Shown piece after piece: positions 1 through 60,717 of a stretch of DNA of 60,717 nucleotides. Each line of letters starts with the position of its first letter. Position 1 is the first letter of the stretch. This DNA comes from an uncultured Thermoplasmata archaeon. Lineage in GTDB: Archaea > Thermoplasmatota > Thermoplasmata > Halarchaeoplasmatales > Halarchaeoplasmataceae. Position numbers and translations under genes: made by a program. The notes below the pieces were generated by a model, which saw only the letters and a list, made by a program, of their open reading frames with translations, was not told the DNA's origin and did no database searches. The stretch lies in the NCBI GenBank assembly GCA_964585175.1, contig CAZPCW010000004.1:1-60717 (forward strand). Reading direction: 5' to 3'.

Positions 1-33
1 GGCGGCGGAATGCCCCCGATGGGCGGAATGTAA
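1..33 (+). CDS. 3' end of an upstream gene. The Gly/Met-rich tail resembles the C-terminus of a group II chaperonin (thermosome).
   Basis: Nt 1-33 read in frame as GGGMPPMGGM followed by TAA. Only 10 codons are visible. Confidence 0.3.
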   Translation, partial: GGGMPPMGGM

Positions 34-111
34 ATAAACGCCTAAAACCAAACCCCTTTCCTTAATTTTAATAATAATTTCTCTAAATTTCTCACTAAAT
101 AGAGTTTTCAA

Positions 112-681
112 TCAGATGTACTTTTCTACCAGATCATAGAACTCTTTTTTTACTACTTCAAGACTATTTTCAGCGTCTATTACTTCCCACCCGTACTTGT
201 CCGCTAGTTTCAAATAGTTGTTTCTCACTTTTTTTAAAAATTCGGTCCTCTCGTACTTGCTCTTTTTTTCACGATCGGTGATCCTCTCTAACGATACCTG
301 GGGATCTAGATCAAAAAGAACGGTCAAATCCGGTTCTAAGACGAACGGTCTCTGAACGTCTTCAACATATTGGAGATTTATTTCCCCGTTAGCCGCTTGA
401 TAGGCTGCGGTAGAACCCCAGTATCTGTCACATAGCACCGGTTTTTCTTCATCCAACACGCTCTTTATATCCTCGATATGTTCAACTCTATCCGCGAGAT
501 ATAGAAAAAGATCAAGATAAGCAGGTGTTTTTTCGTGGGCTATTTTTTGAGCGAAATTTCCTATATCCGTCTCTGTTGGTTCTTTGGTCAGATACACATC
601 TTTGTGATCATTCTTGAATGATTCGGCCACACTCGACTTTCCTGATCCGTCTATACCTTCTAGGACTATGAAATTTGACAT
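112..681 (-). CDS. tmk: Thymidylate (dTMP) kinase
   Basis: N-terminal P-loop LEGIDGSGKSS and a DRY-type motif (CDRYWGS). The 189-aa size is typical of Tmk. Confidence 0.9.
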   Translation of the reverse strand: MSNFIVLEGIDGSGKSSVAESFKNDHKDVYLTKEPTETDIGNFAQKIAHEKTPAYLDLFLYLADRVEHIEDIKSVLDEEKPVLCDRYWGSTAAYQAANGEINLQYVEDVQRPFVLEPDLTVLFDLDPQVSLERITDREKKSKYERTEFLKKVRNNYLKLADKYGWEVIDAENSLEVVKKEFYDLVEKYI

Positions 682-754
682 CTTTTTGATTATCGAGCCA
701 TATCAAAATAGTTTTTCGGTTATTCGGGCGATATGAAGGATTAGATTTAAGTAC

Positions 755-997
755 ATGTACTCGATAAATCACTTGATGACTGATAATAGGCCCCTCACAG
801 TCCTGAACAACAACTTGGGAAGCAACGTGATAGTCGAGTTGAAGTACGGTAAGGAATACAGAGGTAAATTGGACGGGTATGATCCCCATCTAAACCTAGT
901 GATGGAAGATGTCAAGGAATTTATCGATGGAGAAAAAACAAGAGAAATGGACAGGGCCCTTGTTAGAGGGGATAATGTAGTTTACGTTTCACCGTAG
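755..997 (+). CDS. Sm-like (LSm) archaeal RNA-binding protein. The true start may be the internal ATG at 776.
   Basis: Sm1/Sm2-like pattern [29 protein letters not shown] ... [13 protein letters not shown]. It is directly followed by L37e, the conserved archaeal LSm-L37e pair. Confidence 0.9.
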
Positions 998-1011
998 GAG
1001 AAGTGAATAAC

Positions 1012-1179
1012 ATGGGTAAAGGAACACCATCTCAAGGTAAAAAAACATCTGGCAAATCGCATATACCGTGTAGACGCTGTGGCAAGAAAGCATATAACGT
1101 TAAAAAAGGCCGTTGTGCAGCTTGTGGATTCGGAGAATCATCTAAAAGGCGTGAATACAGCTGGGCTAAAGACCATTAA
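1012..1179 (+). CDS. rpl37e: 50S ribosomal protein L37e
   Basis: A 55-aa ORF absent from the track (below 60 aa): [55 protein letters not shown]. It is basic and has a C4 zinc ribbon (CxxC...CxxC). Confidence 0.9.
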
Positions 1180-1289
1180 GTCGTGATGAATATTTAATAA
1201 AAAATCATCTTTTTTTCTCTGAATAGAGTTCATATATTTTAGATTTTATATACTGCCTTCCCGAAAAGATAAAAAGTAGAACATAGTTT

Positions 1290-1910
1290 GTGGATTGGGC
1301 AAAAATGAGCAGGATGCCTTTCTATCTCAAACAGAGAGTTGAAGAGATAAAGAAAAAGCAGATGCCGGAGAAAGAACTGAGCAAGAAATTGCCCAGATGG
1401 GAGAAGATAGTGATAACTTGGATAGTGGTGCTCACATTCTGGTTGATAGTCAGTGGAAACTTCTCTTGGCAGAACATCATAGTCGGGGGAGCAGTTTCTC
1501 TCATAATATCGAACATGATGTATGAGAATCTGACCGACGACTTGAGAGTCGAAGGCACTTTGGGTAAAAAAGTCCTGTATCTAATGTTCATTCAGGTACC
1601 TGAATACATATTTATAATGATCTTCCAGCTCGTCGAAAGTAATCTGAAAGTCGTCAAACACGCTATTTTCATGGACATCAATCCGGGTATAGTCAAGATA
1701 AACACGGACCTCCGCTCGGATACGGGCACTACTATATTAGCGAATTCTATAACGCTGACCCCAGGTACATTAACAATCGATGTAGATAAGAAGCTGGATA
1801 GAACGAATCTTTACGTCCACTGGATAGACCTAAAGACTATGGACCTGGAAGAGGCCGGAAACGAGATAAAAGGAGATGTGGAAAGATGGTTGAAGAAAAT
1901 CTTCTGGTAG
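1290..1910 (+). CDS. mrpE: Mrp/Mnh antiporter subunit E (MbhA-like). The likely ATG start is at 1305.
   Basis: MnhE-like C-terminal pattern NSITLTPGTLTIDVD...LYVHWID. It is the first gene of an E-F-G-B-C-D ordered cluster. Confidence 0.8.
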   Translation: MDWAKMSRMPFYLKQRVEEIKKKQMPEKELSKKLPRWEKIVITWIVVLTFWLIVSGNFSWQNIIVGGAVSLIISNMMYENLTDDLRVEGTLGKKVLYLMFIQVPEYIFIMIFQLVESNLKVVKHAIFMDINPGIVKINTDLRSDTGTTILANSITLTPGTLTIDVDKKLDRTNLYVHWIDLKTMDLEEAGNEIKGDVERWLKKIFW

Positions 1911-2170
1911 ATCCACTTTGGTGGACGATGGTGATATTGCTCGTTACGAGCTTCGTTTTATTTTATAGAGTGGTTTTCGGTCCGACACAGCCCGACCGTA
2001 TAATAGGTCTAAATACTATAACCACGAAGATAGTCGTAGTGATCGTTCTATTCTCGATCATATTAGAAGAATACTTTTTAATCGATTTGGCTATCGTACT
2101 TTTGATGGTCAACACCGTAGGCGGTTTGATATTGGCTAAACACTTTGAAAGGAGGGGAGAAGCATCATAA
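1886..2170 (+). CDS. mrpF: Mrp/Mnh antiporter subunit F
   Basis: A 94-aa three-TM protein with FGPTQPDRIIGLNTITTK, the typical MrpF/PhaF pattern. Operon position supports the call. Confidence 0.8.
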   Translation: MVEENLLVDPLWWTMVILLVTSFVLFYRVVFGPTQPDRIIGLNTITTKIVVVIVLFSIILEEYFLIDLAIVLLMVNTVGGLILAKHFERRGEAS

Positions 2171-2175
2171 TAGAG

Positions 2176-2478
2176 ATGATACTTCTCATACTAGGAAACT
2201 TAATAATGATATTCGGAGCGGTAGGTATTCTTCGCTTTCCCGACATGTATACCCGTCTGCACGCTTCTTCTAAGACAGATACTGGAGGAGCTATGACGAT
2301 ACTGATCGCGGCAGCGATGTTGACCACGCCGTGGGTTATAAAGATAAAGATATTGGTATTGATCTTTCTCATAGCGATGATCAATCCCATGCTCTCCCAT
2401 GCGATAGCTAGAGGTGGACACAAATGGGGTATTAGACCGATCGTGGTGGTGGATATGTATGATAAAGATAATCCATGA
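2176..2478 (+). CDS. mrpG: Mrp/Mnh antiporter subunit G
   Basis: FGAVGILRFPDMYTRLHASSKTDTGG is the hallmark MnhG motif. Confidence 0.85.
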   Translation: MILLILGNLIMIFGAVGILRFPDMYTRLHASSKTDTGGAMTILIAAAMLTTPWVIKIKILVLIFLIAMINPMLSHAIARGGHKWGIRPIVVVDMYDKDNP

Positions 2479-2701
2479 GTTTATTCTAATCGGTATGATA
2501 ATCTTGGCCCTCGTGATCGTGGAGGAAGAGGACCTCTTGCAAGCCGTCATAGGATTCGCACTTCTCCAGACTCTTTTGGTTATCAGTCTTTTTCTACTCA
2601 AAGCACCCGACGTAGCACTTTCAGCCATAGTCGTAGGGGCTTTGATAATCGGGATATTCATATACACCATCCAGGAGGGGATATTATCCAAAAGAGATTA
2701 G
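2459..2701 (+). CDS. Small membrane subunit, MbhD/DUF4040-like (MrpA C-terminal or MrpB N-terminal-like). The track ORF begins at 2414, but the ATG at 2459 is more plausible.
   Basis: Hydrophobic ~80-aa protein (ILIGMIILALVIVEEEDLLQAVIGFALLQTLLVISLFLLKAPDVALSAIVVGA). It sits between mrpG and mrpB, as in Mbh-type clusters. Confidence 0.6.
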   Translation: MIKIIHEFILIGMIILALVIVEEEDLLQAVIGFALLQTLLVISLFLLKAPDVALSAIVVGALIIGIFIYTIQEGILSKRD

Positions 2702-2718
2702 TTGCCTTTGTTCTTATA

Positions 2719-2934
2719 TTGGTTCTAGCTTCACTTTTATTACCTTTAGATTACTCTAGGGAGGGGAGTGGAAGCTACGATCACTATGTGGACAATTGGG
2801 AAGACGTTGGTGTAGAAAACCTTGTAACTGCGGTGCTCACTGATTGGAGAGCTTATGACACCTTGGGCGAAGCGCTAGCCCTTTTCATCGCTCTCTTCGG
2901 AGTTTACTCAATCTTAGGAGGTGATAAAGAATGA
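2719..2934 (+). CDS. Small MnhB-related subunit (MbhE-like), with a TTG start
   Basis: NLVTAVLTDWRAYDTLGEALALF matches the conserved MnhB-domain motif. A 4-nt ATGA overlap couples it to the next gene. Confidence 0.55.
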   Translation: MVLASLLLPLDYSREGSGSYDHYVDNWEDVGVENLVTAVLTDWRAYDTLGEALALFIALFGVYSILGGDKE

Positions 2935-3353
2935 AGATGTCACTTATCGTCAGGAAAAGTTCGAAACTTCTAGCACCTTTCCTAGTAGCTTATGCAGCAT
3001 ATCTATTAGTCTTTAGCCATATCAATCCCGGAGGGGGTTTCCAGGGCGGGGTTATCCTCGCGGTGAGCGTTATCTTGTTGATCACCTCTCACGGCTACAA
3101 GTCGGTCAAAGAAACATTTAGAGTCGATCTGGCGAAAAAGATCGAAAGTTTTTCAGCTGTGCTGATCCTCTTAATGGCGATAGCCGGTCTTTTCTTCGGG
3201 GCCTTCTTTTTGAATTTCATTAAAGGTGGAGAACCAGGTACGTTATTTAGTGGAGGTACCGTCGTGATATTCAACATAGCGATCGGATTGAAGATAGGAT
3301 CGGCGTTCGTTCTGCTTTTTTACACTCTGACGAGGTGGTCGGAAAGTGATTGA
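2931..3353 (+). CDS. mrpB: Mrp/Mnh antiporter subunit B
   Basis: HINPGGGFQGGVILAVSVILL motif and four TM segments. Confidence 0.8.
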   Translation: MKMSLIVRKSSKLLAPFLVAYAAYLLVFSHINPGGGFQGGVILAVSVILLITSHGYKSVKETFRVDLAKKIESFSAVLILLMAIAGLFFGAFFLNFIKGGEPGTLFSGGTVVIFNIAIGLKIGSAFVLLFYTLTRWSESD

Positions 3354-3663
3354 ATCGATAACCGCGGGATATCTCACGGCTGAAAAGGCCGGTATTGCTC
3401 TTATTCTCGTTGGCCTTTATGGTCTAATGGTCAAAACCGATCTTATAAAACATGTGATTTCTATCAATATCATCTCTACTGGAGTGGTGCTCTTTTTCAC
3501 GAGCCTGGGATATGTACAGGGTGGAAAGGCACCACTGATCCCCAATGCAGATATGGTCGATCCTCTTCCCGCTACGCTTATGTTGACAACTCTCGTTATC
3601 GATGTGGCGATCACCTCTTTCGCTTTGGCTCTGATTATAAGGATGAGGAGGGATGAAGATTGA
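3346..3663 (+). CDS. mrpC: Mrp/Mnh antiporter subunit C (NuoK-like)
   Basis: A 105-aa three-TM protein with GLYGLMVKTDLIKHVISINIISTGV and DPLPATLMLTTLVIDVAITSFALALI. Confidence 0.85.
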   Translation: MIESITAGYLTAEKAGIALILVGLYGLMVKTDLIKHVISINIISTGVVLFFTSLGYVQGGKAPLIPNADMVDPLPATLMLTTLVIDVAITSFALALIIRMRRDED

Positions 3664-5243
3664 TACCGCTGATCGTAGCTTTGCCTCTTCTATTTGCATT
3701 TCTGTTCACTATATCTACATATTTCGATGTAGCTAGGATATACAGAGAAGGATTGTTTCTAGTAGGGATATTTTCTCCTATACCTGTATTCATATTGAAC
3801 TTAGAACAGCTGCCGGTCAACACTGTAATCGGAGGTTGGAGCAGGATAGCGGGGATAGAAGTCGGTATAAACGGGGTGAATTATTTCTTCCTCTTAGCGG
3901 CCTTAATCGTATTTCCATTGGTGGCGGTCTACAGTTTGAATTATTTCGATAAATCTCACGAGAGGAAGGGATTAGTGTCTAAATACTCAAAATTCACTCT
4001 AATACTTTTACTTTATAGTGGAGTATTAGGAAGTTTCATCAGTAAGGATCTTTTCGATTTCGCGGTTTATATGGAAATAGCTTCTATCTCAGCGATCATA
4101 CTTGTGGCTAGTTCATCTACTGAAAAATCAAAATTAGCCTCGTTCCGATATTTGATTCTGTATCTCCTTTCATCATTCTTCTTCATCTTCTCGATTGGTA
4201 TAATATATGTCAAAACAGGTTATCTCAATTTTCATCTGATCGAGCATAATCTGGTGATGGACAGAGAAATAAAAGTCGCTATAGCAGTGGCCTTTATAGC
4301 GTTGATTACGAAGGCCGGTATATTCCCGCTGCATTTCTGGCTTCCCGAGGCACATTCAAGAGCGGATACCCCTGTGAGTGCTCTCCTTTCAGGAGTAACG
4401 GTAAAAGTACCCGTTTACGGCATGGTATTATTCTTACAACACACGAATGTTGGGTTTTTGACCTATCCTTTGATCGTTGTTGCCTTTGCCTCTATGATCC
4501 TAGGTATTATCATGGCGCTTCTCCAAAAAAACGCTAAGAAATTGTTAGCCTATCACACTGTTTCCCAGATGGGGATCGTGTTGATAGCAGTTTCGGTTTT
4601 AGACGTTTATGCGGCGGCCCATTACGTGTTAGCTCACGCACTTTTCAAATCAGGTCTATTTCTTTCTATAGGAGTTTTGGTTTCTTCCTACGGAACTAAA
4701 GATTTAAAAAAGCTCTCATTCGGTGGAAGAAGGATTTTGATAGCTTCCGTGGTAATATTGAGTCTAGCTATCGGAGGCATCTCTCCTCTGATCGGAGCTT
4801 TCGGAAAACATGAGATAATGACTGAATTCAGCAGTATCGGAATTTACCTTCTATACGCGGGTTCGATAGGCACATTGATATCGTTTTCAAAATTGAATTA
4901 CATGCTTTTCAAATCAGGAGATCAAAACTTTATTGAAAAAGGTTACCAGTTAGAGAGTACTGTAGCTTTTCTTTTTGCACTCCTGACTATCGGTTTTGGG
5001 GTCTATTATTATCCAAAATTGCATAGGATGGATATTCTCCTGCTGGTCACAGCCATTGTGGTTTTTCTAGGACTAAAATATTTGAGGATACTGGAATGGA
5101 AGATACCTAAATATTACGAAGAAAACATGAGAGGTCTAGCAGAGCAGATCAATTTTTACACTGCAGTTTTTGTATTCTTTAATATCTTGTTTCTTATTGT
5201 CGTACTTTTTAAAGATATTTCCGAAGTGTTTTCTATCTTATAG
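3660..5243 (+). CDS. mrpD: Mrp/Mnh antiporter subunit D (NuoN/NuoM-like proton-pumping subunit), copy 1, with a TTG start
   Basis: Polytopic 527-aa protein with GIFPLHFWLPEAHSRADTPVSALLSG and LLAYHTVSQMG motifs of the NuoL/M/N-MrpA/D family. Confidence 0.85.
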   Translation: MIPLIVALPLLFAFLFTISTYFDVARIYREGLFLVGIFSPIPVFILNLEQLPVNTVIGGWSRIAGIEVGINGVNYFFLLAALIVFPLVAVYSLNYFDKSHERKGLVSKYSKFTLILLLYSGVLGSFISKDLFDFAVYMEIASISAIILVASSSTEKSKLASFRYLILYLLSSFFFIFSIGIIYVKTGYLNFHLIEHNLVMDREIKVAIAVAFIALITKAGIFPLHFWLPEAHSRADTPVSALLSGVTVKVPVYGMVLFLQHTNVGFLTYPLIVVAFASMILGIIMALLQKNAKKLLAYHTVSQMGIVLIAVSVLDVYAAAHYVLAHALFKSGLFLSIGVLVSSYGTKDLKKLSFGGRRILIASVVILSLAIGGISPLIGAFGKHEIMTEFSSIGIYLLYAGSIGTLISFSKLNYMLFKSGDQNFIEKGYQLESTVAFLFALLTIGFGVYYYPKLHRMDILLLVTAIVVFLGLKYLRILEWKIPKYYEENMRGLAEQINFYTAVFVFFNILFLIVVLFKDISEVFSIL

Positions 5244-5325
5244 GATGGGGTTCGTGAATGATCGGAATAAAAGAGATACTGATAAAGACGAGACCTTCTC
5301 TTGACTCCACAAGGAGGGGTGATGA

Positions 5326-6906
5326 GTGATACCGTTGATCGTGGTCTTGCCTATATTATTTGCATTTTTGGTTACTATATCTACGTATTTAGGTGTAGAT
5401 AGGATATACAGGGAAGGATTGTTTCTATTGGGAATATTTTCTCCTATACCGGTTTTTATCTTAGAGATAGATGACCTCCCTGTAAATAGGATTTTAGGGG
5501 GATGGGGAAGGATCGCCGGTATCGAAGTCGCTATAGACCAAGTAAACTATTTTTTTCTTCTTGCAGCGTTAATAGTATTTCCGATGGTTGCGATGTACAG
5601 TTTAAATTACTTTGATAAAACTCAAAAGCAAGAAGGAAATGTTGACAAACATTCTAAGTTCATCCTCATACTTCTCCTTTATGGAGGAGTACTTGGCAGC
5701 TTTCTTGCAAGAGACCTTTTCGATTTCGCCGTCTATATGGAGATAGCCTCTATTTCCGCTATTATACTTGTAGCTAGTTCATCTTCAGAAAAATCCAAAT
5801 TAGCCTCATTTCGATACCTAGTTTTATATCTTCTTTCGTCTTTTTTCTTCTTTTTCTCGATCGGTTTGATCTACGTGAAAACCGGATATCTAAATTTTCA
5901 TCTGATCCAACAGAATTTGGTGATGAGTAAGGAGATAAAAGCTGCGATAAGTATAGCTTTTATCGCACTTATCATCAAAGCCGGTATTTTCCCTCTACAT
6001 TTTTGGCTTCCAGGAGCACATTCTAAGGCGGACACTCCCGTAAGCGCTTTACTATCAGGGGTTTCGGTAAAAGTCCCCATATACGGTATGATCTTATTTG
6101 TGCATTATACTTCCGTTCAATTTTTGACCCTGCCCTTGATGGTGGTAGCTTTCACCTCTATGATATCTGGAATCATATTAGCTCTATTTCAGAACGATGT
6201 CAAGAAATTATTGGCTTATTCAACTGTTTCTCAGATGGGTTTCGTGTTGATTGGTATATCTACACTGAATATATACGCAGTGTCGATCTATGTGTTAGCT
6301 CACGCCCTGGTAAAATCCGGACTATTTTTGAGTGTAGGTATACTGATAAGCTCTAAAGGGCACAAAAAGATCAATAGGTTATCATTGAAAAATAAGAAAA
6401 TATTGATAATACCGATAATCCTGTTAAGTCTGGGGATAGGAGGGATTTCACCTCTTTTGGGAGGATACGCAAAATATAATATTCTGACCGCACTCTCCGG
6501 ATTTGAAGTCTATCTTTTTTATTTAGGATCTATAGGGACCCTTACTCTTTTCACTATGTTCAACTATGAATTATTTGATCTTCGAGGCGATAAGAAGATT
6601 GATATCGGCTTAGAAGAAGTTATAATTTCCTTGATAGCTCTCCTAACTGTAGTTTTTGGAATTTATTATAATCTAAAATTTAAATTGCTAGATGTCATAT
6701 TGATATCCTCTGCCATTTTAATTTTTCCTATATTAGAATATTCGGGGCTGTTAGAACGGAATCTTCCAAAGTTTTATGAAGAGAATATGAATGGCCTCGG
6801 TAAGCAGATCAACTTTTACACAGCCGTGATAGTTGTGATGACTATATTTTTCCTCTTTTTCGTACTTTTTGAGGGCCTCATTTTAAAATTCATCCTCATC
6901 CTTTAG
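5326..6906 (+). CDS. mrpD: Mrp/Mnh antiporter subunit D-like, copy 2 (tandem paralog), with a GTG start
   Basis: A 526-aa protein co-linear with copy 1 over its full length. It has the same motifs, except HFWLPGAHSKADTP (Gly replaces Glu). Confidence 0.85.
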   Translation: MIPLIVVLPILFAFLVTISTYLGVDRIYREGLFLLGIFSPIPVFILEIDDLPVNRILGGWGRIAGIEVAIDQVNYFFLLAALIVFPMVAMYSLNYFDKTQKQEGNVDKHSKFILILLLYGGVLGSFLARDLFDFAVYMEIASISAIILVASSSSEKSKLASFRYLVLYLLSSFFFFFSIGLIYVKTGYLNFHLIQQNLVMSKEIKAAISIAFIALIIKAGIFPLHFWLPGAHSKADTPVSALLSGVSVKVPIYGMILFVHYTSVQFLTLPLMVVAFTSMISGIILALFQNDVKKLLAYSTVSQMGFVLIGISTLNIYAVSIYVLAHALVKSGLFLSVGILISSKGHKKINRLSLKNKKILIIPIILLSLGIGGISPLLGGYAKYNILTALSGFEVYLFYLGSIGTLTLFTMFNYELFDLRGDKKIDIGLEEVIISLIALLTVVFGIYYNLKFKLLDVILISSAILIFPILEYSGLLERNLPKFYEENMNGLGKQINFYTAVIVVMTIFFLFFVLFEGLILKFILIL

Positions 6907-6960
6907 AAGTAAATTAATCTTTATATTTTAACGGAATTTATCGACCAAATACTCAACTTT

Positions 6961-7365
6961 TCAATTACACATGTTGACTGATACTTCTATCACTTCGTCC
7001 GGTTTATTCACTTCCTCGATCAACTCGTCCAAGTCTACATCCATGTTGTTAACATCTATTATAGAGATGAGAATCCCCTGTTCTGAGTTAACGTCTTCCG
7101 TTTCATTAAACATTATGTTTACATTGTGCTCTGCGAATATCCCGCTTATAGTCGAAAGAACGCCGGGTTCGTTCTTCAGGATGAATTCGAATTCTACCAG
7201 TTCCTTGTCGGGTAGCGCAACCCTTTCCAACCGGGCTTCCTTGATTTCAGGACTTACTTCAAGCAGAAAATAAGCGCCTTTCGATGCTCCCAGCTCGTAT
7301 GCTGAGTTGGAAGGCAATTCTATCTTACCGTCTTCCTCTAGCCTGATTATCTCGTAATGAGTCAT
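6961..7365 (-). CDS. ACT-domain protein with a small N-terminal beta domain (possibly AbrB/SpoVT-like)
   Basis: FEFILKNEPGVLSTISGIFAEHNVNIMFNETED is a typical ACT beta-alpha-beta signature. Confidence 0.55.
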   Translation of the reverse strand: MTHYEIIRLEEDGKIELPSNSAYELGASKGAYFLLEVSPEIKEARLERVALPDKELVEFEFILKNEPGVLSTISGIFAEHNVNIMFNETEDVNSEQGILISIIDVNNMDVDLDELIEEVNKPDEVIEVSVNMCN

Positions 7366-7439
7366 CGCTTAATCATAGAAGTCAAGATTAATAAAACCAA
7401 TGTATGGGTTTATATAATAATTAAAAATGGAAAAAAGTT

Positions 7440-8261
7440 TTAAACTGTTAGTTCGACTTCCATCTTAGCTTTTATAATCTGGAGATCGGAGACATTATTT
7501 ATTTCCAACTCGATCGTATTTCCGTCGTATGAATCAACCTCGATATCTGTGGAATTCAGATACCTAGTCCAAACATCTGGATAGGCGGTAGTAAGGTTCA
7601 GATAGACCGTATCGGAAGGTTGGTAATCGTTTCTGAAGGAGCTGACCAGTTCAGTGGTCACTCCGACTCTAGCCGTTCCCGTTATGGATCTCTCATTTCC
7701 TATTAGATCGACCATCGTCAAGCTCATGCTATAAGCTCCTTCATTCTCCTCTATTGATAAATGAGGCTGAGCCTTCATCACTGCACCATCGCTCTGTTCC
7801 AGGATTATCGCACCATGTTCATACACAACGGTTTGAGATTCGAACTCTCTATTGTATGCTTCGTAAGTGATGTTACCTGAGCTGGGAGAAAGGTCATCCT
7901 CGCCAAATTCTATACTCAAACCCTTATTTGTTTCACCCCATTTTGGCTCGAATTTCAGTCTTCCGCCACTAGCTCCCGCGAAAAGTGGAACTCCTTGAGT
8001 TCCTAGATTGATGGATGAATATCGAGGGTAATTTTTCTGGTCGGTAACTATCAAATTGTCCATATCGCCTTTCATGTCTGCAAATTGTCCTTTGACTTCG
8101 TCCATATGATAAGCTTCATTATCTTCCATCCAGACGGGGACATACTGCTGAGTTATCAAGGACAATACGCTCAGAAATATCAACATGGCCATAATTGTTC
8201 CTACAGTAGTAGAAACACCTTTGTTGGAGTCCTTGATTTTTTTCCTCATCCTTTTCATCAT
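7440..8261 (-). CDS. Archaeal type IV pilin-like protein (class III signal peptide)
   Basis: Basic N-terminus, then KG/VSTTVGTIMAMLIFLSVLSLI (a prepilin-peptidase-type site plus hydrophobic helix). It is the last gene of the pilus-ATPase operon. Confidence 0.6.
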   Translation of the reverse strand: MMKRMRKKIKDSNKGVSTTVGTIMAMLIFLSVLSLITQQYVPVWMEDNEAYHMDEVKGQFADMKGDMDNLIVTDQKNYPRYSSINLGTQGVPLFAGASGGRLKFEPKWGETNKGLSIEFGEDDLSPSSGNITYEAYNREFESQTVVYEHGAIILEQSDGAVMKAQPHLSIEENEGAYSMSLTMVDLIGNERSITGTARVGVTTELVSSFRNDYQPSDTVYLNLTTAYPDVWTRYLNSTDIEVDSYDGNTIELEINNVSDLQIIKAKMEVELTV

Positions 8262-8271
8262 CTATCACCAA

Positions 8272-9930
8272 TCACTCATTTCTATATTTCTCTCTTTTCT
8301 TTTCATCTAACTCTTTTTTCACTTTTTCTAGCACTTTTTCTTTGTCCCTATAATATGAGGAAATAATATGTGCGAAGTCTTTATAGTTGAATATCTCTTC
8401 TTTTTCCATATAATCGAGGACTTTCTTTCGTCTTTTTACCTCTCTCTCCATCTCCCTTTGAGTCCAATTTTTAGATTGAGCTACTTTATCATATATGTAA
8501 CTATGTCCGCTGTAATTATATGAATCGTCAGCGGGATTCCAAGTATATGCCTTGTTCGTGACGAGTTCCTCAGTATCCGGGTCCAGACCGACCACTTCTG
8601 TGATATTTTTTATCCGTCTTACCATCTTGGTTCCGACCTTTACCTTGGACTGCATTATAACAATGTCAAGAGCTCCGATGAGAGCTCTAGGAAGATTGAT
8701 AGGATCGTTCTCCATCCTGTTGACCATGGTCTGAACGTCCTCTGAATGGAAAGTCGTGTAAGCACTTTTTCCTGTAGCCATAGCCTGGAAAACTACGTAA
8801 GCTTCTTCGCCTCTCACCTCGCCGACCATGAGGTATTGAGGACGCTGTCTTAAGGCGGCTTGAAGGAGTTCGTACATGTCGATCTCGCCGGCTCTTTTTC
8901 CAGTATCTTCGTCTCTCTCACCGAAACCGCTTCGAGTGAGCAACGGAACCCAGTTGTCATGAGGAAGGTTAAGCTCACGTGTATCTTCTATACTGACGAT
9001 CTTGTCTTGGGGAGGAATGAATAAAAGGATAGCGTTCAAGGTAGTGGTTTTTCCCGAAGCGGTACCTCCGCAGATAAGCATAGACTGACCGTTCTCTATA
9101 GCTATCCAAGCATAAGCCATCATCTCGGGATTGAAGGTTTGGAATTTGATTAGATTTATAGGTGTGTAAGGTTCCTCTTCGAACCTCCTTATCGTGAAGG
9201 AAGACCCTTTTTGTGTGATATGGGTGCCGAGAGTTTCCTGCAGTCGAGAACCGTCGGGCATGGTAGCGTCCAGCATGGGATCCGCTACGGAAATATGCTT
9301 TCCACTTCGCTGGGCTAGCCAGATGACATAATTATCTAACTCGTCCGCGTCGTCAAATTTTACATTAGATTTCATCGAACCATACTTTCTATGGAATACG
9401 TAAATAGGGATTCCTACACCGTCGCAAGAGATATCTTCAGGATTTGGATCCTTCATTATTACATCTATCGAGCCATAACCTACGAAGTCCCTCCTAACGT
9501 AGTACATTATCCTCTCTTTGGATACAGGGGCCAGTTCCACATCGAGATCCCTTAATATGTTGCTCACTTTGTGTTCCAAGTACTCTCTTTTCTCTTCATC
9601 AGTTTCCAAGTCTATTAATTCTACTCTATCGATCAATCTATCATTAACAGCTTTCAGCACTTCTTCTTCATCTTCCGTAAGTTCAGGTTCGATCACTTCG
9701 TAAATATATTCATTTGAAGTATTATCGTATTTTATCCTCACATAAGTGTAAGGTTCTTCGACCGCGTTGATCTCTATCTCCTTCATGTTTTCCTCTGCGA
9801 TCTTTGGTATTTCTGTTATCTCTTCGGTGTAATCTGGTGAACTTTCCTCTTCTGAAGGGAGATAGACTTTTTTAGGTCTAGAGGTGCTGTTTATCATATC
9901 TTTCAACTTTTCTCCGATGTTCGTAGCCAT
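8272..9930 (-). CDS. Type II/IV secretion ATPase of the archaeal FlaI/PilB (GspE/VirB11) family, copy 2
   Basis: Walker A GGTASGKTT, Walker B/Asp box YLMVGEVRGEEA and a His box TTFHSE. Acidic N-terminal domain. Confidence 0.9.
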   Translation of the reverse strand: MATNIGEKLKDMINSTSRPKKVYLPSEEESSPDYTEEITEIPKIAEENMKEIEINAVEEPYTYVRIKYDNTSNEYIYEVIEPELTEDEEEVLKAVNDRLIDRVELIDLETDEEKREYLEHKVSNILRDLDVELAPVSKERIMYYVRRDFVGYGSIDVIMKDPNPEDISCDGVGIPIYVFHRKYGSMKSNVKFDDADELDNYVIWLAQRSGKHISVADPMLDATMPDGSRLQETLGTHITQKGSSFTIRRFEEEPYTPINLIKFQTFNPEMMAYAWIAIENGQSMLICGGTASGKTTTLNAILLFIPPQDKIVSIEDTRELNLPHDNWVPLLTRSGFGERDEDTGKRAGEIDMYELLQAALRQRPQYLMVGEVRGEEAYVVFQAMATGKSAYTTFHSEDVQTMVNRMENDPINLPRALIGALDIVIMQSKVKVGTKMVRRIKNITEVVGLDPDTEELVTNKAYTWNPADDSYNYSGHSYIYDKVAQSKNWTQREMEREVKRRKKVLDYMEKEEIFNYKDFAHIISSYYRDKEKVLEKVKKELDEKKREKYRNE

Positions 9931-9940
9931 AAATCTTACC

Positions 9941-10873
9941 TCACACTAGCAGTCCTATTCCTCCGAACAATACTCTAAGAGTTAAAAATCCTATAAGTAG
10001 CAGGATAAAACTATGCTTCATTCCGTTCGTTATCTTTCCGTTCTGTAAGACACCCGCGACGATCCCGTCTCCAACAGCGTGGGCAAATACTGACAGGGCA
10101 AAAATATACTGAATTTTTGGAATCCTCTGAGTCTGTATCTCTACAGCTTGAGGACCTTGTGCTTCGGATCCGGCGCCACCGACAGCTGAACCGGCTTGAG
10201 CCATCTGAGCCAAAAATTGGGTATTTAAGATAATTATGACAACGATGAAGACCGCGAAGGATATGTAAATCACGGCGAGATAAGAAGTCATGGCGATCTT
10301 CTGTTCGTCTTCAGAGCTGTGAACCTCTTTCGCGTCCTGAGCAACCATGTTTAAGACGTCGGCAACGTTACCTCCTGCCTCGTTCGCCTTGGTAATTATA
10401 GCGACGACTCTATTAACAAGATCCGTGTTCACTCTCTCCGAAAACAAACTTAAAGCTTTGTTGGCGGGAACACCCCATTGTATTTGGGCGGCCATCTTCT
10501 TAATTTCTGGTGTAAGCTTTCCATATCGTCCTCCTGAAGCCACGACTATCGCATCAGCCAAGGTCATACCGAATCTTCCGGCCTCAGAAACATCTCTAAG
10601 AAAATCTGGGAGCCTTCTTTCTATCATTTTGATCTGTTTTTGCTTATGACTCACATAAAAACCGAAGGGGCCAAAAAAAGTCATAGCTGCCAACATCCCC
10701 CAATCCAAAATATCTAGTGGGATGGCTTTAACCCCTACAGCGGAAAGGAGGCCTATAAATGTCAAAGCTACCGCTCCTATTGAGGATATTATCAATACTT
10801 CTTTAGCATACCCAAGATTTAAGGCCTTTTCAAATCCAGTTTTTCTTTCATCTTCTGCCATATTATCACTCAA
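9941..10873 (-). CDS. T2SSF-domain membrane protein (FlaJ/PilC C-terminal half, TadC-like). The likely ATG start is at 10861.
   Basis: RLPDFLRDVSEAGRFGMTLADAI...NRVVAIITKANEAGGNVADVL is the T2SSF pattern, flanked by TM segments. The ORF is in frame with the upstream ORF across a single TAA. Confidence 0.75.
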   Translation of the reverse strand: MSDNMAEDERKTGFEKALNLGYAKEVLIISSIGAVALTFIGLLSAVGVKAIPLDILDWGMLAAMTFFGPFGFYVSHKQKQIKMIERRLPDFLRDVSEAGRFGMTLADAIVVASGGRYGKLTPEIKKMAAQIQWGVPANKALSLFSERVNTDLVNRVVAIITKANEAGGNVADVLNMVAQDAKEVHSSEDEQKIAMTSYLAVIYISFAVFIVVIIILNTQFLAQMAQAGSAVGGAGSEAQGPQAVEIQTQRIPKIQYIFALSVFAHAVGDGIVAGVLQNGKITNGMKHSFILLLIGFLTLRVLFGGIGLLV

Positions 10874-11902
10874 TTAATCTTGGTTAACCAACCATATTAT
10901 AAAGATAAATCCGACCTGTGAACCTGGGATCATTAGACCGACCACGGCATAAAGGAATGGAAGAGGATTTCCACCGCCCATACCTCCCATCAACGACATG
11001 ATAGCTATGATGACTACGAGGAAGAGAGGGAATGCCACCACGACGGTCACAAAAGATTCAGCGAGCATCCCCAAAGTTTCCATGTTCTGCTGAACCTGCA
11101 GTTTCCTTTCGTTTTGATACTCTTCCATTTTGCTGGTAAAGTAGGGCTTCAATTTTCCACCAGACGTGGATGTGGTCACTACCCCCTGTAAAAATTCTCT
11201 AAAATTATCTGAAGGACATCTATCCGACGCCCTATCAAGTGCATTAAGGATGTCCATACCGAGTATTTCAGTATCTCTAGTAATCCATTTCGCCTCTTCG
11301 GATATTTCTCCGTAAAGTGGTTGTTTAGCCAATTCTTTGAAGATCATATCTATATTTATATTGGCAGATGCCATAGAAGCTATAAAACTCATAGCGGCGG
11401 CCAATTTTTTATCTATTTTGTTCCCTCTACTATTAGCTTTCATTGAAGGTCTAAATTGTAAACCTATATAGGTTGCTATGGGAGTTAATACCCCAACAGC
11501 TACTCCTATTAACGCACCGAATATACCCAGTACCTGAGAAAGAATCAGACCTATTGTTACTCCGCCGATTATTCCGCCGATTGCTGCTAAGAGAGTACTC
11601 ATCCATACGTATGCTATGTATTCTTCCACCCTTATTTTCATATGCGCCTTGAGAAGATCATCCTTTAATTCCTCGTCTTCTACTCCTTTCCCTTTTACGA
11701 AAGGACCCATCATTTTAAGGCAGAATTTCTGGTAATTTGTTAGATCTAAATAATCGGGAACCGTATCCTTTGGCAACCTTTGGACGTGAGGGCCGTATTT
11801 TTCGATTTCTTCACCGGCTTCAGCTCTTTTAGAGGATAGATAGGAGCTGTCCTTGAATTCAAAACCGCTAAAAACGTCTTTCCATTCAGCCATCTTTCTC
11901 AT
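10874..11902 (-). CDS. T2SSF-domain membrane protein (FlaJ/PilC N-terminal half, TadB-like)
   Basis: AAAMSFIASMASANINIDMIFKELAK...FLQGVVTTSTSGGKLKPYF is the T2SSF pattern, with TM segments. It overlaps the upstream ATPase gene by 17 nt. Confidence 0.75.
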   Translation of the reverse strand: MRKMAEWKDVFSGFEFKDSSYLSSKRAEAGEEIEKYGPHVQRLPKDTVPDYLDLTNYQKFCLKMMGPFVKGKGVEDEELKDDLLKAHMKIRVEEYIAYVWMSTLLAAIGGIIGGVTIGLILSQVLGIFGALIGVAVGVLTPIATYIGLQFRPSMKANSRGNKIDKKLAAAMSFIASMASANINIDMIFKELAKQPLYGEISEEAKWITRDTEILGMDILNALDRASDRCPSDNFREFLQGVVTTSTSGGKLKPYFTSKMEEYQNERKLQVQQNMETLGMLAESFVTVVVAFPLFLVVIIAIMSLMGGMGGGNPLPFLYAVVGLMIPGSQVGFIFIIWLVNQD

Positions 11903-13604
11903 CCCTCTCTTCTCTTATTCTTGCCAAAGTCTCTTCTGGTTCTTTATAATATGAAGTCACGATTTTTGATATATCTTTATAATTGACCATATCTTCTTCG
12001 GCCATATATTCGACTATTTCCACCCTATTTTCGAATTCTCCCATCATCTCTTCTTGGGTCCAATTTTTAGCGGTCATAATCTCATCGAAGTTATAGCTGT
12101 GCCCCTTGAAGCTGTAGCTGTCGGTCTCTCTTTCCCACTCGAATACGGTATTTGTGATCAATTCATCGCTTTCGGGTTCGAAGGCTACTATTTCAGTTAT
12201 CTCTTGAATTCGCCTCACACGTTCATCGTTAATCCTTGCGAATTTCTGGATGACCACGAATCTTAACGCGGTGAGTAAAACTCTAGGACAGTTGACTGGA
12301 GGATTTTCTAGCCTATGGACCATGGACTGGACAGAGTCCGCGTGCATCGTACTGTAAGTTACGTGGCCCGTGGCCATAGCCTGAAACATATCATGAGCTT
12401 CTTCACCTCTCACCTCTCCGACAATTATGTAATCTGGTCTTTGACGCAGTGCGTTCCTCACGAGATCATACATATTTACTTCGCCAGGATCCTTTCCTTC
12501 ACCTTGACTCATGGTAGTGCCGGCTCTAGTGGTGCTCGGTATCCAATTTTCGTGTGGAAGATTTATCTCTCTCGTATCTTCTAATGAAACGATCTTTAGG
12601 CCGGGAGGTATGAAGAGAGTCATGGAATTGAGCGTCGCTGTTTTGCCGCAGGCAGTACCGCCGGCGACGATGGATGACTTCTCGTTCTCGACCATCAACC
12701 ATAGATAAGCTACCATCTCGGCGTTAGCGGTGTTATATTTTATAAGTTTGATCGGTGTGAAAGGTTCCTTTTTGAATCTCCTAACAGTTATAGAGGAACC
12801 ACGAGTTGAAACTTCATCAGCATAGGTTGCCTGGACCCTGTGACCTTCTGGAGTGGTCCCGTCTAAGATAGGAGTGGAAACTGAGACTTGTTTATTACAT
12901 CGCTGACCGAGTTTGATGATATAAGAGTTTAGATTTTCACTGCTCTCAAATTTCACGTCGGTTTTTATGGACTCATATTTTGAATGATAGATGAAAACGG
13001 GTATTCCAACACCGTCACAAGAGATATCTTCAACCTTTTCGTCGCTCATCAAAACATCTAGAGGGCCGTACCTCACGTAGTCCCTGAGTATGTAATACAA
13101 AACCCGCTCTTCATTTCTTTCATCGACTTTTAGATTTCTGCTCTGTATATAACTTTTTACGGCATCTCTGATAAAGGATTCTTTGTCCTTTTTTTCCATC
13201 GTCTTCCATTCATAAGAAAGAGCTCGATCTAAGGTGTCTTTCACTTTTTCCATCATATCTTGTTCTTTATCTGTTAGCGAAGGTTCTATGGCTTGATAGA
13301 GGTATTCTTTTTCTTCGTCATCGTAGATAATCCGACAGTAGCTATAAGGTTCTCTGACCGGTATTACTTCCACGACTTCTCTTGACTCGTTTTCTATCGG
13401 AGGCGCCTCGACATATTTCGAAAGGAAATCCTCTTTTTCTTTCTCTTTATCTTCTTCAATATATTCCTCCTGCGAACCGAGCACTTCTGATTTCGGGAGT
13501 TTGACTCTTTTGGCTTCGCTAGAATCAAATATGAAAGAGATCAAAAACAAAAATGGAGCAACCAGACTTATCAAATTTTTATCATCCGAAATATGGCGGG
13601 ACAT
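11886..13604 (-). CDS. Type II/IV secretion ATPase of the archaeal FlaI/PilB family, copy 1. The N-terminal extent is uncertain.
   Basis: Walker A GGTACGKTA, Walker B YIIVGEVRGEEA and a His box STMHAD. It aligns with copy 2 through the catalytic domain. Confidence 0.9.
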   Translation of the reverse strand: MSRHISDDKNLISLVAPFLFLISFIFDSSEAKRVKLPKSEVLGSQEEYIEEDKEKEKEDFLSKYVEAPPIENESREVVEVIPVREPYSYCRIIYDDEEKEYLYQAIEPSLTDKEQDMMEKVKDTLDRALSYEWKTMEKKDKESFIRDAVKSYIQSRNLKVDERNEERVLYYILRDYVRYGPLDVLMSDEKVEDISCDGVGIPVFIYHSKYESIKTDVKFESSENLNSYIIKLGQRCNKQVSVSTPILDGTTPEGHRVQATYADEVSTRGSSITVRRFKKEPFTPIKLIKYNTANAEMVAYLWLMVENEKSSIVAGGTACGKTATLNSMTLFIPPGLKIVSLEDTREINLPHENWIPSTTRAGTTMSQGEGKDPGEVNMYDLVRNALRQRPDYIIVGEVRGEEAHDMFQAMATGHVTYSTMHADSVQSMVHRLENPPVNCPRVLLTALRFVVIQKFARINDERVRRIQEITEIVAFEPESDELITNTVFEWERETDSYSFKGHSYNFDEIMTAKNWTQEEMMGEFENRVEIVEYMAEEDMVNYKDISKIVTSYYKEPEETLARIREERDEKDG

Positions 13605-13721
13605 CAGGGACCACTTTCCTTTCCTATCTACTCAAATCAAGGTTAAAGTAGTTTTCCCCAATTTTAATATTCTACTAATTTATAGGATTCTCTTTTGAGG
13701 GCGGTAGATGAACTTAATGTA

Positions 13722-13946
13722 TCAATCCCATCCCAGTCTTTTTGCTCTCCGTTCATCCTTCGTGGCTTTTTTGTATTTTTTGTAATGTTCCTTACAAAGA
13801 TATGAATTTCGACCGGAACTATCCACGTCTAGATCGGTTTTTTTAGTGACTTTACTGCTCGGGATCGACTTCTTTTTTTCATCGTCGCACCCTTTCACAT
13901 CACAGGTGTCTTTTTTCTTTCTTTTACTTTTCCTTTTATGTTTCAT
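13722..13946 (-). CDS. Small lysine-rich Cys/His-containing protein, a possible zinc-finger nucleic-acid binder
   Basis: A 74-aa protein with CDVKGCDDE...LCKEHYKKYKK (C-x4-C ... C-x2-H) and very basic termini. I recognise no family. Confidence 0.35.
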   Translation of the reverse strand: MKHKRKSKRKKKDTCDVKGCDDEKKKSIPSSKVTKKTDLDVDSSGRNSYLCKEHYKKYKKATKDERRAKRLGWD

Positions 13947-14152
13947 ATTACCCTATCCTAACATGAGGTTTTATAACTTAGTTTTTACGATAAAGAGAGC
14001 TAAGTAGTTGAGTGGGTTAAGCCTTTTAATGTTTAATTTCAATAATTGAAAACCATCTTCGCTCTCCAAAAAAATATTTATAGGTGGTGTTCTCATGAAA
14101 GCGGCAGTCTTTGACTCCTAATATAAATAAGACACTAATGGAGGAACTATAA

Positions 14153-17047
14153 ATGAAATCTGGAAAAGTAAGTAAAATGGCTACCGTCCTGGCAGTGCTA
14201 TTTTTGGTGGTGTCGGGACTGATGGTAGTGCAATGGAACGCCCAGCCTGTAGAAGCGACTGAACATGAGACCCAGACTTATACGATCGAAGGGTTCCTTA
14301 ATACCAACGTGAGTGTACAGTCCGATTTGGATATTACCCTTAGAGATCTATCTAGTGGAGAAACGATGGATGTAGAAACCTCCGAAGCTTATTATCAATT
14401 CCCGGATGTTAAAGCGGGTTGGTATGAAATTATATTCCCCTCACAAGTTGGAGATGATAATGCATTCATGAGGGAAAAGACCGATCCCTTCAAACTCTCA
14501 AGTCAGGAAGATTCAATACGCGATATAGATATCGAATCCGAGGTGCTCGATGAAGATATCACGGTAGAGGTCACCGAAAAAGGAGAAGGGGAACCATCTG
14601 AGATAGAGAACGCCACTGTCACCCTAAAGGACACTGACTTGAATTTTGAATACACTGAAAAAATCGAGAATAGTAACGAAGGTACCATAGACATATACAG
14701 CGATTTTGAAGGCATGCTCATAGTTAATAAAGAGGGCTATTCGCCAAATATCACTTCAAATGTATTATTGAACAGGAATAACTTTGACATTGAATTGTCT
14801 AAAAGACCGATAATTGAAGGTAACCTGGTAGATGAAAGTGGAAGCGGTATTACAGAAATGCTGGATATCACTCTTTACAACGAAGAACTCGGCGTCATGC
14901 ACAGGACTAAGATGGGACCAACATTCAGATACAGAGCGGCCCCGGGATACAATTACACATTGGTAGTGAAAGCGCCCGGCCATGAGCCTTTGATAAAAGA
15001 GCTCGATTCTTTAGAAGAAGATAGTCTGGAAAAATTGGGAAGAAGTGAAGTAAAAGAATCGGGAACGGAACAATTCGTAACAGACATAGCTTTCGATGGA
15101 ATAGAAACGATGTCTATCGACACAAGTAGGACATTGAATGCAGGATCTAAGATGAAGACGATGGATTACTCTTACATAGGCAACCTAGCCATGCAGATTG
15201 ATTTAGCACTTGGTGATGGTGACTTGGTATTAGAGGAAAATGAAACAGAAGATTTCAAAGATAGATTGGAATATACAGAAGACTTACCGACCTCTTATGA
15301 CTTAATCACAGTTGATGAGACCGTTTATGAGCAGAAGTCCACGGATATGTCTTTCAGTGGTATAAGTGGTGAAACGGGACCTGTTAGTGAAGCGTTCAGC
15401 GATGAAATCGAGTTCAAAACAAACAAAGAATATACTGCGATGGGAGACTTAGATGCCGATAGTGATAGATACGTGATGGATTTCACAGTGGAACACGATT
15501 ATATGTTTGGAAATCAACGAGAATTTGATTATACCATGAGTCTTCCTGATGGCTACGAGAGATACAAAGGAGGAGCACAAGATATACCCGAAAAAGTCAA
15601 TGTGATGAACTACACCGAACTAGAGATAGAAACCGAGGCGAAGGAAGACGGAGAAACTTCAACGGTGACTTTAGATGTCAGAGAATCTGAAGAAGGTCAA
15701 GCGGAGATCGAGCTAGTTAGTCCCGCACCATGGATCATGAAGATGGACGAAGACAAATACGATTATGACTACGTGATAAGAAAAGGCAAAGAAGCTGAAC
15801 TGAAATGTACATACACCAATCCCACGAGCAGTGCCCTTGAGTTCAATTGGGAACTAGGAAACGAGGTAAAAGATGGACAACAGATCTCTAAGACATTCAA
15901 TGAAACTGGAATGTTGACTATTTCCGTTGAAGTACCACAAACTAACGGTAATACCGTAAGTGATCAAGTAAAATTCATGGTAGATGAAGAAGGCCCATCT
16001 GGTAGTATATTGGTGGATGAGGTAGCAAAAGATGATTCTGCGAACTTAGATGAAGACACTGAGATATCTTTCAGCGGTGCAGAAATCACCGACGCAGAGA
16101 CTGGTCTCGTTAAAAACTATCGATGGAACTTTACAGACACGGAACCCTTATCAGAAGGAATGAACGTAACTCATACATTTGGTACACCTGGAGAATACGA
16201 GGTAATACTGAACGTGACGGATGGTGTAGGTAATACCAAAGAGGAAAGTATCACGGTGAATGTAAGCGATAAAACCAAACCAACCGGTGAATTCAAAATG
16301 GAATGGGACGACCAAGAGAGTTATCAACCTCAAGTCAATATAGAGAAAGGCACAGAGGTCACTTTCAATGCCAGCGAAATGAGAGCTCACGAAGAATATG
16401 AAGGAAACTTAGAATACGATTGGTCCATTTCAGGTATCGGTGAATCTTTTGAGAACAAAGAGATAATCAGTTATACTTTCCAGGAACTCGGTGAGTATTC
16501 GGTAGATTTGAATGTCACTGATAATTCTGGCAACTTCAAAGAAATATCGAAAAATGTGACGGTCCAAAGAGGTCCGACTCCAGATCTGATGATAAGTGAG
16601 ATAACCTTCTCTAAATCAGATGTCCAGACAGGAGATGAAGTAACCATAAGTACCGAGGTAACGAACGTTGGAGGTAAAACTGCCGAAGATATAACAGTCA
16701 CATTGAGAGTTGATGGAAAAATAATCGAGACCTTTGAAAGTGATGGCTTTGAACTCTACAAGAACGATGAGAAACTTAACAGGACGACTATCGAAGATGG
16801 AGAAACAGTTATGGTTGAGATGGATTGGACTCCAGACAGTGATGGAGATAAAAATGTGAATGTGAATATCACGGACTCTAGCGAAGTTGAATTCGGAGAC
16901 AACGAAAACGAAATCGAAAGATCGATAGACGTCAGTCCACCAGCTTGGAGAGAATATTTAGTATACGCTCTGATACCGATAGTCATAATAGGTATAGTAG
17001 TTGGTCTCTATTTCTACAGGGACAAAATCAGTGAAACTCTGAAGTAA
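14153..17047 (+). CDS. Large secreted, membrane-anchored surface protein with PKD repeats and a CARDB-like domain (adhesin or S-layer-like)
   Basis: N-terminal signal peptide (ATVLAVLFLVVSGLMVV). Three PKD-like repeats (for example YRWNFTD...HTFGTPGEYEVILNVTDGVGN). CARDB-like PDLMISEITFS...GDEVTISTEVTNVGG. C-terminal TM segment YALIPIVIIGIVVGLYF. Many N-x-S/T sequons, and a GGAGGA ribosome-binding site 8 nt before the ATG. Confidence 0.8.
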   Translation: MKSGKVSKMATVLAVLFLVVSGLMVVQWNAQPVEATEHETQTYTIEGFLNTNVSVQSDLDITLRDLSSGETMDVETSEAYYQFPDVKAGWYEIIFPSQVGDDNAFMREKTDPFKLSSQEDSIRDIDIESEVLDEDITVEVTEKGEGEPSEIENATVTLKDTDLNFEYTEKIENSNEGTIDIYSDFEGMLIVNKEGYSPNITSNVLLNRNNFDIELSKRPIIEGNLVDESGSGITEMLDITLYNEELGVMHRTKMGPTFRYRAAPGYNYTLVVKAPGHEPLIKELDSLEEDSLEKLGRSEVKESGTEQFVTDIAFDGIETMSIDTSRTLNAGSKMKTMDYSYIGNLAMQIDLALGDGDLVLEENETEDFKDRLEYTEDLPTSYDLITVDETVYEQKSTDMSFSGISGETGPVSEAFSDEIEFKTNKEYTAMGDLDADSDRYVMDFTVEHDYMFGNQREFDYTMSLPDGYERYKGGAQDIPEKVNVMNYTELEIETEAKEDGETSTVTLDVRESEEGQAEIELVSPAPWIMKMDEDKYDYDYVIRKGKEAELKCTYTNPTSSALEFNWELGNEVKDGQQISKTFNETGMLTISVEVPQTNGNTVSDQVKFMVDEEGPSGSILVDEVAKDDSANLDEDTEISFSGAEITDAETGLVKNYRWNFTDTEPLSEGMNVTHTFGTPGEYEVILNVTDGVGNTKEESITVNVSDKTKPTGEFKMEWDDQESYQPQVNIEKGTEVTFNASEMRAHEEYEGNLEYDWSISGIGESFENKEIISYTFQELGEYSVDLNVTDNSGNFKEISKNVTVQRGPTPDLMISEITFSKSDVQTGDEVTISTEVTNVGGKTAEDITVTLRVDGKIIETFESDGFELYKNDEKLNRTTIEDGETVMVEMDWTPDSDGDKNVNVNITDSSEVEFGDNENEIERSIDVSPPAWREYLVYALIPIVIIGIVVGLYFYRDKISETLK

Positions 17048-17069
17048 AAAAACTTTTTTCTTTTTTTTC
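17048..17069. terminator. Convergent oligo-T/oligo-A intergenic tract between the surface-protein gene and argS
   Basis: The 22-nt spacer aaaaacttttttcttttttttc gives T6 and T8 runs on the + strand and a T5 run on the - strand. Archaeal termination typically uses oligo-T. Confidence 0.4.
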
Positions 17070-18755
17070 TTACATCTTTTTTGGTTTTTTCATGCCTAGT
17101 GTTTCTAGAGTAGAGGCCATGGTGAATTTGAAACTCTCAACTATAGCGAGTCTTTCGTTTAACTTCTTTTCAGACTCGAGGACGGCATAATCTCTGTAGA
17201 ATTGATTGAATTCTGCAGCAAGTTCATGAGCGTAGCGAGCCAATTTGTGGGGCGCTTCATCTCTACCGGCTCTCTTAAGGGCTATAGGATACTGTGCTAT
17301 TTTCCTCAACAATCTGGTTTCTCCCTGTTCTAATTTTGAAAGATCTATTTTTACATCGTTTACGTCGATATCCGTTTTTTCCAGTATCCCCTGGGCTCTA
17401 GTATAGGTGTACTGTATGAAAGGAGCACTGTCACCCTGGAAGTTGAGAGCTTCTTCCCATCTAAAATCTATAGATTTCGAAGGCTGCACTTTTAGGATGT
17501 TATACCTGACCGCACTTATACCAACTTTTTCGGCGATTTTTTCGACTACTTGGTCTGAGAGATTATCTCTTCTTTTCAATATCTCCTCTTTAGCTTTTTC
17601 CTCTGCGGTATCCATGAATTCGTCGAGCGTTACATAGGTGCCCTTACGGGTCGACATCTCTTTTCCTTCAAAAGTCACGAACGAGTGAAAAACGGTGTCA
17701 GGTACTGGTTGAATTCCGAGAGTTTCTAGGATGTTCTTGATGAACTTACCGTGCACCTTATGGTCTTCTCCTAGAATATCTATAAGTTCATCGGCCCTAT
17801 CTGCTTTCCAAATATGATAGGCTATGTCTCTTGCTGGATAAAGATTGGTTCCGTTTTCTCGGGTTATAAAAGTTCTATTATCTTCATCCACATCATAGTA
17901 AAGAGCCCCGTCTTCTTCACCAGAATCCTCGAGTTTCGAGATTTTTTCGATCGCTTCTTTGACAGAGTCGTCCTCTATGAAGTCAGATTCGTTTTTGAAG
18001 CTGTCCAAGTAAACATTTAATCTCTCTAAAGATTCAATTATCCCTTCCATAACCTTTTTAGAATTTTCTTTTAAAGATGCAAATATCTCCTCATTTCCAT
18101 CTTCCATGGAGTTGATCAATCCTTTTATCTCTTCCTCGAGCTCATCATTATCTTCTAACATCTGACTGGTTTTTTGATAGTACCTGACGAGCTTATAGTC
18201 TTCTTTTTCCCTCTCTAGTTTGGGAAGATCTCCTTCTTCTAGATTCAATGTGCCCCAAGTAAGTATAGCCATCTGTCTCCCGATATCGTTCACATAGTAC
18301 TGTCTTTCCACATCATATCCTAATTTTTCGAATATTCTAGCTAACGTATCACCTATTATCGGGTTCCTAGCTCGACCGACATGTAAAGGTCCGTTAGGAT
18401 TTGCACTAGTATGCTCCACGATCATGCTCTTTTCTTTAGAGGAGAAATTTCCATAATCCTCTTCTCTCTTCAAGGTATCTTTTATCGTTTGTTCAGCCAG
18501 GTATTCCTCCTCTATAGTGAAGTTCACATACGGCCCCACTCTTTCTATTTCACAGTTTTCGAGTTCTATCTCCTCCACTATTTCTTCTGCAATTTTGTTG
18601 GGGTCCTTTTGAAGAACAGGTGCTAAAGGGTAGCAGGGAAGTGCGAAATCCCCTTTCTCATCTGGCGGTCTTTCTATTTCAAAATTCTCCTCCCCGACTA
18701 TGGATTCGATCTTATCGATTATTTTCTTTTTAAAATCTAAAAACAAGTAACTCAT
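17070..18755 (-). CDS. argS: Arginyl-tRNA synthetase
   Basis: SANPNGPLHVGRARN (HIGH-type motif), EMSTRKG (KMSK-type motif), DALR-like C-terminal anticodon-binding domain, 561 aa. Confidence 0.95.
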   Translation of the reverse strand: MSYLFLDFKKKIIDKIESIVGEENFEIERPPDEKGDFALPCYPLAPVLQKDPNKIAEEIVEEIELENCEIERVGPYVNFTIEEEYLAEQTIKDTLKREEDYGNFSSKEKSMIVEHTSANPNGPLHVGRARNPIIGDTLARIFEKLGYDVERQYYVNDIGRQMAILTWGTLNLEEGDLPKLEREKEDYKLVRYYQKTSQMLEDNDELEEEIKGLINSMEDGNEEIFASLKENSKKVMEGIIESLERLNVYLDSFKNESDFIEDDSVKEAIEKISKLEDSGEEDGALYYDVDEDNRTFITRENGTNLYPARDIAYHIWKADRADELIDILGEDHKVHGKFIKNILETLGIQPVPDTVFHSFVTFEGKEMSTRKGTYVTLDEFMDTAEEKAKEEILKRRDNLSDQVVEKIAEKVGISAVRYNILKVQPSKSIDFRWEEALNFQGDSAPFIQYTYTRAQGILEKTDIDVNDVKIDLSKLEQGETRLLRKIAQYPIALKRAGRDEAPHKLARYAHELAAEFNQFYRDYAVLESEKKLNERLAIVESFKFTMASTLETLGMKKPKKM

Positions 18756-18765
18756 ATTACTCGCC

Positions 18766-19998
18766 TCAACTAATCCTAAAGCGAAGTAATCCGGCTATTC
18801 CTCCAAAAGCATTTAGTAAAAGTTGACCTTCCTCCGACTCGTCGGATATAAGCTCTACGTCGGTGCCGACATTTTCCGCCTCTTCGAAAAGAATGTCTAT
18901 CATATCAGTTCTATCTACCACTTCTACTTGTGAATCACACTCAGGACACATGTGATCTTCCTGAGAATCAGTATCTATTGTCATGGTTCCTTCGCTGCTA
19001 CATTCTTGACATTCGTATTCTATCCTCTCTTTATCTATACCATCCGATATAAGCAGCGTATCTACGGCTCCCATCCTTAGAGCTTTCATCACTTCTTCTT
19101 CGCCGTAAGTCGCAAGTCCGGCATCAGGATCTTTGATCTCGCTCATGAGTCTATCGACCAGTTCTTTTTCCTTCATCACTTCAAGATCCGATAGGGTCTC
19201 TTGGGCGTTCTCCATCAGTTCTTTGAGTCCGTACTCATCTGTGTATCCAGTGTTGAAAGTATCTACTATTTTCTTTTCCAGTTCATGGTGCAAGAAGTCA
19301 CCGTCTACGAAATTGTCCTTTGTTTTTCCTGGTCCACCTATCAATACTCCGTCAATTTCTTCTTCTAGAAGTAATCCATTTGCTTTGTCCCCTACCCTCT
19401 TGAAGTAATCTTGAGCCGCTTTTTCTATCCTTCTTTCGAAACGCTGGGCTGATTGTCCTCCTTTAGAGTGTTTGCTTGGCACCATAGACTGGATGTGATT
19501 CAAGGTTTGTACTCTGTTTCCTTTCAAGATGCCGATAGTCGCTTCACTTCTATCTATAACAATAAGGCCGTACTGTTCTCTCTCCCCTACCATGTCCTTT
19601 AGGGGTTCAACGTAAAATTCAGAATCACACCGATAGGTGAAAGTCTGAAGTTTTTCCGGCGGCTCCACCGTCTTGGAGATCATCTCAGTCTTGTCTCCAC
19701 TGGCTGAAACGTGTCCAACAAAGAAGATTACTCCGTTTTCGGGTACTTGGTCAAAGTATTTAAGTTTAGATAAGATGGACTTCAAAGCCGATTGAACATG
19801 TTTTCTAGTCGATTTTGACTTTATGTTGGAACTCTCTGACATCTCTTCGTTCAAGTACGAGGAAACATCGGGTATAGATTTATCTGGAGGGACATATAAC
19901 GAGATCAGTTCAGTCCCTCTACCTCTGAGGTCCTCGATGTCCTCTATCGCTTTTTTGAATTCGTACTCGTCTTTCTTGGACATCTCCATGATTATCAA
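18766..19998 (-). CDS. prf1: Peptide chain release factor aRF1
   Basis: NIKS motif (SSNIKSKSTR), GGQ motif (HSKGGQSAQRF), and an LISLYVPPDK N-terminal domain. Confidence 0.95.
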   Translation of the reverse strand: MIIMEMSKKDEYEFKKAIEDIEDLRGRGTELISLYVPPDKSIPDVSSYLNEEMSESSNIKSKSTRKHVQSALKSILSKLKYFDQVPENGVIFFVGHVSASGDKTEMISKTVEPPEKLQTFTYRCDSEFYVEPLKDMVGEREQYGLIVIDRSEATIGILKGNRVQTLNHIQSMVPSKHSKGGQSAQRFERRIEKAAQDYFKRVGDKANGLLLEEEIDGVLIGGPGKTKDNFVDGDFLHHELEKKIVDTFNTGYTDEYGLKELMENAQETLSDLEVMKEKELVDRLMSEIKDPDAGLATYGEEEVMKALRMGAVDTLLISDGIDKERIEYECQECSSEGTMTIDTDSQEDHMCPECDSQVEVVDRTDMIDILFEEAENVGTDVELISDESEEGQLLLNAFGGIAGLLRFRIS

Positions 19999-20110
19999 TT
20001 ATAATGCCATAGAAAGGTGGTTGTTAAAAATCTTTCGTGATTGATCTTTCGATGATGCAACGATAACTATGCTTCATGTAAAGATATTGATCAGGCACAG
20101 GGAGAAGAGA

Positions 20111-20890
20111 TTACTCCCCTAACGCTCCTTCTAAGATTTCGAAAAATTCCTCTCGAGTATTTTTTTCGTACCAAGGATAATGCCCACAGTCTTCCAAAAG
20201 AACGAATTCAAAAGCCTTTAGTTCTCTTGATATAGGTTCTTTCACGCCTTCGTAGGGATGAGGGTCATAGTCTCCATGTATGGCTAGTACGGGACAGTCT
20301 ATCTTTTTCATGAATTCAATCAACTCATCTTCTCGCCTCAATCTTTCAGCTTCCTTCCAGACTCTTCTGTGGACTTCCGGCTGAAATTCTATCACTTCGT
20401 CATCATGATCTAGAGGGTCATAACAGTCGGTTTTAGACATCAGGTCCTTCAACCTGTTCGGTCTTTTATTCGGTTTGCTATATTCTTGGAGTTTCCGTAT
20501 CTCCTCCTCAAATTCCTCTTTTTCATTCTCTTTCAACCTTTCTAATCGAGTTTTCATTATATCATCAACGTATTCCGTTTCTAGAGGTCCACTGCCTATC
20601 ATGATCAGCTTCTTGACATAATTGGGATATTCAGCGGTGAAAAGAAAATCTAGCCAAGCACCCCAGGAGTGACCAATCAGGTAGATGGGAGTATTCCCCT
20701 TTTTCTCGGCGATAGACTTCAATTCTTCTATCTGACCCTCTATGGATTCCTCCGAAAGTAAAGGTTCAAGAATGCCGTGTTCTTTCGAGAGTTCCCTAGC
20801 TAAAGGGGCGGCATCACCTGGAATGCCAGGGCCCCCATGGACCACGACCACATTGTATGGGCTCTCCCCATAGTTTCTGAAGTTTTTCAT
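20111..20890 (-). CDS. Alpha/beta-fold hydrolase (proline iminopeptidase/esterase-like)
   Basis: VVVHGGPG oxyanion region, nucleophile elbow GHSWGA, and a C-terminal GHYPW histidine motif. Confidence 0.7.
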   Translation of the reverse strand: MKNFRNYGESPYNVVVVHGGPGIPGDAAPLARELSKEHGILEPLLSEESIEGQIEELKSIAEKKGNTPIYLIGHSWGAWLDFLFTAEYPNYVKKLIMIGSGPLETEYVDDIMKTRLERLKENEKEEFEEEIRKLQEYSKPNKRPNRLKDLMSKTDCYDPLDHDDEVIEFQPEVHRRVWKEAERLRREDELIEFMKKIDCPVLAIHGDYDPHPYEGVKEPISRELKAFEFVLLEDCGHYPWYEKNTREEFFEILEGALGE

Positions 20891-21078
20891 GTTTTTCGAC
20901 CGGTACCGTATTTACGCAATCGGTGTATTTTTTTCTATGGGGTAAAAAGCACAAATATTCTTCATAATGATGTTCTCTCCTTTACAAAAACATTTTTTGT
21001 CATCTATAATAGAAGATGGTTTTGTTCAAAAATGAAAAACCTTAATAATCTTCTATACTTCCGAATTATCAAGATAAG

Positions 21079-22419
21079 ATGAGCGAGAAAGTCACAGTTA
21101 TAGGAAGCGGACCAGGCGGATATAAGAGCGCTTTACACGCTGCTGAAGCCGGTTTCGATGTAAAGCTAATTGAAAAATGGACCATTGGAGGAGTATGCAC
21201 TAATAGGGGATGTATACCTTCAAAAGCTTTCCTATCGGTTTCAGAAAGGATCGATGCGATCAAAGGAGCTAGAAGAAAAGGTTTGAAAGCCGAGTTAAAG
21301 GATATAGATACAGAGAAAATACAGGACATAGTAAGTAGAGCAGTTAAGAAATCGAGGAAAGGGATAGAGAATCAATTGGAGGAAAAAGGTATCGAAGTGT
21401 TGAAAGGAGAAGGAAAGATAATCGATGAAAATACAGTAGAGGTCGGTGATGAAATATATAAGTCGGATTATATCATAATCGCAACAGGATCGAAACCCAT
21501 CGAAGTCCCAGGTATAGATTTCGATAATTCCGACATCATGACCAGTAGGAGCGCGCTGTACATAGACGAGGTGCCTGACTCGATGGTCGTTGTTGGAGGG
21601 GGTTATATAGGCGTCGAGCTTGCCTCAGTTTACTCTTCACTGGGAACGGATATCATCATGGTGGAGTTATTGGATAGGATCCTGCCAGTAATGGACAAAT
21701 CATTGAGCGATGAAACCGAAAGAATATTGAAAAGAAAAAGGTTCGATCTCCATACCGGTTCAAAGGTAACAGACGTTACAGAAGATGATGATTCATTAAG
21801 AGTGAAGATCGAGGGTGACACGGAAAAAACGATCGAAACAGATAAAGTTCTATGCGCTGTTGGAAGGAAACCCACACCTCCGGAGACCGATCTAGATATT
21901 GTTTCCGAAGCTGGAGAGATAATCACGGACGAGCACATGAAAACACCTATAGATAATATATATGCCGTAGGTGACGTCAACGGAAAGAATCTGTTGGCTC
22001 ATTCAGCTTATAAACAGGCTGAGATAGCTGTTAAAGATATGCAGGGTAAGGATTGCAGAGGATTTTCGGAATATAATGTTCCGGCGGGAGTATACACCCA
22101 TCCTGAGATAGCTACGGTTGGTTTGACACAAACTGAGGCCGAGGAGAGATATGACGAGATAGAGATAGGAGAGATACCTATCTCGGCCATTGGGAGAGGC
22201 AGTTCTACAGGACAGCGCTCAGGACTTGCTAAAGTGATAGAAGCTGAAGGAAAAATACAGGGAATACATCTGATTTGTCCGGGAGCAACGGATATAATAC
22301 AGGAGGGGACTCTAGCAATGAATAATGAGATGAGCGCTGAAGAGTTAGCAGACGTTATCCACCCACATCCAACATATTCTGAAGCACTATGGAAAGCGGT
22401 TAAAGAGGTCAGCGATTAA
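21079..22419 (+). CDS. lpdA: Dihydrolipoyl (dihydrolipoamide) dehydrogenase
   Basis: FAD site VIGSGPGGY, redox-active disulfide GGVCTNRGCIPSK, NAD site VVGGGYIGVE, and a C-terminal HPHPTYSE dyad. Confidence 0.9.
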   Translation: MSEKVTVIGSGPGGYKSALHAAEAGFDVKLIEKWTIGGVCTNRGCIPSKAFLSVSERIDAIKGARRKGLKAELKDIDTEKIQDIVSRAVKKSRKGIENQLEEKGIEVLKGEGKIIDENTVEVGDEIYKSDYIIIATGSKPIEVPGIDFDNSDIMTSRSALYIDEVPDSMVVVGGGYIGVELASVYSSLGTDIIMVELLDRILPVMDKSLSDETERILKRKRFDLHTGSKVTDVTEDDDSLRVKIEGDTEKTIETDKVLCAVGRKPTPPETDLDIVSEAGEIITDEHMKTPIDNIYAVGDVNGKNLLAHSAYKQAEIAVKDMQGKDCRGFSEYNVPAGVYTHPEIATVGLTQTEAEERYDEIEIGEIPISAIGRGSSTGQRSGLAKVIEAEGKIQGIHLICPGATDIIQEGTLAMNNEMSAEELADVIHPHPTYSEALWKAVKEVSD

Positions 22420-22488
22420 AGCGCCTTTTTTCAAAAAATCTTTTCTTTTTTTCTATCCGCCAGGTATATAACATCGATATCAAGATTC

Positions 22489-23628
22489 TCATTCTTCGTT
22501 TTTCAAGCTTTTTTCTTTCTCCTCGATCGTTTCCATTTTACTATCTAAATCATTTTCTAGTTCTTTCAATTCCTGTTCTTTTTCCTCTAACTCATTTTCT
22601 CGCTCCTTAAGATCCTCTCTCCTTTTAGATATACCCACCTCTTTTTTTTCTAACTTTTCGAGTTTCTTCTCCAACCTTTCTTTTTTCTCTTCGACCTCTG
22701 CTTTTTTTTCATTGATTTCTTTTTCCAGCTCTTCTATCTCGGCTTCCTTCTGATCCAATCTTCGAGTTCTTTCTCCCAATTTTTCGCTTTCGTTCTCAAT
22801 TTCTTCTTTTATCTTTTCCTGTCTCTCGTTTTCTTTCTTTATCTCAGTAAGCTTTGAATCTAAGCGTTTTTTTTCTTTTTCTATACTCTTTCTGATGTTT
22901 TCTAGGTTTTTTTCTTTTTTTTCCAATTTTTTTTCACTCTTTTTGACGTCTTTCTCTTTTTTGGAGATTTTCTTTTCCATCTCTTTTAATTTGATTTCTC
23001 TTTTTTCTACCTGTTCCTCCTTAGATTCTAGTTTTTTTCTATATCTATCTAGTTCATCTTTTTCCTCTTCAAAGTTCTCTTGTTCACCCATCAATTCTTT
23101 TATGGCCTTCAGGGTTTCTAAGTTGATATCTTTATCGGAAATCGTCTCTCCTTCCGTTTCTTTTTCGAAGTTTCCTTGCTCTTGCGGGATTTTTTCTTTT
23201 TCGAGTTCGAGATCACTCATCTGATCGAATGAATTTTCTGATAACATTCTTTTTTTATCGATTAGGAGATCTATGTCTTCATCTATCTTTCCATATTCTA
23301 TTTTTGATAGAATTTGATCGATCGATAAAGAAGAGGTAGAATGGGAATAAGTATACAGTTCGAGTAGAGCTTCATCATTTGAGGAGTAACGACGAAAGTT
23401 GGATACTGCCCTATTACCGTATATTTTCTCCTCACATTTCTTTAACTCTGCAGCTTTAGGTTTTGAATTTTTGAAAATGATTTTACCCTCGACACCACCG
23501 TTTTTATCTTCATAAATGAGTTTAAAGTATCCGTCTAAATTTTTCCTCCTGATGATCTCAATAAAGTTTTTGAAGGTCTTTTTTCCTCCTGTAGAGCTCA
23601 TCAGTCTTTTCCCCGGTGGAACATCCAT
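22489..23628 (-). CDS. Long coiled-coil protein with a small N-terminal globular domain (DUF4388/DUF2226-like, by pattern only)
   Basis: N-terminal FKNFIEIIRRKNLDGYFKLIYED..GKIIFKNSKPKAA. It is followed by ~220 aa of uninterrupted E/K heptad-like sequence. Confidence 0.45.
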   Translation of the reverse strand: MDVPPGKRLMSSTGGKKTFKNFIEIIRRKNLDGYFKLIYEDKNGGVEGKIIFKNSKPKAAELKKCEEKIYGNRAVSNFRRYSSNDEALLELYTYSHSTSSLSIDQILSKIEYGKIDEDIDLLIDKKRMLSENSFDQMSDLELEKEKIPQEQGNFEKETEGETISDKDINLETLKAIKELMGEQENFEEEKDELDRYRKKLESKEEQVEKREIKLKEMEKKISKKEKDVKKSEKKLEKKEKNLENIRKSIEKEKKRLDSKLTEIKKENERQEKIKEEIENESEKLGERTRRLDQKEAEIEELEKEINEKKAEVEEKKERLEKKLEKLEKKEVGISKRREDLKERENELEEKEQELKELENDLDSKMETIEEKEKSLKNEE

Positions 23629-23723
23629 CTTCGAGACACCTTCTTTCTTATAGAGTGAGATGATGTGTTATAACTTTTGCTTGTTATGTGCAACAGTGGC
23701 AAAAATAAGGTTTTCGAAGATTC

Positions 23724-26189
23724 TCACATTGATATGGGAATATTCTCCATTTCTCTCTTGACTTTTTCAGCCTTTTTTTCCGCGCCGCTTTTAGAGAGCG
23801 AAAGCACGGCTTTTCTATAATTTTCTGCCAAAGCCTCTGGATCATTGTTTTTCTCTTGGACTTTTGCTAGGGAGAAGTAAGTAAGACCTAGTTGATACTG
23901 CTGTCCCAGTTCATTATAAAGAGATATAGCTTTATTCAGATGATCTTCGGCTTTAATCTCTCTGTCGGTTTCTAGGTAAGCTTTTCCCAGTAATGCTTCT
24001 GTGAAGGCTCTTTCTCTTTTATCTTCTGACAGCATGGACTCTTTGGCATCCTTGGCTGATTTTATAGCCTTTTCATAACTTTCGTTTTCCATATGACTTT
24101 CTGCTAATGATAGTAGAGCCGCTGTTTTCAGATCCTCGTACTCGGTCTGTATAGGGCCAGCACGTTCCTCGTGAAATTGAGTCCTGAACCGTATCTCTGC
24201 ATCTTCTAATTCTTTAAGCACTTTGTAAAGCATTCCGCTCTTTCTTCTCCCCCTCATGTCTCTATTTGATTTGTCCAGTTTGCTCCAGGATTTTAATCCC
24301 ATCTTGAACGGTTCTATTGCCTGTTCTTCTCTGCCCTGTTTTTTCTCCATCCTAGCTAATATGAAATATGAGGAAGTTAGTAGATGATGGTCTTCTCCAT
24401 GTACTAGTATTTGGATAGCTTTTTTGAGATCTTCTTTTGCTTTCTCGTAATCATCGTTCTTGTTCCAGATCTCTCCTCTCCTCGCATATATCCTGCCGAG
24501 TTCATCGTCTCTTTTTAGTTTCTCTTTTATGTTTTTAGCTATCCTTTCTGCTTCGTTGAGATCATGTATAGCTCTGTCATATTCTCCCAGTTTTTCCTCG
24601 ACCTTACCTAAACTGAGATAGGCTCTAAGCTCCCATCTTTTTTCATCCGTTTCATCTAAAAGCGTTTCAAACAATTTTTTACTCTTTTCGAATTCTCGAT
24701 TCACACGTCTTGCTTCTGCCTCGTAGAATATGATGAGCGGATTGTCTTCTTTTTCTTCAATTTTGGAAAGAAGCTGTATAAGAACCTGGCTGTAACCGTT
24801 AGAAATTATTTCTGAACCGAGTTCTTCAAGCCATGATTTGGCTTTTTTGATTTCATCTGAGCTGATCAGATGGTAAAATTTTTCTAGTTCTTCTCTAGAG
24901 GAAAGATTGTTTTTTTCCTCAAAATATTTGGCCGCTAGAGCATCAAGATCTTTTCTTACTTCTTTTGATATCATCTTTTTCTTTTTTTTTCTAACTCCGT
25001 CCGGCACTGTGATCTTTTCTTCTTCATTCTCTATTATCAGAGGTGTATCTATTGCTTCCTGAATGTTCTCGTCGTTGATTGCTCCTATTCTTTTCAATTC
25101 TTCTTTCTCAATGGGATATCGAAAGATGGATAGATAATTCAGTGCTAAAGAGGTCTCAAAACTTATTTCTCTCGAAAGTATCTTATCAAAATCCTCGTAT
25201 TCACTCTCCTCTAAATACCTTTTCTTGTATATCGGTAGCTCCTCAGGAAAATCTAGAACCATAGAATCTTCTAAGGCTTCTTTGATTCCATCTCCCTCTG
25301 TAGCTAGTAATATCCGTATATGTTGAAATTCCGAGACATCTCTAGCTATTTTCAGTATTATCTCTTTCAAATCTGGTTGAAGGTCTATACTGTCGAATAT
25401 CAATAGGGCAGAAGAGTATTTGAGATCATCCTTTAGTTTTTTCAGGCTGGTTCTAGGATTCAGCCATTCTGCTAAATCCCTATAATTGGATAGATTTACC
25501 TTTCCGAGCTCTTTGAGAAAGCTTGAAAGACTATCCCATAGATCGATCGGTGCGCTGTGTTCCTTGACCTTAAAGAAAAAAATATTAGTATTTTCCTGGA
25601 ATATACGGGTGAATGCACCCAATCGGTATGGAAAATGACCTTTCAACAAACCGGTTCCTTCTTTGTCCCTGTACCAATCTTCTAGCACATCAGTTTCTAT
25701 ATCTTTAAATGTTTCTTTCATAGGAAGTCCTGACCTATAGAGCACGGGCGCTCCTTCTTCACCCCCAACTCTTACCTTTATTCCTCCGTCCTCCTGTTTT
25801 AAAATCGTATCAAGGACACTCATCTCGGACCGGACGTATTTATCAACATTCTTGACCTTGACCATTCTCTCTTCTCCGTATACATCTATATCTACAGTAG
25901 ATTCCTTCATCTCTTTTCGTTTCTTTTTTGCTTCGTTAACACCATCCTCTGTCAGATAATAGGTTTTCATCCTCTGTTTTTTTCCCTTCACCCTACTAGT
26001 CTTTTCCTCCAAGAACTCTGACTCTTTGAGTTTTTTAAGGGCGTAGGATATCGTATTTTGCCTGAGACCCAATTGCTCTGACATTCCACCCTGAGTAACT
26101 TCTAATGGCTGGGTGTAATCATCCTTAGATTGTTCATAATCTAAAAGGTGGACCAATATTTTGTCTTTAGACGTGAAAGAATCGCTCAT
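23724..26189 (-). CDS. wHTH / degenerate STAND-like NTPase / TPR-repeat protein (putative regulator or sensor)
   Basis: N-terminal MarR/TrmB-like winged helix (MSEQLGLRQNTISYALKKLKESEFLEE). A central region has a Walker-B-like LLIFDSIDL, but I found no GxxxxGK[ST]. There are at least 6 TPR-like repeats in the C-terminal ~330 aa. Confidence 0.55.
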   Translation of the reverse strand: MSDSFTSKDKILVHLLDYEQSKDDYTQPLEVTQGGMSEQLGLRQNTISYALKKLKESEFLEEKTSRVKGKKQRMKTYYLTEDGVNEAKKKRKEMKESTVDIDVYGEERMVKVKNVDKYVRSEMSVLDTILKQEDGGIKVRVGGEEGAPVLYRSGLPMKETFKDIETDVLEDWYRDKEGTGLLKGHFPYRLGAFTRIFQENTNIFFFKVKEHSAPIDLWDSLSSFLKELGKVNLSNYRDLAEWLNPRTSLKKLKDDLKYSSALLIFDSIDLQPDLKEIILKIARDVSEFQHIRILLATEGDGIKEALEDSMVLDFPEELPIYKKRYLEESEYEDFDKILSREISFETSLALNYLSIFRYPIEKEELKRIGAINDENIQEAIDTPLIIENEEEKITVPDGVRKKKKKMISKEVRKDLDALAAKYFEEKNNLSSREELEKFYHLISSDEIKKAKSWLEELGSEIISNGYSQVLIQLLSKIEEKEDNPLIIFYEAEARRVNREFEKSKKLFETLLDETDEKRWELRAYLSLGKVEEKLGEYDRAIHDLNEAERIAKNIKEKLKRDDELGRIYARRGEIWNKNDDYEKAKEDLKKAIQILVHGEDHHLLTSSYFILARMEKKQGREEQAIEPFKMGLKSWSKLDKSNRDMRGRRKSGMLYKVLKELEDAEIRFRTQFHEERAGPIQTEYEDLKTAALLSLAESHMENESYEKAIKSAKDAKESMLSEDKRERAFTEALLGKAYLETDREIKAEDHLNKAISLYNELGQQYQLGLTYFSLAKVQEKNNDPEALAENYRKAVLSLSKSGAEKKAEKVKREMENIPISM

Positions 26190-26390
26190 GTGTGAAAATA
26201 TAAAATGTTAAATCCCTTATTTGAAGATTTCCAATACTTATAGAAATTTTTTTACCTGGTAAAAAATTATTTTCGATCCTTAGGATTTGTTAAAAATGTC
26301 CGTGAAGTTTTCTAAAAAAACTACTGCAGATAGATAAATAACTAGGAGAAAAAAATTAGGAGATAGGATCACGGGTTTTATCACCGTTCA

Positions 26391-26624
26391 TCATCTATCA
26401 CCGTTAAAGACACGAACTTGAAGATTAGAATTTTTCTTCAAGTTTTCATCGTCTTCTGAGGATTTGTCCATCTTAACATAAGATAGAGTTATAGTTTGTT
26501 TGAGAACGTTGACACCCTCTTTATATCTTTGTGTTTCTACTGAAATAGGTTTCCATCTAGGTCCTAGGTATCTAGTCAACTCAAGTAGGGAAGAATTTTC
26601 ATTATCGCTTTCATTTTCCGTCAT
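26391..26624 (-). CDS. Small hypothetical protein, paralog A of a two-member family in this window
   Basis: The 77-aa protein shares SLLELT..LG..WKP.SV.T.R....L.QTITLSYVK....SNLQ..VF.GD with the ORF at 28006-28236. It has a conserved promoter-like upstream element. Confidence 0.5.
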   Translation of the reverse strand: MTENESDNENSSLLELTRYLGPRWKPISVETQRYKEGVNVLKQTITLSYVKMDKSSEDDENLKKNSNLQVRVFNGDR

Positions 26625-26701
26625 GTTATCAAATACTGTTTGTGCCTTTATCGAATATAAACCAAATCCCGGTTTATCAATCTTGATAACTAGATATCAA
26701 A
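26625..26701 (-). promoter_or_regulatory. Conserved upstream module of paralog A: an A/T box plus a 44-nt dyad-rich element
   Basis: In gene orientation, TTTATATT lies ~29 nt before the ATG. The block 26658-26701 matches 28270-28313 at 43 of 44 positions. It contains TAAACC-N7-GGTTTA, TTATCAA-N2-TTGATAA and TTGATA-N6-TATCAA. Confidence 0.55.
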
Positions 26702-26882
26702 ATTACTAGGTTGGTATCAAATATACTAAGAAAATAACAATAAAATTAGGATAAGCTTCCAGCCTGTCCTTTGAAAATTCGAGAAAAGGTATAAATATTC
26801 GTAGTAGAAATAACACAAATGATATTAGCTTCTCTCAGGCACAATCGATAAACCTGATACCATCTTAAGAAGGTCAAAAATT

Positions 26883-27917
26883 ATGGCAGGATCAGACTCA
26901 GAAAAAAAGAGTAAAAAATTATTCTACAATCGTTTAGCTAGAGCTATCATTCCCGCCGGAAAACAGACGGAAACGGGAGAAGATATCTATGATGATGAAG
27001 ATTGGACTAATATGAAGATAAAACTTACTGATCAGCACTTCGTTTATGAGAAGGAGGGAGAAAAAGGGACTATCGAGGTAGATGATATTTACTATATCGA
27101 TAGGGTATTTCCCCACCCTAAAGCCGATTCCCCGAAAGTCCTTAGTTTCAATTATCAAACCGAGGAGGGCGATTTCGTAGCACTAATAAAAAACAGAACT
27201 ACCAGATCAAAAGAGATTCTAAAAAAGAGACTTTTGAGACAGATAATCAAGGATGCGAATATATGGTATATCTCTCCTAGAAGTGTTGGACTGCAAGACT
27301 CAGTCAACCAGGGATGGAATGAAGGGGTATTCAAAATAGGAGAGGACAATACCTTAAGGATAGAAAATACAAATGGTGAGGTCGTTACGACTATTCCTCC
27401 GGAAGACGTGATAAGGTTGAACCCGATCACCAAAGCGAAGAGAGTCAATCTTAAGATATTTTATTGGATAGAAGATGAAGTCCAGGTTGATCTAGTGTAC
27501 TCTACCGAGATACCACTAGAATTGGTGAGTGATTTTTTCTATACAGATTATCTAGAGGAAGAAAAGGAAGAAAGGGTATCGGATTTGAGCCCGAAAGAAC
27601 AAAAGACACTCATGGCTATGATGGAAAAGGAAGATGAGCAGGAGGAGGAAGTCACCTTATCGGAAGAGAAATTGATATCGAGTCTATCGATGAAGGAGGA
27701 AGAAGCTCAAGAGATCCTATCGTCTCTTGAATCGAAAGATTTGATTTGCAGGATGGGTTCTAAGATACTTCGTACTTTTTCGGGTGTAAACAACACTCCT
27801 GAGAAAATAGTCGAAAAAGAAGAAGAAAACAAAGGAAAAGAATTGAAAAAAAAGGCGAAAGAACTCAAGAAGAGACTTGAGGCTTTGAAATCGATGAAAG
27901 ACGAAAAACAGTCTTGA
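26883..27917 (+). CDS. Acidic hypothetical protein with two similar beta-rich modules (PH/GRAM-like?), a possible small wHTH, and a K/E coiled-coil tail
   Basis: Internal similarity between KIKLTDQHFVYEKEGEKGTIEVDDIYYIDRV and FKIGEDNTLRIENTNGEVVTTIPPEDVIRLNPI. C-terminal KELKKKAKELKKRLEALK. No family is firmly recognised; it is faintly reminiscent of archaeal CheF/DUF439. Confidence 0.4.
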   Translation: MAGSDSEKKSKKLFYNRLARAIIPAGKQTETGEDIYDDEDWTNMKIKLTDQHFVYEKEGEKGTIEVDDIYYIDRVFPHPKADSPKVLSFNYQTEEGDFVALIKNRTTRSKEILKKRLLRQIIKDANIWYISPRSVGLQDSVNQGWNEGVFKIGEDNTLRIENTNGEVVTTIPPEDVIRLNPITKAKRVNLKIFYWIEDEVQVDLVYSTEIPLELVSDFFYTDYLEEEKEERVSDLSPKEQKTLMAMMEKEDEQEEEVTLSEEKLISSLSMKEEEAQEILSSLESKDLICRMGSKILRTFSGVNNTPEKIVEKEEENKGKELKKKAKELKKRLEALKSMKDEKQS

Positions 27918-28005
27918 ATATTTTTTCTAGAGGATTTTAGAAGTAGAAAGTGTTAATAGAGTGTAGGCTAGGAGAAATGGGTAGGTGAAATGCCAATGCC
28001 GTATA

Positions 28006-28236
28006 TCAATCCCCTTGAAATACTTTTATCTGCAGGTTAGATTCTTTATTCAATTCATCTTCTTCGTCAGGAGGATTTGTCACTTTTACGTATGAGAGAG
28101 TAATGGTCTGCTGAAGCAGGTCATTTCTTTCCCTGTGTCTTTTTGTTTTTACTGAAACGGGTTTCCATCCGGTCCCTAGAAGTTTAGTCAACTCTAAAAG
28201 GGAATATCCCTCTTCTACACTTTTGCTTTCCGACAT
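28006..28236 (-). CDS. Small hypothetical protein, paralog B
   Basis: The 76-aa protein is identical to paralog A at 40 of 76 positions in my hand alignment. It has the same upstream element at the same spacing. Confidence 0.5.
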   Translation of the reverse strand: MSESKSVEEGYSLLELTKLLGTGWKPVSVKTKRHRERNDLLQQTITLSYVKVTNPPDEEDELNKESNLQIKVFQGD

Positions 28237-28313
28237 GTTATCGTATGCTGTTTGTGCTTTCTTAAGATTTAAACCAAATCCCGGTTTATCAATTTTGATA
28301 ACTAGATATCAAA
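28237..28313 (-). promoter_or_regulatory. Conserved upstream module of paralog B: an A/T box plus a 44-nt dyad-rich element
   Basis: In gene orientation, TTTAAATC lies ~29 nt before the ATG. The block 28270-28313 is near-identical to 26658-26701. Confidence 0.55.
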
Positions 28314-28660
28314 GATTAACTGATGAGAAATTTTTATAATAAAATTCTAATCGGCCAAAGGGTAAACATGAACATTTGATAAAAACTATGTCGTAAGAGC
28401 TAATCGATAATGGTTCAAATTGGGATTACTTAATCTCCCTTCGCGGAAAACCTTTTAATAGAGAATTCTTAACATTGATTTGATATATGTTCATTGAGTA
28501 TAGAAAGTCTTTCTTTAAGATTGTAGGTTTCACTCTGTAACTAATTCTAAATTAATTATCATAGCCGAATACATTACTAGATTACGAAATCTTCAAGCTA
28601 AGTAAGAGATGTAATTTTTTATTTTTTCAAATTATTTTGGAGGTTGGAAGAGAACCATTT

Positions 28661-29122
28661 TCATAGTATACTTAACCCATCCTCAGGTATATCTTCAGAA
28701 ATAAAATTGTAATTACTCTCATCGTTTGCTGTATCTAAATCTATCAATTCGATTTCTTCAATTTTTTCATATGCAGGATCAGGACTTATCAATGGTTCTT
28801 CACAATGTATTGAATGTGCTGAATGGATAAAATGTTCTATCTGGAGGGTTAGGATTCCTTCATACTTATGTTCTAGTTCTAATGCTGTAGCTAAAATCTC
28901 TGGAGTAAAAGAAAGTAAATCGATTCCCTCCTTCTCGATTTCTGTTATCAATGCCTCGTAATCTAAAATATCTTCTATCTCTTGCATCAAATCATGGATC
29001 TCTAACACAGTGAAAATCGAAGTTTTTGAACCTTTTATTTCGTCCTCATACAAGAATAATGAATCTATCTCGATAGAATTTTTATCTATTGCATTGAGGA
29101 CGATATCCGTATCGAGGTACAT
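28661..29122 (-). CDS. PIN-domain (VapC-like) putative ribonuclease. The start is placed at the internal ATG (MYLDTDIVL) rather than the track start at 29191.
   Basis: MYLDTD N-terminus typical of PIN, later acidic positions (VLEIHD, LISPDPAY), and a GAGGGAG ribosome-binding-like motif just upstream of the 29122 ATG. Confidence 0.6.
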   Translation of the reverse strand: MYLDTDIVLNAIDKNSIEIDSLFLYEDEIKGSKTSIFTVLEIHDLMQEIEDILDYEALITEIEKEGIDLLSFTPEILATALELEHKYEGILTLQIEHFIHSAHSIHCEEPLISPDPAYEKIEEIELIDLDTANDESNYNFISEDIPEDGLSIL

Positions 29123-29244
29123 AATCTCCCTCAGAGATAAAAAAATTTTAAAGTATATAAGTTTTTTTATAACATATTTATATTCCTCCATCTGATATTA
29201 AGTCCATGATAATCATATTTATGATATATAGGTTTACATCGATA

Positions 29245-30315
29245 TTATTTTTCCTTTGCGAGGTAATCGTCAAGTCTTGATAGCCCTTCCTTGAGCTCGG
29301 GAGTGGGCATTCCATAACCGATCCTGAAATAATCATCATGACCGAAGACTTTGCCCGGTGCTAGAACCACACCGTAATCTTTCACGAAACTTTTGCAGAA
29401 TTCTACAGAATCCTGGAATTCATCAGGTACGGAGACGAAGCCATTGACACCGACGGGTTCGTACCAATTCAGACCATGTTTGTCTATAAATTCTTGAACC
29501 AGTTCTCTATTCCGATCCGCTAATCTTCGATTTTTGGACAATATTTCCTTTTCCATCTCACCTAATGCCTGTTTTGCTATATGTTGCCCCAATACAGTGG
29601 GAGAGATCGTTGTGTAATCCTTCCATCCCCAAGCATTCTCTACAATCTCCTCGGGGCCACAGAGCCAGCCGAATCTTGCTCCCGCCAATCCGTAAGATTT
29701 AGTGAGACTGGTCGTGCTGATACCTCTAGTGCTCATTTTTGCGACTGGAGGTAATGGATCATCTACAAGGAGCCTGTAAACCTCATCACATAAGAGGTAC
29801 GCGTCATTATCTTCAACAATGTCTAGTAAAGCATCTACTTTTGATTTAGGATGATATCTACCGGTCGGATTGTTGGGGTTGTTAAGAACGACGAGTTTAG
29901 TTTCGTCATCTACAGCATCCTTAACTTTTTCTATAGATAGTTCCCATCTCGGCGGTTCTAATGATACTTTGGTAACGGCTCCAAATGTGTTTGGCACGGA
30001 ATGAAGAGCCTGATAAGTAGGCGTGATCGCAACTACGTGATCCTCTTCGTCCAGCATTGAAAGGAAAACGAGAAAATTTGCCTCTTGAGTCCCAACTGTG
30101 AATAAAATTTCGTCTTTTTTCCTATCATATCTTTCGGCGACTTGATCTCTCAAATCGGGATCTCCGTCAGTGGGTATAACGTAGTTCATCTTTCCTATAT
30201 CCAGGTCAAACCTCTTCACATCTAGACTCCTGATACCACTCTCCGCCAACATTATTTCAGCGTCGTGTTCGTGTTTGGCGAACCATCTTTCGAGCTCAAA
30301 GTCTTCGACTTCCAT
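29245..30315 (-). CDS. Class I/II pyridoxal-phosphate aminotransferase (aspartate aminotransferase-like)
   Basis: NNPNNPTG motif, a PLP-lysine region SLTKSYGLAGARFGW, and a C-terminal FRIGYG. Confidence 0.9.
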   Translation of the reverse strand: MEVEDFELERWFAKHEHDAEIMLAESGIRSLDVKRFDLDIGKMNYVIPTDGDPDLRDQVAERYDRKKDEILFTVGTQEANFLVFLSMLDEEDHVVAITPTYQALHSVPNTFGAVTKVSLEPPRWELSIEKVKDAVDDETKLVVLNNPNNPTGRYHPKSKVDALLDIVEDNDAYLLCDEVYRLLVDDPLPPVAKMSTRGISTTSLTKSYGLAGARFGWLCGPEEIVENAWGWKDYTTISPTVLGQHIAKQALGEMEKEILSKNRRLADRNRELVQEFIDKHGLNWYEPVGVNGFVSVPDEFQDSVEFCKSFVKDYGVVLAPGKVFGHDDYFRIGYGMPTPELKEGLSRLDDYLAKEK

Positions 30316-30478
30316 GAAATAGTTACCTCAATCAGATTATAAATAATTTTGATGTATCCCCATTCATAGTTACCTTTTAGGAATTTCTATTGAATGGGGC
30401 CCTTTGCAAACAATACAAATACATTTGTAAACGGAAAACTATATAAACTAATTTTCAATCTTTACCTAGGTAGAAATT

Positions 30479-32596
30479 ATGTTTGGGCTGACACATCTCA
30501 CTCTTGCGACGGTAGGGGCGATCGTAGCGTCTGTACTCGGCCTCTTGTTAGCCGGGTACTTTGCCAAATTCATATCTGACCAGGAGAGAGGGACAGACAA
30601 GATGAAAAAGTTCTCAGGCGAGGTACAAAAAGGAGCTAAGACTTACCTTCACACTGAATATAAGTATATAGCGATCTTTGTCTTGGTAGCGGCCATATTA
30701 TTGGCGGCAAAGGATTTCATAGAGGGCGTAACTGTGATGACATGGTTGCCCTTTATTGTGGGAGCCTTCCTTTCTGCTACAGCGGGATATTTAGGAATGA
30801 TCACCGCTACCAACGCCAGTGCTCCGACAACCCAAGGTGCTAGAAGTACTCTAAACAAGGCTCTCAAGATCGCCTTTAGAGGCGGTTCGGTGATGGGTCT
30901 TGCGGTTGTTTCCCTAGGCCTCCTCGGCATGAGTACGATCCTGCTTCTTGTTAGAGAAATATTATCACTTGAACAGGCAATCGTCTATATTGCTGGCTTC
31001 GGCTTCGGTGCGAGCGCGATAGCTCTTTTTGCCAGAGTCGGCGGAGGTATCTACACTAAAGCTGCAGATGTCGGTGCTGATCTCGCTGGAAAAGTAGAAG
31101 CTGAAATTCCGGAGGACGACCCCCGAAATCCAGGCGTTATCGCTGACAATGTTGGAGATAACGTTGGAGATGTCGCCGGCATGGGTGCGGATCTCTTTGA
31201 ATCTTATACAAATACTATCATCGCGGCATTGACGCTGGGATGGATGCTTCATACTGGTGAAGAACTGCTAGGACACGCGCCTTTGAGTTCTCTTCAAGGC
31301 GAATTTCATATGTTCGCCATACCATTCCTTTTAGCTGGTGCGGGCATAATAGCTTCGATGATAGCGATATTCTTCATTAGGGCCGAAGGCGAAGCTTCTC
31401 AAGAAACCCTCCTGAAAGCGTTGAGAAAGGGTACTTGGGGTGCTGCGATATTGATCACTATATTTTCATTCATTATACTTTACACAATACTCCCCCCTGA
31501 ACAATTCGATTTCTTAGCTTATAGATTATTTGGTTCAGTGGTCGCCGGTCTTTTAGCTGGAGTTTTGATAGGATTCTTCACTGAATACTATACTTCTGAA
31601 CGGTACAAGCCCACAAAGAAGATGGCTGAGTCGACGGAAACGGGCCCTGCCACTTTCATCATTCAAGGAATAGCTACAGGGATGGAAAGTACGACGTTCC
31701 CGGTCATCATCGTTTCGATCACTATTCTTACAACATTCTTCCTTTCAGGTCTATACGGGATCGCTATATCCGCTATTGGAATGCTTTCCACGCTGGGTAT
31801 CACATTGTCTTCAGATGCCTACGGACCGATCGCCGATAATGCTGGCGGATTAGCGGAAATGAGCGGTTTAGATCCCAAAGTAAGAGAAAGGACCGATGCA
31901 CTAGACGCTTTGGGCAACACCAATGCAGCTACAGGAAAGGGATTCGCGATAGGTTCTGCAGCATTGACTGCGCTTACACTTACCGCAGCATACGCCACAC
32001 GGATCGACTTCGAAGCTAAAGCTTTTAGTATAATGGAACCTACAACTTTGGTTGGAGTTTTCCTCGGAGCCATGATTCCGTTCTTGTTCTGTGCTATAAC
32101 GATGAAAGCCGTAGGTCGTTCGGCATTTGAGATTGTTAAAGAAGCGAGAAGACAGTTCGATGAAGTTACGGGTCTTCTCGATGGCGAGGCCGAACCTGAT
32201 TATCAGAGACCCATCAATTTAAGTACCTCCGCTGCTCTCAGAGAAATGATCATTCCGGGCCTGATGGCTATAATTGTTCCACTTGTGGTAGGATTCTTGC
32301 TAGGTCCAACCGCGTTGGTTGGATTCTTGATGGCCGCCGTAGGTACAGGATTTGTTCTGGCTATTATGATGGCCAATTCGGGCGGCGCCTGGGACAATGC
32401 AAAGAAATATATAGAAAAAGGTCACCATGGCGGTAAAGGCTCAGACGCTCATAAAGCCGGAGTTATCGGTGACACGGTAGGTGATCCGTTCAAGGACACA
32501 TCGGGGCCTTCACTCAACATACTTATAAAGCTGATGTCTATAGTTTCACTTGTATTTGCGACCGCTATCGCCGAATTCGGCTTGCAGTGGTTCTAA
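30479..32596 (+). CDS. hppA: Membrane-bound ion-translocating pyrophosphatase
   Basis: GGGIYTKAADVGADLAGKVE, PEDDPRNPGVIADNVGDNVGD and GDTVGDPFKDTSGPSLN motifs. Polytopic, 705 aa. Confidence 0.95.
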   Translation: MFGLTHLTLATVGAIVASVLGLLLAGYFAKFISDQERGTDKMKKFSGEVQKGAKTYLHTEYKYIAIFVLVAAILLAAKDFIEGVTVMTWLPFIVGAFLSATAGYLGMITATNASAPTTQGARSTLNKALKIAFRGGSVMGLAVVSLGLLGMSTILLLVREILSLEQAIVYIAGFGFGASAIALFARVGGGIYTKAADVGADLAGKVEAEIPEDDPRNPGVIADNVGDNVGDVAGMGADLFESYTNTIIAALTLGWMLHTGEELLGHAPLSSLQGEFHMFAIPFLLAGAGIIASMIAIFFIRAEGEASQETLLKALRKGTWGAAILITIFSFIILYTILPPEQFDFLAYRLFGSVVAGLLAGVLIGFFTEYYTSERYKPTKKMAESTETGPATFIIQGIATGMESTTFPVIIVSITILTTFFLSGLYGIAISAIGMLSTLGITLSSDAYGPIADNAGGLAEMSGLDPKVRERTDALDALGNTNAATGKGFAIGSAALTALTLTAAYATRIDFEAKAFSIMEPTTLVGVFLGAMIPFLFCAITMKAVGRSAFEIVKEARRQFDEVTGLLDGEAEPDYQRPINLSTSAALREMIIPGLMAIIVPLVVGFLLGPTALVGFLMAAVGTGFVLAIMMANSGGAWDNAKKYIEKGHHGGKGSDAHKAGVIGDTVGDPFKDTSGPSLNILIKLMSIVSLVFATAIAEFGLQWF

Positions 32597-32621
32597 ACGT
32601 TAAACGTAAGGTGGAAAACAC

Positions 32622-33182
32622 ATGTACAAGATGGAGAAGAAGTCTGATACCATTCGCATACCTCCCGATAGATTGGACGAGGATTTGGATGAAGTAGCTA
32701 AGGATATAGCTAGAGAAGATCTCGAAGGAGTAATAGAAGATGAAAACAAGCTGATCATACTCTCGACCAATATCGAGAGGATCGGAGACGGAAAAGTCGT
32801 CCATGATGATGGAGGAGTATATCAGAAGGTCGAGTACGATGCACTGTTCTTCGAGATGGAGGAACAGGAACTGATCCTAGGTTATCTCTGCGAAGTGTTG
32901 CAGTTCGGCGGTTTCGTAAGATTTGGTCCTCTAGATGGTTTACTGCATATAAGCCAGATAATGAACGATAAAGTAGAAGTTGACCAGGGAAATCAGAGAT
33001 TGGTCGGAAAAGAGAGCAAAGACAGTCTTGAGATAGATGACGAGATCAGGGCTAGGATAGTAACGGTAAGTGTAAACGAGAGAAACCCTAGAGAGAGTAA
33101 GATAGGGATGACTATGAGACAGAATGGCCTAGGAAAACTCGAGTGGATCGAAGAAGATGAAGATGAAGAGGAGGCAGAATAA
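32622..33182 (+). CDS. rpo7: DNA-directed RNA polymerase subunit E' (Rpo7) with an S1 domain
   Basis: An N-terminal Rpb7-like fold followed by S1-like GYLCEVLQFGGFVRFGPLDGLLHISQIMND. It is followed by spt4, as in the conserved archaeal cluster. Confidence 0.9.
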   Translation: MYKMEKKSDTIRIPPDRLDEDLDEVAKDIAREDLEGVIEDENKLIILSTNIERIGDGKVVHDDGGVYQKVEYDALFFEMEEQELILGYLCEVLQFGGFVRFGPLDGLLHISQIMNDKVEVDQGNQRLVGKESKDSLEIDDEIRARIVTVSVNERNPRESKIGMTMRQNGLGKLEWIEEDEDEEEAE

Positions 33183-33184
33183 CG

Positions 33185-33373
33185 ATGGTTCAGAAAAAAG
33201 CCTGTAAAGATTGTAATCACCTGACTGAAGATAACGAATGTCCTCTTTGCGGAGGAGATGTATCTAGAGAATGGCAGGGTTATCTCGTGATCGTAGATTA
33301 CGAACATTCGATGCTCGCGAAGAAGATGGGCATCAAGGCGAACGGAAAATTCGCACTCAAAGTGAGAGGATAG
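33185..33373 (+). CDS. spt4: Transcription elongation factor Spt4 (RpoE'')
   Basis: A 62-aa protein with a zinc ribbon (CKDCNHLTEDNECPLCGG) followed by WQGYLVIVD. Confidence 0.85.
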   Translation: MVQKKACKDCNHLTEDNECPLCGGDVSREWQGYLVIVDYEHSMLAKKMGIKANGKFALKVRG

Positions 33374-33379
33374 GTAATC

Positions 33380-33898
33380 TTGCCAGAGATACCCGATAAG
33401 GATTTAGAACTCAAATCTGAAGATCGAGAAGAATTGAAACGTACCCTTGGACCAGTAGTAAAAGGTAATTTGCCCGAGAAATACAAGGAAAGACAGCCTA
33501 TTATCACCGTTGGAGATGTAGTCACCGATACACTTTTGAACCAGGGGATCGAACCCGATGTCGGGATAGTCGACGGCAGAACCCGAAGAGGCGAATTTGA
33601 AGGAGGGGACTGGAAAAAAAAGAGAACGGTACGTCTCGAGAACCCCCCTTCTTTTATCAAGAAAGAAGCTTGGCCGACATTAAAACGTGCGATATCTAGA
33701 GAGGAAAAGGTAATAATAGAAGTCGATGGAGAGGAAGATATGCTCTCCCTTGTCTCTATAGCTCTATGTCCTATCGATGGAATAGTAATTTACGGTATAC
33801 CGTCCGAGGGGATGGTTATCAACGAGATATCGAAAGATATAAAAGAGGAGACTTGGGAAATAATAAATAACATGATAGAAGTTGACGATGGTAGATAA
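33380..33898 (+). CDS. DUF359-family protein (archaeal GTP-dependent dephospho-CoA kinase type), with a TTG start
   Basis: PIITVGDVVTDTLLNQGIEPDVGIVDGRTRR pattern. Its position between spt4 and rps24e is the conserved archaeal neighbourhood. Confidence 0.75.
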   Translation: MPEIPDKDLELKSEDREELKRTLGPVVKGNLPEKYKERQPIITVGDVVTDTLLNQGIEPDVGIVDGRTRRGEFEGGDWKKKRTVRLENPPSFIKKEAWPTLKRAISREEKVIIEVDGEEDMLSLVSIALCPIDGIVIYGIPSEGMVINEISKDIKEETWEIINNMIEVDDGR

Positions 33899-33899
33899 A

Positions 33900-34175
33900 A
33901 TGGCGGAAGTCGAGATAGAACACGAAGAAGATAACAGGTTGATGAATAGACGTGAGCTGAGACTCAAAGTAGGTCACGAAGGAGAAGGCACGCCTTCCAG
34001 GAAGGAATTGACCAATGAAGTCGCTGGATTGGTGGATGCTTCTAAAGACAATATAGTGATAGACAAAGTTGATACGGAATACGGGATGGAAGAATCTATA
34101 GTCGAAGTCAGAGTTTACGATGATAAAGAGTCTCTAGAGAAGTATGAAAGGGAATATTTCAAAGAAAGAGATTAA
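33900..34175 (+). CDS. rps24e: 30S ribosomal protein S24e. The ATG at 33900 is preferred; the track ORF starts at 33882.
   Basis: NRLMNRRELRLKVGHEGEGTPSRKEL...IVIDKVDTEYGMEESIVEVRVYDD. Confidence 0.9.
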   Translation: MAEVEIEHEEDNRLMNRRELRLKVGHEGEGTPSRKELTNEVAGLVDASKDNIVIDKVDTEYGMEESIVEVRVYDDKESLEKYEREYFKERD

Positions 34176-34189
34176 GCGAGGTGATATAG

Positions 34190-34339
34190 ATGGATAAATC
34201 GGAAATATTTGAAGTTGAGGATGATGAGATCGAGAGAAAACGTCGGAGCTGCCCTAAATGTGGTGAAGGCGTTTTCCTCGCTGAGCACGAAGACAGACTT
34301 TCCTGCGGTAAATGCGGTTACACAGAATTTAGCGAGTAA
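34190..34339 (+). CDS. rps27ae: 30S ribosomal protein S27ae
   Basis: A 49-aa ORF not in the track: [49 protein letters not shown]. It has a C4 zinc ribbon. Confidence 0.9.
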
Positions 34340-34409
34340 GGTCGCTTCTTACGGACGCTCGAGCGACCTTTATTCGCCTACAATGATTTTTATTTTCTCC
34401 GCTCTTCAA

Positions 34410-34543
34410 GGGCTCGTGTTGTAGCAACTCTGTTCCGATAGGACAGGGCTGCAATGGATATCATCGGGGCTTCCGGAGCCCCGAACCCGGGTTCGAATAT
34501 CGAACTGGAATTCCCAGTTCGAACGAAAATCCCGGCGAGTCCG
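34410..34543 (+). tRNA. Candidate intron-containing tRNA gene (134 nt, no encoded CCA). The visible anticodon loop UUCCGGA gives CCG (Arg), but identity is uncertain.
   Basis: Acceptor stem GGGCUCG (34410-16) pairs with CGAGUCC (34536-42), including G3:U70, with discriminator G. The anticodon arm is GGGGC-UUCCGGA-GCCCC (34466-82). The T arm CCGGG-UUCGAAU...CCCGG is interrupted by ~32 nt (34492-34530). About 30 extra nt lie in the D region, and I could not fold a canonical D arm by hand. Confidence 0.5.
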
Positions 34544-34760
34544 TCAAACTTGTTTTGACGGGCAGTTGGAAATCTTTGATTTCCGACGAGTCCGTTTACA
34601 AATCTCTGATTTTAACCGGGCACGTTAGAAATCTTTGATTTCCGACGAGTCCGCTAAATCACGAGTTCTTTAAATGAGGGAGAATAGGAAAGATGTTCAC
34701 ACCTTTCCTATCGATTTGCTTTAGTAGTTAGTCGAAAATATTCGATTTCCGGCAAGTCCG
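34529..34760 (+). repeat. Four copies of a tRNA-3'-end-like motif (hairpin + TTTCCGRCRAGTCCG) in tandem downstream of the tRNA
   Basis: ATCCCGGCGAGTCCG (34529-43), GATTTCCGACGAGTCCG (34578-94), the same sequence again (34637-53), and GATTTCCGGCAAGTCCG (34744-60). The 26-nt stretches 34569-94 and 34628-53 are identical. Each copy is preceded by a hairpin, for example GTTGGAAATC-TTT-GATTTCCGAC. Confidence 0.7.
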
Positions 34761-34812
34761 TTCTTCTTTAGAAAAAGCCGTAAACTTCGGTCCCAAGGCT
34801 ATCTTAAAAAAA

Positions 34813-35484
34813 TCACGGTATGTAACATCCTTCCCCAACTTCCTCGTTAGACAGCCACGATTCGTAAACCATCTGCTTTCCTTTTACAGTTAATCCTAAA
34901 CCTTCGAGGTCGTCGGGAGACTCGAGTTGGCCATATCCTATCAGGTATCCGTTGACTCTTGCCACAGCCGTGGAATTCAAGAAGTCTTCTTCATCAGGAT
35001 AGATGTCTTTAAAAGCTTCGTCGAGATATTCATTTTGTCTCAGGTAATATTTTTGAAGAGTTTTGTTCGCAAGAACGAAGTTGCCTAAAGGAACTAGTTC
35101 TTTTAGGGTTGCGATATCATCTAAGGTTTTATAGAGTTCAATATAAGATATCTTTTCTGGGTCATAGTCAACCTGTACTAGTTCTCTATGAAGTCCTCTT
35201 TCATCGAGAGTCGAATTATCAACCTCCCAATACCCAATCCTCGTCCTTATTACTCCATCGACTACTCCTAATCTAGCATCCGGTCCCCAAAAACATTTGA
35301 CACCGAAACTTGCCGTTCTGTACTCTTCGATAGTTTGCTTGTCTATTTCCGGTATATCTTCTCTCATCAATCTATCTGATTCTTCTACATCTCTTGGTTC
35401 TCGTAGACCTAGAACTGTAGAGACCAAGAGAGTCGCTATCAAGACAGATAGCGTTATCCGAAGATACCGTCGGTTGAGTATCAT
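34813..35484 (-). CDS. Secreted or membrane-anchored MsrA-like protein (peptide methionine sulfoxide reductase-like N-terminal core with a divergent C-terminus)
   Basis: Signal or anchor segment ITLSVLIATLLVSTVLG. FGVKCFWGPD...GVIRTRIGY...HRELVQVDYDPEKISYIELYKTL resembles the MsrA GCFWG / VQVxYDP core. The remainder is not canonical. Confidence 0.5.
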   Translation of the reverse strand: MILNRRYLRITLSVLIATLLVSTVLGLREPRDVEESDRLMREDIPEIDKQTIEEYRTASFGVKCFWGPDARLGVVDGVIRTRIGYWEVDNSTLDERGLHRELVQVDYDPEKISYIELYKTLDDIATLKELVPLGNFVLANKTLQKYYLRQNEYLDEAFKDIYPDEEDFLNSTAVARVNGYLIGYGQLESPDDLEGLGLTVKGKQMVYESWLSNEEVGEGCYIP

Positions 35485-35639
35485 CTAAAATATAATAGCG
35501 TTATACTAACTTTTATAGTTTTGGGTTGAGGTCGAAAAACTAATCCTTCATTAATAAAATAGAAAATGGACGGATTGAAATCGAAGTCATCAATTTAAAA
35601 TAGGGTGAAAAAGGTTATCGGACAAAAGAGGTTTTTGAG

Positions 35640-36197
35640 ATGTCTTGGATAGAAGAAATAGATAAGGAATCAGCGGAAGGCGACTTACAAAAGGTCTACG
35701 AAGAGATAAAAAGTAAAAGAGGTAAATTATCAAACATAATGAAAGTCCAGAGTTTAAAACCAGAGGCGATGGAGAGTCATCTTGACCTTTACTTATCTTT
35801 GCTGTTCGAGAGCAGAAGTATATCTAGAGAGATATGCGAGTTGATAGGGGTAATAGTATCCCTAGATAATGGCTGCAAATACTGCATAAATCATCACGCT
35901 GAAGCTTTGGCTCACTTCTGGAAGGACGAGGAAAAGCTTGAGGATCTTATCGAGAGTATTGAAAAAGTGGAGCTAGAAGAAAAAAACCGAGTTGTAGTCG
36001 ACTATGTATTGAAGCTTACTAAAACCCCTGAAGATATGGTTGAAGATGATCTTGAGGAACTTAGGAAGGCCGGCTTTACCGATGAACAGATATTGAACAT
36101 CAATATGATAGCTGCTTATTTCAATTTCGTCAACAGGATAGCTCTTGGTCTCGGAGTAGAATTTTCAGAAGAAGAGATGAAAGGCTATAACTATTAG
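35640..36197 (+). CDS. Carboxymuconolactone decarboxylase (AhpD-like) family peroxidase-related protein
   Basis: CKYCINHHAEAL (CxxC..H) motif and a C-terminal INMIAAYFNFVNRIA pattern. Confidence 0.8.
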   Translation: MSWIEEIDKESAEGDLQKVYEEIKSKRGKLSNIMKVQSLKPEAMESHLDLYLSLLFESRSISREICELIGVIVSLDNGCKYCINHHAEALAHFWKDEEKLEDLIESIEKVELEEKNRVVVDYVLKLTKTPEDMVEDDLEELRKAGFTDEQILNINMIAAYFNFVNRIALGLGVEFSEEEMKGYNY

Positions 36198-36264
36198 CAA
36201 AAGTCTTAGGCTAAAAGGTAAATCCAAAGGCCCTCTTTATAAAAAATAAAAAAGATTAGTAGAT

Positions 36265-37317
36265 TTACTCGAAATCGACAAGCGGTTTTATTATACCGTC
36301 TTCCTTGGTCTTCATCAATCTAAATGCTTCTTCTATTTCCTCGAATTTGAATTCGTGGGTGGTCATGTGTGTAGGATTCACTTTATCCCTATCGAGGAGT
36401 CTCAATAACCTATTCAGTCGAACTCGTCCACCAGGGCACAGCTTGTTATTGATCGTTATCTCGGACATGCCGACCCCCCATTCGGCCCTAGGTATTTCTA
36501 AAAATTCGCCCTGACCATGATATCCTATATTGGAGACAGTTCCACCTGCCTTGGTGACTTCGATACACTGTTTGAAGGTCTCGTTCATCCCAAGCGCTTC
36601 TATAGCGGAATCAACCCCTTTTTCGTTCGTAAGTTCTCTTATCTTTTCCACTGGCTTGTATTGTGAAAAATCCACTATTTCATCTGCACCATATTTTTTA
36701 GCGAGTTCTTGTCTCTTTTCGACCGATTCTACTGCGATAATAGTTCCCGCACCTTGGAGTTCGGCACCTTTTGTAGCCATCAAACCGACAGGACCCTGTG
36801 CGAAAACAGCAACCGTTCCACCGATAGGTATGTTAGCTATCTCAGCTCCGGCAAATCCTGTAGACATCATATCCGCAATGTACACCGCTTCTTCGTCCTT
36901 CACGCTCTTAGGTATATGAGCCATGTTAGCCTCTGCTTCGTTCACGTGAAAGTATTCAGCGAACACTCCGTCTTTCACGTTCGCGAACTTCCATCCCCCT
37001 AAAGGTTCATTAGTCTGAGAAGAATGTCCTCTTTGAGAAGCATCGGAGCCCCATTCCGGCGTTATCGCTCCGACAGCAACTCTATCACCTGGTCCAAAAG
37101 CCTCTACCTCTTCACCAACTTCATTTATTATTCCAACGGCTTCGTGACCGAGCGTCAGGTTTTCTTTTTCACCTATAGCCCCCTTTACAGTATGAACGTC
37201 CGAAGTGCAGACCAATCCTTTGGTCGGTTTTATTATAGCGTCGTTCGGACCCGCTACTGGTTTTTCTTTTTCTATAACATCTACCTCACCTACTTCTCTC
37301 ATAACAAATGCTTTCAT
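36265..37317 (-). CDS. adh: Zinc-dependent medium-chain alcohol dehydrogenase (secondary-ADH/NADP type by pattern)
   Basis: MKAFVM..., a catalytic Zn ligand region CTSDVHT...GHEAVG, a Rossmann motif AQGPVGL, 350 aa. Confidence 0.9.
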   Translation of the reverse strand: MKAFVMREVGEVDVIEKEKPVAGPNDAIIKPTKGLVCTSDVHTVKGAIGEKENLTLGHEAVGIINEVGEEVEAFGPGDRVAVGAITPEWGSDASQRGHSSQTNEPLGGWKFANVKDGVFAEYFHVNEAEANMAHIPKSVKDEEAVYIADMMSTGFAGAEIANIPIGGTVAVFAQGPVGLMATKGAELQGAGTIIAVESVEKRQELAKKYGADEIVDFSQYKPVEKIRELTNEKGVDSAIEALGMNETFKQCIEVTKAGGTVSNIGYHGQGEFLEIPRAEWGVGMSEITINNKLCPGGRVRLNRLLRLLDRDKVNPTHMTTHEFKFEEIEEAFRLMKTKEDGIIKPLVDFE

Positions 37318-37687
37318 AATACACCCTCAACCATCCATCTGGATATAAGGCTAAATAGTTTTTCCCGGAGTTCTTCTTTCTATCATAGTTTATAGTTCAC
37401 AACAAGAGAGGAGGAAAGTCGCCGAGAGGAACGATTGTTCGGTCAAGGAGGTCTCCTTTCAAGGCTTTCAGTGACTTCTAGAAGATGGAAGGGAGGCAGT
37501 TGGAATGTGGGGGAGGGGGCAGGATTCCAGTGATGTGGAAAGCTGTTTAGAAGATGAGAGAGTGACGTGGTCCTTCTCCAGCTTATGAACATATCTGTGA
37601 ACAAACCAGGAAAGTCTATATGAACTACACTAATAATACCCCGTGAGCTTTAAATAATCGACTTATACTTCTTATCTCAGCGATAAT

Positions 37688-39595
37688 ATGTCGGGATATT
37701 GGAATAAATTACTCAAAATAGATCTTACTGAAGGTGAAGTCAAGGAAGAAGAATTGTCCGATGAATTTTTGAGAAAGTACATTGGAGGTGCGGGATTCAC
37801 AACTAAGATAATATTCGACGAGCTTAAACCGGATATAGAGCCGTTAGATCCGGAGAATGTTCTCGCAGTGGCCCCCGGAACTCTCGTTGGACCGAAAATA
37901 CCTACCGCTTCCAAGACTACTTTTGGATTTAAAGCTCCCCAGACAGGCGGATATGGGAAGACGGTAGTAGGAGCGAAGATGGGCGATCAGTTAAAGAAGG
38001 CTGGCTATGATGCGTTGGTCATCGAAGGCAAAGCCGAGAATCCATCGATGGTCGTGATCGAAGATGACGACGTCTCTATCGAAGAGGCGGATCATCTCTG
38101 GGGCTTAGACACTCGAGATACAGATAAGAAGATAAAAGAAGAATACGAGAATTTTTCTACAGCGGTCATAGGCCCCGCTGGAGAGAACTTGTCTAAGATA
38201 TCCGAAATAGAGTGCGAGGACCGTCAGGCCGGAAAAGGCGGCGGTGGAGCTGTCATGGGCTCAAAGAATTTGAAAGCGATAGCAGTGAAAGGTTCGAAAG
38301 ATTTACCGGTTCACGACCAAGAACGGCTCGACGAATTAAACAGTAAATGGCGTAAAATCACCACAGGTCAGGGAGAAACGGAGGACGAGAGTTTCGATCC
38401 TCAGGATCAGATGGACTACGGTACCGGAGAAGCTATGGCCGCTAAAAACAATGTTTTCGGCTGTTTCCCGACGAGGAATTGGCAGGCTGGTTACTTCAAA
38501 AGAGCCTATGATAACTTGGAAGATCCGGATGATAGGATAGAGCTGAATCCTAGGTATTGGACCGACGTTTATCGAGACGGAAGAAGACCCTGCCCGTACT
38601 GTACTAAACCGTGCAGTCAGTACTTCAAAGCGGAAGATACACCCTATGGTGATATAGCTGTTGACGGTCCCGAGTACGAGACACAATACTCTCTCGGAGG
38701 AGCTTGCGAGGTCGAAGATATCGAAGCAGTAGCTAAAGCGAACGAGATCTGTGATACCCTCGGACTCGACACCATCTCGGCAGGCTTGACTATTTCTTGG
38801 GCCATGGAAGCGAACGAGAAAGGATTGATAGATACCGATCTAGATCTTGAGTTCGGAAATGCAGAGGCGATGTTGGAAGCGCTGAGAAGAATGGCTAACA
38901 AGGAAGGAAAACTCGGAGAGCTCCTCGGCGACGGTGTTTATGAGGCTGCGATGGAAGTCGGTCAGGGCTCTGAAAAATTTGCTATCCACGTTAAAGGTAT
39001 GCCTCCCGCCGGTTTTGAAGTCAGAGGTGTGAAAGGTATGGCTCTCGCTTTTGCTGTCGCTCCTAGAGGCGCTGACCATTTAACCTCCTGCTTGTATGCT
39101 TTAGAGATGGCCGGGGAGTACTGGGATTTTGAAGACTACGACAGGACTGAGATGGAAGGAAAAGCTTTCGCTCTTAAGGCTATGGAAGACTTGATGACTC
39201 TCTACGACATGACCGGTCTCTGCAAGTTCTCTAGAGGACTCATGGTGGATAAAGGTCAATTAGAACTGGTTAAAGCCGTGACCGGTTTTGATATGGATCT
39301 TTCGGAGTTCCTAGATGCTGGAGAAAGAGTCTATAATCTGTCTAAAGCTTTCAACATCCGAAACGGATTCGGTAGAAAGGACGACAGGCTTCCGGATAGA
39401 GTTTTCGAGGACGAAGTCATCTATGGACCCACTGAAGGAGAAACATTGTCTAGAAGGGAGTTCGAAGAAGAACTCGATAGATATTACGATACCAGAGGTT
39501 GGGACGAAGACGGAGTTCCTATGAAGAATACACTGAGACGGTTGAATCTCGACGAGGCCGCTGAAGAACTAGGTTCTCTAAAAGAAAGAAATTAA
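37688..39595 (+). CDS. aor: Tungsten-type aldehyde:ferredoxin oxidoreductase
   Basis: N-terminal WNKLLKIDLTEGEV...YIGGAGF, a [4Fe-4S] cysteine cluster RRPCPYCTKPC, and EYETQYSLGGAC plus GLCKF motifs. 635 aa. Confidence 0.95.
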   Translation: MSGYWNKLLKIDLTEGEVKEEELSDEFLRKYIGGAGFTTKIIFDELKPDIEPLDPENVLAVAPGTLVGPKIPTASKTTFGFKAPQTGGYGKTVVGAKMGDQLKKAGYDALVIEGKAENPSMVVIEDDDVSIEEADHLWGLDTRDTDKKIKEEYENFSTAVIGPAGENLSKISEIECEDRQAGKGGGGAVMGSKNLKAIAVKGSKDLPVHDQERLDELNSKWRKITTGQGETEDESFDPQDQMDYGTGEAMAAKNNVFGCFPTRNWQAGYFKRAYDNLEDPDDRIELNPRYWTDVYRDGRRPCPYCTKPCSQYFKAEDTPYGDIAVDGPEYETQYSLGGACEVEDIEAVAKANEICDTLGLDTISAGLTISWAMEANEKGLIDTDLDLEFGNAEAMLEALRRMANKEGKLGELLGDGVYEAAMEVGQGSEKFAIHVKGMPPAGFEVRGVKGMALAFAVAPRGADHLTSCLYALEMAGEYWDFEDYDRTEMEGKAFALKAMEDLMTLYDMTGLCKFSRGLMVDKGQLELVKAVTGFDMDLSEFLDAGERVYNLSKAFNIRNGFGRKDDRLPDRVFEDEVIYGPTEGETLSRREFEEELDRYYDTRGWDEDGVPMKNTLRRLNLDEAAEELGSLKERN

Positions 39596-39619
39596 AATTT
39601 TTTCTCTCTTTTTTCTATA

Positions 39620-40204
39620 TTATCCACCAAGACCTAAAGTGTACATTATCAAAGCGGTGACTCCGCCGATACCTATCATCTTGAGCGCGTAGATCAAAAC
39701 GGATTCTTTAGCTATCTTACCCAAAAATGCACCTAAAAGAGCTAAAGTTGAAATCGAGATGCCCATGGAGAGGAAATAAGCGGTATTAACCATATCTATA
39801 AAACCAACATTTGCCAGAAAGTAGGGTAAAATCGACAAAAGAGCGAAAGAGAAAGGCGAAAGGCCGTTCAATAAAGAAATTACTAGAGACTCGCTCTGGA
39901 CGCTTTTTTCTTGCACAGATCCTTCCATATCGGACAGCATTGCCGATCTCAATTCTTTGAACTTACGAAGTCTCTGGGCTTTTTCCGTGATATAAGCTCC
40001 AGATATACCTGAGATCAGGAGTCCTACTGCGGTTCCTACGCCTGCGGATATCAAAACTGTAGCTGAACTTACTTGAGTGGAGAAGGAACCGACGGTTATA
40101 CCTAAAACGGTCAAAATTCCGTCGAATCCATTCAGCACTATATATCGCTGGGCTATGCTCTCTCCTCCGCCCTGGAATATCCTCTTTTTAAGCTTTTCCA
40201 ACAT
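39620..40204 (-). CDS. VIT1/CCC1-like (DUF125/TIGR00267-type) membrane protein
   Basis: VLNGFDGILTVLGITVG N-terminal pattern and five TM segments. It is paired with a DUF211 gene, a recurrent archaeal gene pair. Confidence 0.65.
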   Translation of the reverse strand: MLEKLKKRIFQGGGESIAQRYIVLNGFDGILTVLGITVGSFSTQVSSATVLISAGVGTAVGLLISGISGAYITEKAQRLRKFKELRSAMLSDMEGSVQEKSVQSESLVISLLNGLSPFSFALLSILPYFLANVGFIDMVNTAYFLSMGISISTLALLGAFLGKIAKESVLIYALKMIGIGGVTALIMYTLGLGG

Positions 40205-40225
40205 CTGACCACTCTTTTCAACTAT

Positions 40226-40513
40226 CTAGTCCTGCGGCGTCTTGCTCTCCTCGATTATCTTTTTGCCGCTGACCACTTCGTCGATGGAATGAACCGATCC
40301 ACCAAGTGAATCTATGGTTTCCTCGATATCATCATAGTCTAGGTCGGAACCGACTATAGTCGTTTTCACATTTTCAACTTTCTCGTCGACTTCGTATAAG
40401 GTAAAATTGACCGAAGATACCGATTCTAGATCGGCGATCTCATCGGCCATAGTCAAGATGTCCGGATCGTGCGGCTTCAAAACGTCGAGGACCAATCTTT
40501 TAGTTTTAGACAT
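40226..40513 (-). CDS. DUF211-family small protein
   Basis: KRLVLDVLKPHDPDILTMADEIADLESVSSVNFTLYEVDEKVENVKTTIVG matches the DUF211 (COG1888) pattern. Confidence 0.75.
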   Translation of the reverse strand: MSKTKRLVLDVLKPHDPDILTMADEIADLESVSSVNFTLYEVDEKVENVKTTIVGSDLDYDDIEETIDSLGGSVHSIDEVVSGKKIIEESKTPQD

Positions 40514-40519
40514 GTTGGT

Positions 40520-40538
40520 TTGGCAAATGTCTTGCCAA
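40520..40538. promoter_or_regulatory. Perfect dyad TTGGCAA-N5-TTGCCAA immediately upstream of the DUF211 start codon (candidate operator)
   Basis: Seen at 40520-40526 and 40532-40538, 7-25 nt from the ATG (40513). It probably overlaps the transcription start region. Confidence 0.35.
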
Positions 40539-40616
40539 GTTTTAATCTTTTTGTCAAACTTTTGATAATTTCGCTGTAAAATAATAGATTATACAGAAAA
40601 AGGAGAAAAGAGGTTT

Positions 40617-43298
40617 TTACCTATCCGAGGGCGATTCTTCCAAAAAGAACCTCTCCTCGATTATTCTCATGACGATCATACTCACGAAGAAAATCCCTGC
40701 ACCGAGCATGATCATACCCCAAGATTCGAGCTCTAGCGGTACGACTTTAAAGTAACTACTCAGCGGGGTGTAAAGGAGGCCCAGGTGCATACCTATAGAG
40801 AGGACAATCGCCAATATAAGCCACTTGTTGGAAAGCTGCGGCGTACCGTACCTGTTCCTGATCGGAATAACCTCGATGAGCTCAAATATCACTAAAGAGG
40901 TGAATGCCAGCGTCCTAGCCAGCTCGGTACTTTCCGCAAGGCCGTAATTGTAAAGGTACAGGACTATCCCGGTAACCCAGATTCCGATCCATCCTATAGA
41001 AAACGCCAGGGTTTTATCTATTATACCCTCGTCTTTTCCTCTAGGCTTTCTTTTCATTATGTCCTCAGATCCCGGGTCCGCACCCATAGCTAAAGCCGGC
41101 AATCCGTCCGTCACTAGATTGACCCATAAAAGCATGACCGCCGTAAGAGGTAAGCCTAGACCTACTAGCGACGCGATTAGAACGACTAGTACTTCTCCCA
41201 TGTTGCCTGAAAGGAGTAAATTGACGAATTTTCTAATATTGTCGAATATACCTCTTCCTTCTTCTATCGCGTCTTTTATCGTTTTGAAATTGTCGTCAAG
41301 AAGTACGATGTCGGAAGCCTGCTGAGATACGTCGGTGCCTCTCACCCCCATCGCCGTTCCTACATCGGATTCCTTCAGAGCGGGAGCGTCGTTCACGCCG
41401 TCTCCGGTCATTGTCACTATATGTTCCTGCGATTTGAGTGCTCTCAATATCTGAACTTTATGAGAAGGTGAAACCCTAGCGAAGATATCGACTTCCTCGA
41501 CTTTTCTCTTGAGTTCTTCCTGTGACATCGAATCTAGTTCTTTACCCGTCACGACCTTCCCACGGAAACCTAACTGTTTTCCTATAGCGCTAGCAGTTGT
41601 GGCGTTATCTCCGGTGATCATAACGGTTCTGATACCCGCGTCTCTGCAGGACTCGATCGCCTCTTTTACTTCCTCCCTTGGAGGATCGATCATCCCTTGA
41701 AGCCCTAAGAACACAAGATCGTTCTCGATCTCTTCCGCTTCGACTCCTTCGATCTCTTCCTTTTTCTTTTCTTCAGTTTCACCCTCTAAGCTGATATCTT
41801 TATAGGCCATCGCCAGCACTCTCAGTGCTTCTTCGGCGAAGTCGTGGTTTTTCTGGATGAACTCGTTTTTCTTCTCCTCTGTTAATTCTTTGATCTCACC
41901 GTTCTCGTAATATCTGCTGCATCTCTCGAGTACAACTTCGGGTGCACCTTTAACGAAGGCCTTGTCATCGTGATCTCTTTGTGCGTGAATGGTGGTCATC
42001 ATCTTTCTTTCAGAGGAGAAAGGGATCTCGTCTATCCTTTTGAATTCTTTTTGCAGTTTCTGTTTTTTGAAACCCGCTTTTTCAGCCGACTGTATAAGCG
42101 CAGCCTCCGTAGGATCTCCGATTATCTCTCCGTCGGTTATCTCGGAGTCGTTGCAAAGAGCACCGGCTTGAAGTACCCTTTTAAGCTCTGAGGGATCGAC
42201 TTTTTCACCTTCTAACTCAAAAGAGCCCTCGTCCGAAAATCCTCCCGTTACATTGATCTCTTTACCTCCCGTAAATATCTTTTTTACGACCATCTTGCTT
42301 TCAGTGAGAGTTCCGGTCTTGTCCGTGCAGATAACGTCCACTGAACCTAAAGATTCTATAACGGGTAATCTTCTCACCAAAGCCTTCTTGTTGAGCATTT
42401 TACGGGTGCCTAGAGCCAGAGTCAGCGTTACAACGGCGGGAAGTCCTTCCGGAACTGCCGCAACTGCAAGGGCGATAGCGGTAATAAATGCATTCAAAAT
42501 ACTTTGATCTCTAAATACGAGGATCGGTACTAGAACGGCACATATCCCGAGTATCATTATGCCTAATTTTTTACCCAAGTCGTTGACCTCTCTTTGGAAC
42601 ACTGTCTCTTCTTCCTCTACCTCTTGAAGTTCGGTAGCGATCTTGCCTATCTCTGTTTCCATCCCGGTGCCCACGACCACCGCTTTTCCTTTACCTTTGA
42701 CGACGTTGGTCTGCTTGTAAACCATGTTCTCTCTTTCGGCTAATTCGATATCTTCTTCCAAAGTATGGCTTTTTTTGTTAACGGCCACACTTTCTCCAGT
42801 TAGAGCGGATTCGTCCACTTCGAGATTCTGTTGGTCTATGAGTCTCGCGTCCGCGGGAACGGAAGCGCCTTGACTAAGATGGATCACGTCTCCGGGAACG
42901 ACGTTTTCGGAGCCTATCTTTTGTTTCTGCCCGTCCCTCTCGACGAGAGCGTCCGGCGTTGCCATCTCTTTAAGCGACTCTATAGATTTTTCGGCTTTGT
43001 AGTCCTGAAAGAAACCGAAAACTCCGTTGGCAACCACGATCGTCATTATCAGGTAGGTGTCTATGGCGTGACCTACGGCGAAAGAAATAATAGCAGCGGC
43101 CAACAAGATCCATATGAGAAAATCTTTGAACTGATCTAGAAATATCTGGATTGGAGAGATCTCTTCCTCTTTTTCGATCTCGTTTTTGCCGTATTTCTTT
43201 AACCGCTTTTCGGCCTTTTGATTATTCAGACCTTTTTCTGAAGTTCCCAACCTCTGGTATATGTTTTCCAGAGATTGAGTGTGCCAATCCTCTTTCAT
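40617..43298 (-). CDS. P-type cation-transporting ATPase (P2-type, Ca2+-ATPase-like)
   Basis: DKTGTLT phosphorylation site, TGES, MITGDN and [13 protein letters not shown] motifs. Ten predicted TM segments, 893 aa. Confidence 0.95.
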
Positions 43299-43381
43299 GG
43301 TTATTGTTGAGGTTCATATAACTGGTTTATTAAAAATCTTTACCAGAATTATGTTTTTATTTGTACAGGAGTCCAATTTTA

Positions 43382-44716
43382 CTACAGATCCCCTAGGTAC
43401 TTATCTATCTCCCATCGAGTTACTTGTTTACGGTATTGCTCCCATTCTTTTCTCTTGTTGTAGAGGAAATGTTCGAACACGTGTTCCCCCAAGATCTTCT
43501 TCATGAATTCGCTTTCTTCCATCAGAGACAGCGCGTGTCCAAGATTTGCAGGTAATGGTTCTATACCCATCTCTTTTCTTTCCTCGTCGGAAAGAGAGAA
43601 TATATCTTCCTTCACGGGCTCTGGCGGATCTATCTCCTTTTCGATGCCCTCTAAACCCGCTCCGAGTAAAACCGCGAACTGAAGGTACGGATTTCCTGCC
43701 GGATCTGGATTTCTTATCTCTATTCTAGTGCCCATCCCTCTACCCTCTGGAACTCTAGCGAGAACACTTCTATTGAGATGAGCCCATGAAACATATACGG
43801 GAGCTTCGTACCCGGGTATCAACCTTTTGTAAGAGTTGATCCAAGAGTTCTGTATGGCACACATATCTTTCGCATATTTCAACAGACCTCCGATATAATG
43901 TCGAGCTGTATCGCTCAGACCTTCAGGGTCGTCGCTGTCGTAAAAGTAATTTTTATTTTCTCCTAGAAGACTCTGATGTATGTGCATGCCGGTTCCGTTG
44001 ACATCCTCTATCGGCTTCGGCATGAATGTAGCGTGAAGATCGTTCAACTTGGCTACGGTCTTTATAGCGTGTTTCAGCGTCATTATCTGATCGGCTATGT
44101 TCAAAGCCTCGCCGTATCTTAGATCTATCTCGTGCTGACCACTTGCAACTTCATGATGAGATGCTTCAACGGGAAAACCCATATCTTTGAAGTAAAGGTT
44201 ACATTCTTTTCTTACTTTATCCGCTCTATCTAGAGGCATGAGATCGAAGTAACCTCCCTCGTCATCTGGATCGAGCGTGGGTTTTCCTTCTTCGTCTGTT
44301 TTGAAAAGAAAGAACTCGTATTCCGGGCCTACGTTGAATTCGAATCCTTTTTCTCTTGCCCTTTCCATCTGTCTTTGCAGTATGTATCTGGGGTCGCCCG
44401 CGAATCTCTCTCCTTCAGAAGTATAGATATCGCAGATCAAACGTCCCGTTTTGATCTCGCTCTCTATCCATGGAAATACCAAAAAAGTATCAAGGTCGGG
44501 ATATCCTCTCAGATCCGATTCTTCTATAGTGGCGTAACCCATGATGGAAGAACCGTCGAATAGAACGCCTTCCTCGATCGCCCTCTCCAGGTGAGATGCG
44601 GGTATAGAAACTGATTTTACTCCACCGAGAATATCCATGAACTGCATCTCAACGAACTTAATATCCTCTTCCTTCACATATTTTAAGAGCTCGTTTTTTT
44701 CCATAAGGTCACCCAA
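43382..44716 (-). CDS. glnA: Glutamine synthetase type I
   Basis: FVEMQFMDILGG, DGSSI, GFEFNVGPEYEFFLF, HHEVASGQHEID and NGTGMHIHQSL motifs. Confidence 0.95.
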   Translation of the reverse strand: MGDLMEKNELLKYVKEEDIKFVEMQFMDILGGVKSVSIPASHLERAIEEGVLFDGSSIMGYATIEESDLRGYPDLDTFLVFPWIESEIKTGRLICDIYTSEGERFAGDPRYILQRQMERAREKGFEFNVGPEYEFFLFKTDEEGKPTLDPDDEGGYFDLMPLDRADKVRKECNLYFKDMGFPVEASHHEVASGQHEIDLRYGEALNIADQIMTLKHAIKTVAKLNDLHATFMPKPIEDVNGTGMHIHQSLLGENKNYFYDSDDPEGLSDTARHYIGGLLKYAKDMCAIQNSWINSYKRLIPGYEAPVYVSWAHLNRSVLARVPEGRGMGTRIEIRNPDPAGNPYLQFAVLLGAGLEGIEKEIDPPEPVKEDIFSLSDEERKEMGIEPLPANLGHALSLMEESEFMKKILGEHVFEHFLYNKRKEWEQYRKQVTRWEIDKYLGDL

Positions 44717-44873
44717 ACCTAGGATTCTCGTCTAAATAGGTGTAAAGCTCTATTTAAAGAAAGTGGTCTGCCTTCTTGGAGTTTTAATCCTACTAATAAG
44801 GTATAAGAGTCGAAATCACTTAGTAAAGCTCGAACAGAAGAAAGGAAAGGATTTAAAGAATTGAGTTTGTAAG

Positions 44874-45572
44874 TCAGTCTTTAGACAGTGAATATTCAAC
44901 TGCGGCTTCGGCGTGAATCGTGGTGGTGTCGAATAGTTTGATTCCTGCCTCTTCTTCATCGAGGTAGAGGGGAAGTTCGGTACAGCCTAGAATTATCCCT
45001 TCGGCTTCTCTTTCAACGAGTTCGTCTATCATCTCGTACAGGGAGTCCTTAGAGTTCTTTTTCACTTTTCCCTTGCAGAGTTCATTGTAGATTATATCGT
45101 GTACTTTTTCCCGGTTCTCTTCTTCCGGTATTATCACGTCTATTCCGTGTTTTTCTTTCATTCGTTTTCTGTAGAAGTCTCCTTCCATAACGAATTTAGT
45201 TCCGATTAGTCCCACCTTGTGCATGCCTTTTTGTTTTACCCTTTCGGCGGTGGCGTCTCCTATATGGAGTATATTGGTCCCGACTCTTTCCTCGACATCG
45301 TCGGCCAGCTTGTTCATCGTATTCGCACAGATGATCTGAAAGTCGGCTCCCGCATTTTTTAAACCTTTACCAGCTTTGACCATCATATCTTCCAATTTTT
45401 CCCATTCACCTTCATTCTGAAGCTGTATTATATCGGCGAAATCAAAAGAGTAGATCAATACCTCTGCGGAATGTTCTCCTCCCAGCTCGTCCTTTGTTCT
45501 CTCATTTATTATGCGATAGTATTCCAGGGTAGACTCCCAGCTCATCCCTCCTATCAACCCTATCTTTTTCAT
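44874..45572 (-). CDS. Aspartate/glutamate racemase family protein (aspartate racemase-like)
   Basis: IGLIGGMSWESTLEYY, with catalytic cysteine regions ICANTMN and LGCTELP. Confidence 0.85.
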   Translation of the reverse strand: MKKIGLIGGMSWESTLEYYRIINERTKDELGGEHSAEVLIYSFDFADIIQLQNEGEWEKLEDMMVKAGKGLKNAGADFQIICANTMNKLADDVEERVGTNILHIGDATAERVKQKGMHKVGLIGTKFVMEGDFYRKRMKEKHGIDVIIPEEENREKVHDIIYNELCKGKVKKNSKDSLYEMIDELVEREAEGIILGCTELPLYLDEEEAGIKLFDTTTIHAEAAVEYSLSKD

Positions 45573-45661
45573 GATAATCAGAGATTATATCCCTGATCAG
45601 TTTTATAGTATTTTCCACTACCAAAAAGTTAAATTTGAGCTGCCAATGCGAGTACTGGGAT

Positions 45662-46183
45662 ATGATGGAAATGGACGATATTTTGGATGCGAAGACGGTC
45701 GCTTTCAGTGCCGATTTTGCAGCTGCAGTTGCCATAGCGACTATCGCTCTGTCCTTTCCAATTGGAGGAGGACTAGGTTATCTGAATTTTGGAGAGATAG
45801 TCATCTATACTGCGGCGTTTTTGTTCGGAAGCATCGTCGGTGGACTAGCTGGAGGAGTCGGCGCTGCCGCAGCAGACATCCTTTTAGGCTGGGCTCTATG
45901 GGCTCCGATAACTCTTGTAGGTAAGGGTATAGAAGGATTTGTCGTAGGAAAAGTAAGCGGCAACAGCGTAAAAAGTAAATTACTCGCCGTCGCTTTAGGC
46001 GCTCCCTTCATGATAGGAGCCTATTTCCTGAGTGCCATATATCTTTCGGGATGGCCTTATGCGCTTTTCTCTGAATTACCTACTGATATCATCCAAGCGG
46101 TGGTTGGAGCGGCCATAGCGATCCCCATCTCTCATCTACTGCAGACATATGTTCCTCAGTTAAAAAATGATAAGGATAGATAA
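45662..46183 (+). CDS. ECF transporter substrate-specific (S) component, substrate unknown. The ATG at 45662 is preferred over the TTG at 45635.
   Basis: A six-TM Gly/Ala-rich protein (GEIVIYTAAFLFGSIVGGLAGGVGAAAADILLGW...LVGKGIEGFVVG). It is followed by ecfA-ecfA'-ecfT. Confidence 0.7.
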   Translation: MMEMDDILDAKTVAFSADFAAAVAIATIALSFPIGGGLGYLNFGEIVIYTAAFLFGSIVGGLAGGVGAAAADILLGWALWAPITLVGKGIEGFVVGKVSGNSVKSKLLAVALGAPFMIGAYFLSAIYLSGWPYALFSELPTDIIQAVVGAAIAIPISHLLQTYVPQLKNDKDR

Positions 46184-46883
46184 TCTATCGATAAAAGATT
46201 ATGAAGGGAAGCTCCTTCTCAAAGGGATTGATTTAAGTATAAATAAAGGCGAGACTACGCTCATCTGTGGAGAACCCGGTTCCGGAAAGACCCTGCTTTT
46301 AAAAGCGATCAAGGGAGTGATCGGCGACGGTTTAGATTCAGAAGGCAGTATAAAAAAGAGGGGTAAGATCGGAATGGTTTTTCAGGAACCGGAGAAACAG
46401 ATAGTTAGAAAGAAGGTGAAATTGGACGTTGCTTTTGAATTGGAGAATGCGGCTCTATCCGTTCAAGAAATAGAAGAAAGGATAGAAAAATATTCTAAAA
46501 CTCTAAAAGCTGAGCATCTTCTAGACAGAAGAATAGATGAACTTTCCCACGGTGAATTAACAAAGGTGGCTCTCCTGTCAACTTTGGTAATAGAACCGAG
46601 TGTAGTACTTTTAGACGAACCACTTTCCCCTTTAGACCATCGTAATCAAAAGATAGTTCTCGAAAGCATTCGAAAATTGAAGGAAAAGGGAATAACTATA
46701 GTTATCGCAGAACACGATATTAGAGATCTCTATGAAGAATGTGATAGGACCGTTTTATTAAAGGAAGGAGAAATGAAAAAACATGGCCAACCTGAGGAGA
46801 TGTATGAAGAGCTCATAAAGAACGGGATTAAGCTTCCATTTGAACTGGAGTTGAGAGCTCATTCCAAGGAGGACGGCTCATGA
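46167..46883 (+). CDS. ecfA: ECF transporter ATPase component A
   Basis: Walker A GEPGSGKT, signature-like LSHGE, and Walker B VLLDEP. Confidence 0.85.
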   Translation: MIRIDNLSIKDYEGKLLLKGIDLSINKGETTLICGEPGSGKTLLLKAIKGVIGDGLDSEGSIKKRGKIGMVFQEPEKQIVRKKVKLDVAFELENAALSVQEIEERIEKYSKTLKAEHLLDRRIDELSHGELTKVALLSTLVIEPSVVLLDEPLSPLDHRNQKIVLESIRKLKEKGITIVIAEHDIRDLYEECDRTVLLKEGEMKKHGQPEEMYEELIKNGIKLPFELELRAHSKEDGS

Positions 46884-47635
46884 GGACGAGAGATCTTTAT
46901 TTCAAGTACCCCAAATCTGATAGGCACGCGGTTAGAGCCCTAAATCTAGATATCAAAGACGGAAAGATAACCGCCCTCATGGGAGAGAACGGCTCCGGTA
47001 AAACGACCCTGCTCAGATTGTTCGCTGGACTTCTAGAACCGACTAGAGGTAGGATAGAATTGGACGGAAAAGAGATAGGTTTTTCACCTGAAGATCCGGA
47101 ACTGGGATTCTTCGCCCGAACCGTTGAGAAGGAAGTTGAATTTTATCCCAAAAATAGAGGTCTGGACCATGAAAAGATGGCTGAAAAAAGTTTAAAAAAG
47201 CTTCGCATTTCACATCTGAAAGATAAACTCCCTTTTATACTTTCCTCGGGCCAGCAGCGATTGGTCTCGATAGCGTCCGTAGTTGCTGGAGATCCCGATG
47301 TTGTTCTCTTAGATGAACCCACGCACAGTCTTCACAGAAAGGGAGAGAATAAGATAGGTAATGTTTTAAAAGAGGTAAACAGAACCATCGTCTTCTCAAC
47401 TCACTCCTCGGAATTCACTTTGAATTATGCCGACGAGTTAGTGATGATGCATGAGGGGAGGGTCCTATCGAAGGGGAAACCGGAACAGTTACTGGGAAAT
47501 GAAGAACTTCTACAAGAAGCGGGGATCAGGATGCCCGGAATTATAAGATGGGCGAAAGAGAGAAACTTACAAAATATACCAAGGGATCTAGACCAGGCAC
47601 TTGAAATAGCTCGGGACAGGGGTGAATTGGAATGA
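46880..47635 (+). CDS. ecfA: ECF transporter ATPase component A'
   Basis: Walker A GENGSGKTT, signature LSSGQQ, and Walker B VLLDEP. ATGA overlaps occur on both sides. Confidence 0.85.
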   Translation: MRTRDLYFKYPKSDRHAVRALNLDIKDGKITALMGENGSGKTTLLRLFAGLLEPTRGRIELDGKEIGFSPEDPELGFFARTVEKEVEFYPKNRGLDHEKMAEKSLKKLRISHLKDKLPFILSSGQQRLVSIASVVAGDPDVVLLDEPTHSLHRKGENKIGNVLKEVNRTIVFSTHSSEFTLNYADELVMMHEGRVLSKGKPEQLLGNEELLQEAGIRMPGIIRWAKERNLQNIPRDLDQALEIARDRGELE

Positions 47636-48393
47636 AAGAAGAGTCTATCTTTCATAAATTCGATCCACGCTCCAAGTTGTTCTTCATTTTAGTGATTATA
47701 GTCTTGTCTCTTTTGATTCCTGAGTCTCTTTACCTGGGTATTCTCCTATTGATCATAGTTTTTACTGCCATAGCGGGTAAAACATTTAGAGATCTATTAA
47801 GATATCTATCACCTCTAAAATACCTTATCCCGCTCTTATTGATATTGAACCTGTTTTTCTATGCCCAAGGAGAGGTTTTTTGGAGTATCGATCTAAAACT
47901 CTTCGCTTTATCGGTCACTTCAGGCGGCTTTGAAAGATCGATAATGATTCTGCTTAGGTTCTTTTCTATAGCCAGTGCAGCCGCTTTATTCGCTGTGACT
48001 ACAGATACAGAGAAATTCGAATCGGCGCTGGTCAGATTAAAGATCCCCTGGAAACTGGCCTTCATTTTCTCACTAACCCTCCGTTTGGTCCCGGATATCA
48101 GAAGACGGTACAGGAAGATAGAGGAGGCTCAATTATCTCGAGGGCTGGATCTTGAAGGCGGACCGATAAAAAAAATAAAAGCACGGGTGCCGATGGTGAT
48201 ACCTTTCTTAGCTTCGGTGATAAGATATGGATATGATCTCACCGAAGCTCTAAAAGCTAGAAACTTTAACAGTATCACAGAAAGGACCGATTTGATCCAA
48301 CTCGATCAAGGGGTATATGACTATCTGTTGTACGCGGCTTCGATCGGAATTTTTTGTATTTTGATTTATATGAGATTTGTACGAGCTCTGTGA
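47632..48393 (+). CDS. ecfT: ECF transporter transmembrane (T) component
   Basis: CbiQ/EcfT-like pattern with conserved ARG-type coupling helices (LRLVPDIRRRYRKIEEAQLSRG). Confidence 0.85.
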   Translation: MKEESIFHKFDPRSKLFFILVIIVLSLLIPESLYLGILLLIIVFTAIAGKTFRDLLRYLSPLKYLIPLLLILNLFFYAQGEVFWSIDLKLFALSVTSGGFERSIMILLRFFSIASAAALFAVTTDTEKFESALVRLKIPWKLAFIFSLTLRLVPDIRRRYRKIEEAQLSRGLDLEGGPIKKIKARVPMVIPFLASVIRYGYDLTEALKARNFNSITERTDLIQLDQGVYDYLLYAASIGIFCILIYMRFVRAL

Positions 48394-48415
48394 AGATTTA
48401 AACAGCTTGAGATGA

Positions 48416-49249
48416 TCACTCCATCTTTCTTTCCTGTAACTCCTTTTCTATTTCTTCTTTTGACATCGGCATAACCGATTCGGCTATAGTCACACCTTCA
48501 TCCCCGTCGAATTTACCGCCGTATTCCAGTTTACCGTCCACGTTCACGCCCTGGTTCATCTTCACATCTCCTATGGCGATGACATCCTTGACAGCTACTT
48601 CTTTACCCAGATTTACATCTCCAGAAGATTCTATGTCTTTAGTTGAGCTCTTCTCTCCGATGTTCAAATCTACGCCTCTAACTAGTCCTTTCACTTCGGA
48701 TTTATTGCCTATATCTATAGAACCGGTTTCAGATATAACTCGGCCGTTTATCTGGACTTGATCTCCAATATCTATCTCACCGTTTATTTCAACCGAACCG
48801 TTAACTTTCACTGAATTTTCGATCACTATATCGCTTTCACATTTGATGTCACCGTTCACTTCTGTACCTTCTGGTATTTCCGTCTCTTTTTTTGCGTTCA
48901 CAGCGTACTCGTCGGCTTTATAATCTTCCAGTTCCTCGACCAACTCTTCATTTTCCTCGTTAAGCTCATCGATCTCTTTCCGCATATTGAAAATTTCTTC
49001 TCCCAATCTATCGATCAGTTTCTCCGTATCTTTTGGAAAATCGACATCTTCTTCAGTAGCCTTGTCTAGAATATCTTTGATATCTTCGGTTTGCTCATCC
49101 AGCATATTTTTCTTTTCCTTGAGTACTTTCCGTTTTTCGTTCTCTAGCTTTTTATTTTTATCGTTTAGTTTCTTGATTTTATTTTTGAGTTTCTTAACTC
49201 TTTTGCGGTAGGCTTTGACTTTCTCCTCCGCCTCCTTATCTTCGAACAT
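48416..49249 (-). CDS. Bactofilin-like (beta-helical polymer-forming) protein with an N-terminal K/E coiled coil
   Basis: The C-terminal ~130 aa is a run of short V/I-x-G/N repeats (VKVNGSVEINGEIDIGDQVQINGRVISETGSIDIGNKSEVKGLV...), typical of the bactofilin/DUF583 fold. Confidence 0.65.
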   Translation of the reverse strand: MFEDKEAEEKVKAYRKRVKKLKNKIKKLNDKNKKLENEKRKVLKEKKNMLDEQTEDIKDILDKATEEDVDFPKDTEKLIDRLGEEIFNMRKEIDELNEENEELVEELEDYKADEYAVNAKKETEIPEGTEVNGDIKCESDIVIENSVKVNGSVEINGEIDIGDQVQINGRVISETGSIDIGNKSEVKGLVRGVDLNIGEKSSTKDIESSGDVNLGKEVAVKDVIAIGDVKMNQGVNVDGKLEYGGKFDGDEGVTIAESVMPMSKEEIEKELQERKME

Positions 49250-49312
49250 GAATAATCAACGAGTACAGTACGTTCTAACCTTATAAGTTTTTTAGTATCT
49301 TGTCGAATTTTC

Positions 49313-49325
49313 AAAAAAAAAAAAA
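49313..49325 (-). terminator. T13 tract (A13 on the + strand) just downstream of the GrpB-family gene
   Basis: A homopolymer of 13 begins 10 nt after the stop codon of the minus-strand gene ending at 49335. Confidence 0.45.
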
Positions 49326-49334
49326 CAATAGAGT

Positions 49335-49877
49335 TCAGATTATCTCCTCTAGAACTCTTTCAATAAATTTCGTTTTTCCCTCGGTATATGCCATCAGATC
49401 GTCCTTGTGTTCCCTTGCGAGTTTTCTCTTCAGATCGCCGTATCTCTTTTTACTATCTGGATTTTCACGTAGATAATCTCTGAATTCAAGATGTCTCTCT
49501 AACTCTCTACTGTCCTCGGGGCAGACATAAAGATGATGGGAGTACTTTTCCGAACGATTGCCGTTCCATGGGACCGTTCTGTCCTTTCTCTTAAAAGATT
49601 CTCTTCCCTCGATCCCGAAATCACCCTGGTATTCGTAACCGAGAGTCGATAACTCTCTTTTGATGTCAGAAAAATCGGAATAATCCTTTATCACCATGTC
49701 TATATCGATATTGGGTTTAGCACATAGACCAGGGACGGCGGTACTTCCTACGTGCTTTACGTCCACGATCGACTTTTTAAGATTTTCCAAAAAAATATCT
49801 TTCAATTCTTGAAATATGTTAGGCCATTCTGGATTATAATCGATCACCTTCAGTTTGTTTTTTCTATGCTGACTCAA
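49335..49877 (-). CDS. GrpB-family (UPF0157) nucleotidyltransferase-fold protein
   Basis: VKHVGSTAVPGLCAKPNIDIDMVI and HHLYVC motifs. Confidence 0.8.
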   Translation of the reverse strand: MSQHRKNKLKVIDYNPEWPNIFQELKDIFLENLKKSIVDVKHVGSTAVPGLCAKPNIDIDMVIKDYSDFSDIKRELSTLGYEYQGDFGIEGRESFKRKDRTVPWNGNRSEKYSHHLYVCPEDSRELERHLEFRDYLRENPDSKKRYGDLKRKLAREHKDDLMAYTEGKTKFIERVLEEII

Positions 49878-49998
49878 TATGGGCCCTCGAGTTTACAAAA
49901 AGAAATCAAAAGGAAACGGATTTAATTCTTTCCATGCGGATGTATCTTGGGGAAAAAACTAAATCTTCAGTTCTTATTTGACTGGAAGGGAGATAAGT

Positions 49999-50643
49999 AT
50001 GCGGATCCGATGGCATGGACATTCTTGTTTTGAGATAGGCGACGGAGAAAAAAAATTGATAACTGATCCACATGACGGAAGTAGCATTGGTATAAACCCT
50101 CCTCAGGTCGAAGGAGATATCATCCTAGTTTCTCACGATCATTACGATCACAACGCCACGAGACAGGTTCAAAAAGCGAGCAGCGAAGTGATCGAAGAGG
50201 TGGGCGAAAGGAGTGTTAATGGCGTCAAAATCGAAGGCATCGACTCCTATCATGACAAAAAAGGAGGAGAAAGGAGAGGCGAGAATATAATATACACTTT
50301 CGAGATGGACGGGACGAAATTCTGTCATCTCGGAGATCTTGGACATGACCTTGAGAAAGAGACCCTCGAAGATATAGGCGATATAGATTTTCTTTTCGTA
50401 CCGGTTGGAGGAACATTTACTATAGGACCGGAGGAAGCTAAGGAAGTTATAGATATGATAGAACCTAAGATAGCGGTCCCTATGCATTTCAAAACCGCCG
50501 GACTTTCACTCGATATCAAAACGATAGAGCCATTCCTATCTCAATTTTCCGAAGAAAAGATCCACAAGCTCGGTATTGAATTGGATTTTATAAAGCATGA
50601 TCTACCTGAAGATAGGACGGAGATATGGGTTTTCTCGTTATAA
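49999..50643 (+). CDS. Metallo-beta-lactamase-fold hydrolase (UPF0173-like)
   Basis: MRIRWHGHSCFEI...ITDPH...LVSHDHYDH...HLGDLGH...PMHF. Confidence 0.8.
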   Translation: MRIRWHGHSCFEIGDGEKKLITDPHDGSSIGINPPQVEGDIILVSHDHYDHNATRQVQKASSEVIEEVGERSVNGVKIEGIDSYHDKKGGERRGENIIYTFEMDGTKFCHLGDLGHDLEKETLEDIGDIDFLFVPVGGTFTIGPEEAKEVIDMIEPKIAVPMHFKTAGLSLDIKTIEPFLSQFSEEKIHKLGIELDFIKHDLPEDRTEIWVFSL

Positions 50644-50681
50644 GAGAAGATAGAAAAAACTAAAATAGATAAAGATAAAAT

Positions 50682-51341
50682 TTAGTCCTGGTCCTCTAGA
50701 TATTTTAGACCTTCTTCGATCCTACCCATCTCTATCGGAGTAGTCTCGTTTCCTATTACCGCACCTTTAGTGTTCGCCACTATACAAGTACCGATCCAGC
50801 CGGAACCGTGATTTGCAGTACCTTTACTGACCGGCACCTCAAAAAGTTTCTCTAACATTTCCATCTCGTCGTCTCCAACGTGAGGATGACAGAGAACACC
50901 TTTGTTAGTGGCGACCGCGACCGAACCGACCATCTTTATATCGGCTATCGTGCCTTTCTTAACCTTTATGTCCAGTTCAGAATCGATAGCTTTTTTGGCT
51001 TTATCTTCTATATCCGGATGGATCAATGCTCCCTGATCGTTCAACAATATGTTGTTGCCTAGAGCGTTCTGAACGTCGGGTATCACAGTAACGTCTACGT
51101 GTTCTGTAAGAGCATCGATCTCTCTTTCGTCAATTATGTCGGAAACAACGGCACCTTTCGAATTGATATCCATAAGAGATCCATTTACCCTAGTGCCTCC
51201 GATGGTAGTTTTGACTACTTTAGTCTCTAAAGCCTTCTCGAAAACCTCGCTTTTTACGGGAGGAATAACAGTTAAGTCTTCAGAGCTGGCGGAAAATACA
51301 CCGATATACGGGTGAGACTCTATCGCATGTTTTGTTAGCAT
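50682..51341 (-). CDS. eif6: Translation initiation factor 6 (aIF6)
   Basis: A five-fold pseudo-repeat with IGVF..S, N..GAVV, NNILLND.GALIHP and NKGVLCHP patterns. It lies in the conserved cluster with L31e and L39e. Confidence 0.9.
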   Translation of the reverse strand: MLTKHAIESHPYIGVFSASSEDLTVIPPVKSEVFEKALETKVVKTTIGGTRVNGSLMDINSKGAVVSDIIDEREIDALTEHVDVTVIPDVQNALGNNILLNDQGALIHPDIEDKAKKAIDSELDIKVKKGTIADIKMVGSVAVATNKGVLCHPHVGDDEMEMLEKLFEVPVSKGTANHGSGWIGTCIVANTKGAVIGNETTPIEMGRIEEGLKYLEDQD

Positions 51342-51344
51342 AGA

Positions 51345-51611
51345 TCACTCTCTCGGAATCGAAACCTCTACTATGCCATCCTCGAACTTGATAGCTTTGA
51401 CTTTGATCTTTGAGGGTGGTTTTTTGATGCCTTTATCCCAAATAGTTTCGTTGGTGCTCGAATCGATCCACACATCTTCCTGTGGGACGTTCATATTGTT
51501 TGCAACGAACTCTCTAATGATCTTCATCGCTTTTGAAGCTCTCTTACTTGCTGGAGTATTTTTCGCGTCCCTGAGCGGGATATTCAATATTCTTTCCTCT
51601 GGTTCTGCCAT
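51345..51611 (-). CDS. rpl31e: 50S ribosomal protein L31e
   Basis: ERILNIPLRDAK...KRASKAMKIIREFV...VWIDSSTNETIWDKGIKKPPSKIKV. Confidence 0.9.
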   Translation of the reverse strand: MAEPEERILNIPLRDAKNTPASKRASKAMKIIREFVANNMNVPQEDVWIDSSTNETIWDKGIKKPPSKIKVKAIKFEDGIVEVSIPRE

Positions 51612-51634
51612 GTTCTATCACCGTATTAAACTGG

Positions 51635-51790
51635 TTATTCGTCTATATCGTCCCTTCGCCAGTTCCTTCTCTTCGGATTTTCGGTATGCCTTCTGTTAGT
51701 TTTCTGCATTACCCATGCGGGGACTCTCTTATTTTGCTTTCCTTTCTTTAAAAGTCTGCGCTTCTTCGGCCCTGATTTGTTGCTTGACAT
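51635..51790 (-). CDS. rpl39e: 50S ribosomal protein L39e
   Basis: A 51-aa ORF not in the track: [51 protein letters not shown]. Confidence 0.9.
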
Positions 51791-51795
51791 CTGAT

Positions 51796-52137
51796 TTACC
51801 TCCTTTTGATATTGATTTCTTTCTTTTGATCGCTAAGCTTTTTTAATAATTTTTTAAGAGTCTGATCGTCGATTTTACCTTCAGTACCTCCTCTTTGTGC
51901 GAGTGCCAGGATTTGAGATTCTATTTTTTCAGCCAACTCCGGTCTCGCAATTCTAACATTTCCCAACCTCTCTCTCGCGTCCGGTGTCATGACCTTTCTG
52001 AGCATAGCCTTTTTCTGGGCTTCCATCTTCTCTTGGGCTTCTTCCTGAGCCTCTTCGGAGCCCTGTTTGTCTTTGAGCTCTTCCATCTTTTTCTTCTTTA
52101 TCTCTTCGAGCTTATCTTCATCGGCCATGGTTTTCAC
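51796..52137 (-). CDS. PDCD5/TFAR19-like DNA-binding protein
   Basis: [40 protein letters not shown]. It sits in the conserved position between S19e and L39e. Confidence 0.8.
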
Positions 52138-52142
52138 CCTGA

Positions 52143-52598
52143 TCAGTCAAGATATTTTGAAAGTTCGGGGTTGTCTTTAGCCATCTCTTTCATTATGTCG
52201 TGTGCTATATTGTCGAGGAAAGATTGACCTTCAGACGTAACGGTTCTTCCTTCTTCTCCTTTTTCGACTAGTCCAGCATCTTCCAACTGCTGTAAACTCT
52301 CCCGTATTATCGAACCAGAACCCTTCACCGATTGTTCCGGTTTAGGTCCTCTCCTCTGTTTGCCTCCGTATTTAGCTTTGAGTCGAGAAACCCCTACCGG
52401 TCCTTGAACATAAACGCTCCTTAGTACTGCGGAAGTCCTGTCGAACCACCAATCAGTTTGATCGGGGGCTTTTTCTTTATGAATTCCCGTTTTTACGAAT
52501 TTCGACCAGTCGGGTTCTTGAACTTCGTTCATCTCCTTTATCTTCTCGCTTACTTCTTCTATCAGCTTGTTCGGAGGAACATCATATACTGTTACCAT
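52143..52598 (-). CDS. rps19e: 30S ribosomal protein S19e
   Basis: VYDVPPNKLIEEVSEKIKE...PDWSKFVKTGIHKEKAP...WWFDRTSAVLRSVY. Confidence 0.9.
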   Translation of the reverse strand: MVTVYDVPPNKLIEEVSEKIKEMNEVQEPDWSKFVKTGIHKEKAPDQTDWWFDRTSAVLRSVYVQGPVGVSRLKAKYGGKQRRGPKPEQSVKGSGSIIRESLQQLEDAGLVEKGEEGRTVTSEGQSFLDNIAHDIMKEMAKDNPELSKYLD

Positions 52599-52691
52599 AG
52601 GCTATTACACTCCAGATAAGATCAATGTTTTTAAGCATCATCTGCATACTTAGGACTTATTATTAAATATTTCCCTTGAAAGGATTTGTTC

Positions 52692-53648
52692 CTAAGAGTA
52701 TATCTCGGCGTTCAACCTCGGTATCATCGCATTGTAACATGCCGATTTTATACATTCTTTTCTCTCAACTTTACCGTCGGTCAAAAGATCTATTGCTCCA
52801 GTTTTTTCTGCCCCCTCTTCGAATACAACTTTCATCTTACTGCCGAGAGTTATTCCATTTTTCAATTCTTCCAGCCAATGGTCGGGGATCGGAAAACCGG
52901 GACCGTGCCCCATCGATCGATAACCACATTTATCTTCGATAACGACGTATTCCAGTGAAAAGGGACCGTTTTCAGTTTCGACTATACCGCTTTCCACGCC
53001 GATCCCGTAATCGAAACCTTCGGGAACTTTAGCTCTTTTTTTCGCTCCCTTGATGATCTCTTCGTTGAAAGGCTGTTCTTTTAAACCCTTTATCGGTTCT
53101 AGTTCCAACTCAAACTTGAAGTATTCAGAAAGTACTTCCTTCACACTCTCCTTTTTTAACTCGTTTACTGACCCTAGGTGAACCTTTACCGCGGTTATCC
53201 TATTACCTTCCTCGTCTATCTCCCCTTCTCTTATCCTCGTCGAACTTATCGGGAGTAGGTCTTCAGCTAAAACGGGTTCGATCTTGACTATTTCGAGTGG
53301 TTCTTTTCCTTTCTCTTTTCTCATCTCGTTTATCTTTTCTCCTCTTTCTTCAGTTTCATAGGAGACCACTAGGACTTCAAAATTTCCCTCTACCGCTTTT
53401 TTGTAAGGGTCGTTTATCTCAACTATTGACCAGTCGTCGTAAATAGAGAGAAAATTTTCTAGATTTTTTTTACGCGCTTCGTAAGAATGCAACGCTTCGG
53501 GTTTCCATTCTTCCAGCATCTCGTCCGAGACCAGTCCTACGGTGGTTTCACCTTCCTCTAAGGCCCTCCTCAAAAGTTTCTCGTGGCCGAGGTGGATATG
53601 ATCGAAGGTCCCTCCAACAATCACTTTTTTTGTCATGGTTATTTTCAA
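52692..53648 (-). CDS. Two-domain protein. The N-terminal domain is a cytidylyltransferase-fold archaeal phosphopantetheine adenylyltransferase-like domain. The C-terminal domain is a DUF84/YjjX-like non-canonical NTP pyrophosphatase domain.
   Basis: N-terminal VIVGGTFDHIHLGHEKLL (an HxGH nucleotidyltransferase motif) and ISSTRIR. The C-terminal ~160 aa has GIGVESGIVE...LEYVVIED pattern. Confidence 0.65.
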   Translation of the reverse strand: MKITMTKKVIVGGTFDHIHLGHEKLLRRALEEGETTVGLVSDEMLEEWKPEALHSYEARKKNLENFLSIYDDWSIVEINDPYKKAVEGNFEVLVVSYETEERGEKINEMRKEKGKEPLEIVKIEPVLAEDLLPISSTRIREGEIDEEGNRITAVKVHLGSVNELKKESVKEVLSEYFKFELELEPIKGLKEQPFNEEIIKGAKKRAKVPEGFDYGIGVESGIVETENGPFSLEYVVIEDKCGYRSMGHGPGFPIPDHWLEELKNGITLGSKMKVVFEEGAEKTGAIDLLTDGKVERKECIKSACYNAMIPRLNAEIYS

Positions 53649-53827
53649 TAGACGAAAGTGAAGTAAGATACTATTATGAGTACGATTAACAGGCCGTAAA
53701 ATATGTACTGTCTTTTCTTTCTCTTGCTCACGAGATCGTCGTATTCACTCCTGCATTTCTCTGAACAGAATTCCTCGTCTAAAGGTATCGGCTTTGAACA
53801 TATCTTGCAGTGCTTGTGCTGCTCCAT
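53645..53827 (-). CDS. DUF2116-like zinc-ribbon protein with a C-terminal TM helix
   Basis: HKHCKICSKPIPLDEEFCSEKC (CxxC...CxxxC), followed by YIFYGLLIVLIIVSYFTFV. Confidence 0.6.
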   Translation of the reverse strand: MEQHKHCKICSKPIPLDEEFCSEKCRSEYDDLVSKRKKRQYIFYGLLIVLIIVSYFTFVY

Positions 53828-53872
53828 AGATTTGAATATCGAAGGTATTAAATTACTTTTTTGTCGGAAATT

Positions 53873-55534
53873 TTATCTGTGACTGAATGTCGCTAGGAAG
53901 GGTTCCGTTTCCTGGATCTTAACGAAACCGTACCTTTCGAACTGGATCATATCTCCGACTTCGGTTTCGGTCAGGTTGTTCTCTCCTAGTCCTCTTTCCA
54001 AGGTAGAATCTAGTCTTTCCACCGCGACATCCAAACCGTCGCACAGCCACTGTATCTTCAATATGTCTTTGTTTTCGAAGCCGGTGATTTTTCCTTTCTT
54101 GCCGTCGAGCCGGATATTGCAGAAGTTCTTCAATCGTATTTCTTCGTCCTGGTTTTCCTCCCACTCTTCCCGAGGGATGAATACTTTTTTCCGTGTTTCT
54201 ATCTTTCTGTATCCTCTATCTGAGTCACCAGGATGTCTCGCTACTTTCGCTACTCCTGGCTGGACATCCCCTTCCAGTTCGATCTGCACGGGATCCGGTA
54301 TGAAAAAATATCTGTTAGCTTCTGGATCTATTATTTCACGATTTTTGGAGTATAGCTTGGAGGGCGCCACTTCGATATCGGTTTCCGACATGCCAAATTC
54401 GAGTATGAAGTCTCTTATCGCTTCTGGCTGAATACCTCTTCTTCTCAAAGCCTGCATCGTCCAAGTCCTCGGATCTTCCCATCCCTCGAATTCGCCGCTA
54501 GCGACTTTGCTCTGAAATTCGCTCTTGCTGAGTTTTACGTCTTCCAATCTCAGCATCCCGTAGTGCAGAAATTCGGGCTTCTCCCAACCGAAAAGATCCC
54601 AGATGTACTCTTCCATCCTATCTTCGATAACGAGGTCCTTTCCCCTTAGGATGTGAGTCATGCCCAGTAAGTGGTCGTCAATAGCCCATGAAAATTCCAG
54701 TAAAGGCCATACCGAATATTCGTGACCGACCCTGGGATGTTCATTTTTTGAAATACGGAATAAAACTCTGTCTCTGAAGGCGGGATCGGGATGCTGCATG
54801 TCCGTTTTGAGTCTGACGACAGCATCGCCTTCGTCCATCTCTCCTTCCAGCATCTTTTCCCAAAGCTCCAAATTTTTCTCTACCGAACGATCGCGGTGTT
54901 CGCACTCTTCACCCTCTTCGCGCATATCGCTCAAAGACTCCTGATCGCATTCGCATACGTAAGCTTCCCCCATCTCGATGATCTCTCTGCCGTACTTGTA
55001 GTACTTGTCCATCCTCTTGGACTTGTAATAAGTTTCATGCCACTCCACGTCCAACCATTCGAGCCCCTCTTTTATCATATCGTAAGCTTCGGGAAGGGGC
55101 TTTTTTTGCTCCGATCCAATGGTGTCGTCGTAGAAAAGAACCAGAGTTCCGTCGTTCCTTTTGACGTATTCGTCGTTCAGTATGACCATCCTCGCATTCC
55201 CGATGTGGAGTGGACCGGAAGGATAAGGAGCCATCCTCATCTTCACGTCTTCAGCTTCTAGCTCAGGAAGTCTATTTTCTTCTTCCTCCTCTTCCTCTTC
55301 GAAAAATTCCGGCATCAATTCTTCCAATTCATTTTTCTGTTCTTCAAGAGAGAGTTGATTGACCTCTTCGACTATCTCGTTGACTAGTTCCTGCGTTCCG
55401 GCGGGGTCTTCTCTACATTCATCACATTCCCCCATTACTTTTCCCATGACAGCACCGGAGGTACCTTCCCCCTCGAATTTCACGGCGTTTTTAAGAGCGA
55501 ACTTCCTGATAATTTTTCTTTTCTCATCGGACAT
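53873..55534 (-). CDS. gltX: Glutamyl-tRNA synthetase (archaeal type)
   Basis: APYPSGPLHIGNARM (HIGH) and VKLSKSE (KMSKS-type) motifs, 553 aa. Confidence 0.95.
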   Translation of the reverse strand: MSDEKRKIIRKFALKNAVKFEGEGTSGAVMGKVMGECDECREDPAGTQELVNEIVEEVNQLSLEEQKNELEELMPEFFEEEEEEEENRLPELEAEDVKMRMAPYPSGPLHIGNARMVILNDEYVKRNDGTLVLFYDDTIGSEQKKPLPEAYDMIKEGLEWLDVEWHETYYKSKRMDKYYKYGREIIEMGEAYVCECDQESLSDMREEGEECEHRDRSVEKNLELWEKMLEGEMDEGDAVVRLKTDMQHPDPAFRDRVLFRISKNEHPRVGHEYSVWPLLEFSWAIDDHLLGMTHILRGKDLVIEDRMEEYIWDLFGWEKPEFLHYGMLRLEDVKLSKSEFQSKVASGEFEGWEDPRTWTMQALRRRGIQPEAIRDFILEFGMSETDIEVAPSKLYSKNREIIDPEANRYFFIPDPVQIELEGDVQPGVAKVARHPGDSDRGYRKIETRKKVFIPREEWEENQDEEIRLKNFCNIRLDGKKGKITGFENKDILKIQWLCDGLDVAVERLDSTLERGLGENNLTETEVGDMIQFERYGFVKIQETEPFLATFSHR

Positions 55535-55622
55535 AGTGGTGGAATAACAAAGATTGGTATATGGGTTTTTGCCTTAATAGAAAAGTTGGACTTCTTTCCT
55601 TTAGATTTATTATTGAAAAAAG

Positions 55623-55738
55623 GTAAGGGGTCGGTTTTAGACCCCAAAGTTCTCACGGGTTTGTGAGGCGGATTGCATTACTAACAATAGAGCATTATCT
55701 ATTTATATTATACGGATTGATTATACAGACCGATAATC
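55623..55738. repeat. Structured intergenic repeat, copy 1 (candidate sRNA gene on the minus strand)
   Basis: Hairpins GGGGTC-N7-GACCCC (55627-45), CTCAC-N6-GTGAG (55652-67) and GATTGATTAT-N8-ATAATCAATC (55716-43). An invariant 20-mer TGAGGCGGATTGCATTACTA (55664-83). An A/T box ATTTATATTATA. Confidence 0.8.
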
Positions 55739-55823
55739 AATCGACTTAACATTCTTACCTGATATCTCGAGTACAGCCTTAAGAGCCTTTTTACTATATT
55801 TTTGGAAAAAGGAGGAAAGAATA

Positions 55824-55938
55824 GTAAGGGGTCTTTTTTAGACCCCATGCCCTCACGGGTGTCTGAGGCGGATTGCATTACTAGTAAGGGTGCATTATCT
55901 AAATATATTATACGGGCCAATTATCTAGACCGATAATC
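55824..55938. repeat. Structured intergenic repeat, copy 2 (200-201 nt downstream of copy 1)
   Basis: Same architecture as copy 1: GGGGTC-N7-GACCCC (55828-46), the identical 20-mer (55864-83), an A/T box AAATATATTATA, and a hairpin ATTATC-N6-GATAAT. It is roughly four-fifths identical to copy 1 by eye. Confidence 0.8.
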
Positions 55939-55945
55939 GTTTGCT

Positions 55946-56593
55946 CTAACTATCTTCGGTTATAGTCTCGATTACTGTCTCGAAAGCCCTTTTCATCGTC
56001 TCTATTCCCATGCTGGGCGGATTTTCTTTTTTATCCACGGCCTGCTCGGGAAGCAGAGGTATGTGGATGAATACGTAATCTATGTCCAAGTCGTTGGTCT
56101 CCACGTAGTGAGCGGTGGAATAGATAACGTGATTGCAGACGTAAGTTCCGGCAGAGTATGATAGGTATGAGGGTATGCCTTCATCCTTTACAGCCTCTAC
56201 GATCTCTCTGTCTGACAGTGTAGTTCGATACGCTAGCGGACCTTTTTCTTCTATCTTTTCATCTGTTGGCTCGTTCCCGGCGTTGTCTTCAATCCTCGCG
56301 TCTTCCATATTGAGCGCTACTCTTTCAACTCTGATCCCGTGGGTACCGTTCGCTAGGCCAACATGAAGCACTATATCTGGTTCGTACTCCTCTATCAGTT
56401 CTTCGACCTTTTCTGACGACTCCCCATAAACGGTGGGTATCTTTTTACCGATCACTTCATATCCGTTTTTCTCCACGCCGTCAAATTCTTGAGCGAGCTG
56501 TGAAGCGGGATTTACACTCTCTTCTCCGAAGGCTTCGAATCCGGTCATCAAGATTTTTTTGTTGCCACCGGAGGATCGGTCATTTTCACTCAT
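55946..56593 (-). CDS. pcp: Pyrrolidone-carboxylate (pyroglutamyl) peptidase I
   Basis: KILMTGFEAFGEESVNPAS, catalytic Cys in AGTYVCNHVIY, and His in FIHIP. Confidence 0.9.
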   Translation of the reverse strand: MSENDRSSGGNKKILMTGFEAFGEESVNPASQLAQEFDGVEKNGYEVIGKKIPTVYGESSEKVEELIEEYEPDIVLHVGLANGTHGIRVERVALNMEDARIEDNAGNEPTDEKIEEKGPLAYRTTLSDREIVEAVKDEGIPSYLSYSAGTYVCNHVIYSTAHYVETNDLDIDYVFIHIPLLPEQAVDKKENPPSMGIETMKRAFETVIETITEDS

Positions 56594-56702
56594 GGGAGAG
56601 ATTAGAGTTTCCTTCTTTAATAAATGTTGAGTGCTTATATTAGTTCCCTCGAGTTGTATAATGACGGCAACTATTATTTAGCCTCTCTAGATTCTGCCTT
56701 TG

Positions 56703-58619
56703 ATGTCGATATCGATAGATATAGGCGGGACTTTCACCGATTTTGTAGTTATAGATGAAGATATAGAACATTTCAAGGTGCCCTCGACCCCTGAAAGTCC
56801 AGAAAGGGCGGTACGAAACGGATTGGAAAGTAAAGATATAGAAGTGAAGGGAGATATATTCCACGGAACTACCGTCGCGACGAACGCGATTCTAGAAAAA
56901 GAAGGAGTCGAATCAGCTTTTATCACCAACAAAAGTTTTGAAGAAATACTTTTCATTGGGAGGCAGGACAGACCGAAACTTTACGATCTGCATGTCGAAA
57001 GGCCTAAACCTCCAATTGGGAAAGAGAACACGTACGGTATAACCGGAAGGATAGATTCAAACGGAAAGATCCTAGAGGAGATTTCTGAAGAAGAGGTGAA
57101 TGAATTGGCTGAAAAATTGAGTGAAAAAGGTCTTTCCGCGGCTGTATGCCTATTGCATTCTTATCGAAATTCAGAGCAAGAAAAGAAGGTTGGAGAGATT
57201 TTGAATGATCACGGCGTGACTCATTCACTTTCTCACAAGATCACCGGCGAATTCAGAGAGTACGAGAGAGGTATGACCACTTTACTCGACGCCTATCTTA
57301 CTCCGCTGATAGAGGATTATTTCGACTCTTTTTCAGGGATAGTTGGGAAAGAGCCGTACATAATGAAATCCGGAGGCGGTCTCGAGCCGAGTTCCAAGAT
57401 CGATGCGGTCGACTGCTTGTACTCTGGTCCCGCGGGAGGTGTAGCTGGAGCCGCTTTCCTCGCCGGGAAGCTCGATATTCCGAATATGGTGACCTTCGAT
57501 ATGGGCGGTACGAGCGCGGACATGGCGACGGTCATCGATGGACAGATCGCTTGGAAAGATCAGGGCGAGATAGAGAGCTTTCCCGTACAGTCCAAGATGG
57601 TCGATATAATGACCGTCGGATCGGGAGGCGGCAGCATAGCTAGATGTGATGAGGGAGGAGCTTTGAGAGTCGGACCGGAAAGTGCTAGAGCTCAGCCCGG
57701 ACCCGTTTGTTACGGAAGAGGCGGTGAACGACCGACGGTTACCGACGCGTTGCTTCTGATGGGATACATAGATTCCGACTATTTCCTCGGAGGCGAGATG
57801 GATTTGGATAATGAGAGCGCTAGAGAGTCTATAGAAAATCTGTCCGATCAGCTGGGCATGGATTTCGAGGAGACTTTGAGAGGAATATTCAAAGTCGCGA
57901 ATTCGAAGATGGCTAGAACGATGAAGAAGATCACGGTCGAAAGAGGACTGAAGCCCGAGGATTTTTCTATGCTCGCTTTCGGAGGCGCGGGTCCACTTCA
58001 CGCTGCTTCTCTAGCCGAAGAGACCGAGATGGAGAGGGTCATCATACCTCCGATGGCCGGTGTTTTCTCCGCTTTAGGTATGGTCACCGGCGACGTCGTT
58101 CATGACAAAAGCAGGACACTTTTGGTATCTTTAGATGAGAGAAACAAAATAGAGAGAGCTATCGAGGAGTTGAGGGGAAAAAATGATGAGGAGGGGGAGG
58201 AAAAGATACTGCTCGGATGCCGCTACAAGGGTCAGAGTTACCATATCAATATTCCACTGAACTTGGATGATTGGAATGTTTCGGAGAAATTCCACAGAGA
58301 ACATAAAAGAAAATACGGTTACGCTAACCGTGAAGAAGAAATAGAAGTGGTCAGAGCCCACATGGAAATAAGAAAAGAAAGAGAGGTAAAAGACCTTCCT
58401 TATATGTCAAAAGAAGGTGAACATCCACCTTCTCGAAAATGTTTATTTTCTGAGGGTTGGAAAGACACTTCCATATATTACAGAAAATACCTTTCCGAGG
58501 ATGAGAGAGGACACGGACCTTCGATCATAGAGGCTTCGAATTCCACTATATTGGTACCTCCCGGTTGGGATTGGCGGGTGAGAGAATCTGGAACTATCGA
58601 GATGGAGGCGGTAAAATGA
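56703..58619 (+). CDS. hyuA: Hydantoinase/oxoprolinase A subunit (HyuA family)
   Basis: SIDIGGTFTDF, HGTTVATNAILE and DMGGTSADM motifs, 638-639 aa. Confidence 0.9.
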   Translation: MSISIDIGGTFTDFVVIDEDIEHFKVPSTPESPERAVRNGLESKDIEVKGDIFHGTTVATNAILEKEGVESAFITNKSFEEILFIGRQDRPKLYDLHVERPKPPIGKENTYGITGRIDSNGKILEEISEEEVNELAEKLSEKGLSAAVCLLHSYRNSEQEKKVGEILNDHGVTHSLSHKITGEFREYERGMTTLLDAYLTPLIEDYFDSFSGIVGKEPYIMKSGGGLEPSSKIDAVDCLYSGPAGGVAGAAFLAGKLDIPNMVTFDMGGTSADMATVIDGQIAWKDQGEIESFPVQSKMVDIMTVGSGGGSIARCDEGGALRVGPESARAQPGPVCYGRGGERPTVTDALLLMGYIDSDYFLGGEMDLDNESARESIENLSDQLGMDFEETLRGIFKVANSKMARTMKKITVERGLKPEDFSMLAFGGAGPLHAASLAEETEMERVIIPPMAGVFSALGMVTGDVVHDKSRTLLVSLDERNKIERAIEELRGKNDEEGEEKILLGCRYKGQSYHINIPLNLDDWNVSEKFHREHKRKYGYANREEEIEVVRAHMEIRKEREVKDLPYMSKEGEHPPSRKCLFSEGWKDTSIYYRKYLSEDERGHGPSIIEASNSTILVPPGWDWRVRESGTIEMEAVK

Positions 58620-60151
58620 ATGAATTAGACCCTACAACATTGGAGGTCATGAAGCACGCTTTTACCGCGATACCGGAACAGATGGGCGCTTCGCTTCAAA
58701 GAAGCGCTTACTCGCCCAATATCAAAGAGAGGAAGGACGAGTCCTGTGCACTTTTCACCGCTGAAAGAGAGATGATAGCTCAGGCTGAACATATCCCGGT
58801 TCACTTGGGGGCTATGCCGAGCGCTTTGAAGAGCGCGGTGGACGAATGCGAGATTAGACCGGGAGAACAGTTGATCTTGAACGATCCTTATTCTGGTGGA
58901 ACTCACCTTCCCGATATAACGCTGATCAAACCGGTATTTCGTAAAGAGGGTCTGTTAGGCTATGTGGTGAACAGAGCGCATCACGCCGACGTGGGTGGAG
59001 AAACACCGGGATCGATGCCCGGGGAAAGTAAGGTTTTGGATGAAGAGGGTATAATTATATCTCCGAAAAGAGCGGTAAAAAAGGGAGAACTATTGCCGGA
59101 GATAATCGAACTGCTTGAAAAAGCTCGCTCTCCTGAAGAGAGGATCGGCGATCTAAAGGCTCAAGTCGGCGCGAACGAGAGAGGTGCGGAGGAGTTCAAA
59201 AAGACGGTCGAAAAGTTCGGGTTTGAGGATTACAGAGCTTTCAAAGACCAGGTGATGGATTACTCAGAAAAAAGGGCGAGAGAGATGATAAGTGAACTGC
59301 CAGATACGGTCGTGGGTTCTGAGGATATTATGGAATGGGAAGATGGTGTGAAGTTGAAAGCGAGCATCGAGATCGAGGAAAGTTACCTAAAAATAGATTT
59401 TTCCGGGACCGATCCTCAGGTCGAGGCGAACATAAACGCTCCGAAACCAGTCACTTATTCTGCCGTATACTATGTATTGAGATGTTTGTTACCTGAAGAC
59501 GTTCCTGTCAACAACGGAAGCTATCGACCGGTCGAGATAAGTATTCCGAAAGGCAGCGTATTGAATCCGAATCCGCCCGCCGCGGTCTCCGCAGGTAACG
59601 TTGAAACTTCCCAGAGAGTGGTAGAGCTGATGTTAAGAGCTCTATACCCAGTACTTCCGGATAAGATACCGGCGGAAAGTCAGGGAACCATGAACAACCT
59701 GATAATAGGCACTGAGGATTTCACCTATTACGAGACGATAGGGGGAGGAGTCGGTGCATCGGCTTCGGGCGACGGTGAAAGCGGGGTTCACGTTCACATG
59801 ACCAACACCAAGAACACGCCTATAGAATCTATAGAGAACGATTATCCTCTCAAAGTTATCGCCTATGGTCTGAGGAAAAGCTCGGGTGGAGAAGGAAAGC
59901 ATAGTGGCGGTGAAGGAATAGTGCGGGAGATAGAGCTTCTTGAGGACGCTAGAGTTTCCATTCAATCTGAGAGAAGAAAGATTTCACCTAAGGGGATAAA
60001 TGGTGGAGAGAATGGGAAAACGGGTAAAAATATCAGAATTGAAGATAAAATAAATGAGGAATTAAACAGCAAAGTGAGTCTGAGTATGGGAAAAGGTGAA
60101 AAAGTAAGGATAGAGACACCAGGTGGAGGTGGATGGGGAAAAAAGTCCTGA
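58616..60151 (+). CDS. hyuB: Hydantoinase/oxoprolinase B subunit (HyuB family). The ATG at 58616 overlaps the hyuA stop (ATGA).
   Basis: DPTTLEVMKHAF...SPNIKERKDESCALF...NDPYSGGTHLPD...GGGGWG C-terminus. Confidence 0.9.
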   Translation: MNELDPTTLEVMKHAFTAIPEQMGASLQRSAYSPNIKERKDESCALFTAEREMIAQAEHIPVHLGAMPSALKSAVDECEIRPGEQLILNDPYSGGTHLPDITLIKPVFRKEGLLGYVVNRAHHADVGGETPGSMPGESKVLDEEGIIISPKRAVKKGELLPEIIELLEKARSPEERIGDLKAQVGANERGAEEFKKTVEKFGFEDYRAFKDQVMDYSEKRAREMISELPDTVVGSEDIMEWEDGVKLKASIEIEESYLKIDFSGTDPQVEANINAPKPVTYSAVYYVLRCLLPEDVPVNNGSYRPVEISIPKGSVLNPNPPAAVSAGNVETSQRVVELMLRALYPVLPDKIPAESQGTMNNLIIGTEDFTYYETIGGGVGASASGDGESGVHVHMTNTKNTPIESIENDYPLKVIAYGLRKSSGGEGKHSGGEGIVREIELLEDARVSIQSERRKISPKGINGGENGKTGKNIRIEDKINEELNSKVSLSMGKGEKVRIETPGGGGWGKKS

Positions 60152-60350
60152 ATAGAGAAGATACAAATCAAAGAATCTTCCTCGATCGCTTTGACTTATT
60201 AAAAAACCTTAAATAGTCGTCTGCACCATTGTACATAAGCGCAGTAATATCCTCGCGCACGTAAGAGTAATAAACGCGAGGAAAGATTCATTGGAAAAAA
60301 GCTAAAAAGACGATAGGTCCCTCTACATACTTTTAAGAACCCCGATTCCC

Positions 60351-60717
60351 ATGTCAAAACTCAGCACTAGGTTGATCGTGACTATAGCTGTGGTATCTGT
60401 TTTAGTGAGTTCTACTTTTATCGGAGCTTTTCAATACGTGAAGGTAGATGGCAAACACGATTATGACGTAGATGAGATGGACGAGAAAGCGGATTTCGTT
60501 CAATACATGCATAAAGACGGTGGCGATAGACTGACTAACGGGACTGAAGGAGACAACCGTACTGAAGACACGATCACCTCTGGAGATACATATAAATGGG
60601 TTCAGGAAATCGGTTTAGACAGTTCTCAAACGGTCGAGGACCTTTACAGTCGTTTGTATCTGGAACCTCTTCAGGAGATGGAGATCAGTATTAGCGGCGA
60701 TGACGGTTCTAAATCCG
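60351..60717 (+). CDS. 5' part of a gene for a secreted or membrane-anchored acidic protein. It runs off the window.
   Basis: ATG at 60351, then MSKLSTRLIVTIAVVSVLVSSTFIGAF (signal or anchor) and acidic sequence, open to the window end. Confidence 0.4.
   Translation, partial: MSKLSTRLIVTIAVVSVLVSSTFIGAFQYVKVDGKHDYDVDEMDEKADFVQYMHKDGGDRLTNGTEGDNRTEDTITSGDTYKWVQEIGLDSSQTVEDLYSRLYLEPLQEMEISISGDDGSKS

Follow-up and report, generated by a model that had tools for sequence, protein, structure and literature searches.

A palindrome matching the haloarchaeal CsmR motif precedes an orphan small-protein family in uncultured Thermoplasmata and points to archaellum and taxis regulation

The AT-rich half-sites TATCA and TGATA are used by different archaeal factors at different spacings. 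In Thermococcales, the glycolytic motif TATCAC-N5-GTGATA is bound by TrmBL1/Tgr, a TrmB-family factor with a sugar-metabolism regulon. EarA, a regulator of archaellum genes, recognises short 6-bp repeats. This winged-helix factor binds upstream of BRE/TATA of the fla/arl genes of Methanococcus maripaludis and Pyrococcus furiosus, where it presumably assists TFB recruitment (reviewed in PMC13286277). CsmR (HVO_1209) is a Haloferax volcanii regulator of motility and cell shape, and its ChIP-seq motif is TATCA(N4)TGATA (Nussbaum et al., PLoS Genet 2026, PMC13286277). In Haloferax this motif is bound by CsmR, a 13-kDa winged-helix protein, and is located upstream of BRE/TATA at genes for the archaellum and chemotaxis; csmR itself has been reported almost only in Halobacteria and some Thaumarchaeota (PMC13286277). 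Here we describe the same box in a 60.7-kb stretch of DNA from an uncultured Thermoplasmata archaeon (hereafter the window), where it precedes two paralogous small-protein genes, A and B (Table 1). Because the core of their promoters equals the motif bound by CsmR, A and B are probably part of a circuit that controls swimming in this uncultured lineage of Thermoplasmata.

Table 1. Features of the small-protein locus, in coordinates of the window
Feature	Position	Strand	Remarks
Small-protein gene A, 77 aa	26391..26624	-	ORF; adjoins wHTH-TPR gene
Small-protein gene B, 76 aa	28006..28236	-	ORF; convergent with CheF-like gene
GATAAC abutting ATG of A	26625..26630	-	predicted transcription start; may be an extra half-site
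GATAAC abutting ATG of B	28237..28242	-	
TATA box A, TTTATATT	26654..26661	-	-37 to -30 from ATG
TATA box B, TTTAAATC	28266..28273	-	-37 to -30 from ATG
BRE-region spacer A, ACCGGGATTTGG	26662..26673	-	length constant across relatives; sequence kept only in window and L001
BRE-region spacer B	28274..28285	-	
Putative operator A, TTATCAATCTTGATAA	26674..26689		perfect 16-bp palindrome, TATCA-N4-TGATA; core invariant in 13 promoters; top CsmR-matrix score
Putative operator B, TTATCAATTTTGATAA	28286..28301		top CsmR-matrix score
Distal third half-site A	26695..26700	-	TTGATA in gene orientation; in 11/13 family promoters
Distal third half-site B	28307..28312	-	
Two T7 runs	26314..26355	-	36-77 nt past stop of A; probable archaeal oligo-T terminators
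CheF-like gene, 344 aa	26883..27917	+	between both cassettes; PF04283 CheF-arch; syntenic in L001, L140, L145
Weak box-like site, ATAACACAAATGATAT	26810..26825		12 nt downstream of CheF-like TATA box (26790-26797)
wHTH-TPR gene, 821 aa	23724..26189	-	candidate regulator; N-terminal winged helix and TPR repeats
Coiled-coil gene, 379 aa	22489..23628	-	follows wHTH-TPR gene in most relatives

A preliminary description of this DNA had delimited the two small ORFs and called them paralogs. Both are present as described, and their products share 40 of 76 residues (53%; BLASTP E = 4e-28). Identity of the coding DNA is 0.66, 0.87 and 0.38 at codon positions 1, 2 and 3, and the ratio of pN (0.27) to pS (0.71) indicates protein-coding genes under purifying selection. 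Silent sites between the paralogs are saturated, and no similarity is left upstream of the block described below or past the stop codons, so the duplication is old and non-uniform rather than a recent, uniform segmental one. Since the T7 runs after its stop codon are probably oligo-T terminators, gene A would be monocistronic; a sigma-70 and terminator scan was uninformative, the host being archaeal.

Upstream of the genes lies a 44-nt block (26658-26701 and 28270-28313) that is identical at 43 of 44 positions and ends 33 nt before the ATG in both A and B; recomputation returned the very values given earlier. The window contains only these two copies, and none occurs in any of the shuffles. 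With identity of just 0.38 at the third codon position and a pS of 0.71 between the genes, the earlier claim that selection constrains the block far more tightly than the coding sequences also stands. The same pattern is seen between genomes: 40-47 of 50 nt of the promoter block are identical between the window and its relative L001 (47/50 for gene B versus L001b), and third-position identity of the orthologs is about 0.4, which is saturated.

We compared the promoters of 13 family members from about eight uncultured Thermoplasmata lineages. All 13 share TTATC-N4-TTGATAAA, the palindrome TTATCAA-NN-TTGATAA being invariant; in 12 of them TTTA(A/T)AT starts exactly 11 nt past TTGATAAA, and the distance from palindrome core to ATG is 62-66 nt throughout. 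GATA(A/C/T) before the ATG is likewise kept in 12 promoters, the exception being L139, and the distal TTGATA half-site is optional, missing from two solo genes (L139 and L142). Of the three dyads noted in the preliminary description, TTATCAA-N2-TTGATAA thus recurs in all relatives and TTGATA-N6-TATCAA in 11 of 13 promoters, whereas TAAACC-N7-GGTTTA is confined to the window, L001 retaining a shorter version. We rejected this last dyad as a functional unit because it is not kept outside the window and L001; it is largely a by-product of ...GATAAA abutting TTTAAAT. The A/T box had been placed about 29 nt before the ATG, a position that needs correction, as TTTATATT or TTTAAATC actually spans -37 to -30. 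Small-protein genes have no Shine-Dalgarno sequence, and this, together with the position of the TATA box, agrees with the near-leaderless transcript and the factor site just upstream of BRE/TATA that had been proposed. The transcript leader would be short or absent, and we infer a leaderless start.

To score the palindromes, we used a CsmR matrix built from 50 published Haloferax sites and scanned the 121,404 positions of the window. Both palindromes equal the matrix consensus, reach the maximum possible score of 15.79 bits and rank first; the next-best position scores 13.01 bits. TGATA and TTTAT are 13 nt apart here, a spacing kept without change in 12 of 13 promoters, versus 14 nt in the 34-nt Haloferax motif. 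The 'shared ... DNA-binding circuit of unknown function' of the preliminary description can therefore be made more specific: its palindrome is the published CsmR box, and the motif together with the archaellum and taxis context supersedes the second half of that phrase. The Thermoplasmata DNA that was sampled showed no gene resembling csmR, and in it an unverified 115-aa HTH_20 protein of Haloarcula (encoded near an archaellin-like ORF) also had no match when used as a probe.

The family behind these promoters is small. With the small protein as query, a word-indexed search of 5.8 billion proteins gave four matches and a HMMER profile search of 1.84 billion representatives gave four clusters. 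Homologs are present in Thermoplasmata MAGs, which settles the earlier doubt over conservation of the ORFs, and protein and metagenome searches found none outside them. Across some 190 kb of DNA from relatives, copies of the palindrome that deviate at no more than one position occur solely upstream of family members, and among the Thermoplasmata matches listed in pattern scans of a genome collection and of metagenomes, all lie 75-77 nt upstream of the homolog's ATG. For the DNA sampled, the consensus box is exclusive to the small-protein family. Thirteen pattern matches in viral contigs are taken as chance because none carries a small-protein homolog.

Relatives also supply a motility context. 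In L145/L078 the small genes lie inside an arl cluster with arlH, archaellin-domain genes and three archaellins; in L139 the small gene adjoins arlHIJ, and in L003 it adjoins CheW and PAS kinases. Solo small genes (L139, L142 and L006) keep the box and have no wHTH-TPR or CheF-like neighbour; short ORFs beside two of them (135 aa in L139, 141 aa in L142) were discarded, as they are related neither to one another nor to the wHTH-TPR family. In L145, four of five archaellin-flanking intergenic regions carry a site of at least 11 bits, and four were reached in 0 of 2000 dinucleotide shuffles. The box copies at archaellin promoters of relatives are weaker than those at small-protein genes, and the regulon would therefore be wider than the small-protein genes. 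The window itself contains no archaellum genes, and its sole taxis-type neighbour is the CheF-like gene. Together with the motif, this context suggests a role in controlling archaella and taxis.

The acidic 344-aa protein that had been described between the cassettes is indeed located there and can now be labelled CheF-like: it scores 35.5 bits against PF04283 (CheF-arch; cut-off 25), and a precomputed match exists in L001, although the L145 and L140 homologs have no match at E <= 0.01. Its promoter core, GAAAAGGTATAAATATTCG, is kept in L001. The nearby site ATAACACAAATGATAT scores 10.96 bits with the CsmR matrix (rank about 13 of 121,404), and any functional role for it is speculative. With six full-length homologs in 5.8 billion proteins, the wHTH-TPR family has roughly the same narrow distribution as the small proteins. 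Its recognition helix QNTxSY and its wing are invariant; a protein search with the winged-helix domain gave no match, and PDB gave only marginal PadR/MarR/ArsR matches with E above 0.1.

Which protein occupies the box can be considered from several angles. The preliminary description called the circuit probably autoregulatory, and the small protein itself might bind the palindrome as a dimer and regulate both paralogs. The box does accompany the small gene even in solo copies, consensus boxes in the sampled DNA occur only at small-protein genes, and residues 12-52, predicted to form a structured core, have a net charge of +2 to +7 amid an otherwise acidic proteome. However, two AlphaFold runs gave one helix and three strands (pLDDT 62-64) and no helix-turn-helix or ribbon-helix-helix, and Foldseek with these models found nothing significant (best E 0.14 in PDB and 0.012 in BFVD). 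Pfam, NCBIfam and a PDB profile search were without match, in line with the earlier remark that the ORFs belong to no known family, and none of these searches revealed an HTH, RHH, AbrB, Alba or Sso7d-like fold or profile. By hhalign, the small-protein profile had no match to the coiled-coil N-domain, the CheF-like protein or the Haloarcula winged-helix protein. The family is an orphan. In Haloferax, moreover, the protein that occupies this motif is a winged-helix factor with no relation to the small protein, and the weaker boxes before archaellin genes imply a wider regulon. We thus regard self-binding as quite improbable and no longer retain the autoregulatory part of the proposal. A more tempting candidate, in place of a CsmR homolog, is the wHTH-TPR neighbour, which might act as a cluster-encoded archaellum regulator whose TPR part senses a partner, possibly the small proteins. 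In five lineages its gene directly follows a small gene downstream, and in L145 it is part of the arl cluster; its distribution is similarly narrow, its recognition helix and wing are as invariant as the palindrome, and winged helices of the MarR/PadR/ArsR type, to which its domain would belong, bind palindromes as dimers. Nevertheless, the box persists at solo small genes that lack a TPR gene in their vicinity, the contig of a 32%-identical TPR homolog (L148) contains neither box nor small gene, and the similarity to characterised factors is marginal, as given above. We consider this candidate a serious possibility that still falls short of being probable. An unseen CsmR ortholog is nearly as likely, and a binder other than these three proteins a little less so.

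Two further readings dispense with a DNA-binding protein or with selection on the block. The dyads are able to form hairpins, and the block might act as RNA through alternative 5'-leader structures in the manner of an attenuator or riboswitch. Yet there is no covariation, because the half-sites never vary, and where the distal arm is missing, in L139 and L142, no compensating change accompanies the loss; nothing is kept upstream of the block and Rfam gave no match. Moreover, the palindrome is probably not transcribed because a canonical TATA box lies downstream of it, always at 11 nt, and precedes the ATG by 30-37 nt. An RNA function is accordingly very improbable. Even more so is the idea that a recent duplication, gene conversion or a mobile repeat produced the identity artefactually. 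The within-genome identity of 43/44 is slightly above most between-genome values, but the paralogs have saturated silent sites and unrelated flanks, and promoter identity between genomes (47/50, window B versus L001b) is as high as within the genome. The dispersed MITE-like repeat raised at the outset is at odds with the two copies per 60.7 kb and with related copies all lying upstream of one gene family.

We therefore return to an operator of CsmR specificity that places the small-protein genes under the same control as archaella and taxis, a model that we favour with moderate confidence. Points that weigh against it are the failure to see a CsmR-like gene in the sampled DNA, the near restriction of reported csmR to Halobacteria and some Thaumarchaeota, the lack of archaellum genes in the window, the CheF-arch match that L145 and L140 do not reproduce, and the use of such AT-rich half-sites by other archaeal factors. 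Each cassette would be a monocistronic archaeal gene for an orphan cytoplasmic protein of 76-77 aa, with a promoter that may be read in gene orientation as TTGATA-N6-(TATCAA-NN-TTGATAA)-12 nt BRE region-TTTA(A/T)AT-about 22 nt-GATAAC-ATG. The 16-bp palindrome would be the operator of a winged-helix factor that acts as a dimer and shares the sequence preference of Haloferax CsmR. As the palindrome directly adjoins BRE/TATA, recruitment of TFB/TBP would be under the control of whatever factor is bound, in one sign or the other, and expression of the small protein would thereby be coupled to the archaellum and taxis regulon. As for the small protein, we guess that it assists or modulates motility or taxis, perhaps by serving as a ligand for the TPR protein encoded next to it. 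It is possible to go further and to speculate that the small, wHTH-TPR, coiled-coil and CheF-like proteins form a new archaellum/taxis module of halophilic Thermoplasmata, in which the wHTH-TPR protein takes the place of CsmR at the same box without being its homolog and the small proteins feed back as TPR ligands or anti-activators; as a whole, this scheme is rather unlikely.

CsmR was described only in 2026, as an almost exclusively halobacterial regulator. An exact CsmR box at a like promoter position in Thermoplasmata archaellum clusters suggests either that this way of controlling motility arose earlier or moves between lineages more readily than had been assumed, or that another factor converged on the same site. 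The orphan 76-aa family with the best boxes, the clade-restricted wHTH-TPR protein and its coiled-coil partner are new candidate components.

Among known systems, bacterial RRNPP pairs resemble this locus in arrangement only, a small ORF (there a signalling peptide) lying beside an HTH-TPR protein. Here the small proteins have no signal peptide, are conserved over their full length and are predicted to fold, and the DNA-binding domain is a winged helix instead of the XRE-type HTH. We rejected a peptide-receptor pair of this kind in view of the acidic, hydrophilic N-termini and the conservation across the whole predicted fold. EarA differs in its target, 6-bp repeats versus a palindrome, and no EarA-like protein was seen here. 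The TrmBL1/Tgr motif also consists of inverted TATCA/TGATA pentamers near archaeal promoters; however, its pentamers are 7 nt apart versus 4 here, and it controls sugar metabolism. In comparison with the CsmR box of H. volcanii, the host is an uncultured Thermoplasmata lineage from which there is no report of csmR, the strongest sites precede genes of an orphan small-protein family absent from Halobacteria, and there are an additional distal half-site and a start-proximal GATAAC. The two nonetheless share the TATCA-N4-TGATA half-sites and spacer with the extended consensus TTATCA/TGATAA, the location directly upstream of BRE/TATA (13 versus 14 nt) and the link to archaellin and chemotaxis genes, seen here in relatives.

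The two minus-strand ORFs described at 26391-26624 (gene A) and 28006-28236 (gene B) are present there, and the paralogy proposed for their products holds, with 40/76 residues identical (E = 4e-28). Coding DNA identity is 0.66, 0.87 and 0.38 at codon positions 1, 2 and 3 (pS 0.71, pN 0.27), and the small ORFs are protein-coding and under purifying selection. When the cassettes (small gene plus upstream block) are aligned, similarity begins abruptly at the block, continues across the short leader into the ORF and ends at the stop codon; between the distal half-site and the ATG, 66/77 nt are identical. Based on this alignment and the codon-position values, the A/B duplication is old. Since T7 runs follow gene A, the small genes look monocistronic. 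The small proteins have no match in Pfam or NCBIfam. Four relatives were found among 5.8 billion proteins, and 1.84 billion representatives searched with a full HMMER profile run yielded four clusters, the carriers being uncultured Thermoplasmata MAGs. Our comparison set, gathered by protein and by DNA pattern, comprises 13 distinct members from about eight lineages. Two agreeing AlphaFold runs (pLDDT 62-64) predict one helix and three long strands behind an acidic, disordered N-terminus, a fold with no significant match in Foldseek or PDB profile searches; its structured core carries a net charge of +2 to +7. Neighbouring proteins have pI values of 4.1-5.5, so the lineage is probably halophilic.

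The 44-nt block upstream of gene A recurs upstream of gene B with one mismatch and, as the preliminary description stated, lies 33 nt from the ATG in both cassettes; there is no further copy in the 60.7-kb window, and shuffles gave zero occurrences. The block is also better conserved than its genes, as had been claimed, being far above neutral sites (coding third positions, 0.38). Comparison with L001, a related locus, shows that neither gene conversion nor recent duplication accounts for this identity. Here the 50-nt promoter block matches at 40-47/50 positions, which equals the within-genome level, whereas the third codon positions of orthologs are about 0.4 identical and dS is saturated, with amino acid identities of 64% (TPR protein), 72% (CheF-like protein) and 81% (a nearby protein of the pyridine-nucleotide oxidoreductase family, Pfam Pyr_redox). 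Because between-genome identity is as high as that within the genome, we attribute the conservation to selection on the DNA element.

After alignment of 13 upstream regions on the ATG, all 13 were found to have a single promoter layout (see the table), the core-to-ATG distance being 62-66 nt. The TATA box lies at -37 to -30 from the ATG and the small genes have no Shine-Dalgarno sequence, so transcripts would be expected to start 5-10 nt 5' of the ATG. The TAAACC-N7-GGTTTA dyad noted earlier is perfect in the window only; L001 has a shorter version, and the dyad is mostly a reflection of ...GATAAA abutting TTTAAAT. The element is very probably an operator, bound by a factor, that is fused to a core promoter.

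Positions of promoter elements and other features in the window and in the loci compared
Feature	Position	Detail
44-nt block, gene A	26658-26701	
44-nt block, gene B	28270-28313	
Distal TTGATA half-site		11/13 promoters; missing from two solo genes
Palindrome TTATC-N4-TTGATAAA		invariant, 13/13 promoters; mostly TTATCAA-NN-TTGATAA
TATA box, TTTA(A/T)AT	exactly 11 nt after palindrome core	12/13 promoters
Stretch after TATA box	about 22 nt	contains loosely conserved CACAAA
GATA(A/C/T)	immediately 5' of ATG	12/13 promoters, L139 the exception
CheF-like promoter region	26783-26825	
Antiporter-type paralogs	3660-6906	527 and 526 aa, tandem
PIN-domain-like ORF	28661-29191	176 aa
Hairpin arrays, window	34480-34780	
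Hairpin array, L003	10260-10420	
Tandem units	55610-55940	minus strand
CsmR-like boxes near archaellin genes, L145	4276-4291, 8446-8461, 9318-9333, 10176-10191	matrix match
DUF835 region, L139	5624-11296	
DUF835 region, L145	938-2710	
pHMA288 (L150) site	4909-4945	
pHMA288 (L150) HTH_20 gene	2904-3251	115 aa

In Haloferax volcanii, the gene for CsmR, a winged-helix protein of 13 kDa, lies upstream of arlA1/arlA2; the ChIP-seq motif of this protein, TATCA(N4)TGATA, is located upstream of the BRE/TATA of genes for the archaellum, chemotaxis and cell shape (PMC13286277). Judged by sequence, the window palindrome T-TATCA-A-NN-T-TGATA-A is this motif. With a matrix built from the 50 sites of the S10 table of PMC13286277 (12 informative columns), both window sites reach 15.79 bits, the maximum possible and rank 1 of 121,404 positions; the next-best window position has 13.01 bits, and Haloferax sites have a median of 12.06. 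At up to two mismatches, the palindrome occurs in the window only in the two cassettes, and at up to one mismatch in roughly 190 kb of DNA from related Thermoplasmata only 5' of family members. Among the matches listed in a genome-collection scan, most were chance bacterial ones, but every Thermoplasmata match lay 75-77 nt 5' of the ATG of a homolog, which uncovered two further small-gene lineages. A TATA-extended pattern gave one metagenome match, likewise a family member; viral contigs gave chance matches only.

Gene neighbourhoods in relatives suggest a link to motility. The 344-aa gene between the cassettes scores 35.5 bits against CheF-arch (cut-off 25), with its L145 and L140 homologs short of E <= 0.01. 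In L001 the five genes stand as in the window (small, CheF-like, small, wHTH-TPR, coiled coil). The arrangement in L003 and L147 is one small gene or two, then wHTH-TPR and coiled coil, with CheW and large PAS kinases upstream in L003. In L145/L078, the small, CheF-like and wHTH-TPR genes all lie within an archaellum cluster (KaiC-like ArlH, archaellin-domain genes, three archaellins). Solo small genes occur near arlH/I/J-like genes (L139) and in unrelated contexts (L142, L006). Two lineages have a DUF835 protein alongside archaellum genes and a small gene; the L145 version is a fusion with a bactofilin-like region, and the L139 one adjoins a 1426-aa protein with many Ig-like domains. The PIN-domain-like ORF adjoining cassette B (22.2 bits, just below the Pfam cut-off) has no counterpart in the syntenic L001 locus.

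CsmR-matrix sites of at least 11 bits are present in 4/5 intergenic regions flanking the L145 archaellin genes, whereas dinucleotide shuffles average 0.21 sites and 0/2000 reach four. One of them, TTATCG-CTAG-GGATAA, lies 8 nt 5' of a TATA box and 61 nt 5' of an archaellin ATG, the same layout as in the small genes; unlike these, the archaellin genes have Shine-Dalgarno leaders (TATCCGAAAGGAGG). A separate promoter core, GAAAAGGTATAAATATTCG, serves the CheF-like gene and is kept in L001, and this gene also has a weak CsmR-like site, ATAACACAAATGATAT (10.96 bits), at its expected transcription start, a hint that the factor acting at the small-gene box may also repress this gene. We lean, with less assurance than for the operator itself, towards an element of CsmR type linked to motility. 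In Haloarcula marismortui plasmid pHMA288, TATCACGTGTGAAA and then TTATATA precede an archaellin-like ORF missing from the plasmid gene table; an HTH_20 winged-helix gene, possibly related to csmR, is situated 1.7 kb upstream.

In the window, two units, each about 200 nt long and 82% identical to the other, lie in tandem; each contains a box-like TTATCGGTCT(A/G)(G/T)ATAA, about 8 nt, TATAATATA and then GATAATGC, and the CsmR matrix gives the first box about 12 bits. The next about 75 nt hold two hairpins and a GGGGTC...GACCCC stem with a U-run, and the fold z-scores are -2.5 and -3.2. These units, with no Rfam match and no copy in related loci, are candidate small-RNA genes with the promoter layout of the small-protein genes. 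Elsewhere in the window, short hairpins in arrays (of the type GGAAATC-TTT-GATTTCC, with three 30-nt copies almost identical) follow two short ORFs that we take, by eye, to be ribosomal protein genes S24e and S27ae. In L003, a similar GGAAT...ATTCC array occupies the interval that separates a small gene from the wHTH-TPR gene, and neither set of hairpins matches an Rfam family. The tandem paralogs, whose nucleotide identity reaches about 76% in places, are genes for antiporter-type membrane subunits of the Mrp/NADH-dehydrogenase kind (PF00361).

As to the factor binding the box, the candidate encoded in the locus is the wHTH-TPR protein. It has a MarR/PadR/ArsR-like winged helix with invariant recognition helix and wing, its family is about as narrow as that of the small proteins, and its gene lies within the arl cluster in L145. 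However, solo small genes retain the box without a wHTH-TPR gene. The box could instead be bound by a free-standing CsmR ortholog encoded elsewhere in the genome; a Haloarcula winged-helix probe found no match in the sampled Thermoplasmata DNA. The small protein is itself a less likely candidate, through autoregulation, with support limited to the box travelling with its gene and to the basic structured core.

The TGATA-to-TTTAT spacing is 13 nt in the window promoters compared with 14 nt in the Haloferax CsmR consensus. Relative to the CsmR cis-logic published in 2026 for Halobacteria (PMC13286277), this case is new in its lineage and in its orphan targets, and perhaps also in its regulator.
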